Source: Cetorhinus maximus (taxonomy: Eukaryota). From it: DNA of 64,000 nt. Numbering within the stretch: the stretch's first letter is position 1; every line of letters begins with the position of its first letter. The position numbers were made by a program, and so were the translations under genes. The stretch spans positions 33,976,001-34,040,000 of the forward strand of contig NC_135890.1 in assembly GCF_964194155.1 (NCBI RefSeq), in the 5' to 3' direction. This document shows positions 1 to 64,000 of the stretch, one piece after another. Under the pieces are notes generated by a model that worked only from the letters and a program-made list of their open reading frames with translations, did no database searches and was not told where the DNA came from.

Positions 1-1838
1 GCATTGGACTGTATGGGACAGAGGAGGAAGTAGAGTTTTACAACACAATAAATTCACACTACAGGGCCTTACACTTGATAAACCTTATTTGATTTCTTTG
101 AGGATGTCGCAGATAAGTGAACTACAAATAGGTAAGAGGTAGATTTTTAGGAAGCCTTGTAAAAATCTCCACATGAAATATTTAGAATTAATCTAAAGGC
201 CACAGCATTCAGGGAGGGATGAGGATCTAGATAAAAATGAAACTGAGTTCTCATTGGAAGTATTATATGTGCATGTGTGTCCATGCGTCCTTGTGGATGA
301 GGGGCATAGAAGTGGAAGGTGGTCAAAAAGCATCAGCACATGGACTATTGTTTTTAATCTATAAATATTGCGTAGATAAATATAAAATAGTCATTTGGTA
401 GTACAGTCTCAGAGAACTGCACTCTCCTCTCATGCAGTATAAATTATTATTCCCCCTTTACTGTTGGTAATTTCTTGCAAGTTGTCCTGGTGACTGCAAG
501 GCGTGAAGCTTTGATAGAATTTTTCAGCAATACTTAAATATACAATATTCTTTAAATATCGTGGATACTGCAAACAGCTGTAAGCCAATCAAACTTAACA
601 GGGAAAGCAGTGAATATAAAGGAATGCAGCAAAATATTGTATCAGCTGTAGAATTGGGCAGACACTTGGATCAATAAAAAGAGGAAGAAAGAAGAAGTGT
701 GATAAATAGGGTTATTTCTATCCCTCTCAGTTTTTTTGATAATGTAATATTGGAAGTGCTCTCCCCTTACCAGGATTCAACATTAAGAGTAACAGCTATT
801 TATTCAAGAATCCAATCAAGTCAAAAGAACGAGCGGCTTTGGGCTGAATTGAATGCCTCATGCCTAACAAACTTAACCTCATCAGTTTTCATCTCTCATC
901 GAACAGAGGAACGAGCATCCAGAAAGTCTACCTCTGAAGACAATGTTGGTGGTAGTTTGAAGATGACGGCCAATAAGATTCAGATATTAAAAAGGTGAAA
1001 TGACCCGCAGGACTTGAAATCGCCTGTGTTTGGATCAAAACATTATAGTCCTGTTGTTTAGATGCTCTGAAATTAAAGTTTAAACAAAGGCTTTGCAAGT
1101 CTTAGATAGAATCCTTTACCTCAATTTAAAACTTTTTAAAATTTCTAGCTATCTAGTGATTAATGTTTACTATTTAACAAATGCTACTTTAAATGGATTA
1201 GATGCACAATAAACACCTTGTGAGCACTTTAACTTGTTACCATAATATATTATTTGGATTGCTTCTGACGTTAGTGAGCTAAGAAGTCACAATTTGGTGC
1301 TTTGTCAATACCTCCTTAAAGTTCATTCATGTCATCTGCTGGCAGAAAAATGGTATTACAGGCATTTCCAAATTAAGTCTGTCCTGAACATACATTCAAT
1401 AAGGGTCTGTATCACTTCAAGTTAAAATGAGGTTATTCAATCAACTACCAGTCCTAAATTATTTCCGAAATGTCAAATAGTTGAAAGGGAGGAAAAAAGT
1501 GTATAGCAATACTTAAAAATCAATTAAAACAAGCCAAATTACTTGTGCATGAAACTAGCAATCACAAAGCAACATTTGGTGAGATCTTCAGAGCACATTA
1601 CTCACAGGACCAACTGACAGGAACAATTGGAAGTTTAGTGACTGAAAAATTGTGTTGTCCTTTGAATTTGCATAAATATCCTTAGAGTAAAGCTAACTGT
1701 ATCATCAGCATTGAAGCATTCAGCTTGTTCTTGTATATGATGCTAATGAATTCTGAACTTCTCAAATTTCTGAAAACAAAAAGAGAGAGAGAGAAAGGAA
1801 TGTACCACAATGATTTGTAATAATATAAGCATGCTTAC

Positions 1839-1949
1839 CTACACAGGCAGGTCCATCTTCATCAGTAGCAGCTTCTACCCAGCCACTTGCACATTCAGTG
1901 CAGTTCTTGCTCGATGGACCAGTACACATTTTGCAGGCAGGATGACAAG
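1839..1949 (-). CDS. CRELD2: CRELD2 coding exon 6 (furin-like Cys-rich repeat); gene continues beyond the left edge
   Basis: Minus strand cag|...|gtaagc, 111 nt. Translates (A)CHPACKMCTGPSSKNCTECASGWVEAATDEDGPACV(D), matching CRELD2 ACDESCKTCSG...CGECEVGW...GACVD. Phase is compatible with exon 5. Confidence 0.93.
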
Positions 1950-2334
1950 CTGCACAGAGTGCAAAATATTTGTTATGTAACTGACTGCAGGTCAGTTTCT
2001 TTCCTAGCTGATAAGCTACCAGCTTTGGTGCACATCTGTCTAGCTACCTTGTTGGTTTGGGTCTACAAAGATTAGCACAAGAGTTCACCACTTTTCCCAT
2101 CATGTTTGTTCAATTGGAGCTATCCTAATTTCATTTCCCTACCTTTACGCCCATTTAAAAAGAAAGATAACTAATGCTTTTCACAACCACAGGACATCCT
2201 AAAGCATTTTACAGCCAATTAAATACTTTTTGAAGAGTAGTCACTGTTGCACTCCGCCTCAATAACTAACTTCTGGTGAAACATTCCATATTCCAATAAT
2301 TCTGCGTGAAAACTCCCACTTCTAATTTTTAAAA

Positions 2335-2580
2335 AAATTTGTTCATGGGTTGTCGACATCGCTGGCTAGGCTAAGATTTATTGCCCATCCCTAACTGCCC
2401 TCGAGAGGGTGGTAGTGAGCCATCTTCTTGAACCGCTGCAGTCCATGTGGTGTAGATACACCGACAGTGCTGTTAAGAAGCGAGTTCCAGGATTCTGACC
2501 CAGTGACAGCAAAGGAACGGCGATCTATTTCCAAGTCAGGATGGTGTGTGGCTTGGAGGGGAACTTGCATGTGATAATCC
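2335..2580 (-). mobile_element. HER1-type LINE 3' fragment
   Basis: Same 3' tail (gggcaataaat..agcc..cccatgaa) as the copies at 3473, 13840 and 44230. Confidence 0.75.
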
Positions 2581-2599
2581 TCAGTCTGTAACTCATTCT

Positions 2600-3470
2600 G
2601 CAACCAATGAAAACCATCTTTTCTATTAATCTTCGTACAAATTTTCAGAATTTTGAAAACCCCCGTTAGATCCCAGCTGGATTGTCTCTGTCACAATCAA
2701 ATAGTTCCAATTATTCAAACCTTGTTCGTAACTATAAACTTCCATTACCAGCATTGTTCTAATAATTCATTGTTATCCACCCTTTACATAGTTACATAGT
2801 ATTAGCCAGAACAGAAGCAGCCCATTCAGCCCAAAAGGTTCATGTTGGTGTTTGCACGACACAACAACCTCCTTCCAAACCCTCTTCATCCAATGCTATC
2901 AACATATACTTCTATTCCTTTCTCCCTTGTGTATTTATCCAGTTCCCTCTTAAGTCCATCTACACTAATCGCCTCAATTAGTCCTTGTGGTGCAATATTG
3001 AGTTCCACATTATAAGCAGTCTTTCAGTAAAGAGGCTGCTCCTGAATTCCCCATTGGATTTATTGGTGACTATCTTATATTTATGGCCCTGATGTTAGTC
3101 TCTACCGCAAGTTTATTTTTGTGTCTCTCCTATGAAACCCTTTCATAATCTTTTAGACTGTCAGGTCACCCCTCAGTTTCCTGATGGGATAATCTTTTAG
3201 CTTTATTATCCTAACAAATCCTTTATGCGCCTTCCAGAGTGTCTCTATATCCTTTATATAATATGGAAATCAGAACTCTGCACAGTACATAAGTGAGATC
3301 TAATCAATATTCCCTCCAAGTTTAACATAACCTCTCTACTTTTCCACTCTATTTCTCTAGAAATGAATCCCAGTGCTTTATTTGTAACCTTTAGTGTTTA
3401 ATGTATCTGCAAACCCAGATCCCTCTGCTCCTATAACCGATTAAGAGATTTATTCTCCAAGGTGTATGCT
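2600..3470 (-). mobile_element. Old CR1-like LINE fragments, interrupted by the younger LINE and resuming at ~6385-6640
   Basis: Reverse complement of the CR1 RT 3' region (gtcacccctcag, cagaactctgcacagta). Confidence 0.6.
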
Positions 3471-3472
3471 TT

Positions 3473-6380
3473 TTAAAAAATGTACTCTTTCATGGCATGC
3501 ATGCAACACTGGCTAGGCCAGCATTTATTGCCCGTCCTTAATTGCCCTGAGGTGGTGGTGGTGAGCTGCCTTTTGAACCACTGCAGTCCATGTGGTGTAG
3601 GTACACTCACAGCACTGTTAGGAAAGGAGTTCCAGGATTTTGCCCCAGCGACAGTGAAGGAACAGCAATATAATTCCAAGTCAGGGTGATGTGTGGCTTG
3701 GGAGAGAAATTTGCAGGCGGTGGTGTTCCCATATGTCTGTTGCCCTTGTTCCTCTAGGTGGTAGAGGTCACGGGTTTGGAAGGTGCCATCAAAGGAGCCT
3801 TAGTGAATTGCTCCAGTGTAGATGGTACACACAGCTGCTACTGTGCGTCGGTGGTGGAGGGAGTGAATGTTGAAGGTACTGGATGGGGTGTCAATTAAGT
3901 GGGATGCTTTGCCTTGGATGGTGCTGAGCTTCTTGAGTGTTGTTACGGCCACACTCGTCCAGGCAAGTGGAGAGTGCTCCAGTACACTCCTGACTTGTGC
4001 CTTGTAGATTGTGGACATCCTTTGGAGAATCAGGAGGTGAGTTACTCGTCACAGAATTCCTAGCCTCTGACCTGTTCTTGTAGTCACAGTATTTATATGG
4101 CTGGTCCAGTTCAGTTTCTGGTCAATGGTAACCCCCCCCATGATATAGATAGTGGGGATTTCAGCAATGGTGATGCCATGAACGTCAAGGGAAGATGGTT
4201 AGATTCTCTCTTGGTGGAGATGGTCATTGCCTGCGTGAACGTTACTTGCCATTTATCAGGTCAAGCCTGAATGTTGCCCAGGTCTTGCCCCATATAGACA
4301 CAGACTGCTTCAGTATCTGAGATGCCGTAAATGGTACTGAACGTTGTGTAATCATTAGTGAACATCCTCACTTCTGACCTTATGACAACGAGAAGGTCAC
4401 TGATAAAGTAGCTGAAGATAGTTGGGCTAGGACACAGCCCTGAGAAACTCCTGCAGCAGTGTCCGGGGGCAGAGATGACTGACCTCCAACTACCACAACC
4501 ATTTCCCTTTGTGCTAGGTATGACTGCAACCAGTGGAGAGCATTCCCATGATTCCCACTGACTTCAATTTTGCTAGGGCTCCTTGATGCCACACTCAGTC
4601 AAATGCTGCCTTGATGTCAAAGGCTGTCAATCTCATCACATCTCTGGAGTTCAACTCTTTTGTCCTTGTTTGGACTAAGGTTGTCATGAGGTCAGGAGCT
4701 GAGTAGTCTTGACAGAATCAAACTAAGCGTCAGTAAAATTATTGCTAAGCAAGTGCTGCTTGATAACACTGTCATTGACCCCTTCCATCGCTTCACTGAT
4801 GACTGGAAGGAGGCTGATGAGGCGGTTATTGGCCGGATTGAATTCAGCTTGCGTTTTGTGCACAGGGCGTATCCAAGCAATTTCCCACATTGTTGGGTAA
4901 TACCAGTGTTGTAGTTGTACTGCAACAACTTGCCTAGGGGTGCAGCTAGTTCAGGAGCACAAGTCTTAAGTACTATTTCCGGAATGTTGCCGAGGCCTAT
5001 ATCCAATGCCTTCAGCCGTTTCTTGATATCACATGGATTGAATTGAACTGGCTGAAGACTGGCATCCATTGGTGCTGGGGAGCTCAGGAGTCGGCTGAGA
5101 AGGATCATCCACTCCACTTCTGGCTGATGAAGATTGCAAATGCTTCAGCCTTGTCTTTTGCAGTGATGTGCTGGGCTCCCCCATCATTGAGGATTGGGGA
5201 TATTTGTGGAGCCTTCTCCTCTAGTTAATTGTTTAATTGTCCACCACATTCATGCCTGGATGTGGCAGGAATGCAGAGCATAACTTGTATCCGTTGATTG
5301 TGGGATTACTTAGTTCTGCTTATTGTATGCTGCTTCCGCTGTTTGGTATGCAAGTAGTGCTCTGCTATAGCTTCAGTAGGTTGATACCTTAATTTTAGGT
5401 ATGCCTGGTGCTGCTCCTGGCATGTCATCCCTGCACTCTTCATTGAACCAGGGTTGATCCCCTGGCTTTATGGTAATGGGATATGCTGGGCCATGAGGTA
5501 CAGACTGTGGTTGAATACACTTCTGCTGCTGCTGATAGCCCACAGTGCCTTATGGATGCCCAGTTTTGAGTTGCTATATCTGTTTGAAATCTATCCTATT
5601 TAGTACGGTGGTAGTGCCACGCAATACGATGGAGGGTATCCTCAATATGAAAACAGGACTTCGTCTCCATCAGGACTGTGCGGTGGTCACTCCTGCCAAT
5701 ACCATTATGGACATATGCATCCTTGGCAAGTAGATTGGTGAGGACGAGATCAAGTAGGCTTTTTCCCTCTTGTTGGTTCCTTCACCACCTGTCGCAGACC
5801 AAGTCTAGCAGCTATGTCCTTCAGGACTTTGCCAGCTTGATCAACAGTGGTGCTACCGAGTCACTCTTGGTGATGTACATTGAAGTCCCCCAGTTAATTC
5901 TGTGCCCTTACCACTCTCAATCCTTCCTCCAAGTGATGTTCAATATGGAAGAGTCCTCTTTTATCTGCGGGGGTGCAGCGCAGTAGGTGGTAATCAGCAG
6001 GAGGTTTCCTTGTTCATGTTTGACCTGATGCCATGAGAACTAATGGGGTCCTGGCTCAATGCTGGGGACTCCCAGGGCAAATCCCTGCCGACCGTATACC
6101 ACTCTGCCGACACCTTTGCTGGGTCTGTCCTACCAGTGGGACAGGGCATACCCAGGGATGTTGATGGTTGTGTCTCAGTTATTGTATGTAAGATTTGATT
6201 TGGTGAGTATGACTTTGTCAGACTGTTGCTTGACTATTCTGTGAGACAGCTCTCCTAATTTTGGCACTAACCCCCAGATATTAGTGAGAAGAACTTTGCA
6301 AGGTCAACAGGGCTGGGTGTGCATTGTCATTTCTGGTGCCTAGATTGATGCCGGGTGTTCTGTCCGACGACATCTTATTC
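3473..6380 (-). mobile_element. HER1-type (CR1-group) LINE, ~2.9 kb, degenerate ORF2
   Basis: ORF fragments NIPEIVLKTCAPELAAPLGKL, STIYKAQVRSVLEHSPLAW, AGAKSWNSF; 3' tail at ~3480-3540. Confidence 0.88.
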
Positions 6381-8229
6381 TTCCTAGCAAAATGCAGCAC
6401 CTCAAACTTATCTATACTGAGGTTTCCTTGCTGATTACATGCCCATTCTACAAGCTTATTATTGTCTTCCTATATTTTGTTGCAGTCCTCCTCTGTATTA
6501 ACTACAGTTTCCTCCAATTTGGCACCAACCACAAATTTTGAAATTGTATTTCCAATTCCAGAGTCTAAATAGTTTATGCCGTGGTCCCAGCACTGATCTT
6601 TAGGAACATCACTTCTCACCTTTGCCAGCCTACATTTAACCCTAGGGCCTGATTTTAGCTATCAAGGTAGGTAGCTTGAGTCAGGAAATTTTCCGACTTG
6701 CCAGTGTCACCTCAGTAAAAAGAACCACGAATCACAAGATTTTCACTCCAGGGGTGCGGGTGCAGGATGGTGTAGGGCATGCCTATGCTAGGAAGGCACG
6801 GGGATGAGCTGATTAGAAGGCCTGCTTCTGTTCACTGGGACTTCGGTCCAGTTGTTTTAGGAGATTTCAGACCCTCTAGCCCTCACCCTTTACAGCCCCT
6901 CACCCCTCTACCCATTCTCGAACCCCCATGCAAGCCAATGCCAACTCATCCAGTATCCACAATGGGCAGGCCTCAGGCACCATGTGGAGATGAAATAAAA
7001 TAAACTTTTAAAAATCTATGAGAATTCTCACTCTACAGACTTGCTAGTGAAAACTCCTATTCGTGAAGTCCATTCAAAGTTTTTAAGAACATAAGAAATA
7101 GAGGAGTAGGCCATTCAGCCCTTCGAGCCCACTCCACCATTCAATAAGATCATGACTGATCTTCTACTTCAACACCATTTTCCTGCACTAACCCCATATC
7201 CCTTGATGTTTATAAATAAAATTTTAAATCTAAAGTGGTTAATCTCTTATAAAAACAAACTTCTTTTCACGCCCCACCTCAAAAACAGCTAATATTTTAA
7301 TTGACTAAGCTGTCAATCGAACTGTGAGCAACCCCTCCCCAGAGATAGCTGTAGCTTTTGAAACTCAGCCAAGCTTTCATAATGATATAATATCTAATAA
7401 TAGCCTTTGGGGAAATGTCAACAAAGTACTCTATTGAAACTGCACAAACAGATGCTATACCAGCTGGCCTGTCAATCAAAGCAATCCAGCAGAGGTTCTT
7501 TTTCAACAATCACTGACAGCTGCAGCCAGTTTTTTTTAAACATTTAAAGAGCAGCACCTTTAAAAAAGCCTTCAGATCATGACATTTAAACAGACCTTAT
7601 CCACTCTTCAAGAGCATTTATGTCTGCTCTATCAATTCATGTCTCCCACCCTTGCAACAGCCAATATGCAGTCTGTTTGACCTCAGGACCGAGTTCAAAT
7701 GGCCCTGCTGAGTTTGGGTTTCCCCCACGTGTGAATCACGCCCCATCACCTTTCTCCGCCTGCAAAAATTGGATCCGTTGGAAATGGGGGTGGGGCTTCC
7801 ACATCTTCACCCCACCCAGTTTTTTTAAAGGTCCGTAGAGTCTTCCCGATTTGCGAATATCCGGCAACCACTCTGTTTCCTGTTTCGTAGACAGCTTGGC
7901 TATTTATTCTGCTTCTTGTGCCTTGACTCGACATACTCTGACCTTGGCCATGCTCCTACTTTATCAAAGGCCTTTTGAAAATGCCCTCCCATGACTCTGA
8001 TACTCTTCCCATAATGGAGTGCCCAGAACTATATGTAATATTTCAACTCTAGCCTAACTGATGTCTGATATAAATTCAACATGATTTCCTTATTTTTATA
8101 TTCAGTACCCCAATGTATAAAACTCAGGAGTTAATTTGCCCGTGTGACCTTTCTACCTGCAATTCATGTTACAAAATTCTATACCTCCCCATACCCCAAA
8201 TCTCTTTACCGCTGTCCTTCTTCAGAAGG

Positions 8230-8600
8230 CTGTGGCTATTAATTCCCATTCCAGAGACTTGAACTCAAACTCTAGGCCGACACTCCACCACAGTAATGAT
8301 GGAGATGTTAAACTGAGACCTGGTCTGCTCTCTCAAGTGAGCATAAAAGATCCCATGACACTATTTTTAAGTAGAGCAGAGGAGTTATTCCTTTTATCGT
8401 GACCAATATGTATCCATCAAACATCACAAAAAGATCATATGGTTGTTATCACATTGCTGTCCATGGGATCCTGCTGTTTGTAAATTGGGTCCAACCTTTC
8501 CTACATTACAGTGACAATTCAAAAGTATTTAAAAATTGACTGCAAACTGCTTTGGAGCATCCTGAGGTCATGAAAAGTGCTGCATAAATGCAAGTCTGTC
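8230..8600 (+). mobile_element. SacSINE1-like (Deu-domain) SINE; further copies at ~2160-2250, 9270-9450, 19260-19420, 23490-23770, 26690-26980, 61870-62170
   Basis: taaaagatcccatg..cactattt..agagcag core and cctgaggtcatgaaa..gct..ataaatgcaag tail. Confidence 0.7.
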
Positions 8601-9468
8601 TTCCTTTTCCTGCACTCTATTCAGTATCCCACCTCTTAGAGGTACCTCTTTTCAGTTGACTTTCCCCAAAATGTACTCTGCTTTGAATTATGTCTACCAC
8701 CTGCCTGTCCGCTCTGCAAAATTGCCTTGCTTGCATTTTCCTGCACAGGTATGTGCCTAACCAACTTCTTGGTATCTCTAACACTACCCCAAGTCACCTT
8801 TAGGGAAATGTAGCATTGGAGTCAAGAGCACAGACGGGTACTGCGCCAAAAGGGGAACAGAGGTTTTAGGCCAGAGCACAGGCTTGCCCAGCATTGAGTA
8901 TGAAAGGTCAGTTAAAGCATTCATACTTCTCCAAAGTAAAGCAAAGAAGCAACATCAGCACTGAATGTCAGAAGGTTCATTGCTCCCATACTGAGCAACT
9001 CTGGACCTTTTATAACCGCTTCCTCACCTGGAAAGTCACACAAAACTTCAAAATTTGAAGAAAGCACAAGATTTTTTTCTGAAATGAAGCTCCAAAATGA
9101 ATTGAAGCAAAAGCATTTTCCTCACAATGTGGGAATTAAGTATTAATCTTTTCCTTTTAGGAAAGGTGAACCACAACCTTGAGTTGCTTTTTACTGATTG
9201 TATCAAATGGGTAACTGCTGGTTACTATTTAATTAATATCTTCAGTCCCAATCATAGTGGCATCAACTACGCTACGAAAACAAATTAACTGGTCATTATT
9301 TCATTGCAGCTTGTGGGACCTTGTATTGTACAAATTGGCTCCATGTTTGTTCATGTATCAAGTAACAACAAATCAACAAGTAATCAATTGGCTGAACCAC
9401 TTTGGAATACTCTGACAATGCAAAAGAACTAACTAAAGGGACTTTCATTTTCAAGTCAAAAAACTTAC

Positions 9469-9645
9469 CTGTGCAGAGTGAATGGGTTTCATTCTGGAAT
9501 TCGCTGTAGTAGCCGTCTGCACAGGCTAGACATTCTTCTCCTTTGTATTCCTTGGTGCAGCTGCAAGAGCCATCACCAGTCCGTGTGCCATCACCAGCGC
9601 ATGAACCACGCCCATTGCAGGGTCTATCTGCACCACCAGGACATC
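9469..9645 (-). CDS. CRELD2: CRELD2 coding exon 5 (EGF-like)
   Basis: tttag|...|gtaagt, 177 nt; [59 protein letters not shown]. Confidence 0.95.
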
Positions 9646-11454
9646 CTAAAATAATACAGTTTAATAGACATAACTAACTACTTTAGAAATACAGGTCTGA
9701 ATGTAATCCCAGGACATTTGGCATAATTTTAATCTTTCCTCAAAGGAAATGATGCAGAATGGAGTAATGTTCCACAGATCGTGACAAACCTCTAGTACCT
9801 CATCCTACTGACTACACTATGTGAACCTGTAAGAGGAGTGATGGCAACTTATTTGACAGTGGGAGACATTAAACTGAACTTGATCCTCACATCAGATGCA
9901 GTTACCAGCAATGGCCACTAGATAGCAGTCAAAAGCAGAAACACAGGTTATTGACCATGCACACAGAAACCAACTATACTAGGCTCCCTTTGCTATCCCA
10001 GCTGAAGTCAGCTTAGCCATAGCACTCAAAACTACAACACACTGCGCGTATCCATGGAGCTATCAGGAAGACTCATTCAAGTCCTATCTAGAGGGCACAG
10101 AACCGCTTCACAGTAAAACTCAAAACATCCACTGTGCTTGCACGGACAGGAAAAACACAAATATTTTTGGTCAAATTCTCATTTTACTGACATTTCTGAA
10201 GTTGCAGCAAATACGAAATTATACAGGGTAATTTAGGCCATAAACATAGTTTCCATGTCAAAATGTTGATATTTCAGTTATGTTTCAGTTGTGCAGGTTG
10301 TTAGCAGTGTGCTATTAATGATTCTAAACGGACTAAAAGAACGAAGAAACAGCTCCATTGATGGCTCATTAGGCAAAGTGTGGTATTTGAGCATACAGAT
10401 CAGAATATCTCGGGTTTAATGCACAGCCTGTTGAGGTAGCTGATCCGACCGCAATAGGGTGTGCTTCATTTGGCATCGGTGCCTCTTAGGTCAGAAGAGG
10501 AGGGAAGGCACTGATGCTAACCACTATCAGCTGACCCCTGCATTTGCATACTGCCAAGATGGTCAAACAGCCAAGCTGACACTCATTTTGAGTCTTATAC
10601 CTGAAAACATAGCCAGTTGGATGAGGTACTGAGGGCAGCCAACATCAGTGAAACCGTACCCCAACATGAAGCACAGCCCCCTGGGGAGGATGCAATAAAA
10701 TTGGAAGCAAGAGAAAAATAAAATTCGTAATAACTATGGAGGCTGGTCACATGCTATGGAAAAGACAATACAGCAAAAAGAAACTCCCACTCCAGTCATG
10801 TCAGTCCGTCTGCTCCAATTAGTTCAATAGTGAGAACTGTGGTCAGCTTTTATTTATTCAGGGTGTAGGTACTTGACCCATAACTCCATTTTAAAGTCTA
10901 CTCGCTTTCAATGATGTTGGAAGTGATCTTCATACTATTTACATCAAAAGCATGCTTTACGTCAAGATGTTTTACCAGCTGGCCATTCTGTAGCTGTTTA
11001 CCAGATTTGAGCATTATATTAGAAATGGATTGAGGAAAAAGTAGGCATAATTACAGAAAAGAGACTGAAAAGCGTCCATTAATTTGAAGAAAAAAAAAAC
11101 AACCATTCAATTGTCAAGAGGAATTTTACTCTCAAGATTTTTACTGAACCCTCATTTGGCTGCCTAAAGCATTAAATTGTTACTGACTGAATGTGACTGC
11201 TCTATTGTTGCCTTAAATAACATATGGTCTTTACTTTGACTGAGTACTGTGTTTTCCAGTCAGCATCATGCTTTGCACATAACTCAAGATAATCAAAGGG
11301 CTCTTGGTAACATTATTATACAAAAGGATCCACTAAACTATTCAAGAGAGGTCAATTAATGCATTAACACTGTAAAAGAAGTCTCTTGTTAAAGATGCAT
11401 ATATCATGTTATATACGACGACATTCATAATGTTCACAAAAGGGATTACAGTAC

Positions 11455-11546
11455 CAATACAGTCTGCACCAAAGGTCCCAGCAGGACAGCAAACTTTAAT
11501 TGTATCCACACAGAACCAGAGGAAGAAATTAGGATGAGTTTTCTGC
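11455..11546 (-). CDS. CRELD2: CRELD2 coding exon 4
   Basis: ttgcag|...|gtactg, 92 nt; QKTHPNFFLWFCVDTIKVCCPAGTFGADCI (cf. PDLFEWFCVKTLKVCCSPGTYGPDCL). Confidence 0.94.
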
Positions 11547-12390
11547 CTGCAATTAAAAAGAATGATTTTAAATGTACCTGAGTATCCAAATTTGAATGCA
11601 ACGCAAACTGATCACCTAATAGAATGTTACAGCACAAACGGGAGCTTTTCGGCCCATTGAGCCTATACCAACTTTAAAGAGCTGTCCAATTCATTCCATT
11701 CTTTCCACACTGCTCTACAATTTGTTCCTTTTTAAATACATATCCAAGTTCTTTTTGAAAGTTGTTTTCTGGTGAACACTCTAAACCCCTGAAGCGATTA
11801 CAATACAATCATTAGTCCTTCAGTGAAAACATTATCAGGCATTAAATATAGAAGTTGATAATGGTCATTAGAATAAACCATAACTCCATTTTGAACTAAT
11901 CCTGGACACAAATAAAAGAGCACATGATTTAACATGATGCTGATAATTTTAATTACATTGATTTGGAGGAATTAATTTATTTCTGACATGGTTTTGGAAT
12001 CAGTTCTGATTTGCAGGCATATTTAGTAACTGGTCCACTCTGAATCCAAGGGATAGACTAGAGATCAGCACAATTGTTAAAAAGGAATTTCCAAGGACTT
12101 ACAAAGGCATAGTCTTTGTACGGCAAAGAACAAAGTGATAAGGAAGAGGTAGCTATTGCCGGAGTTCCTGAGGGCAGAAGTGTCATGGCTGTACATGCAA
12201 CCAATACTGAAAGGAAGGGGAGAAAGTCGGTAGAGTGCAGAATCAGGGAATGTTTTATCATGGGAGGAACAGAATGTGCAGGAACACAAGAAAATGTTAC
12301 AAACTCAAAAAATAATGAAATGTTGGATTTATTGTTATGTCATAGGTTTAGTAATAAAGAGAAAACAATTTAGCTTTAAAAGATACTTAC

Positions 12391-12501
12391 ATTGTGAACC
12401 ACCAGCGCTCAATATACTCCTCATTGGTTTCCACCATGAGATTACATTCAAACTCCGAATTCTCGCACAGGGACTCAACGATTTCCACGAGACGAGTCTC
12501 A
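12391..12501 (-). CDS. CRELD2: CRELD2 coding exon 3 (WE domain)
   Basis: atttag|...|gtaagt, 111 nt; ETRLVEIVESLCENSEFECNLMVETNEEYIERWWFT. Confidence 0.95.
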
Positions 12502-12869
12502 CTAAATTAAAAAGAACAGTTAAGAGCAAAAAATTCAAATTCTACAATACTACCCAATTAAAAATCCTCCCAACTCTTATTTTACTGAGCAGCATTTCAG
12601 AATGTATACTATTCTTTACATAAATTGATAGAATAGCTACAAATAAGCAAAATACATTATGAATCATCATTTCACACAAGTATATGTAATAACTGCTTTT
12701 GTTTTTCATGTGCCCTCATTGACAGGAGCTCAATTTGCCATTAGCCAGATGCCAAATGAAATTAATACAACTCATTGGAAAAAAACATGGCTTCTCATGT
12801 AGCACAATACATAAAACTCACTTCAACAATAACTTGTATTTAAAAGCTCCCTATTTACATAGCTTCCTT

Positions 12870-13845
12870 AGGGTAGTGTCCTAGGTCCAACCATCTTCAG
12901 CTGTTTCATCAATGACCTTCCTTCCATAAGGTCAGGAGTGAGGATGTTCACTGATGTTTGCACAATGTTCAGCACCATTTGCTGCGACTCAGATACTGAA
13001 GTGGTCCATGTCTAAATGCAGCCAGACCTGGACAATATCCAGGCTTGGGCTGACAAGTGCCAAGTAACATTTGCCCCGCACAAGTGTCAGGCAATGACCT
13101 TCTCCAACAAGAGAGGATCTAACCATAGTCCCTTGACATTCAATGGCATTACCATCGCAGAATCCCCCACTATCAACATCCTGGGGTTTACCATTGACCA
13201 GAAACAGAACTGGGCTAATCATATAAATACTGTGGCTACAAGAGCAGATCAAAGGCTAGGAATCCTGCAGCGAGTAACTCACCTCCTGTCTCCTCAAAGC
13301 CTGTCCACCATCTACAAGGCACAAGTGAGGAATGCGATGGAATACTCTCCACTTGCCTGGATGAGCACAGCTCCATCAACACTCAAGAAGCTTGACACCA
13401 TCCAGGACAAAGCAGCCCACTTGATTGGCACCACATCCACAAATATTCACTCCTTCCACCACCGACACACAGTAGCAGCAGTGTGTACCACCTACAAGAT
13501 GCACTGCAGGAACTCACCAAGCCTCCTTAGACAGCACCTTCCAAACCCACGATCAGTATTACCTAGAAGGACAGGGGTAGCAGAAAGATGGGAACATCAC
13601 CACCTGGAAGTTCCCTTCCAAGCCACCCACCATTCTGACTTGGAAACATATTGTTGTTCCTTCACCATTGCTGGGTCAAAATCCTGGAACTCTTTCCTAA
13701 CAGCACTGTGTATACACTTACACCACAGGGACTGCAGCAGTTCAAAAACGCTGCTCACCACCACCTTCTCAAGGGCAATTTGGGATGTGCAATAAATGCT
13801 GGCCTAGCTACCGATACCCACATCCCATGAATGAATAAAAAGAAA
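12870..13845 (+). mobile_element. HER1-type LINE, 5'-truncated; RT C-terminal ORF (259 aa)
   Basis: ORF 13016-13795 MQPDLDNIQAWADKCQVTFAPHKCQ; 3' tail catcccatgaatgaataaaa. Confidence 0.9.
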
Positions 13846-13849
13846 TAAT

Positions 13850-14440
13850 AAAATAAAATGTCACAAGGCATTTCACAGGGCCATTATAAAACAAAATATG
13901 ACACTGAGCCACATAAGGGAATATTAAGGCAAATGACAAAAAGCTTGGTCAATGAAGTAGGTTTTAATGAGTGTCTTAAAGGAGGGAAACAAGGTCGAGA
14001 TCGGAGAGGTTTAGGGAGGGATTCCAGCTGAAGGCACATCCAACAATGGAGGAGCGATTAAAATCAGGGATGCTTTAACAGGCTGGTATTAGAGTGCAGA
14101 TACCTCGGAAGGCTTTGGGCTGGAGGAAATAACACAGATCGGGGAGCAAAACCATGGAGGGATTTGAAAACAAGGGCAAGCATTTTAAAATCGAGTTGTT
14201 GCTTTCATGGGAACCAATGTGGGTTAGCAAACACAGGGGTGATGAGCGAACAGGATCTAGTACAGGTAAGAAAACGGGCAGCAAAGTTCTGGATGACCTC
14301 AAGTTCACAGAAGGTAGAACGTGGGAGGCCAGGAGTGTGATGGATTTGTGGGTGAAACCTCAACTCTGGGTCAAATGTAAGTGGATTTGAGGGAGGACCA
14401 AAGACAATGGCTTCAGTTTTCCCAATTCTTAATATCAAAG
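13850..14440 (-). mobile_element. L2-like LINE 3' fragment; an older plus-strand L2-like fragment lies at ~14750-15510
   Basis: Translation LRIGKTEAIVFG...IQNFAARFLT...ITPVFANPHW. Confidence 0.7.
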
Positions 14441-15864
14441 GAATTTATTATATGTGAAGTGGTCTCAAATATTTCTGAGATGATTCAGAAGGACAAGTTA
14501 CCAAAACATCATAGGCCAGATCGTTTGGGTTTACAAGCTTCATCTGGCATTGTAATCCATAACGCCTGACTGGCTTAGTTATCTCTGCCCAGGGCATCAA
14601 ACTAACCCGAGAACCCTTGAGATGTGCTGTGCACGACACTAACTTGACAACACATACTCCTCTTTCCTATCTATGTGCTATCCATTGTAAATTATCTGGA
14701 AATTAGTGACGACACATAATATGAACTTGATGCCACCTCCACCGACCCAAAGGTTGTTACCACTGTCTGAAATTGCCTGACCAATATTAGCGACTAGGAT
14801 GAATCAGCATGTCTTCCCTCACTACATTAGCAAAATGAGGATCATCCCTTTCAGCTCCAGTCAGCATCTCAGTACCTCAGGCCTGAATTTCAACAACCTC
14901 CCTGACTCCTATTTCAAGCTCAACAAAGTGATGCAGAACCTCAGCATCTTGCTCAATCCCAAGCTCAGCTTTTCCCCAATACATATACTCTATTGCTAAA
15001 ACAAAAGAAAGCTGCTTTCTCTGCTAAAAACCTAGTCCATGTATTCAACTCAAGGCTCGAATGCTCTAATAACCTGTTACCCTGGCTCCAGCAACCTCCT
15101 TCAGCCACATCAAGTCCTGCAAACCCACTCTCTCCTAACTCCATTGGCTCCATGCCCCAGCATGTCAATTTTATAAATACACATTCTTGTTTGCCCAATC
15201 TCTTGATGGCCCTAATCATGCCATCTTTTGAACTTAACTGTTTACATGTTCTCTCAGCTCCTCCAGCATCCGACTTTTCACATCTCTTGTTCCCTGCGCT
15301 CCAGTCTTTCAACTACTACACTCCAGGCTTCTTGCACTTTCTACCCAGTTCCTTGCACATCCCTTGCTGTCAAAAACCTATGACTCTATCTTCGGTTCCC
15401 CATTCATTTTATTCCTTCCCTTTCTCCATGCTTGATATTTATGTATATCCCTTATTGTAAAGCAGACATCTTCCTGCATATGTGAAACACTATATAAATG
15501 CAAGTTGCTGTTATCGAAATCGCCATTCCTATTAAATTCACCAAGTGTATATGAATTGTCAGATTGGCAGCAAATAGTGAGTAGATTGCACTTATTTTAG
15601 AACAAGTGAGGATGCATTATGAAATAAGTGGTTAAGTTGCTTAAGCATTTCAGTGCATTTAATTTTTAGTTCATTACACTGGTCTTTCCAGAAACAGCCA
15701 AAACCTGGATATTCACGTTTTACAGGAATGGGGAGAGTTCTTGGAGTCATTCATATAACAGATTAATGATTTTAGGAACAGAAATTCAATCAAGCTATTG
15801 TATAATAGAACACCAATCTCATAATAACATATCGCCCTTCTGATCTTGCTTAATCTCTTTTATA

Positions 15865-16245
15865 GGGAAGTCAGTGGCATAGTAGTGATGTCACTGGGCT
15901 AGTAACCCAGGGGCCCAGTCACTGGTTCAAATCCCCCCACAACAGTCGGAGGAATTTAAATTCAATTAGTAAAGTCTGGAATTGAAGTCTCAGTAATGGT
16001 GACCATGAAATTAACATTGATTGTTATAAAAACCCACCTGGTTCACTAATGTCCTTTAGGGAAGGAAATCTGCCATCCCTACCTGGTCTGGCCTACATGT
16101 GACTCCAGACCCATAGCAATGTGGTTGACTCTTAACTGCCCTCTGAAATGGCTTTGCAAGCCACCCAGTTCAAAGGCAATTAGGGATGGGCAACAAATGC
16201 TGGCCTTGCCAGCGACACTCACATCCCATGAAAGAACAAAGAGAA
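15865..16245 (+). mobile_element. HE1-type tRNA-derived SINE
   Basis: A-box tggcatagtagt, B-box ggttcaaatcc, central ctggttcactaatgtcctttagggaaggaaa, and a 3' tail shared with the HER1-type LINE. Confidence 0.85.
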
Positions 16246-16767
16246 AAGAAATTCACTTCATCTGAGGCTGTGTACCTCTATTATTGAATGTACACAATGG
16301 CAATAACTATTTTGTAGCAGTTCATATTCCTGTAGATGATATTTATGTTCCAGGTAGGAGCTGCTTTGTATTGAATATTATTAATATTAGAATAGATAGC
16401 AATGTCATCTTGGACAGATTAGGAAAGCTAAGGTTGATGGGTTCCAGAACTGGATAATACACATCCAAAGGTCATTACAGAAATGGGACAGGTGCTCTGT
16501 GAACTCCTTGCCCAAATCTTAATACTCAGTAGGCAAAGGGATAATTTGTTTAGATAGAGAGCTCATTTGTGTAGTTCTAATTTTCAAAAACAAAAAATAG
16601 TCAAAATGAGAGTTAGGGAACTACCAGTCTATCAGCTTGACATCCACTATAGGAAGATACTTGATGGACCACCTGATCTTTTCCTACCCCTTAATTTCAT
16701 ATGTTTGTGTTTAAAATGCAAGGTCACCGCCAGGGCACGACTCATTAAAATCTACGGACATACATAC

Positions 16768-16850
16768 CTGAATTCATATTTTGACAAATATCTTTCTTCC
16801 CAATCGGTATTTCCACCACCAAAATTCTTTCTGGAAGTATCTTCTACACC
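16768..16850 (-). CDS. CRELD2: CRELD2 coding exon 2
   Basis: aattag|...|gtatgt, 83 nt; GVEDTSRKNFGGGNTDWEERYLSKYEF contains the CRELD signature KNFGGGNTxWEE. Confidence 0.96.
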
Positions 16851-17479
16851 CTAATTTTGAAAAATTATTTGATAATTTGTAAAAGCTTTTTTTTGTATTT
16901 AACCCAGTCGCAATAGACACATGCATTTAGCTGGAGACACGGATTAATACTGCATTTTAGTTTATCAATACACATTGGTGCACATCACTAATTACCCTAA
17001 GCAAGGCTTGGGCAGGAGAGTACGCACCTAGTGCTCACACCCCCAAAACAAAACACTCAGACAAATTCTCCAACAACTCTCAAAATTAAGTATACAATCA
17101 ATTGTCCTCAGTCATTAAACCCATAAAATAAAAGCTAGAAATGGGTTCATTTGTAATACATGTTCACTTGGAAGAGAGAGGGGGATCCCTAGATTTGTGT
17201 TCCTAAAGAAGTATGGATATAGGAAGTGCTCACCTCACATTTTTCAATTCCATATTTCAATAAGCTTTATCCAATGGAATCTATTCTTTTGCTTGAAAGG
17301 GATATTTTTCAAAATGAAGTATTTTTAAAACATTCAGGGACCTAATTCTAAAATGATGCTCTAGGCAGATTAGTTTGAGCTGTCTGCTGCTAGATATGGT
17401 CCAAAGATGCTGAAAGATTATATTCACCAAAGATGCCTCCTTTCCTGTCATATTATGACAAACCTGGCTAGTTAGTTAA

Positions 17480-18270
17480 CAGAAATGTAGGAAAATGTGA
17501 GGTTGTCCATTTTAGCAGGACAAATAAAAAAGGCAATTATCTAAATGGTGAGAGATTGCAGAGCTCTGAGATGCAGAGGGATCTGGGTGTCCTAGTGCAT
17601 GAATCACAAAAGGCTAGCATGTATGTGCAGCAAACAATTAGCAAAGCTAATAGAATGCTATTATTTATTGCAAGGGGAATTGAACACGAGAGTACAGAAG
17701 TTATGCTTCAGTTATGCAGGACATTGGTGAGACCACATCTGGAGTACTGTGTATAGTACTGGTCTCCTTATTTAAGGAAAGATGTAGTGCATTAGAAGCA
17801 ATTCACAGGTTTACTAGATTAATATCTGGAATGGGCAGGTTGTCTTATAAGGAAAGACTGGACAGGCTGGAGTTTAGAAGAGTAAGAGGAGTCTTGGTTG
17901 AAACATATAAGATCCTTGATAGGGTCTTGATAGGGTGAATGCGGAAAGGAAGTTTCCTCTTGTGGGAGAATCTAGAACTCAGAGTCACCGCTTCAAACTA
18001 AGGGGTTACCCATTTAGGAGAGAGATGAGGAAAAATGATTTTTCCCAGAGGGTTTTGAGATTTTGGAATTCTCTTCCTCAAAAGGTGGTTGAGATGGAGT
18101 CCTTGAATATCTTTAAGGAAGAGGTAGATAGACTTTTGATAAGCAAGTGGGTGAAAGGTTATCAGGGGTAGGCAGGAGTGTGAGGTTAAAATCAGATCAG
18201 CTATGTTCTTATTGAATGGCAGCGCAGACTCGAGGGGCCGAGTGGCCTACTTCTGCTCCTAATTCGTATG
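17480..18270 (+). mobile_element. CR1 LINE 3' fragment
   Basis: ORFs QRDLGVLVHES...RTLVRPHLEYCV and FSQRVLRFWNSLP. Confidence 0.88.
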
Positions 18271-20004
18271 TAAAAATGGAACAAATTTTAGAGACTGATT
18301 TTTCAAAGAAAAATCAGTATACACCCATCAGGTATATCAATGACTTTGACACATTTGCATGTTTTCCTCTCTCAATCATTCAACAGTCCTACTCGAGACA
18401 CAAGTTTGAAGTATCTAGAAAATTAATGAACTCCATAACTTGAGCACTTGTAAACAGTTAAAATCCCACAGATAACTAGTTAACTGTTTAATGCAATACT
18501 AAACCATTGGCCAACTGCCCAAAAAGCCATTAAGCACCCTGTGTTAAATTCAAATCTTGTATAAACACTGAAATTTAACTGAAGAAAACACATATGCATT
18601 TAAACCATACGTTACACAAATAGCTAATATTTGGAAAGAAGTTAAAGTGCTATTACTTCCTTGGTATTTCACCTGTTCAACAACTGTTTAAATATAATTC
18701 CACTGGTTGGACTCAAGTGGTGTAAAGCAGGCTAATTTTAGTTCCAAGAAACACTATCTGGATGTCCAGGACAAGCAGCCACCCATTAATGCTGAGCCTT
18801 AAACCATTCAAAAATTCTAAAACAAAAAGCACCACTCAAACACATTAGTTGAGTTTTGGTTTTTAGTGAGGTAAATTTGCACATACATACACACATGCAT
18901 CACAAAGAAAACTGTCAATGTAATCTTGCTGAATCGTCTGTGACTTAATTGTGAAAGAGACATTTATAATTCATTTTGGTGTTTATAACTAGTCTGCAAC
19001 ACTTGTGAAACTTTCATAACAGCGAGTTAGGAACATAGAATAAAAGAGCAGGCCATTCAGCTCCTTAAGTCTATGTCATTCAATCAGATCGCAGTTAATC
19101 TGTATTCTAACTCAATTTACTCAACTCGATTCCATATCGCTTAATTTACCTGCTTAACAAAAATCTATCAATTCAATTATTCTAGCCTCAACAGCATTTT
19201 TCTGATTTGGTTGTCAGCGTCACAGACTAATATCCGCATTCCACCAACATTTTTATGAATGTGACTAACAATGTAATTATGACCAGGTAATCTGTTTTTG
19301 TGATGTTGGTTGAGGGATAGACATTGGCCAGGGCACTGAGGATAACTCCCCTGCTCTTCTTTGAAATAGTGCCATGGGATCTTTTACATCCACCTGATCA
19401 GGCAGAGGGTCACTTTACAGCCTTCCGGACTGAATATTGAGTTCAATAATTTTAGATCATGAACTCTCTCCTCCATCCCCACCCCTTTCCGATTCTCCCT
19501 TTTTTCCAATAACTTATATAGATTTTTCTTTTCCCACCTACAACTGACTCTTTTTGAGAAAGAGTCCCACATTTACACTACCTCTCATTTGAAATGCTTC
19601 ATGACATAACCCTGAACAGTCTAGCTCTAAATTTTAAATTATGCTCCTTGACAAAGTATAGCTCCTGCCAATGTCCCATCAAACCTCGCAGTTCATCATT
19701 CTTGCAACATCTATGAATTTCTTAAATATAAGAATTTTCTGACACCAGTACGTTTTTACTTTGTTCTGTGCTTAAACTAGTTAATCTTACTTCTTTACAA
19801 TTCTGATATTCTGTAGTGGCCAAGGAAATGCACCAGATAATAATAGGCATCAAGATCTAACAACCTTAATGTCATATTAGTTAGGTCTAAAGTCATTGAT
19901 AGTAACTGTCTATCTGTAAGGACCACAGATCCACATTGTGGTCATTTAAACTGCTGTGAAATTAAAATAGGATATAAAGAACCAGCAACAAGATATACAC
20001 TTAC

Positions 20005-20133
20005 CTTTAAGAAATTGCTGGTTATTTTTTTGCAAGTAGGACACGATAGCTTGTCATACCCTGATGACGGGCGACACAACAGCAGCAATCCAAGTAACAG
20101 AAAACAATGAAGGCTTTTGCTGGACCAACCCAT
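20005..20133 (-). CDS. CRELD2: CRELD2 first coding exon (signal peptide + CxxC)
   Basis: ATG at 20133, donor aag|gtaagt, 129 nt; MGWSSKSLHCFLLLGLLLLCRPSSGYDKLSCPTCKKITSNFLK has a hydrophobic signal peptide and a CPTC motif. Head-to-head position with ALG12 favours CRELD2 over CRELD1. Confidence 0.92.
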
Positions 20134-20589
20134 TTTCTTACTATGTATATAATACAAATCTCAATAAGGCTAGGCTGAAAAGATAATAATAGGCATAAAA
20201 TTCTAATAGAATTAATGCCGGTAGAAGTGGTTAATTACAGCTACTGAATTCCGAAGTACAAACTCAAAGTATAAAACATGAATTCGGGGTTTAGTTTGCC
20301 CTGGGTTTCTGTGCCAGTGTGCAGAAGTGCTGGCAGGGAGTGTCAGAAAGTTGTAAGCAGGTAGCAATGCCTTCTTCTTACGACTGTATAGTCCCAAACT
20401 GTAGCAGGCAGCCACTGCAAAGTGATCAGGCTAAAGCTAACGGTGCCTCTTCACTGTGACTCGAAGAAAACCTTAGTTCAGTAGCTTGACCTGCTGCAAC
20501 CCACTGACTATATGTAGCTGTCCCTCCTAAGTGACTGGCCTCCTTTCCCCTTGGCTCCAGGTAACAATCTGAACTCGCTACATTCTCAT

Positions 20590-20760
20590 CCGCAGGTACC
20601 GGCGTTCCATCGCGCACACGATCCGGATGTTCCAAATCACACGTCCCGCCTTCCTACTGCACCACGATTGGTCCACGTCGCAGTCCATCACCCAACCCAC
20701 CAATTAGCTTTCGACACGCTGAGGGCCGTCGCGCACCCACGTGGAGCTCCTTTGGCAAGT
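20590..20760. promoter_or_regulatory. CRELD2/ALG12 bidirectional promoter core with ERSE-II and ERSE-like elements
   Basis: Local CpG-rich patch. ATTGG-T-CCACG at 20667-20677 is an exact ERSE-II. CCAAT-N9-ACACG at 20700-20718 is an ERSE with 1 mismatch. CCACGTGG lies at ~20737. Confidence 0.75.
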
Positions 20761-20789
20761 GATATGATGATTCAATGCAAGAATCTGTG

Positions 20790-21200
20790 CAGTTAGTAAT
20801 ACACAAATTGCAGGTTAACAGATTGAAGCATTAACCCAGATTCATGCATAAATACAGCAAACAGAAATTTATGCATAAATACAGATCTATGCATAATATA
20901 CAGGCAAACAAATTTATGCGTAAATAATTACACATTTACGTGTAATTACAAGTTTTAACCTGCAAGAAACTTTTGCATAAACATCTGTGCACAGTATGCA
21001 GGTAAACAGAAATTTATACATGAATACAGATTTATACATAATTATGTACAAAACGAAAATTTACGCACAGAACTATACATAATTACAGGCAAAACTGAAA
21101 TCCACGCATAAATACAAATCTCTGCATAATATAGAGGCAAACGGAAATGTATGCAGAAATACTGATCTATGTAATAATCAGGCAAGCACAATTGTGGCGC
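20790..21200. repeat. Degenerate AT-rich minisatellite (~47-50 bp unit)
   Basis: Recurrent unit resembling acaggcaaacagaaatttatgcataaatacagatctatgcataatat, several diverged copies. Confidence 0.7.
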
Positions 21201-21740
21201 ACGGATTGTGCAGAGGCCAAACAGATTGTCTTATGACTGATGCAGAAAAATTACAAAAGATACATAAAAGGAGCCCAAACTTATTATAATCAAGGAAATG
21301 TCGGGCTCAGTCGCAGCCAAAACGCACATTGTGGGCAGTAACATCCTGTGTAGGTCTCCTTTGAACTGGATGTTGTTTCCCGTCATCGAGATGGGGGAGG
21401 GGGTTCCTCTGCTGGATATTTACTTTATTTTCCTTTATTGCTTTGTGCAGCTTCCTGCTTGAACCTCATCTCCTTCTCAGGCTGTGATGTGGGATATCAA
21501 GACACTAAGTGGCTCTGCAATAAACACATAGACCAAATGCGATACAGTATTCCTTCTGAAATATCTGCTGACTGCAGACGGTTTCAGGCAGCCATTCCAA
21601 CTGTGTTCCGGTTATAGAGTGTACCTGGCGCTGGTGCTAATTTTGGGTTAGCATTGCTGTCCCAACACTTTAGCTTCCTCCGGTATACCGTGAGTGTGCT
21701 CCCTCGCTTCTCACCCTCCACTCTTTTATGTGGGTGCAAC

Positions 21741-21905
21741 ATGGCTGAGAGGAGCCGGCATGTGCAGAGCGAAATGTTGCTCCTAGTGCTTCTGGTTCTG
21801 CTCGCTTCCCTTCACCTCCTGACCTGTCCCTTCACTAAAGTGGAGGAAAGTTTTAACCTGCAAGCGGCGCATGACCTGCTGTACCACCGCCAACACCTGG
21901 ACAAG
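21741..21905 (+). CDS. ALG12: ALG12 (Dol-P-Man alpha-1,6-mannosyltransferase) coding exon 1
   Basis: aacATGG start; MAERSRH...[31 protein letters not shown]; donor aag|gtacag; 165 nt. Confidence 0.95.
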
Positions 21906-22002
21906 GTACAGCACCAGCTCCTGAATGCCTGCAACTTGTACACCAGCTCCTGTGGCTGCATTTCTGTTTCTTTTGCTTACTAGAGCTCTTTATTTCCCGC
22001 AG

Positions 22003-22135
22003 TACGATCATCACGAGTTTCCTGGTGTTGTGCCAAGGACCTTCGTCGGGCCACTTTTTCTTTCATTGCTCGCTGCACCAGCAGCTTCCATCCTTTCAGC
22101 TCTAGACGTCTCCAAGTTTTACTCGCAGCTTCTAG
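22003..22135 (+). CDS. ALG12: ALG12 coding exon 2
   Basis: cgcag|...|gtaggt, 133 nt; [17 protein letters not shown] signature. Confidence 0.96.
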
Positions 22136-22609
22136 GTAGGTCAGACAAATTTTAAGTTAAATTTCACTGCAGTTGACTTCGAAGCGGAGAGAAATCGTGG
22201 GTATGATCGAAGGATTTTTTTTTTAAAGCTGCATTTAATATTTTTTGCATAAAACGTGACAAGAAATAGTTTAATTACATCGTTTTATATATGCTGTATG
22301 ACATATAGCCTCTACTTTTACTACAACTGAGAATATGTACTGTATTTCTTTAGATGACCTGTTATAATAGTGTTCACTAGTGTTTCCACTGTGTCGTGAA
22401 CAGTATGAGACCTACTGAAGTAGGCAGCCTCACTCCAATTTGACTGACATTAGTAAAACTAATGCTGTGTTAATCCTGCTGTTTGTATTGATATATCTGA
22501 AATCTCCCTGCATCCTCTGCTTTTGCCTCAATGAAAATAGTCTTAATAGTTGATCCAGTTTATTATTAAAATATATGAATTATTATAGTAAATGAACATC
22601 TTGTCAATA

Positions 22610-22755
22610 AATAAAAACAAAAAAATTAATTGAAAAACTCAGCAGGTCTGACAGCATCTGTGGAGACAGAAACAGAGTTAACAACCTGCTGAATTTTTCC
22701 AGCATTTTTTGTTTTTATTTTAGATTTCCAGCATCCACAGTATTTTGCTTTTATC
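22610..22755. repeat. Penelope-like terminal-repeat remnant in inverted arrangement; related copies at ~40750-40925 and ~62690-62880
   Basis: aaatgctggaaa..ctcagcaggtctggcagcat.tgtggagagagaaac..gttaac motif and its reverse complement. Confidence 0.55.
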
Positions 22756-24149
22756 TTGTCAAATCCTTCTAATCTATTTCTAAATAGAAATGATTCCTAA
22801 TTATTATTGGTTCAGCTCATAGCATGGCTTTCATGGCCCGATTCTGGTTGTGACCCAACAAAACCTTTAATACTGGCACATTCACGCAGAGTAGTACATT
22901 GCAGTGTGCTGGCTCTGTCAGTATGATTAATGCTCGTTTTGGACCGAAGCTTTGAGCTCTTGTTAGGACCAGACATTCTGTTTTCAGGAATCAACTAGAT
23001 GTTAAGATGGGGATGATACGTGAAATATTCTAGTTTTACAAAGGCTACAATCGATAAACAAAATATATTGGAATATGTCTTGTTTGGCTTCACTTCAGTC
23101 CTTTGTAATTGAATAACCAAACAAATCACAGCACTCATGTGCACTGTTTTAAAATCTGTTGTATCAGTGAAAAGGTTCGTGACTTCCTTATCTGGAAGCG
23201 GATACACCATTGAGTCAAAATTAAATCTTCTCTCCCATCAATCTACTGTTGTCTTTGCTTGCAATGGGTTGGTTTTGACATCCAGATTGTTCTTTCTGTG
23301 ACACAATCATTAGTTATTCCTAGTCTCTGTCTTCTGTTTATCTGATTCATTTATTTATACATTTATTCCATATTTCTTGTACCAAATATTATGGAATTGG
23401 CTGATCAGTACTGCATTAGTCTGTTCTTTAAAGTCACAGCAATCAAGGGGTTAAAACACTCCTTCCCAAAAATAGATCCTGTTGCTGTCAGCTGAAGTGC
23501 ATCTTTTAGATGAGACATTAAAACTGCTCTCTTGGGTGACATAAAAGTCTTATTTCAAAGAAGAGTAATAGAGTAACCCCTGGTGCCCTGGCCATATTTA
23601 TCCTTCAATCAACATCACTGAAGCAGATTAAGTGGTCATTTTCATATTTGTGGGAGCTTACTGTGCACAAATTGGCTATCACATTTCCTACATTTGAAAC
23701 ACTTAAAAAGTACTTCATTGGTTCTAAAGTGCCTGTGTTCATGAAGATGTTATATAAATGCAAGCATTTCTTTCTTCCTTAATCACTGTCTTTCAGCCTC
23801 TCTGACACTGATAAATAACTGTTAAAAGGGATCACATTCTTTCATTCCTTTAATTGTTGTCAGAATTTTTTTTAAAATACATTGTCAATTTAGTTTTTAC
23901 TACTTTTTCTCTCTCTCTTACTCAAATCCCTCTTTTTTTCTCTCTACCTTATTTGACATGGAATTCAACTGCTCTAATTTACACTTCCTTCTTAGCCATT
24001 TTGCCATTAATTTAACAATCCTTCAATCTGGTTAAGGAGATGCACAGTTGTTTTCCTTGTTCACTCAGGTCCCAGATGCCCTATTTCCCTCAATGCAACA
24101 TTATCAACTTATATTTTCAACAACTCGCCATGTGAGAAACCTTAAAACA

Positions 24150-24620
24150 TACAAGCATACAAATTAGGAGCAGCAGTAGGCTATTCAGCTCCTCATTCAA
24201 CAAGACCATGGCTGATCTGATTGTGGCTTCAACTCCACAACCAGCCTACTCTGATAACCTCGACTCCCTTGTTGTGAATCCATCTACCTCTGCCTTAAAA
24301 ATGTTCGTTGACCCTGCCTCTACGCTCTCTGGGGAAGAGAGTTCCAAACATTTACGACCCTCTGAGAGAAAAAATTTCTTCTCATCGCTGTCTTAAATGG
24401 TAGATGGTAGACCCCTATTTTTAATATGTCCCCGAGTTCTAGTCTCTCCCACAAGGGGAAACGTGCTTTCAGCATCAACCCTGTCAAGTCCCCTCAGAAT
24501 CTTATATGTTTCAATAAGATCACCTCGCAATCTTCTAAACTCTAATGGATACAGGCCTAGCCTGTTCAACCTTTCCTTGAAAGATAACCCCTGTCCCCGT
24601 CCCCAGTATCAGTCCAGAGA
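24150..24620 (-). mobile_element. CR1 LINE 3' fragment
   Basis: Reverse complement of the CR1 end (taggagcag.agtagg, aataagatcacctc). Confidence 0.7.
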
Positions 24621-24946
24621 AACTTCTGAATACACAAACCTAAATACACAAAGATAATTGAATAATAGCAGACTCGTTAGATACCCTGCCACAGCAAATT
24701 ATGGCCCATGATCTCCCATCAAATAACATATAACTGGTACCAGAGAATAGAAGGTGCAAAAGTTGTTACAATTTCTGGTTAACGCGTGCTTCCAGTTGGT
24801 AAACTGTATGTAACCGGACTATGTAAAAAGTGCTCATTTTATTTAGATCTTTTAGTTTCCTAAATCTGCCAGAAATGACGTATGTATGATTCGGATAGGG
24901 GAAAGAAGTAGGATAATCTCCCCCCTTTTTACACCTCTCGGCTGAC

Positions 24947-25951
24947 TGCAATAATGTGTATTTTTGAGAAAGAGTGTTTTAACCCCTCGATTGCTATGAC
25001 TTTAAAAAACAGACACAAAACATGCTGCCTTCTAAGTTTAAATCAAAGGAAAAGAGTAAATGTTTATTTCTCATAACACCCGAAATGTAATTGCAACAAA
25101 CACTCACTCCTGACACATACAGAATACACCACACACACAAGAAAAGATGATTTCTTAAAATGGAACATACACTTAAACTACTTAAAGGGTAAAAGAATCA
25201 GGTCACTTCTTTAAACAGTTCTTAAGATGGTGGTTGAAACATTGCAGGCCTGAATGATTCTCTCTTGGTTCACTGGAGACAAAGGAGGTTGAAGGTTTCT
25301 GGCTTTTTCAGATGAAATTGTGCCAAGCTCCTGTAGTAACAATTTATAATCCTGTAGGTAAAACAAATTAGCCCCACTTCACTGCCTGAGATGACATTCT
25401 TTTCGAAGCACAGTCCAATCTGTTGCTGGGTGAGAGAAGGTTTCCCTCTGGACTTTGTATCCCAGCCTGACCCACTGGGCTGCACTTGTGGATTAATAAC
25501 ATAATGGCTATATCCAGCCCGTTTCAGTCATGTGACAACAGCATTGCTGTATTTCATTGACCACACAATGGGTTGATGGCAGATCTAATTGACACACAAT
25601 GGAGAATGAATGATATCCCATCAACATTCCAGCCATGAGTAGCCTCCCAAATGCCTTTATTTGAAACCCCATCTTCATGGGGCCAGCAACTCTAATAACT
25701 GTTGTTACTTTTACTCTTCAATTGAAATGGAGTGGGCAGTCATCAACACATGGGAAAGCCATTTACATTTAATGGCTTTCCAGAGACATGTCCATACATG
25801 AAGTTAGTTCCTGTCTGTATAGAAACCACCAAAGAAGTCACCTGACCCTTCTGGAGTACACCCTATCAAGGTACAGTGCCCATATTCCATACTGCTATTT
25901 GAAAGTAAAGTGTCCATCTTCCAATAAGGTTCACGGGCATATGATATAACT
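24947..25951 (-). mobile_element. Probable solo LTR (~1 kb)
   Basis: TG start; imperfect end (taact); flanks ctgac/gtgac (4/5 match); minus-strand AATAAA. Confidence 0.4.
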
Positions 25952-26012
25952 GTGACGCCTATTAATGAAAAAATATTTAATTGTATTCAGCTTCCTCTGT
26001 ATTTTTTAACAG

Positions 26013-26186
26013 TTCGAGGATGCCTGGGTCTGTGTGTGATTTATGCACTGTGGAAACTTCAGAAAGAAGTTAGGAAGCAATTTGGCTCAACAGTAGCTTC
26101 TTTTTACTGTTGGATCTCAGCAACCCAGTTTCATCTTCTCTTTTATTGCTCAAGAACTCTCCCAAATATATTTGCATTTCCTATTG
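26013..26186 (+). CDS. ALG12: ALG12 coding exon 3
   Basis: aacag|...|gtgagt, 174 nt; VRGCLGL...[19 protein letters not shown]. Confidence 0.96.
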
Positions 26187-27204
26187 GTGAGTGCAGCGTT
26201 GCAATTCCTTTTAGTTTATTCTTTGGCGGAAATGGGGTCTATTGTAAACTGGTTTGCCACTGCAATAAATTTGGAAATATATGAACTGTATTTCATATTT
26301 ATAATGGATCCTATAAAGTCCAGGAGATAACATGAATTCCGAAATATGCATGTATATATTTGTATTTAACAGTAAGCTGTTTATAATATATTTATTAACA
26401 ATCTCTTTAAATGCCGTGAAACAATAGTGATGGAAATACATTTATGTTGTGCCATTCATGAATCACAATGAAATTGTAGAATGTATGAAGTATTTTCTAT
26501 CAGCTCAAATCTTCTTGCTGAAACCTTACTAGAAGTGTGGAGGTAAGGGGGCATGAGGTGATACTGGATGCTCATCATGGAGCAGAGTCCATCTTTGGTC
26601 CACACTCTGATACAGTATCACCTGAACTTAGATGTTTAATTAAAAATAAACATGTTTAAAAGACTGAAAATCAATGTATTATAGAAAAGAAATAGCATGC
26701 ATTTATATAGTACCTTTCACAACCTCAGGACTTCCCAAAGCACTTCATAGACAATTAAGTACTTTTGAAGTGTAGTAACTGGGAGAACTTCTTTGAATTG
26801 AGTCATTGGATCTTTTATGTCCATGAGCAAGCAAACAGGGCCTTGGCTTAATGTCTCATCTAAAAGTCAAAACTTCCCACAGCACAGAACTTCCTCAGAA
26901 CTGCACCTAAGTGTCGGCCTAGATTATACACACAACTGCTAGAATGGGGCACGAATCTTCTAACACAGTTAAGTGCTACTAGTGAGCTGTGACTGACTAC
27001 TGAAGGTAGTGACTGAAATATATAGTACATATGATAATGGAACTGTGCTGGACTAAATTAAAATTTGAAATTGTTCTGAAGGATTAAATATTCACCTACA
27101 AACATCTTACTTCCAGAGAAGGTTTTCTATACAAACATTTCTAGAGGCACATAGTCTTTAAGGGCACATTAATTTGAAAAATGTCTATTTTATCTATGTT
27201 GCAG

Positions 27205-27399
27205 TTATCATGGCGTTTACTGCCTGGATGCAACGGAACCATGGCACATTTATCTGGCTTTCTGCTTTATCTATCATTGTGTTCCGATCCGAGCTTTGCA
27301 TATTCCTGGGCCTCATGCTGCTGCTATCATTAGTGAACTATCGTATTTCTATTTTCAAAAGTCTGTGCCATGCAGTGCCAGCTGGATTGGTGTGGTTGG
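27205..27399 (+). CDS. ALG12: ALG12 coding exon 4
   Basis: tgcag|...|gtaagt, 195 nt; [21 protein letters not shown]. Confidence 0.95.
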
Positions 27400-27502
27400 G
27401 TAAGTAATTTACTATTTGTTCTTTGACAAGGACTTGAATTTAAAGACTTGTCCATACTACCAAATAAACACATTGAGTAACATCTGATGTGTTTCATTTC
27501 AG

Positions 27503-27606
27503 GTCTAACTGTGTGTGTGGATTCTATATTTTGGCGACGCACCCTATGGCCTGAGGGAGAAGTACTTTGGTACAACACAATCTTGAACAAGAGCTCCAAA
27601 TGGGGA
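27503..27606 (+). CDS. ALG12: ALG12 coding exon 5 (followed by a U12-type intron)
   Basis: ttcag| [35 protein letters not shown], 104 nt; followed by CTATCCTTT. Confidence 0.92.
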
Positions 27607-28608
27607 CTATCCTTTACACGGTCTTCAAATCACTGTAAAAGAACTCAATACCATCTGAAAAGTTAAAATTTTTATTTTAATTGTGATTGATTTCACTGGG
27701 AATATATAATTTAAAAACTTACAGTCCCGCTACATGTTAGGCTAAATATGAGATATGCTGATTGCCTTATTTCCATACAATCAGTGATTATCACAATTAA
27801 CTTCAAACATTACAATTAATCACCTATTAGTGTGGGAGTCATCACACATTGATGGGAGGAACAAAGGGTGTAGTTGGCAGTTGCCAGCGAGAGGAAAAAA
27901 AATCAGCATGGATGAGAGTTATACCAAGTTATACCTGGTACCTTAGTGATTATGTTATTGGACTAATGATCCCCAGGCATGAGTTCAAATCCCATCATGG
28001 TAGCTGGGGAACATAAAATTCACTTAATTAAAGAGGGAATGGTGACCATGAAACTATCAGATTGTCATGAAATCCTCTATGATTTATTAGTGTCCTTTAG
28101 TGAAGCCTTGCTTACTGTTCTATTCAGAAATCCAGGCAATGAAGGATAAAACTGGAGTCTAATCTTGAGAAACTTTTATTTACAGCAATATATATTACAA
28201 ACGTATACTTTCTAACCCCCATCCCTACAGTTTCAGTCTGCTCCTATATTTAGGAGCGCAAGTGAATCCATAGTTAGTGCCCACCACCTGAATGCAATTA
28301 AATACTCAAATACTATACAATTAACATATATCTAAACTGGCCTTGAAATGAATCCAAACCCATAACAATGTGGTTGTCTTTTACTTGCCCTTTGAAATAC
28401 CCTAGCAAGCCACACAGTTGTATCAAATTGCTATGAAAAGGTAAAAATCGGATGACTACTCGGCATCACAGCGTTGTGGGTGTACCTAAACCGCTCCGAC
28501 TGCAGTGGTTCCAAAAGATGGCTCACCACTGCCTCCTCAGGGGCAGTTAAGGTTGCCAGCAACATCCACATCCCATGAACAGATAAAGAAAAACTGCAGG
28601 TTGTAAAC

Positions 28609-28936
28609 TGTGGTAATCTAATGTGTAATATACCTTTAAGAAGAATGTTTATAATAGATCACATGATCTTATCCAATGACAGAGTAGCGCAGGCTACCTC
28701 AGTCAGTAGGGAGTAGTCTAGAGTAAGAGACTGTATTGTAGAGACAGGGTTTTAATTGTAAGTACACAAGTGTAGCTGCTGAGTTCTTTTGTAAATAAAT
28801 AGAATGTGTTCTACATAAGAACTGCTGATCTGCTATGTCTATGATACCAACTCAGTCATGCTGAGACAAGTATGACTGAGTTGGTACCATAAACAACCCA
28901 GATCCATTAGCTAAACTAGTGACCAAGGATCCAACA
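28609..28936 (+). mobile_element. Solo LTR, 328 bp
   Basis: TG...CA termini, perfect 5-bp TSD TAAAC (28604-28608 / 28937-28941), internal AATAAA at ~28794. Confidence 0.8.
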
Positions 28937-29534
28937 TAAACTATGAGAGCTTGTGTGATACCATCTCAACCATTATCAGATTCAAGAGAAAAACATTATC
29001 AGGCTCTTGCTTCTAATATGATTTTAAGGTTCATCAGTAATTTTAAAGCTATGTGGGAGAAGTCACTTTCTATCACTTTACACTAGCATTTCACTAAAAT
29101 TAATGAAGGCAGGAATTTCATCCCCATTGTAACTAGATGTTTGTGTAGTTTTGTCATATGATTCTTTTATAACTCTAAATTTTCTAATTGCATGCATCTG
29201 GCATAGTGTCTACTTTTGGAAGCATATTTTAGTAATTGAGTGTTTGGAGTCCATGATTATTCATCAAATAAAATTAGTAGACAGAAAATTTTGAACTACA
29301 AATGGAGCATTCCTGATATACATTTCTGGCAGTTGAGTTTCTGTGATAAGAAAGCATAATTGTAAATGTTATCCCTAAAAAAATATCATTGTGGCATTGT
29401 GATTTGTTGAGGGAGGTGTGAATTATTCAACAAAACATCCTGCTTCGCCATACCAATTTGCTTTGAGAAACAGATTGCTGTATCAAAAAAAAAGCTTCAT
29501 TGTAATGGTGATGCAAGTAGAACTAGTTGATACC

Positions 29535-29860
29535 ATGAGTTAAGCACACTGTTCCTTCACCTCTAGGGTATGGGTTCAAATCCAGTGCAGACTAATGTTA
29601 CAAAAGTCTCTGTTACCTTCTGGCTATAAGAATCTTTGAAATCATTCTCATTGTTAATTGGCATGGAATCCACAACATAAGCTATCCATGATTTGTCACT
29701 CACTAGCAATCTGACTCCAAGGAACCATAAATACGCCTGGTCTGGGAAATGTCGCACTGCCTACTACCTCCTGTGGCTGGGGGAAGAAAGCGTTTTTGGA
29801 ACAGAGACAAGGGTGCTTTTCTCTGCATCTAATCCACACTGTGCCTGACCTGGGATCATT
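29535..29860 (+). mobile_element. Ancient tRNA-derived SINE resembling LF-SINE
   Basis: ccttcacctctagggtatgggttcaaatccag head and gggaa..gcactgcc 3' motif resemble the LF-SINE consensus as recalled. Confidence 0.45.
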
Positions 29861-30068
29861 GGAAGTTGTCTTTCGAAGGAAATTTGAGGGCGAATTCAGT
29901 TCTATGGGCTTGACAATCTCTCAATATCCTTGACTAATTTCAATTGATTTCCATTAGATAGGCTGCAGTGTTACTTGCTGGTTCCTTAAATGTATATATT
30001 TTTTGAGTTTAATGACTTAAGCAACAGGTTACAATTTTTTATGTTTCCTTGACTGAGAATCTATTTAG

Positions 30069-30292
30069 ACATCGCCCTTCTTCTGGTATTTTTACTCGGT
30101 GCTGCCTCGTGCTCTTGGTTGCAGTTTAATTTTTCTGCCTCTTGGGGCTAGGGACCGGCGGAGTTGGAGGTTACTCTTCCCAACACTTGGTTTCATCTTT
30201 TTATATTCATTCTTACCTCACAAGGAGTTGCGCTTCATAATCTACACTTTTCCTGTCTTGAATGTTGTTGCAGCAATAGGATGCTCATCCAT
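30069..30292 (+). CDS. ALG12: ALG12 coding exon 6
   Basis: 224 nt; [17 protein letters not shown]...[18 protein letters not shown]; donor at|gtaagt. Confidence 0.95.
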
Positions 30293-30859
30293 GTAAGTAC
30301 TCAATGGCGTTGAACTTAAAGAGTCAAGAGTTTAGTTTGACTACTTTTTGTAATGTGAGTGCTTATATAGGTGATTTTAGAGTTTTATTGTAGAGCAAAA
30401 TTACTGTTGCATTACTAGGACTGTTTTATTCGGAGTGTTAAGCCCACATTGGCACCCGCTGTCTGACTGTACAACACTGATAAGTATGTACAAATTTGTT
30501 TCTCCAATAATTCCCCTCCAAGTTTTCCCAACCAAAACAGTAGATGTGTGTCCATTTAATTCAATGCAGAAAGGACAGTGAGTTGGACAGAGAAAGTAAT
30601 TGCAAAGACCTCATTTGGGAATATGCAATGTATTATTTATAGCCTGATTGTATTATTTACATTCTAATTCAGCATTAGTTTCAGGATGGCAAAGTAGTCT
30701 GATTTTTTTTCTTTATATTATAAAAAAGGAACAAGAGACAAATTTTCTGAATTCCATTCTTTGTAAAAACCTGCTCCTAGCAGAATAAAATAACTGCCTG
30801 CATTGTGCTTGTGATGAATTGAGATCCTACCCAGTATCTATTATTGTACAAGGACGTAA

Positions 30860-31935
30860 GTAAAAACATGAAATTAGAGGCAAACGTGAGATATGGGTGA
30901 TTAATTAGATGGAAGGTATGGGATAAAGCTTCCATTCTCTGGTTGGTGGGATGTGATCAGTGGTGTTCACAAGGATCTGTACTAGGGCCTCAGCTTTTCA
31001 CCCTGTGTACCAATGGCTAGGATGAAGCAATAGAAAATATAGTAAGTTTAGCTCTAAATTTGCAGATTACACTAAATTAGGAGACGCTATGTTGCATAGG
31101 GTGGAGCAGCAATTTAGAAAGACAGATGAACTAAGTGAGTGAGTAAAACTGTGGCAGATAGAGTTCAATGTGGGGAAGCAAAAGATCATTCAATTTGGAT
31201 CTGAGGCAAACAAACAGAATATTTTATTAATGGTGAAAAATTTGGGGCTATGGAGAAGCAAAGGAATTTAGATGTCCATGCACACAAATCAGTAAAAGGT
31301 AGTGCACAGGTACAAAATCCATCAAAATGGCTAAAAGAATGCTGACCTTTATCTTGTGGTGGGTGAATAGTGAAGAGGTGATACTTCAGCTATGCAGAGA
31401 CTTGGTCAGACTTCATCTGAGATCCTGCATTGAGTTTTGGTCACCAAACCTTAGGAAATATATACTGGTCTTTGAAGGTACAGCGCAGATTCAATAGAAT
31501 TATACCAGCGCCAAACATTAAATTGTGTATTGGTTACATAACCTTGACTTTTATTTCTGTAAGTATAGAAGGTTGATGGGTGATCTAATCAAGGTGTTCG
31601 AAATGATAAAGAGATTCAATAAGATAGATCTGGTGGAACAATTTTTACCGGTAGGGGATTCCAGAACCAAATAGTATTATCTTAAAATTAGAGCTGAGCC
31701 ATTTAGGACTGAAATCAGTGAAACTTTTTCACACAAAGGATAGAAAAAATCTGGAACTTGGTCTCCCAAAAGGCTGTGGGTTCTGGGTTAGTTGAAATTT
31801 TCAGGACTGAAATAGATAGAGTTCTGCTAAGATTATCAAAGGATATGGAACAAAGACAGGTGAGGGGAGTTTGAGATCAATCATGATTAAACAGGTTTGA
31901 GGATTTGAATAGCCTACTATGCCTGTGTTCCTAAA
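30860..31935 (+). mobile_element. Degenerate CR1 LINE fragment
   Basis: tggtgttc.caaggatctgtactagggcc, aaatttgcagat.acactaaa (FADDTK-like), CR1 3' end. Confidence 0.8.
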
Positions 31936-31990
31936 TAAAATGCCTGGTAAAATCACATCATTAATTATTTGTATTTTTTCTGTTCCACAG

Positions 31991-32160
31991 AATGATCAAT
32001 TACCACAAATCCTTTCTGTATAAGTTAGGATCCTTAGTTGTGATTACACATTTACTGACAAATGCCTGCTACACTGGGATGCTACTGTATGTATCCCACC
32101 ACAACTACGCTGGTGGAGTCGCTATGCAAAAGCTACATGAGACTGTGTCTCCAACAACAG
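31991..32160 (+). CDS. ALG12: ALG12 coding exon 7
   Basis: cacag|...|gtctgt, 170 nt; NYHKSFLYK...[15 protein letters not shown]. Confidence 0.93.
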
Positions 32161-34733
32161 GTCTGTTACCTAGCTATGATAACACATCTTGACAAGTAAA
32201 CCAGCTTGCGAAACCCATTGTACAAATGCAGGATGTGTAAAGTGACTGGGGAAGATCCCTACAATTGCTTACTCATGTTTAAATTTTCAGTACATGCCCA
32301 GGTGACCATGGCATATGAGCATGTGGTGTCCACAAGTTCACTACCTATTTTCCAGGATCAGCAGACACTGCAGGATATTTAATTTTACAGTTGTGTTGTG
32401 TAAAAATAAGTCCATGGGTGATGACTTTTAGTTAGGATAGGTTGTCCGTCTACAATAGCAGTGTCTTCCTTTTAGGGAGTGCATGACTTGGCAACCTTTG
32501 CAAACTAAGAGAAAGGTATACCATAATATAAGTTTGATTGTGGTAAGATTGATATTACAACATTAATGTACATTTACAGAAATTGTGCTCTTTACACTCC
32601 TGTCCACGTTCTTTGTTCTTACACCTGAGCTTTGAATGTCAAAGTAATTCATAGTCAGTCAAAGGTGAAATTATACAATTCAAGTCTTACCTTCAAAAAA
32701 TCTTGAGGCAGAACTACACAGGTAGTAATGTTTAATCATTAGAAAAGAAAGAATTGTTAGGTTTTAATAGTGCATTTAAGTTAGAAATAAAATTAAATGT
32801 TAAAACAAAAGGAAATGGAGGGAAAATAATGAGGGGGTAAACTGAAGAAGGGGCTAATTTCATTTTTATTGGTGTTTTTATTTTAGTTGTTTTGGTAATA
32901 TTACAATAATATTACATTGCTGGAGAACTCGGGTTTGTTCTAGTGTCACGATTCACAAAAAATAAAAACAGGCCAGCACAGTAAGCTTTCAATTCCTTGG
33001 AACTGCTGGCAATCTAAGGGCTATGTATTATGTCAGAACGGTCATTGACAAACATTCGGTATTACCTATTCATAAACCAACTATTTGCATGCTGTCACCA
33101 AGAATTAGAGCATGGCAGCGTAGGCAAAACAAGCGCTGGATGACATTTACATGCATACTTGCACTTCCATTGTTTTCTGTAGGAGGACAAGCAACAATAT
33201 AAGCTGTCACTTCAATTATATCAACAAAGAAATTGAAGAGCACCAGCCCACAAATACAATGAATACATAATCAAACTGCAATAAATTCCTGTTATTGGAA
33301 AGCTCATCCACTGAGATAGAGTTCCAAGAATTTGGACAGATGATACATCTGTTACACAACATCTGAGTGTTTTCTTTATTGTTTTGGCTAATCAACTTCT
33401 AACAAGCTCACTGGAGTGAAACACTGAGCAGAATCTTAAGAATTTAAAGGCAGTGATTTTCTGGAATGAGCCATTATATCACTTGGAATCTGTCACAACT
33501 TCATATAGTTACATTAATTAATTTTAGCTTTGGATTCTTTTGTATGTGATTTTAGCTATGAAATAATTTTTTGGTTATTATAGCTAAAAAAGCATGGCAT
33601 TATTTTTATTTTTCACATTTTCCTGATCATTGGGAACCATTGATGGATGCTAATGCCTTGTTGGCATGATTTGCACATTAGTTAGTACGCAAGCTGATTT
33701 TCCTTGGTCATTCAAAGGTTTCTAGGTGAGGGGTTAGGCAAGTGATCTGTTGTTGTTGTTGTTGTTGTGCTGGCACCATTATGAGGCTGGCCAGTAGGAG
33801 GTGTGCAAGAGTAAACGTGATTTTCCTTTGTCTCTTTATTTTACATTCCTACTCCTCTCTGGCTGAGAGTGAGATCAGATACTTCTTGTGGCAGGTCATT
33901 TACATTCTCAGTAATATAATGACTGAGTTGCAGGTTTAACTATCAAGGTCTGAGGAAATATCTTTATCGGAAACATTTCTACAACAATTGAATGCATATA
34001 GGAAGGTCCTTTTGATCTACATCAATTGCAGCCACCTTTATGATTTATATTGTTGTGGCTGTTAATTTTATCAGTCACATAACTGAAGTTTCATAATTCA
34101 ATGTTCAATCATAACATGCTGATGGTTTAGTGAAGACTTTTACACGCAGTTATGCAGATGGTCTCCAGGCTTCTGCAGTTTTAGAAAGACACCTGCATAC
34201 ATTTCCCATTCACTGTTTCATAGTTGACTGTTCACCGTGTCCACATGGATCATTGTTTCCGCATATCACCACTATCATCTTCACATCAGACAGGGCACCC
34301 CATTGGTTCCTTGGTAAGTCTCACCCAGTCAGCAAGTCTTCATATGAAGCTTCAGTGATCTAGCCTGCATGTCATGCCTTGCATGTCAGTATATACAACA
34401 TTTATTTGAACTCCCAGTTTTTAATGCTTAGTATTGCATACTTAATACAACATGATCATTCTACCTATCCTTACAGTTAATTACCCTTCACATCTTAATA
34501 TTTCCTTTAGTCTTAAATTATTTTGTCTCTTGCAACATATTTATTATGACTTGGTGACTTATATTGTTTTTAAAACACAGTTTGTTCTATTTCCTCTACA
34601 TTATGATTTGATGAAATGATCACATATTGGAAGCAGAGTGTTGCTTAATAACAATTCTTACAAAATATTCACTTGAAAATAGTTTAAGAGAGAATATTTC
34701 CTGTATCATTCCCACCTTAATCTTTCCCTCCAG

Positions 34734-34809
34734 CTGTTTCAGTGCACATTGATGTTGCTTCTGCACAGACTGGTGTTACTCGATTCCTTGAACTCAATCC
34801 AAGTTGGAG
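34734..34809 (+). CDS. ALG12: ALG12 coding exon 8
   Basis: tccag|...|gtaagt, 76 nt; [24 protein letters not shown]. Confidence 0.94.
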
Positions 34810-36253
34810 GTAAGTTATTTCCTAATGGATACGCTTTTGGTATTAACTGGAATTTTTAATGAAACAAATGCATATCCTTACTTGAAATAATGTCTTTATA
34901 GTGCATTAATTACCTCCCCCCATCCTTTTGTTCTCTAGTTCCCCTCCATTTCTTTTCATTTGTATTCTATTTTGTCTGTTTTTCTTTACCTTTAATGAAA
35001 CAGCTCAAACCAATTATCGAACAAATGTCTAATGTAACTGCCCATATCATAATCAGTAAATATTTGTGTGTGATGTTGCAAATGAAAATTTTATACAATT
35101 CTTTTCAATAGAAAATTGAAGGTCCAAATCCTGGGTGGCAGCGAAGATACATTCAGCATCAGTGCATCAATGTCCCTAATTTTCATGCTTTGTGGGGTGG
35201 GGGTGGGAGAGAGAGATTACATAAGAATAGGAGTGGGAGATTCAGCCCCTCAAGCCTGTTCCACCATTCAGTTCAATCATGCCTGATTTGTATCTTGACT
35301 CCATCTATCTGCCTTGTTTCTGCAACCCTTATTCTCAGTTTTGAAACTTTCAGTTGACAGAGCCTCAACTTTTTCTGGGGTAGTTCCAGATTTCTACTGC
35401 CCTTTGTGTGGAGAAGTTGTATTCTGACACCACCCTGAATGGCCTAGCTCAAATAAGGTAGATACAGAGGAATAATTTCTACTGGTGGTGGGATCCAGAA
35501 CAAAATGGTATAATTTTAAAATTAGAGCTAGGCAATTGAGGAGTGAAATCAGGAAACACTTTTTCCACACAAAGGGTTCAATGACCCAGCCTCCTCTGCT
35601 TTCTGTGGAACAGAAAGCCACAGACTAACGGCCCTCAGAGAAAAAGTTTCTCCTCATCTCCATCTTAAAAGGGAGACCACTTATCCCTAAACTGCGTCCC
35701 CTGGTTCTCGTCTTTCCAATGGGTGATGGATCAATATTGAAAAAAGTGAATGGATAATGGGACTGTGAGCCGGCACAAGTAGAGGGGGGTTCAAATAGGC
35801 TGCTCCTCTGCTTTAAGATTCAGTGGGCCATTTTTGTTACGGGCAGACAACAGCTAGTTGTGAATTGGCTGCCTATTATTCACTCCATCCAATTTTTGAA
35901 GACAACAGAAAGAGAAAATTGGGTGAAGCGTACAATGCGTGGCTGATCCATAACTGCCAGTGCTGGAGGTGAAGATTATCCCCTGTGATTCTGAATTGGA
36001 ATGGTAAATGATATGGTACTCATTTTTTTTACTATTAACAGTACCTCTGAATAATTAACAGAACAGAATCCATGATGTTTGTGAATATTGTCTTTGCTGG
36101 GAAGAAAAAAAAATGGCTTATGACTAGAAGTCTTTAAAATCAACATCTTGATCTGGACTTAAGAAAATTCAAAAAGCCTGGCTTAGATGTGTTTACTAGT
36201 ATTTCAGTATGAAAAGGTTGTCAGTTTGGTTTTTTTTTCCTTTTGATATACAG

Positions 36254-36500
36254 GTATGACAAGAGGGAAGATCTTAAACCAGATGTTGGAAGTACTGCAC
36301 ATACACACTACCTGATGGAAATGAATCCAGTATATATATTGCAGTATAGAAACACCCATAGGATAATGTTTAATATTTCTGGTTTTAGTGGAATTGGGTT
36401 TAACATATCTCAACTCCCTCCATTTTATATTAAAACTGAGACAAAATTAGTAGTATTAGAAAAAATATACACACACAATGAAAATATGAGAAAAGGATAA
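36254..36500 (+). CDS. ALG12: ALG12 last coding exon
   Basis: tacag| (R)YDKREDL...KLVVLEK...NMRKG*. The nine exons sum to 1488 nt (495 aa + stop) in frame. AATAAA at 36798-36803 is a candidate poly(A) signal. Confidence 0.93.
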
Positions 36501-37099
36501 AAATTATCCAGCCCATTCCACTATTCTGTTCAATATTTAAGACTCCCAGACATCTTGCTAGTTCCCATTTATTCAACAATGTTTTATTCATGCTCGATCA
36601 AAATCTTAATTGTGCTAAATGGGTACCAATGGAATAAGATAACTATGTGAGGATTTTGCTCTTTAACTTGTCAAGCTAGAACACATGAAATAGTCTAATT
36701 TACTCATTTACTTCTGGTTTTACTCAGAATTTCTACACCTACCCAGTTTCCTTCCTGATTTTAAAACCTGAATCACATCCTTCCTTGTCAGTTTTACAAT
36801 AAACAGCATGTGATAAGAAATCTGCTTCTACGTTTTCCAGCCCGTAATTTTCTAACCATTGAAGTGAATATGCAGAAAATGACCTGCTGATGAGTACAGG
36901 AGTAGAATTTTAATCACTATGTCTTTCAGAATGTCAGCATTTACTGCACAGTATAACTTCATGATAGTTATGCATTGCTGTTGTACAAATTTTGCACATA
37001 AGACAGCTTGATTTGTTTACCTGCCGAATCACACTTCTGGTCTATTGGATGAATTTGAAATGATACAACTTTCAGTGTAGCTGAAATTACCAGGAACTT

Positions 37100-39780
37100 T
37101 TAAAGTTGTTTTGGAGTTATAGGATTAAATAAATTGGAGTAAATTGATCCTCTGACTTATTGGTAAAGATGGTCAAATCTTGCACTGAAACTAGAAGCTA
37201 ATGTAGCATAGACCTGGCCTGCAAATACGGGTCTCAACTTCTGTCAACTCATTCCTATTTGAGGTTATATATTTCTTACTCATTGCATTGTCCTGTTTGA
37301 ATTTTGAACGTATGGAGTTTGAGAAGGGCTTGTTACTTCAGTGGTGGATAAATTCTAAATCAAAATAATGTTATCCTCAGTAGCTTATATAAATGGAAAC
37401 ACGGGTTTCAACTTCATAAGTAACCCTCGAAACACCATCCCATACACCTCAGACATGTACCAATAAATGTAACAATTCGCTACATACATTTGAGACAGTA
37501 AGCTTCTGTCACAGGAACAAAAAGCAAGTTATTTTGACAATCTGCATATGTAAAGTTTTTTTTAAAGAGTCACTTGGATGGAAATCAATCATTGCTATAG
37601 TCACTGCACATAATCTCTCAGAAAATCACGGGAAAATAGTTATCAGGGTCCAAGTTTTAAAAGGCTTTTCTATTTGATTTTTTTTACTGTTGCGAAGCAG
37701 ACTTGGTCCTTTTTCAAGAAAACTAAATCTCCTGGAGAGAGCATGTTATTATCTACTGTTCATCTATTATGGCATCCACATAATTTGATATTTTCACAAT
37801 GATAAATTTGCAGTAATTATGTGTAAGTTGATTACAGTGCCTGTATTTATTTTAAACAGAGACTTTCAGTTGAACATCTCTGTAACGGAATACAATGCCA
37901 GTATTTACATGTGGGATCTTTCCTAGCGCAACAAGATTATTAAAGTTGACTTATTTGTACGAGGTTCTAGCTGTTCTCTCTTCAACTCTAACCAACAAAT
38001 TCCACAACTCATTACTTCTAGAACTTTCTACAAAGCTATCCTCTCCAATTTTATGTATTTTAGGGATATTCATTCACACACTTTCCGAACAACACTGAGG
38101 TTCTGAACCATTATCTGTATCTTAAACCATCAGTTATATTAATACAATGAGCAAAACAGTGAACAACTGCAGGTCCACTCCCTTTAGTGTTTTCAATACA
38201 TTTTGCACCCTATCGGCAACCGTGAAACCAATATCAAGTCCAGATGAGTTGATCCAAACTGACCATAAGGATTCCAAATGCTTCTAGATGTTTATACCCT
38301 GTGGTCGCAGTCAATCTGTGACACATTTAACAAAGTAGAACAGTAATAATCTTTCTGACTTGGTGAACACATAGAAGAATCAAATGTGACCCAGTGAGCT
38401 GTTATTTACTCGTTTCCTAATTTTGTTGCTCATCCATACACCAGTGTAAAATATGCTATTCTGCTCTTGGTTTCTTTCAGATTTAAAGCTATAGTTCCCT
38501 TCACACAATCAAGCATTCTTGGTCCAGCAATCCTAGAGAAGATGGCTATGGTATAGAATATTGTAGCTGTAAATATGATTGCAACTTATTAAACCCAACA
38601 TTCTCAGAACAGAAAATGGTTGGAGACCGAATGCGATCATTTCAGCAATTATGCTTATGTTTTTGGCACTTAGCGGAGAAATCCATACCTTACTGTTCTC
38701 AGAGGCTGCTGCTCTAAGTTGAGTTTCAAATGGCACCTCAAACAGGATGAAGGTGAAAATGAAACATCTGATATATCAACATTAGGCACAGGCACATGAT
38801 GAAGTGGTTGAAGATGTGGAAACAAATGTAGTCAGGAGAGCAGTTTGCTTTCCTGAATTGATTGTATAGTTACAGTGGGTGTTCATTATTTTGGTGAGGT
38901 CTGCAGAACATCAAGAAAAATATTTTCATAATTTTGATATTAGCAATAAGTGCAGCAAGTTGTTTTATTGTTGTGACAAATGAAAAGTTCAGCTGTTTGT
39001 TCCATAGATGACAACATAAAAATAGATTTATTTGTGGCCAAATGTTCTGAACCAGATGGTAAGAAGGACACAGAGCAGGTATCTGAGCGAGATGTTTCTC
39101 AGGTAAGATCTTTCCCTTGCTTAAGACCAGAAGCATGGTACTAATACGGGTGTCTCAAACATATACCAAGATTATCCCTTTTCTTTCCTCTGCTTATCAC
39201 GCAGTGACAATGCATACACACTGCCTTTGTACAGTCTAATAGGAACACAGTAAAATGACACCAAGCTCCGGAGGTTCGTGGCCTTGATATTTTTTGAGTA
39301 GTAGGTTCAAATGCCCAATGAAGTTGTAGAGATTGCAGGGTAAGACAAAAACGTTGGTGAAATAGATAGAGTTGGTGAACTTGCAGCATTGCCACAACCG
39401 TGTATAACTACAGATGGTTGAGACTGACTTAGATGCCTCATTAGGCAACTCATTCAAGATCTGACTATTTCTTATCGATGTTAAATGCATGATTGCAATG
39501 CGTGGAAATCACTTTGGTAATATTTGTAGTGGACATAATAAAATAATTTCGTACAGCTATTTCTCTTTTGGAACCTCCAGCGCTAATAGGTGGAATAGAA
39601 ATAACACGTGTATCAATAATAAAAAAATAGAGGGGGGTTTGTTGAGGTTGTAAATTAATGAATTATTTTGTTTGTCATCAATAGTTCTTTGATTTTCTTC
39701 CTTCTGATCTTCTTCATCACTGCCTTTACTATTAGTGAAATTTTACCAGTTACTTTGGCTGACCATGATATTTGCAGTTT
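37100..39780 (-). pseudogene. ZBED4: ZBED4 relic (domesticated hAT transposase with BED zinc fingers), disrupted by frameshifts and stops
   Basis: Colinear minus-strand fragments in shifting frames: GSKREIAVRNYF..TKVISTHC (~39460-39590); SGAWCHFTVFLLDCTKAVCMHCHCVISRGKKRDNLGICLRH (39141-39290); CSADLTKIMNTHCNYTINSGK (~38830-38915); AKNISIIAEMIAFGLQPFS; [15 protein letters not shown]; [43 protein letters not shown] (TAG at 38284-38286). Position and strand match ZBED4 between ALG12 and BRD1. Ends are approximate. Confidence 0.88.
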
Positions 39781-40117
39781 TACAATCAAAGTAGTTTAGT
39801 ACAGTACCAAACAAGATAAAAGTCATTTCACATGTTTACCTTTAAAGGCATTAAAACAAGTCTAAGTTTCTTGTAAAATAAAGCAGTATCTTCAGAACTT
39901 CATCAACCATATATTAAGTTCCCCACCCCCAATTTCATAAAAAAAATGAAATATAAAATCATATTCCTTCAATAATTGTGGTTACACACTAATGTATATA
40001 TCAAAAGCAGAATATTTTGTTCTATAACAATATTCAAACAGGAGTAAATCCCAAAACGTCACAAGTTCCAAGTTATTTGCATTAAAATCTAGATAAAGCA
40101 ACTTCCTGAAACTTAAT

Positions 40118-40718
40118 GGGGAGGATTTTCTCCCCGTTGGGAGGGGTGGGGGGTGGTGCGGTGGTTGGGCAGGGGAGCGGGCGCGCAACTGATGGCCGCC
40201 TGCGATCAGCTGCACGCCGCCATTTTACGTGGACAGGCCAATTAAGGCCCGCCTAGCGTGACGCTCACCCGGAAGCGCCGAGCGCTTCCTATGCAGGCGG
40301 GGGTGGCAGTAGGCTGAGTCGGGACCTGCGCTCTTTTTTGCATGTGCGTGAAAGAGCGCAGAAATCTCCCTGAGGAGATTAGTTTAATTTTTAAAAATTT
40401 TAATAGAGGAAAAAAAAAATTTAAAGACATGCCCTCACATGTGACAGTGTCACATAAGCTGGGACATGTTTATGAATTTTATTAAAAATTTCTATTAATG
40501 TTTGAAAACCTTCATGAAACCTCATCCCGCCCGTGGATGGGGTTTCATGATAAATGCGAAGGCCGCCTGGACTCTACGTCTGCCCGCCAACTTTAAGGTT
40601 GGACGGGCAGCTCAGTTATGTATCTCAATTAGAATTTAAATGGTCTTAATAGGCTTTTGACAGTTCGGCGGGCACATAGCCGACTCTGCCCCCGCTCACT
40701 GACCCGAAGATTCTGCCC
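40118..40718. mobile_element. PIF/Harbinger-like MITE
   Basis: TIRs GGGGAGGATTTT...AAGATTCTGCCC, 3-bp TSD AAT/AAT, internal hairpins; homologous in opposite orientation to 63221-63885. Confidence 0.8.
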
Positions 40719-41019
40719 AATGTAAAGCATTACAACCTTCTATAATTAAAGCAAAATAGTGTGGATGCTGGAAATCTGAAATAAAAACAAAAAATGCTGG
40801 AAAATCTCAGCAGGTCTGGCAGCATTTGTGGAGAGAGAAACAAGAGTTAACGTTTGGAATACGTATGACTCCATAAGAGTCAATTTTTCAGCATTTTTTC
40901 CAGTATTTCCAGCATCTGTTTTTATTACAACCTCGTCATTTCTTTAGAATGTTTATTTTAATAGTTATGGTCATACCACTACTATTCTGCATCGTGATAT
41001 AAAGTGTGGTGGTGGTGGT

Positions 41020-41320
41020 GTGTTATAGTTCACTCAAGGAGTCTGAGTTGCTATGGCAACATGCATGTTGTAGTCTGGAGCTATGGAGAGTGATGGTAGA
41101 GGCTCCAACTTTCTTTCCATCACATGGTTGACCAGGAATCTTTCCCACTCTTACCACCTGCCAATGGCGTGTATTGGCAGGATTTGCAGGTTGACACTCA
41201 ACTTGTTTGGCCACATTATGAACGCACCTTTCTTAGCCATCAAGTCCTGGATTGGGACTTGAACCCAGAGCTGCTGGCTCAGAGGCAGGGACGCTACCCA
41301 CTGTATAACAAGACTTCCTC
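41020..41320 (-). mobile_element. tRNA-derived SINE (unclassified)
   Basis: Minus-strand head cagtgggtagcgtccctgcctctgagccag..ctgggttcaagtccc (A/B boxes); (GGT)n at the tail. Confidence 0.6.
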
Positions 41321-42169
41321 TATATAAAATGTAAGAGGATTTAATTTATGAGTTCCCTTCATGAAAGATGAAAAACAGGATATTTTGATGAAACATATTT
41401 ATGATCCATCACTGAGTATGTGGAGAAAAAGCATATCTTGCAAACCAGATTACAAACTCAAGGCACAGGATTTACAACTTGCCAGGTGCAGAGCAAGCAG
41501 CTTTCAGTTTCAAGTACTACAGTCATATAATGTTGCATGGCCAAACACATCCTCCAATTGCAAAACATCTAGAGTTATTTTCAGCAACACAGGGAGGGCT
41601 TCAGAATAGAATCAATTAATTCATAATTTGGAAAAATTTGAATAATCTTCCTTTCCAAACAATGGACCACCTAAAAATGAAAATAAAACATTTTACCAAC
41701 TGCCAATTATGATAATCTTATAACAAAATTCAAAATATTCCACAAAGCGCAGTTCAGTTTCATGTAGTAATTCCTTGGGACTTCAAGTTATTATTGTTAT
41801 AACAATACATACAATAACAACTTTATATAATGCTTCAAGAACAGCAAAATGCCCCAAAGTATTTCAGAGGCTTAATTAAAAATGGATGCTGATGCAATGG
41901 ATGATATTTGGATGGTTAACTAAAACCTCGGTGAGAAAGGTTTGAAAGTAGGGACAATTCAGGAAGGAAATATCTGAGTGTGAGTTCAAAGGAGCTGAAG
42001 GCATAGCCATTAAAGATGGGATGAGTACACAAGAGGCCAGAGTCGAGGAATGAAGTGTTTCGGGCATGATTGTAGGATCTTACAAATATAGGGAGGGGTA
42101 AAGCCATGAAAGGATTTAAACACAATGATAATCATTTTAAATTTATATTGTTGGAGATCAGAAAACCAT

Positions 42170-44232
42170 TGCAGTACATTCCTTCACTGTCGCTGAGTCA
42201 AAATCCTAGAACTCCCTCCATAACAGCACTGTGGGTGTGCCTATGCCAGAGGGACTGCAGCAGTTCAAGAAGACGGCTCACCACCACCTTCTCAAGGGCA
42301 GTTAGGGATGGGCAATAAATGCTGGCCCAGCCAGTATCGGCCACATCCCGTAAATGAATTTTTAAAAAAAATCATGGACCAATCCAGTGGAAGTCCACGG
42401 TCACCAATGCCCTCTTAGGGAATGGTACCTGAATGAGGAGGAGGTTGTTGGGGGTGCCAGGAGACAATGCAGGCCAGTGAGGGCAGGTACAACAGTACAG
42501 ACTTGCATGAGATAAAGTTCCCAAAGAGCGGAAGACATGAAACCAGCCAAATGATGGATCCTCAATGATAGGGGAGCCGAGCACATCAGTGCAAAAGACA
42601 AGGCTGAAGTATTTGCAATCATCTTCAGCCAGAAGGGCTGAGTGCTTGATCCATCTCGCCCTCCTCCTGAGATCCCCAGCATTATAGATGCCAACCTTCA
42701 GCCATTCAATCCACTCCACATGATATCAAACAATGGCTGAAGGCATTGGATACTGCAAAGACCTTGGTCCCTGACAACATTCTGGCAATAGTATTGAAGA
42801 CTTGTGCTCCAGAACTAGCTACATTCTGAGTCAAGCTGTTTTGGTATATCTACAATACTGGCATTGACCTGACAATGTGGAAAATTACCCAGTTAGGTCC
42901 TATCCACAAAAAGAATAAATCCAATACAGCCAATTACTGCTCCATCAGGCACCTCTGGATCATCAGTAACGTGATGGAAGGTGTTGTCAAGAGTGCTATC
43001 AAACAGCACTTACACAACAATAACATGCTCCCTGATGCTCAGTTTAGGTTCTGCCAGGGCCACTCAAATCCTGATCTCTTTACAGCCTTGGTCCAAACAT
43101 ATACTGAAGAGCTGAACTCAAAAGCTAAAGGTGAGAGTGATTGCCCTTGATATCAAGGCAGCATTTGACCAAGTGTGGCATCAAGGAACCCTGGCAAAAC
43201 AATGGGAATCAGGGAAAACTCTCCAAAGATGGTTGTGATTGTTGGAGGTCAAACATCTCAGCCTCAGGGCATTGCTGAAGATCCTCAGGGTAGTGTCCTG
43301 GGCCCAAACGCCTTCAGCTGCTTCGTCAATCAAAAGGTCAGAAGTGGGGACGTTCGTTGATGATTGCATAATGCTCAGTATCATTCGGAATGCCTCAGAT
43401 ACTAAAGCAGCCCATGACAATTTGCAGCAAGGTCTGGGCAACATTCAGGCTTGGGCTGATAAGTGATAAGTAACATTCACATCATATAAGTGCAATGACC
43501 ATTTCCAATAGGAAAAAATCTAACCATCTCCCCATGACATTCAATGCCATTACCATCGATGCATTACCCATCATCAACATTCTGTGGGTTACCATTGACC
43601 AGAAGCTGAACTGGACCAGTCATATAAATACAGTGGCAATAAAAGCAGGTCAGAGACTGGGAATTCTGAGTTGAGTAACTCACGTCCTGACCCACCAAAG
43701 CCTGTCCACGAGGCACAAGTCAGGATTGTAATGGAATACTCTCCACTTGCCTGAATGACTGTGGCTCCAACAACACTTAAGATGCTCAACACCATCAAGG
43801 CCAAAGCAGCTCGGTTGATTGGTATCCCATACACCAACTTAAACATTCACTCCCTCCACCACCAACACACAGTAGCATCAATGAGTACCATCTACAAGAT
43901 GCACTGCAGCAACTCACCAAGGCTCCTTCAACAGCACCTTCCAAACCAGCAACTCTATCACCTAGTAGGACAAGAACAGTACACACATAGGAGCATGACG
44001 ATCTGCAAGTACTCATCCAAGCCACACACCATCCTGTACTATATTGCCATTCTTTCACTGTCATGGGATCTAAATCCTGGAACTCCCTTCCCAGCAGCAC
44101 AGTGGGTGTACCTGCACCAGGTGAGCTGCAGCGGTTCATGGCAGCACACCACCCCTTTTCAATGGTCATTAGGGATGGACAACAAATGCTGGCCTTGCCA
44201 GTGACCCCCAAATCCCATGAAAGAATCAAAAA
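42170..44232 (+). mobile_element. HER1-type LINE (short 3' piece plus ~1.85 kb degenerate ORF2), nested within an L2-like fragment
   Basis: ORF pieces MWKITQLGPIHKK..NY, QQGLGNIQAWADK, GSKSWNSLP; 3' tail. Confidence 0.85.
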
Positions 44233-44353
44233 AATGATTCTGGAGGCATAGGCATAGGCAAGGGTTAAAATTATTAGACTAGCTGAGTTAAGGACAGATG
44301 TGGGTGATGCTATGAAAGTGAAATAAGGCAATGTTTGTAATAGACAGAATATG

Positions 44354-44831
44354 GGGCGGAATTTTATGTTGATCATGCGCCCGACCCGATCAGGCATGAA
44401 ATCGTGCAAGATGGCGTTTGGGTGATGTCCTGACGTCATTGCACACTCACATGATATTTCACTCTGCGGGCGCACGCAAAAGTTGAAGCGCAACAGCTGA
44501 CAATTAAGAGGGCAATTAGGCCCATTAACAGCACAATAACGGTGCAATTGTCTGCTTTTGTTCATCGCCCATCGAACCTTACGGTTGGCGGACGGGCAAA
44601 TTTCTGCCTTCAAAGAGCTTTCTCTCAGCGCTCATCCGCGCCCATGTTGACATCATCACCCACCCTCCTCCTGCCCCCACCTGGTTTCAGCACGCGCTTC
44701 ACACTGACTTGCTGTTAATTGTCCAACCAGTGTGAAATCATGGTCGGGGGCCAATCGTGGTCGGTGGTCCATTTCCCAGTTGCTCCCGGGCCCACCGATT
44801 GCGCCCACCCACCGAACTAAATGTTCAGGCC
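44354..44831. mobile_element. Harbinger-like MITE related to the 40118 and 63221 copies
   Basis: GGGCGGAATTTT start, ...GTTCAGGCC end, flanks ATG/ACG; shares the aattaa..ggcc..aaccttacggttggcggacgggca core. Confidence 0.6.
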
Positions 44832-46524
44832 ACGGGGTCAGAGTTGAATAGGACATTAAAGTTGAAAACTGTCTGGCTCAACTGGAACTGTGGCTGGAAT
44901 TGATGGCAAGGGAATGGAATTTATGAAAGGGGTCAAAGATACATGACTGGTTTTCCCAATGTTTCACTATAGGAAATTGCAGTTCATACAAGGTTTGATG
45001 TCAGACAAACTCTGATACAGAGAGGCAGCAGAAGAAGCCGAGAGAGGTGGTGAAGAAAAATAACAGGATTTTGCATGATGTTTAGAAGCTGACACCATTT
45101 CTGCAGAATACATTAAGAAACAGCCCTGAATTCTCCTCTCACTACCCGTCCATAAACAGAAAGGTGTTTTTGATTTCTGATTTCCCCTTTATAAGCGGTG
45201 GAATGGCATCCCCAACCCTTCAGTTTGGAGTGATCCAATCTTCTATTAATAACCCCACAGCAAACTTGAGATAAGCAAAATAAGAGGGTTAGTTTATTTT
45301 ACACACACACAAAACATGGGAAGGGGTTTTCGCAACATCCGCCCTTTATTGCACTCATACAAAAAGAGGGATAAGGGAAAGAAAGGGGATACAGGGCAAG
45401 ACCACACTATTATAATTAGAGTTATGGTTTCACGTGAATCCAGAGTCCGGAATCGAAGGTTCAATGGCATATTCCTTCAGAGGTTAGCAGGCTGAAACTT
45501 GCAGGGAGATCCGTTTTTCCAGAAGCAAGGACTTACATGGTGGAAGAAGGCATCTAGAGATGAATGAGTCTTATAGGCACCAATACAGGAGTTCCAATAC
45601 TCTGCTCTGCCATCAATGAGATCATGGCTGGTCTGATAATCCTCAATTCCACTTTCCTGCCTTTTCCCCATAACCCTTGATTCCCTTACTAATTAAAAAT
45701 ATGTCTATCTCAGATTATTGCTGGTCAAAGTGCCAAGTGGTAAACAAACTTCTCTTAAGCTCATTATCCAATCCTTCCCCAACAAATCATTAAAAAGTCT
45801 AATAAAATCATCTCCAAAAGGATTATCACTATACATGTACACACATAGAAGCCTCTTGTGCACCTAATGAATTTCCTGACGCAAAAGGATGACTGTCCCA
45901 TCAGTTCTTCTCAATCAGTAGAAAATACCAAAGACCACTAAGTATTTTACTCAGAAAGTGGCAGGAAATGTAATGTCTGCAGTTGTGCTTTAAAAATAAA
46001 AAAGACAACCTTTTGAATGTAACTTTGCTCATAAACATACTTTTGATATCATGCTACTGCAGCAGCTTTATATGTTTGGGTCTGGCAAACTAAAATCTTG
46101 TTATGACACAGGCAACAGAAGCGCAGGACAGCAGAGATGAAAGGTGGAAAATCTCCGTGACTTTTCACCTCCACCAATGCTACTCTGAACAGACAACCAG
46201 AATGAACAACACAAGTGTGAGATCCAATAAATGTTGATTAATAGTGTAAGCCTTCTGACTTGCAGGTACGACATTTCAGCATTGTGGCAAGCCAAACAAC
46301 TTTTTTGTGTATTTTCCATGTTATGATCTTCTTAAAGGCATGTTGCAAAGATGCTTACAAACATATCAAGAAGAATTTAGCCAGCTTTACTAGTGTGTTG
46401 ACTTTGCCTGTCAATCTTAATCAATAACTTTGCACATCAGCGACTCTAGCCTTTAATCAATTTTAGTGGTGCAAGAGTACAACATTGCATCATCATGACA
46501 TTGTTTTCTTTCTCCCTCTCAAAA

Positions 46525-48525
46525 AAGCAATGAACAGTTTGGGAATAAAACAGTTGAAGTCAACAGCTTATCATCCTGAGTCACAAGGGACTTTGGAAGG
46601 ATGGCATTAAACTCTAAAAACTATGAAAAAGGCATATAGTCAGGAATATCCACAGGGTTGGGGTAGGGGGAATTCCATTCTTGTTATTTGCTATTAGGGA
46701 TGCTCTAATGCATCGACTGGTTTCAGTCGTTTTGAGCTAGTTTATGGTCATGAGGTGAGAGGGCCACTGAAATTGATTCTTGAGAAATTGATGTGTCAAA
46801 ATTCAGAAACTACTCTTCTGGATTATGTATCAAACTTCAGAGAGATTGGACAGAGTGTGTGAGTTATCTCGGGAACATTTAAAGACATTACAGCATGTGA
46901 TGAAAATGAAAGCTGACAGGAAAGCTACAGCTTGTAGTTTTGTTGCTGGGGAGAAAGTATTAGTTCTGTTACCAGTACTGGGTAATTCATTAAAGGCAAG
47001 GTTTAGTGGGCCTTACAGGATTGAAAAGAAGATTAGTGAAGTGAATTATTTAATAAATACTCCAGATAGAAGAAAGGACCAGAGGGTGTGTCATGTAAAT
47101 ATGCTTAAAAAGTACTTTGACAGGTAAGAGGACCTCAAAAACAGGTATTAGTGGTGGTGGATAATGAGAAAGAAGTAGAAATGCAGGATTCTGAAATTGA
47201 TTTTCCTCTAAACAAATGGAATAATGAGGGAGTACTTGGAAATTTAAACGTGATATTGAGTTACCTTCCAGACAAGTGTCAAAGTGATTTGGAGAAGCTA
47301 TTGCAGTCAGAAAAAGATATTTGTGGAAATAAGTTGGAGGGGACAAATTTAGCTATACATGATGTGTCTGTAGAAGTTTCATCTTCACTAAGGCGACATC
47401 ATTATAGATTAAATCCGGCAAAGTTATCACAAGTACAGAAAGAAATTGAATTCATGCTTCAAAATGATATCATTGAGTCTAGTTGCAGTAACTGGAGTTT
47501 GCCTATTGTGCTGGTACCGAAACCAATTGGAACACAAAGACTGTGTGTGGACTGTCGAAAGGTGAATGCGGTGACAAAAGCGGATTCATATCCTATACCA
47601 CAGTTGGAAGGTTGTATTAATAAAGCGAGACAATCAAAATTTATCAGAAAGATTGACTCGCTAAAAGAATATTGACAAGTACTGTTATCAGCGAGGGAAA
47701 GGAGATATCAGCTTTGATGATGCCAGATGGACTGTATCAGTTTAAAGTCATGCCATTTGGTATGAAAAATGCACCTGTAACATTTCAAGGACTGGCAAAC
47801 AAAGTAACTGCAAGTCTGAGCAATTGTGCTGTTTATATTGACAATTTGATAGTTTTCAGTCAGACATGGAGCAGCATTTACAACACCTGGAAGAATTATT
47901 TATTCAGATACAAGAAGCTAATTTGGTGGTGAACTTGGCTAAAAGTGAATCTGCAAAAGCGCAAGTTATGTATCTTATGTATCAAAGTAGACTTGCAGTT
48001 ACTTTGTTTGTCAGGCCTTGAAATGTTACAGGTGCATTTTTCATACCAAACGGACATGGTAAGGTAGCTCCGAGAGATGTGAAAGTCAAGGCTATTGTGG
48101 ATTTCCGTGTGTCTACAACAAAACAAAAAATTTTGAGATTTCAGGGCATGAGTGGGTTTTATCGGAAATTTGTACCAAATGTTAGCAATGTGGTTGCTCC
48201 ACTGAACTATTAAAAACAAACAAGAGGTTTCAATGGACACAGGAGTGTCAGAAGGCATTTGACAGTTTTAAAACTGCATTAACTATGACACCAGTCTTGG
48301 CAGTACGCAATTACTCCAAATAATTTAAGTTGGCTGTTGGCGCAAGTAATATAGGCATTGGGGCCGTACTGTTATAAGATGGAGAAAATTGAATTGAAAA
48401 ACTGATAGGGTATTTTTCCAGTAAGTTGAATGTACAACAGAGAAGATATTCAATGATTGAAAAGAAGACTTTGTGTTTGGTGTTAGCGTTGCAGCATTTT
48501 GAGATTTACGTCGCAAACAATTCAT
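46525..48525 (+). mobile_element. Ty3/Gypsy LTR retrotransposon pol fragment of Gmr1 type (INT-RT-RH order), degenerate
   Basis: Integrase core LGIKQLKSTAYHPESQG (~46540), then the GPY/F module ARFSGPYRI..HVNMLKKY, RT YRLNP..LPIVLVPK..LCVDCRKVN..MPFGMKNAP..YIDN, and finally RNase H-like sequence. Confidence 0.85.
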
Positions 48526-48819
48526 CAGGGTCCCTTTTGACCTTTGCTGGCATACCATCTCGGATGGTCAAAGCTCTGCCTTAGAAATGTATAAGGGTGC
48601 TGGTGCGTTTCTTTGGAATTTGATTTTCTGCAGTCACGGGGCATTAGCACCTCTTTAAAGATAACAAGGTCCCTGCTGTTTTCTGAAGCTTAGAAATTCC
48701 TCTGGTATGAGTCATGGCTAGTCAAGCAAAAGCCTTTGATTTAAAAATAACAAAATAATTTTATAGAGTAGCCAGGTTGACGTAGATATATCTATATTTT
48801 CCTTCCTGTCTTCTGGATG

Positions 48820-49385
48820 GGATGGTACATAAATCTTTAAAAGGTGGCAGGAAAGTTGAGAAGACTGTTCACAACAGAGATCCTTGGCTTCATAAAAATT
48901 TCAGCCCAAAAGCCACGAAGTTATGCTATACCTTAATAAAATTGAATGGTTAGGCAATAACTGGAATATTGTGTTCAATTCTGGGCACCATGTTAGGAAG
49001 CTTTAGATTGAGTACAGAGGAAATTTACTCGAATGGTAGCAGGGATGCAGGACTTAGATTACATGGAAAGAAGCTGAAAATTTAATAGAAGCATTAAAAA
49101 TCATGAGTTTTGATACTTTTGCCTTACTTTGTTTCCAATGTCAGAAACCTAATTTAATGTAATTGGCAGGAGAATCAGAGGTAACATAAGGATAACTTTA
49201 AAAAAAAAACACAAGTTATGATCTGGAATGCACTGCCTGAAAAGGTGGTGGAAGCAGATTCAATAACTTTCAAAGCACAGATATATACTTGATGGGGAAA
49301 AGGGACTAATTGGATAGCTTTTTTCAAGGACCAGGCACAGACATGACTATCCAGACGGTCTCAGGAGGAACATGCTCACTTTGTA
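48820..49385 (+). mobile_element. Old CR1 LINE fragment
   Basis: ctggaatattgtgttcaattctgggcacca; tctggaatgcactgcctgaaa. Confidence 0.7.
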
Positions 49386-49775
49386 AGCTTGATGCAGAAA
49401 TACAGTACATCAAACCTATCCTGTGGGACAATGGCTGGCGATGATCAGGATAGCCAAAGATACCCACATTCCATGAACAAAAAGAGAAAAAATTGTTCGC
49501 CGTATATTGCACAAATTCATAAATGGGTCAAAGGCTGCCACCTTCGGACCTGAAATGTGTCAGGTCTACCTTAAAGTTTGCTGGAAAGGCAAAGTATTTC
49601 AAAAATTTTAACAACAGGTTAAGCAAGCTGTTTTGTGCTGCTACTATATGGAGTGACTACAAGACCGGTATTTTCCACTAACATGATTCTGCCTACCACA
49701 CAATTGAGCTACCTTGCAAATGAATTTCAGTGTCGGTGCGATGCCAGGAATACAGGCTGTACACCCCAATGATTC

Positions 49776-50094
49776 TTTTTTTTTTTTGTAAAAATATACT
49801 TTATTCATAAAAATCTTCAATCACATTCAAAACCATTTCAAAAACAACATTACAAGGGTACAATCCAGGTTAAACTTTTACAAAATGTATCACCAGGTGC
49901 ATCAGTACAAACAATATTACAGTCCTTTACAGCCTTTCATTTTGATCTGTACAGCCCGAGGGGCTCTAAACAGTTCCCAGTCTCTCGGTGCGCTGTGGTA
50001 GAAAGGTCTTAGACAGCGACCCTTCCCCATTGCGCCTTTGCGGCAGCTGCCCCAAGCTTTAGTGCGTCCCTCAGCACGTAGTCCTGGACTTTGG
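49776..50094 (-). mobile_element. 5'-truncated L1/Tx1-clade retrotransposon with poly(A) tail and 17-bp TSD
   Basis: TSD GTACACCCCAATGATTC at 49759-49775 and 50095-50111; poly(T) on + strand; minus-strand ORF end KVQDYVLRDALKLGAAAAKAQWGRVAV*. Confidence 0.85.
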
Positions 50095-50599
50095 GTACAC
50101 CCCAATGATTCGATCAGCCAAACATGCTCCTTAGGTTTCATAATAAGCAGAGTGCAGACCGTACTCAACCAGCCTATGTTTGCAAAACCACTTACTGTTA
50201 GGTGTGATTCTATGATTGGGCATTATTTGCTGAATAATCCTGAAATATGCTGATAGCTACACTAACAACCAATTTAAGATAATTAGTCAAGATCGTAATG
50301 TAGCTCATTCATATGCACAGACCTGCTTTTTGCAAACGAAAATATGTTCAAGCCTTGCACCTTATTTGAATTACCTAGGAGCTTGGGGAGACTATAGTTA
50401 CCAGTTACTTTCTCCATGGCAATACCTTGGCCAATCAAAGTCAACTTGCCATCCAATCAGCATCCCGTTTTTTTTGTCGTATAAATTGTTGTGATTGTTT
50501 GAAATTTGGCATTATTGTGTTTGTCCTGATGAGTGCAAGACAAAAAGCTTTGGAAACATGTCTCCCTTTTCAGCAATATTCAAGTTCTGTATAACCAAG

Positions 50600-51425
50600 C
50601 TACTTTTCCAAGTGCATTGTTAAGATTTCCTTAATCATAGATTCCAGCATTTTTCCAATGACTGTTGTTAGACTAACTGACCTGTAGTTCCCTGTTTTAT
50701 CTCCCCCTCCTTTCTTGAAAATTGGTGTTACATTTGCCAACTTCCAATCTAATGGGACCATTCCTGAATCAAAATAATTTTGGAAATCGTAGCTAGCCCA
50801 TCCTCTATCTCTGCAGCTATCCAAAGCGTAGGACATCAGGTCCAAGATTATTTGATTTTTACTCCCCAAGTTTCTCCTCTTTCTTTCTGCTTATGTTAAT
50901 TACCTTAATTTCCTCACTCTTTTTAGCCCCTAGATTACCCTCTATTTCTAGAATGTAACACGTGTCTTCTACTGTGAAGTCAAAAAAGTTGTTCAGTGCC
51001 TCTATCATCTCCTCATTCCCCCTAATTTCTCCTGCTTGAGGGACCAAAGTTTAGCTCCTCTCACTTTTCATATACACTTACTTTTCATATACTTTTAAAG
51101 ATCTTACTTCTTAAAAAAAATTCTGGTTCGTTGGCTCTGTTATTCTATTTTAATCAACTTTTTGGTGGTCCTTTGCTGGTTTCTAAAACACTCCCAGTCC
51201 TCAAAATTACCACTGCTCTTTGCAACTTTATAAACCTCTCCATTTAATCTAACACTATCCTTAAATTCCTGAGTAAGCCAAGACGGATCGATCTTGTTGA
51301 GTTTTTTTTTCCAATGGAATGCATTTGTGTTGAACATTTTTCATTCGTTTCTGTAATGTTTCCCACTATTCAATTAGCGCCATACCTTTTTAGTCTATCT
51401 ACCCAATCCACCTTAGCCAGTTCTC
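50600..51425 (-). mobile_element. CR1 LINE fragment (RT N-terminal region)
   Basis: VPLDWKLANVTPIFKKG..GNYRSVSLT. Confidence 0.88.
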
Positions 51426-51738
51426 CAAAAACAAATAAAGACATCGAGTGTCGGTGGAAGCTAACCAATATCAGGAATGAGATTCTTTTTTTTCCCCCCT
51501 GGTCGTCGATCTTTTTGTTCCTCCAGTCAGCAGCTTTCCCCTTTAGCTTGTCCCTGGCAGCCACAAGAGGATCAGGTTAATCCCTCTCCCCGGATTCCTG
51601 ACCCACATACTGAGCTGAGACGCCCCATTTGCACCGCTCTGCGCCAGGCTGCTCCCAGCACTGCTGTGGGTGGGCGCAGCAGCGCCCAGTTATTGGAAAC
51701 TAGAGAGACAGGGCTTCATGGCTGCATACAAAGCCGCC

Positions 51739-51788
51739 ATATATATATATATATATATACACACACTGTACGTGTGTGTGTGTGTGTT
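51739..51788. repeat. (AT)n/(AC)n/(GT)n microsatellite
   Basis: Directly visible. Confidence 0.9.
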
Positions 51789-51949
51789 TAATGTTTAAAG
51801 GTCCCGAAAGGGAGTCACGCAAATTACACACTTCCGCTACAACCAGACCTCGACCTCCAGGACATCGGCACCGCACTCGGTACACACCCATACAGACCAT
51901 TTAAAAATAAAGTCATTTAAAAGCGGGAACCCTTTTCCCCACTATGTTA

Positions 51950-53150
51950 TAAACACCCTTGCACCGCCCTCTCCTCCTCTGAAAACCGAAGCAGCCGCCG
52001 CCGCTCGAGCTCCCTGAAACCAGGCAACGGGGTTTCCCCCAAAACCCAGGGTTTATCCGCGCGCTCCTGTCGCGCGCACAGGGGGGGGGCGGAGGGGTGG
52101 TTCGGGGAGGTGGAGGGAAAGGAGATCGCTCCCTCCCTGAACCCCACAACCCCTTCCTGGTTCGCCAATTGGTGGAGAGAGCCGAGCGATCATTCCACCT
52201 GGCAGCCCGCTCAGCCAACGGCAGCCGGCCGGCGCATGACGTTGACGCCTCCGACGTCTTGTGTAAGCGAAACGGTGCATTGTTGTTGAAGAAGCGCAAA
52301 AAGAGCCTCTTCTAACAGAGCAGCAAACGAGCGCGAGAGAAAATTATTCAGGCCAGGGAGGGAGAAGGGGAGGTTGGTGCTGTCGAATGTTCGCACGTTC
52401 CGTGACAGTTGGCCGTGGAACGCGAGCAGCAGCAGCAAGAGGAAGCGGCGCGCGGGCGGGCTCGAGGGTCCTGGCGCGCGGGGCCGAGGCTGCCGTGTTT
52501 TCATTCGCCCGGGAGCAGCGTCTCGGGAGCGCGCTCGGTCCGTTTGATGAACGGCCTCGAGAGAGCCGAGCGGAGCTGGGGCCTGCACAGAGAGGGCGCG
52601 TCAGTTCAGTCCGGTGACACACACATACACACCCGGGAGAGGAACTAAGAAGCAATAGGCGGGGGTAAGTCTGCCCTTTTGCACACCGCCGAACGAGAGG
52701 AATGGTGGAGGTGACTGTTAAGCTGACGGATAGAGGGAGGGGGAGTGGAGTAGCCGCTGTTACCTTTTCCTGCTTCTTGTTTTGTTGGACGCCATTTTAT
52801 TTTTTTTCCTTCTCTCTTTTGCTAAGATTGAGTTTGTCGGGGAGTTGAGGCCGGGCCGCTGAAAGCGGGCGGGATGGATGGCGCGTAGTTTTAGTGGGAG
52901 GAGCCGTGAGGCGATGGTGTTGGTATGGCCGAGCCCCGCGGCTCGTTCCCTCTCCCTCTCTCTCTCGCGGCTGAGGGCCGCGCGCTGCCGCCGCTCCATT
53001 CAAACAGGTGACGCGCTGACGTCACCCCCACCCGGGCCGGGAGCCACTTCCGGGTTTATAACAACTCCCCCCCCCCCCCCCCCCATGCGTAACAGCTCTG
53101 GGCCCCTCTCTTCCCAATTTAAAACTCCCTTCGTGGCTGCACTCCACCCA
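51950..53150. promoter_or_regulatory. CpG-island promoter of BRD1 (probably bidirectional)
   Basis: Sharp GC/CpG enrichment. Perfect CRE TGACGTCA at 53017-53024, ETS-type ACTTCCGG at ~53046, minus-strand YY1-type AAAATGGCG at 52790-52798. Candidate + strand non-coding exon donors after 52664 (ggg|gtaagt) and 53007 (cag|gtgacg). Confidence 0.8.
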
Positions 53151-56100
53151 CTTCCTGCTTCATCTGTGTTGCTGACAAAACTTTCTGCCGCATTGAAATA
53201 TGCGCTGGAGCTTGTTTCCTTAACTGGCCCATCAATCTCAACGGCCTTTTCTCTCTACCAACTTTTACTTGTCTGTAATTGGACTGTGCTTCTACCGCCC
53301 CCATTATAATCCTGCGGTGAGAACACCCCGCCCTTTCCAAGAATCTCCACACGTTAACTGCCACTGTGACTTGGGCTTTAAAAACAAATTGCTGTCAGTT
53401 TGTGGAGGGTATATAATTTGCCGTAGTGAATGACTTTTCTAATGTGAAATCCTTCACAGTATTGGCATATGTATCGTGTTCTATTTATTTTGGAAACGTA
53501 TTTCGCGATTTTTAAATATGCTTTCATCAGTGCAGTAGATTATATCAGCAAGTTGAGGGTTAAACTTAGCGCAATTGGAAGGGAGACAGTCTGATATCAC
53601 CCATGTACACTTGGTGTTGAAAGGAAACAGCTTTTAAAATATATTCTGAGCTGTTTCTGTCATTGAGGCATGTTTTATTCCTTGTACTGATACATAGATC
53701 AAATTAATTATGTCAAATGTTGATTTCTGAAATCTTAATGACAATGGTGTCACATTCCTTTATTTGGCTTTATGTTCTAGAATTTAAGACTACATAATCT
53801 CAAAATTGTTCATCCCCACCTTCTAGTTTATCTCAGAACTCCTGACTAATCATAAGCCTTGTCCTTGACTCAAGTTCTTTATGTTGAGTAATGGTTGGAA
53901 CATACATGCAAAACAGGGTATTGTGATGCTATGATAATTTTAAGTTATTTTGTTAATTTTAAATGGCCTCTTGGTTCTTTTCCATTATACTTACAGGAAC
54001 AGTGTTTGTAAAGTTAAACTCATTTTTCTTCTCTAATAATGGACGCATCCATTAATGTGGCCTTGCTTATGGGCTGTGGGGAAGAAATTTAGATATATTC
54101 AGCTCAATTGTGCCGTAACATGATTAATTTTTTTAAGTTCTCATTGCCACCAAAGATTCTCATTCTGTCAGTGTAATTTTGTTGTGTTTTTCCAAGTCCA
54201 GGCTCAATTTGAAAAATCCCCAGGGTAAGAGAAAGCTTCAGTTTATCCATAAAAGAAACCTTGAACATTAGATAATTCCAGCAGGTGACCTTAGAGGGAA
54301 TTACAGTTAACTGTAAAAGGCTTCCTGCCAAATACATTGGTTGGATTGTATTCCAAAAAAAATAAGTACTTAAACATCTGAAGATTCAAATCAGTAGAAC
54401 AGTGCTCAAGCTACTGCAGGCAATATCCTGCAGCAGTCATTTTTAGGTGTCTTTAAAGCTGGTATCCAAGTGTTCTAACTAAAATAAATTATCTTTCATG
54501 TAGACCTGCACAAAGTTAAACTGCTAGAACCCTTCTTTAGTGCCAGATAATTAAGCGAAAGCTTTTGGAAACAGCGGAGTCCAAACCGTAACTCGAGCAT
54601 GAGCGTTAAGATTCCGCTTCTTCTCCCCTCTCCTCTCATCTAACATTAAACCTGCTGTTTTATTTTAGTAAGCACATTTCCTTTGAAGCTAAGATAAGGT
54701 TGGTAATAGAAATTAAAAAGCGTCTAGGTAATGAGACAAGATAAGACTACCTGTTTCCTTTCTAGTAATGTCCATCTTAAAGCATTTTATGTCTACGTTG
54801 TGTAACTGTACTGAATAGTTTTCAGAGCTTAATATTTTTTGTCAAATGCAGTAATATGGCATACTGTGCCAAAAAACCAATATCATCCACGTGGTTTCAG
54901 CATTAATTAAAATCCTCATCAATCCTTTTGCCCTCTCTCTAGTCCTGATATTCTATTGCGTTACTGGCTGACACCCCTCCACAAAATTCAGCTGATCCAG
55001 AACTCTACTATCCGCATCCTATCATTAGCCCAGTGACAAGCACAATGATGGTTTTGGCCGCAAATGGGCTAAAGTGGGGTGAATGCATGCAATGTTAGAG
55101 ATGGAAGTAGGCAGTTCTCGTGATGGAGCGGGTATTGGATTATAATGTTGATGAGGGTTTCGGTCTTCATTCAGACTGAGACAGGGAGGGGCTTGATTTG
55201 GTGACAAGGGCGCAAAGTTTATAACGGGAACCGAACACTTCAGTTTTTTCATTACTGAGGTTCACTTAGAAAAAGTACCCAGGAGTTCCTCTGATGTTTC
55301 AGTTGGTAAAGTGAGTTCTACTGGTCAGAGATTCCAATTTTAATTTTTGCTCTGTAATCAGTTAGTTAATCTCAGTTTGGGCAATAATTGGGCACTATTA
55401 TATGCCTATACCTATGTTTTTATAAATAAAGAAATTGATGAGGACTCCCACGTTATTCATCATCCAGTGATCCCTGCTGGGAAGTACATGTATATTCTAT
55501 AGTTGAGGACAGAATTGAGCTTAATGGTGATGACTTGCTCAGTTGATGAATCTGCTGATGCCCACTGTCAGCTTGTAAATGAAGACCAGCTACTTAAGAA
55601 GTTAATGCAGGCTAGTCCCTGTGGCTACATATTCTAGCACCAGTCAACTCTTTTGAGGAAAGGAAATGAGCACAACTGGCAAGGAACCATGTAATTTGAA
55701 AAGTTACACTGAAAGTTTACCACTTATAATGATCGATACAGAAATTGAGCCAACTTCATCCAGACTCTGAACATCTTAGGTGGATTTCGGAAAGGAACAT
55801 AGACATTCACATTGATTATCTTTATCACAATAATATTTTCACTTAGTATAGAATTCTACAGGTATTGAATTATAAAGTTTATATATTATAGTGCAAGAAA
55901 CAAAAGAGCACCATTTACTTTGAGACTTACTGAATATAATTTCAACTATTATTGGTAAATGTTAGAACTTCAGAATTTACAGATAGCTAATGGCATTTTT
56001 TAAAAAGCATTTTAGCTTTTATAATTAGTGACAGAATACAAGAGTTAATACAATTAAAACTTTACACAAACCATTGGTCAGGCCAGTTAGAGTACCCATA

Positions 56101-56930
56101 AAGTTTTTGGCACCTTTTTGTAAAAAGGACATTAAAGCCATAGCAAGTGTACATCATAGACTGAACCAGGATGATACCAGGGATTGGAAGCTACCGTAAC
56201 ACCAGAAGATATTCATAGCAGGAAGGCTAGAAGGAGGCTTACTGGTAATGAGAAATCTTTAAGATTATGAAAAGTTTTGGGAAAAATCTTTGGTTGGGAA
56301 CAAGGGGTAGGTCATCAATTCAGAATCGTTACCAAAAGAATAAAGGGTGAGGGTGGAAAAAATTAACTTAAGATTGTTGGAGCTTGAAATGCTTTACCAT
56401 AGGAGTAGTTGACACAGTTATTACATATTTTATGGGATAGTTGGCTATATATTTGAAAGGGGCATGGGCAGAGCATAAAGCAGTGGGATTAGTTTTGGGT
56501 TGTTTTCGTAATGAGAAATAATTGAAGTGGGGACCATTATGGAAAGGCGTAGCTGGATTCATCATATAAGAATTAGGAACAAGAGGAGGTCATTCAGCCC
56601 ATCGAGCCTATTCTGCCATTCAATGGATCATGGCTGATCTGATTATGGTGTTAACTACTTTTTTTGCACCCCCCCCCCCCTCCCAATAATCCTTGATGCC
56701 CTTGTAGATCAAAAATAGTCATGAAAGAAAGAACTACCCGGGATGTATTTAATAGTGGGACCACAGGAATTCTCAAGTGGAGCTGACCCACTGCATCTTA
56801 TTTGGCTTGTTTATTACTTGATCCATTCTAACTTCTGGGTAGCCTTTGTAATGTTTTGTAACTTTTAATATGTCATTAGCTGTTCTTGACTTCTTGATCA
56901 ATGATTTTTCAGCGAACTTCCTTATCAATG

Positions 56931-58297
56931 ATGAGAAGGAAAGGAAGGTGCCACCGAGGGACAGCAAGGCGTCCAGCTTCACCTTGCAGCCTGAAACATT
57001 CACCAAGCCGTGAAATGCTAACATATGCTCAAGCACAACGAATGGTTGAAATGGAAATTGATGGCCGGCTACACAGGATCAGTATTTATGATCCTTTGGA
57101 GATCATTTCAGAAGATGACTTAACTGCCCAAGAAATTGTTGAATGTAACAGCAACAAGGAAAATAGTGAACGTCCTCTTGTTTTCGTAAAGACTAAAAGG
57201 TACAAATCTAATAAAGTGAAAAAGAAGGATGCCACTATTCAGAGTACACATGGAGCTCCAACACAGGTGAATGCATTGCCAGAACCCAGATTCAGAATCG
57301 TAGATTATGAACCACCATCAGCTCCTCGTCGGCCTTCATCTTATTACAGACTCATCGAGAAATCCCCAGAGGAGCTCAATAATGAAGTTGAGTACGATAT
57401 GGATGAAGAAGATTATGCATGGCTGGAAATGATTAATGAAAGGCGCAAAAGTGATGGTTTGAGTGCAGTTTCACAGAATGTGTTTGAGTTCCTTATGGAT
57501 AAACTAGAGAAGGAATCTTACTTTGAAAATTCTAATCAAGGTGATCCGCAGTCATTAATTGATGAAGATGCTGTTTGTTGTATTTGCATGGATGGAGAAT
57601 GTCAAAACAGTAATGTAATATTGTTTTGCGACATGTGTAACTTAGCAGTACATCAGGAATGCTATGGGGTTCCTTATATACCCGAAGGACAATGGTTGTG
57701 CCGTCGTTGTTTGCAATCCCCTTCTCGACCTGTTGATTGTATCTTGTGCCCAAATAAGGGTGGTGCTTTCAAGAAGACAGATGATGGTCAGTGGGGTCAT
57801 GTTGTTTGTGCACTGTGGGTTCCTGAAGTTGGATTTGCTAACACTGTATTCATAGAGCCTATTGATGGTGTCAAGAACATTCCAGCAGCCAGGTGGAAAT
57901 TGACATGCTACCTCTGCAAACAGAAAGGGCTTGGTGCTTGCATCCAGTGCCAAAAGGCAAATTGCTATACAGCATTCCATGTAACTTGTGCTCAACAAGC
58001 AGGTCTGTACATGAAAATGGAGCCTGTTAAAGAGACTGCATCCAATGGAACAACAACATTCAATGTGAAAAAGACTGCTTTCTGTGCTGTGCACACTCCT
58101 CCTGGGTGCGTGAGAAGGCCGCTTCACATTTACGAGCCACCTGAAGTGAAAAATGGCATATGTAGAAGAGATTCACCTAACAAGACAACTAAAACAAAAT
58201 GTAAAGCAAGGCAGAAGACAAAGAAGGCCAGGAAACTCTTAGTTGAAAAATGTACTGCTGTGCCTGTAGTATCAGTCCCATGCATTCAGCCTGACAG
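56931..58297 (+). CDS. BRD1: BRD1 (BRPF2) first coding exon: EPC-N region and PZP (PHD-Zn knuckle-PHD) domain; gene continues beyond the window
   Basis: Acceptor ttttcag| before 56913; (M)[10 protein letters not shown]...[14 protein letters not shown]...[53 protein letters not shown]; donor ag|gtgagt. The [11 protein letters not shown]-terminus and synteny indicate BRD1 rather than BRPF1/3. Confidence 0.97.
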
Positions 58298-58870
58298 GTG
58301 AGTGTTTTCACAAACTTCAATACCTGTTTTTCATTTTGAGGTTTTGTGATGAAATCTGCAGCCTATTAAATAAATCTAATGAAAAGTAAAAAGACAATGT
58401 GCTATTTATCTAAAAATTATTCTTCTATGTCCTTGTGTTTGTTTTGTGTTGTAGAGCCTCTTAAGCCAAACAAATTGGGAAATCTGAAATCACTTTCAAT
58501 CCTTGTTTGCTCAGCCAATTGACGAACTCTAATATAATTTCTGAACCAATCACACTCTATTAAAAGAGAATCTGTGATATACAACCAGTCATACAATATA
58601 TAAACTTTATGGCCAATTCAATAATGTTTTCTGATTTTAAATTGCTCTATGTCCCATTTAAATCTTGCCTGCCCCCATCACACAAAGTCAACAGTCTTGA
58701 ATTTTACACACCCTCCACCTGCAGTTGGCACCACACCCATTCACTGTCCTGAACTCACCCCAACTAACACTTGATTATATGAAGAGTGTGGGTAACTCAA
58801 AGGCACCTGAACTACAGTGATTTCATTCTTGTTTCTGTATGCTGCTAGCCAAGGCTGCTTCTCATTTTCA

Positions 58871-59790
58871 TATAAAGAATAAAGTAGAATGGAGAGAGTC
58901 TTGAGTGCAGCAGTGAGAGAAAGTAGCATTTAACAGTACAGAGAGCAAAGCAGCTCTCTCAGGAAACTTCCAAACTTTGCTCAGCCTAGTATACTGATAA
59001 CCTCCTATATACACAATCTGCAGTGACATATTCCCTTGACACCCCTTCAGAAAGCACAAAGCTTTCCAGAAGCAGAACCTTGTCGGTCTAAGCCCATTTC
59101 TGAGAGCCCCTTGTTTCCCTTCACTAACTGAAAAACCATTACAAGATCTTGGTGACATAGTGGCAATATCAGCCCAATGAACATAATCTGCACAGAGCTC
59201 TATGCCCCAAATTACTGGTGTAATGAATGGGAGATCTTGTATTTATTGTGAGTCTTTGTCTGAAACTGAATAGAAAAATATCAGGCGAAAGGCCTAAGAT
59301 CCACTGCCCATATGTAAACAAAAATAACTTGAGCAATACAGAAATTGTTAATGCATGAAAGAGAAGGAATGTCTTAAGTGGAGTACTTATTATAGAAGAA
59401 ATGATTAACACGTTTAGTTGACTTTATTCCTGATCATGAAATCTAAAACACTGTCTTCTTTCCCTCTACTCTGTTCTGAAGTCATTCATAATACACGAAG
59501 TTGACAGTAATATTTCTCCAGGGAGGGTCAAACAGTTCAGATCCATTCTGTTTCGGAAACGGGCTTAGACCTACAAGGTTCTGCTGCTGGAAAGCTTTGT
59601 GCTTTCTGGAGGGGCGTTAAGGGAATATGTCACTGCACGGCAGCTTTTATATGTTGGAGGCTGTCATTATACAAGGCTGAGTAAAGTTTGGAAGTTTCCT
59701 GAGAGAGCTGCTTTGGTCTCTGGCATGTTAAATGCCCCTCTCTCTCACCGCTGCACTCAAGACTCTCTCCATTCTAATTTATTCTTTCTA
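58871..59790. repeat. Long inverted repeat (arms ~58871-59104 and ~59550-59790)
   Basis: Arms are diverged reverse complements; ORF-track peptides on opposite strands share YTRLSKVWKFPERAAL..TQDSLHS. Confidence 0.9.
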
Positions 59791-61134
59791 TTACTCTCAC
59801 CTAATGTTGTTACTTCCCTCCTTTCTCTCTAAGATGTTCTCGTCACTATTCTTTTCTGTATTCCTTGTCTTTCTGTAATGAGAGCTGCAGGAGTGAAAAT
59901 GGGAAATGCACAAGAGGCCAGAGTTGGGAGGAATGCGAAGTTGAAGGAAGTTTGTATGACTGAAGGAGGTTACAAAGACAGGGAGCGTGATGCCTTGGAG
60001 AGAGTGAATACAATAAGAATTTTATAATTAAAGCTTTGGTGGACCAGAACCCACTGCAGATCAGAAGATATAGGGTGACAGATGCAAAAATGTTGGTGAA
60101 AACTTGTTAGAAACACATGGATTACTCCACCTATACCTCATGCAATGTCTGTGAAATATTCTCCCTGATTGCTGCACAGCAAAAAAAAACAAAGTTGCTG
60201 TGCTGCGACTTAGTTGGTGAGTTGAGGATAGCTGTCTGTTTTGACAAGATGGAGAGTACAGTGAAAATAGGTAAGTTTTTGACTCATAATATTACAGACA
60301 ATTTTCAAGAAATCAATATTATAAAGGTGTAGCTAATCAATGAAGAACATGAACATAAGGGCGTATACAAAAAATTGTCGCCCTTTAGGGTCTCTTGCTG
60401 CTTTGAGTCTACATTTTAGAATCCGCTCCTTCAATCTCTTCCCTAATTTCATATCCTCTTTTAAAATTCACCTCTTTGTCTAGGCTTTGGTCACCTTTCC
60501 CAATATCATCTTTGATTTGACATCCTTTTTATTTTTTTCATACACCTGTGAAGCTCCTTGGGATGTTTATCTACATTTAAAAGTGCTATATGTCACAGCA
60601 CTTTTGTGCTTAGAATTTGCCTTAGAATTTTGGGAACTGGGAAGCACTGATACTTTGAGAAATACATAATCCACATCACAATGTTTTGTTCATGCAAGTA
60701 TAGAATGCCACCCAATGGTATCATGCCAGAGATCTTGAATCTAATTCCTTGTGCTTTCTTCCTGTTTATTATGCAATCGAATAATTAAAACTGAAATCAA
60801 GACAATACACCTGAATGCCCTTGATCACTTGTGCCATTCCGAGTTACTGAAATGTCACTTGGCTCACTAACAAATAAATCCAGTCCCTATGTATTTCTCC
60901 TGGAATCTATGCTATAGTTTCTATATATTTTTTTGAATGTGCCTCTGTTACATTTGAGAAAAGCTTCCACAGCTGCAGTTTTATAAACATGCTGTGCTTA
61001 GTGTGCATAAGGTATGGTTTGATGACTTCAAACTTAATTTTCATTATATTAATAAGATATTAAGCTTAAAGAAGGAAAATGCCATATCTTCCACACCGCC
61101 CTCATTCCTTGATTGTTTAACCTGATTTCTGCTG

Positions 61135-61630
61135 GTTACCTTCGCCAGTGAAGGTAGATGGAGGTAATGTTTCACCCCACTTAGTCTGTTTGTGAACAAT
61201 GTATCAAAAAGTTAAATGGACAGATTTCAACAAAGCTTGGAACACAGGGTGTGACCCAAGGAACAACTGATTAATTTTTGAAGATCCGGATCCGGGAATT
61301 TTTTTTAAAGGATCCATTAACATGGGGAGAAAAGGCGAATTGACTTTTTTTTTAGAATGTTGTGGATTGTCTCAGTTGTTGTAGAATTTGTCATGGCTGT
61401 CAAAATGTGAGTACAGTTTTCAGAGCAGGTTGTTGGATGTGGATTGGCCTGAAGTCTCCTCAGTGAGATGGATGCTTTTAATAAAAAGATTTATTTTATC
61501 AGCTTTGCGGTTACAGAGCATCAACCAGTCAGGGAAGAGCCTCAAGGAAGAGCTGTCTAATTGTGATAACTTTGGGTTAACACAGCGTGATGGAGGTATG
61601 AGCTCTAATGAGTGCCCTCTTCACTTGTTT
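61135..61630 (+). mobile_element. Possible non-autonomous Helentron-associated element (HINE/DINE-1-like)
   Basis: Subterminal IR taccttcgcca / tgatggaggta, short gtctgtttgt repeat, imperfect 3' hairpin gagctct-aat-gagtgc. Confidence 0.45.
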
Positions 61631-63220
61631 AGAACGTTGTGGATTGCCTCAGCTCTTGTGGTGCAATTCTCCAGAAATTTGGGCATAAGTTCATGCAGCT
61701 ACGATTGGTAAAAACATAAATTTTGCCATTTTTTTCAGCAGAAGCGATCCAGGAAATTCCAGGCCTTGAATGTGCAGATTTTTCATGCTATCTTAATCCT
61801 TTAATTTATGACTAACCGGACTTTCTATTTTTTTCCCTTTTATCTGGTATTTATAATTTTGAAGAAAAAAAAGGCTTGCATTTTTATAGCTCCATTCACA
61901 ACTTCAGGGCATCCCAAAGTACTTTACAGCTAGTTAAATGCTTTAGAATTGCTGTCACTGTTGTAATGTAAGAATCATAGCCAACTTTTGTATAGAAAAG
62001 TCCCATAGACAGCAATGATATCATGATCAGATAATCTGTTTATCTATCCCTCAAGTAATATATACCAGCAAGGGCACTGTGATGAAGAACTCCCCTGCTC
62101 TTTGTCAGTGTTGAGGCATCTTTTACGCCTATCAAGTGGACAGATGGGGTCTCAGTTTAACAGCTTGTCAGGGAGACAACACTCAACTATAAATAACCTT
62201 CAATTTTTTGTTTTTCTAATATGAATATCTGGTTCATGATTGCTGTTATATTGGGTTTAGTTTATTTTTATTTTGAGACTGTCTTTTATTACTGTCATTA
62301 AAGAAAAGCTTACCTGAGTGCCATCTGAGCACATAGCTTAATTATGACAAAATTGGGGACTAAACAGCCTATTTATTGTATGTATTTATCTGGGCAGACT
62401 AAATATTAGAGATCGGATAGTTTGGCTAGTGTAATGGTCAACAAAATTAGCTGGATAAAAAATATTGAAACATTCCCCCCCCCAATCCTCATATACGTCA
62501 ATAGAAAAAGAAAATTACAATAATATTTCAAAGATCAATTCTTCAATTGCATATGAAATAGAGGGAAAACACTAAGTACACTACTTGTAAGACCACATCC
62601 ATGCTTTCATCAGGTGGTCAGCTCCACTCTTATGAATTTTTTAAAAATTTGGCAAGGGAGAAAGTTCTCCTGAATTTCAGTGTACTTTGATAAAAACAGA
62701 AAATGCTGGAAATTCTCAGGTCAAGCAGGATTTGTAGAGAGAGAAATTGAGTTAATGTTTCAGGTTGATGTTTCAGAACAAAAGGGCATTGACCTGAAAA
62801 CAGTTCTGACAAAAGATCACCCTGCAAACGTTAACTTTTAGCATTTTCTGTTTACATCTCAAGTTTTGAGCATTCAAAATATTTGTTCAGTTCATTGCAC
62901 TTTTTTAAAGAAGTATTTGATGCCTATTTTTATTCCTTCTCTTGAACACATTTACATACTCTCACTGCAGCACAGTTTCACAAGTGACAGTCTCCCTCCA
63001 ATAATTCAGCAAAAGAGGAGGGTGAATTGACAATCTATTTGGTTCAGATGGTCATTGTCAAACTGTATTAAACTGATCTACACCTGAGAATTTCTGAAGT
63101 AATAATGATCTGGAATAGGAGTTTTAGCAAATTTTTTCCCCTTTTTAGCTAGGGGTTAAGGCCAATTGCAGTATCAGTATTTGTGCCTTGACCAGGGTCA
63201 GCTAGCTCAGCAGAGACCTG

Positions 63221-63885
63221 GGGTAGGATTTTCCTGGGCGGGGGCAGGGCCCGCACGCCGATGCATAAAATGACGCGCGGTGACGTTGGGCAGAACTCCC
63301 GACGTCATCGCGCCCCGTTTAAATTTTCAGGTAGGCGAGGGCGCAGCAAAATCAGTTGTACGCCCACCGACCTGTCAATGGCCAATTAATTGAAACAATT
63401 AATGGACCTGCCCATCCAACCTTAAGGTTGGCAGGCAGGCCAGGAGCCCTGGTGGGCTTCAGAAAAAGCATGAAACCTCATCCACAGGCGGGATGAGGTT
63501 TCATGTAGGTTTTTAAAAATTTAATTAAAGTTTTTTATAAAGTTAGGGCATGTCCCAATTCATGTGACAGTGTCACATGAGGGGACATACCAGGGGATTT
63601 TTTTTTTTCTCTATTTTTAATGTTTTTGACAGTAGAGGCGATCTCCCTGAGGCAGCATTTAGGCTCAGGGAGATGAGTGCGAAAGAGCGCACTGTCAGGT
63701 TTAGGGATTCCAGCCCGCTCGCACAGGGAGCGCATAGCGCTTCCGTGCGGACGTCACGCTGGATGGGTCTTAATTGGCCCACCCACATAAAATGGCGGCA
63801 TGCCCCCAATTGTGGGCATCGAACAGAGGTGTGCTTGTGCGCACCCACACTTCAACTTCACCCCTGACGGGGAGAAATCCTGCCC
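63221..63885. mobile_element. PIF/Harbinger-like MITE
   Basis: TIRs GGGTAGGATTTT...AAATCCTGCCC, 3-bp TSD CTG/CTG. Confidence 0.8.
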
Positions 63886-64000
63886 CTGGAGTCAAAGAAT
63901 CACAGAATTGTTAGTGCTGAAGGAGTTCATTCAGCCCATCATGTCTGCACCGGCTCTCCGAATTAGCATTTCAACCAGTGCCATTCTCCTGTTTTCTCCC

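Follow-up and report, generated by a model that had tools for sequence, protein, structure and literature searches.

A probable CT-AG U12-type intron in the ALG12 gene of Cetorhinus maximus

Results

The ALG12 locus

We analysed a 64,000-nucleotide stretch of the Cetorhinus maximus genome (hereafter the window). The window contains the coding region of ALG12 on the plus strand:

21741..36500 (+): ALG12 coding span, nine exons; with a shifted intron 5 cut the exon structure reproduces the RefSeq protein
21906-22002, 22136-26012, 26187-27204, 27400-27502, 27607-30068, 30293-31990, 32161-34733, 34810-36253 (+): ALG12 introns

All seven introns other than intron 5 have GT-AG ends. Exon 6 matches PF03901 (E 1.3e-14), and shark ALG12 proteins match this exon at up to 97%. 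Elsewhere in the window, a 467-aa open frame at 56898-58301 (+) contains EPL1, PHD and zf-HC5HC2H domains and resembles the first coding exon of BRD1/BRPF2; in human, BRD1 lies near ALG12. ALG12 is on record as a minor-intron gene (PMC10853781; 10.1101/2020.07.18.209528).

U12-type signals of intron 5

Exon 5 ends with ...AAA TGG GGA (27598-27606), and the elements around intron 5 are arranged as follows:

27503..27606 (+): exon 5, ending TGG GGA (Trp-Gly), phase 0
27607..27615 (+): U12-type donor CTATCCTTT, following the consensus from +2 to +9 but with C at +1
27607..30068 (+): ALG12 intron 5, CT-AG, 2462 nt; contigs of relatives place the joint unambiguously at 27606^30069
30045..30053 (+): U12 branch site TTCCTTGAC, in which 30052 is the likely branch A; CTCCTTAAC in the human ortholog
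30067..30070 (+): acceptor AG (30067-30068) followed directly by AC (30069-30070); the AC permits a shifted AT-AC reading
30069..30292 (+): exon 6, beginning ACA TCG CCC (Thr-Ser-Pro)

From +2 to +9 the donor agrees with the RTATCCTTT consensus (TATCCTTT at 27608-27615). At +1 (27607) the assembly has C, not the purine of the usual GT and AT subtypes, and a purine at this position is not a defining property of U12-type introns (PMC3584512). A branch site of the TTCCTTRAC type lies near the acceptor and is followed by GAGAATCTATTTAG in place of a long pyrimidine tract; branch A 30052 lies 16 nt from the end of the AG, and the intron ends in TTTAG at 30068. The orthologous human intron, recognised by its matching exon flanks, is likewise U12-type. 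The preliminary description had placed the exon end, the start of CTATCCTTT, TTCCTTGAC 16 nt before the AG and the exon restart ACA TCG CCC exactly where we read them, and its assignment of the intron to the U12 type and to ALG12 is borne out by the motifs, the human U12 ortholog and the PF03901 match of exon 6.

Only 5 of the 128,000 strand positions (both strands of the 64-kb window) carry TATCCTTT, so chance does not account for its presence at +2 where orthology fixes the junction. The donor stretch 27504-27640 is single-copy and matches the 3.99 Gb genome once.

Intron 5 has further features of its own. At 29924-29957, 145 nt before the intron end, it contains ATATCCTTGAC, a perfect U12 donor core that overlaps the branch-like TCCTTGAC, with an AG ~24 nt further on. 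About one TATCCTY site in every three stretches of 2.4 kb is expected by chance, and contigs of four runs from relatives contained no joint at ATATCCTTGAC. A 36-nt inverted repeat (28827-28904; 83% complementary, 6-nt loop) lies in a stretch matched by many unrelated contigs and is probably part of a repeat element. Two GGTTCAAATCC-like boxes (27976-27992 and 29567-29583) resemble what we take to be the B box of tRNA-derived SINEs.

Minor-spliceosome RNAs and control donors

The genome contains at least 41 U11 and at least 14 U6atac matches over the Rfam cut-off, on many contigs; most of these matches are probably dispersed pseudogenes. The 5' pairing region reads AAAAGGG in the best three U11 matches and AAGGA in the best three U6atac matches. 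AAAAGGG is complementary to donor positions +4 to +9 and AAGGA to +4 to +8, which we take to be the pairing registers of the two RNAs, so that both host snRNAs are able to pair with the site.

As a control for general relaxation at +1, we sampled other U12-like donors in the same genome. A first sample of 56 loci, drawn from PF00999 (26 of 26 matches) and PF06602 (30 of 64 matches), was uninformative, as none of its exon ends carried a donor that was clearly of the U12 type. The 27 loci of PF03155 and PF04511 yielded six U12-like donors, five GT and one AT; this small sample does not suggest that +1 is relaxed throughout the genome. Candidates that lay inside matched exons or lacked TCCTT were dropped, as were occurrences of CTATCCTT that formed part of a branch site (L066/L078), lay more than 1 kb past the matched exon (L067/L077) or lay 128 nt before the matched exon with no branch site after it (L068). 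The first sample also included two sodium/hydrogen exchanger genes in tandem, whose exon sets run parallel (G000:C3:188048421-188260478; L012, L013, L017, L018, L020-L022, L024, L028, L033).

The junction used in relatives

The junction 27606^30069, proposed in the preliminary description, is the one used in contigs of relatives. In 4 of 4 junction runs, 27606 is joined to 30069 exactly and with no ambiguity, and the product reads WGTSP, with Thr and not Leu. These runs (4 of 24 listed) are presumed to be RNA and come from four studies and two related organisms, B (X15) and C (X17, X18 and X19); the label 'CT..AG' attached to them reflects the letters of the window, not the relatives' own intron bases. 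X17, X18 and X19 each have one contig that extends 105 letters or more in both directions from the joint, and X15 has 30 on the short side.

Enumeration of the in-frame cuts within ~50 nt gave one further cut that adds no stop and preserves the flanking residues:

27609..30070 (+): rival AT-AC junction, two bases downstream; gives WGLSP and reproduces XP_078409472.1

The remaining in-frame cuts delete or add conserved residues. The earlier statement that no GT, GC or AT donor gives the WG-TSP frame thus needs qualification: the AT..AC cut keeps the frame, as WGLSP, and the statement holds in that the conserved Thr is lost. A cryptic GT at 27562 also keeps the frame; it deletes 15 conserved residues, is absent from the relatives' joints and was rejected.

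With the 27609-30070 cut, the window is identical to the Cetorhinus maximus RefSeq protein XP_078409472.1 at 495 of 495 residues. It follows that the public annotation uses the AT-AC cut, and also that XP_078409472.1 is not independent evidence for base 27607. The donor that follows the AT of this cut, ATCCTTTAC, fits neither the U12 nor the U2 consensus and is two bases out of register with the U12 consensus and with U11/U6atac pairing.

A real C might weaken or redirect splicing, with sizeable retention or use of CT-AC ending at 30070, and so limit ALG12 output. This is compatible with correct CT-AG splicing at 27606^30069, and we consider an effect of large size unlikely. By translation, retention of intron 5 leads to a stop after 19 codons, and CT-AC use of 30069-30070 causes a frameshift with a stop after 26 codons. 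In favour of such an effect, CT-AC (24) outnumbers CT-AG (2) in nature (PMC10639083), and introns with non-canonical ends are often less well spliced (PMC3584512). Against it, the exact in-frame joint is the only one listed in 4 of 4 relatives' runs, in contigs that drop rare forms. Moreover, the human GT-AG intron is itself retained in controls at 8% in one study (PMC4667643) and 11-22% in others, a range of 8-22%, and retention by itself would thus not point to the C; retention of the human intron is higher in RNU4ATAC and ZRSR2 mutants. We set aside as retention evidence the intron-covering contigs of X15, which carry no levels, come from a run that may hold DNA and cover largely repeats. 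No piece among those listed extended as far as the donor. A wrong-strand artefact, a concern for CT-AC introns, is ruled out for the CT-AG intron here, which is flanked by plus-strand exons.

The residue after Trp-Gly across species

A two-base slide of the junction writes the first two intron bases into the codon after WG, and annotated proteins can be examined for its trace. Thr follows WG in 109 of the 115 homologs that have the motif (120 listed). Among cartilaginous fish, 37 of 41 rows have Thr and four have Leu (Cetorhinus, Heptranchias, Mustelus and Narcine). The three Leu models besides that of Cetorhinus are XP_067861019.1, XP_078091672.1 and XP_069764323.1. Among the other rows, 237 of 244 have the motif, with 230 Thr, 5 Ile, 2 Val and no Leu (a few rows being assumed to be non-shark). 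The comparison of 3/22 with 0/237 for Leu gives a Fisher p of 5e-4, which is indicative only, as the rows include isoforms and kin.

In a tree of 25 proteins built with the residue column masked, one isoform per species and the Logan rows left out, the four Leu models are separate tips among Thr rows. Thr is annotated in 19 of the 23 cartilaginous-fish rows of the tree; Carcharodon, which is sister to the Cetorhinus tip, is one of them. A Thr annotation fits a GT or AT intron and a CT intron annotated correctly, from transcripts, alike. A Thr-to-Leu change needs two substitutions, so the simpler and likely reading of the Heptranchias, Mustelus and Narcine protein models is that their introns, too, have C or T at +1. 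Short read-through proteins gave 23 matches (VSF 11, VSL 3, ISF 2, TSP 3, VK 1, TMP 1, no motif 2); none of the 23 read WGLSF and none was assignable to elasmobranchs, so they speak neither for nor against this reading.

These models bear on the possibility that the C reflects a misassembly or a rare allele and that the true intron is an ordinary GT-AG (or AT-AG) U12 intron, which we regard as improbable. Base 27607 is known from the assembly only, the Cetorhinus RefSeq model probably derives from the same or a conspecific assembly, the six other U12-like donors sampled in the genome all begin with G or A, and natural CT-AG ends are rare, at about 3 per 100,000 conserved minor introns (PMC10639083). 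Against an error, Leu is the residue expected from C or T at +1, and the Heptranchias, Mustelus and Narcine models have it whereas 0 of 237 other rows do; moreover, the rest of ALG12 agrees with the RefSeq protein without frameshift or mismatch. The Leu models are thus indirect evidence that other elasmobranchs have a pyrimidine at +1 and argue against an assembly error, and the C at 27607 is probably a real base. Of the preliminary claim of a functional CT-AG U12 intron, the type and the relatives' junction are upheld, and the C at +1 is probably genuine on the strength of the protein comparison.

That the true intron is AT-AC (27609-30070), the protein really having Leu258 as in RefSeq and the other Leu models being real substitutions or slides, is very improbable: this cut has canonical ends and an AC end 18 nt from branch A, but the relatives' contigs run to 27606 and resume at 30069, its donor is out of pairing register, and Thr, which 230 of 237 other rows have at this site, would have had to change to Leu on four separate occasions, by two bases each time.

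The first base in other vertebrates

Four sturgeon and paddlefish GenBank ALG12 models (P0049, P0287, P0296 and P0297) read WGISF...QETSP, and the RefSeq models of these fish have Thr. The GenBank models imply an intron with an ATATCCTTY start and an AG or AA end, which would be non-canonical. A skink ALG12 model reads WGVSF. Two gecko models (P0044 and P0051) read WGVSP and WGISP; their Val and Ile may be real substitutions, or possibly result from introns that begin with GT and AT and were likewise slid by two bases. Judged by these protein models, +1 of the ALG12 minor intron seems unusually free.

A broader history is conceivable, and we offer it tentatively. A pyrimidine, probably C, may have stood at +1 since before the shark-ray split, with G, A or C working across vertebrates against a fixed AG-type end. 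The intron would then be a long-kept exception to the rule that pairs first and last bases, hidden in databases by the two-base slide.

Discussion

We conclude that ALG12 27607-30068 is probably a genuine CT-AG intron of the U12 type, which the minor spliceosome likely excises at 27606^30069 so that the protein reads WGTSP. Its C is probably real and fixed, and at least some other elasmobranchs likely also have a pyrimidine at +1.

The first three intron bases are unpaired with U11 and are read by U11-48K (PMC3584512; PMC7367187). A preprint on U11 structure describes a cross-link to U+2 (10.1101/2023.12.22.573053), and according to PMC11874965 it is not known how the minor B complex reads +1. 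We suggest that the position of the cut is set by the U11/U6atac pairing register together with the branch-to-AG distance, and that +1 would be read only by protein, U11-48K. A C at +1 would be tolerated because pairing register and branch distance place the cut, possibly at a cost in efficiency. In some elasmobranchs, annotation may then slide the junction by two bases to a false AT-AC, writing Leu for Thr.

If correct, this reading puts a gene name to a natural CT-AG minor intron: ALG12 is a conserved housekeeping gene, and orthologs of the intron have G and apparently A at +1. The ALG12 orthologs would form an allelic series for the reading of the first base and for the choice between AG and the adjacent AC. 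The annotation error is recognisable (a two-base slide to AT-AC that turns Thr into Leu, Val or Ile) and can be mined for hidden non-canonical minor introns; published counts of such termini may therefore be too low.

In the literature searched, which mostly lay outside subscription papers and intron databases, we found no report on the ALG12 minor intron in sharks. The CT-AG class has already been counted in print, and no named case was found in that literature. The protein models hint at sharing across sharks and rays, masked by annotation, which would be new relative to the same literature.

Comparison with known systems

The human ALG12 U12 intron (GT-AG; chr22:49907945-49909243) is the nearest comparison. 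It is given in a 'U12 G-type' sheet, with TGGGGG followed by GTATCCTTC and CCTTAAC...CAG followed by ACCTCC (PMC8280824). The human and shark introns are alike in the WG|TSP boundary, the TATCCTT donor core, the CCTTRAC branch site and the AG followed by AC. They differ in that the human intron has G at +1 and 1299 nt, whereas the shark intron has C and 2462 nt.

Among conserved animal minor introns, CT-AG ends number 2, TT-AG 10, CT-AC 24 and AT-AG 658 of 73,671 (Table S1 of PMC10639083; the total is our own sum). The CT-AG and TT-AG entries belong to the same terminal class as shark ALG12, and the table lists them without gene or species names. The implied sturgeon and paddlefish ALG12 intron would resemble that of the shark in having non-canonical ends, but would have A at +1.

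In Trappc9 of mouse and rat, a U12 intron with CT-AC ends (PMC2831892) likewise has a natural C at +1 that is common to related species, with canonical orthologs. In a mutational study, as recounted in PMC2831892, CU-AC introns were spliced correctly at lower efficiency. The Trappc9 intron ends in AC, whereas shark ALG12 ends in AG and its source appears to be of the GT-AG or AT-AG type.
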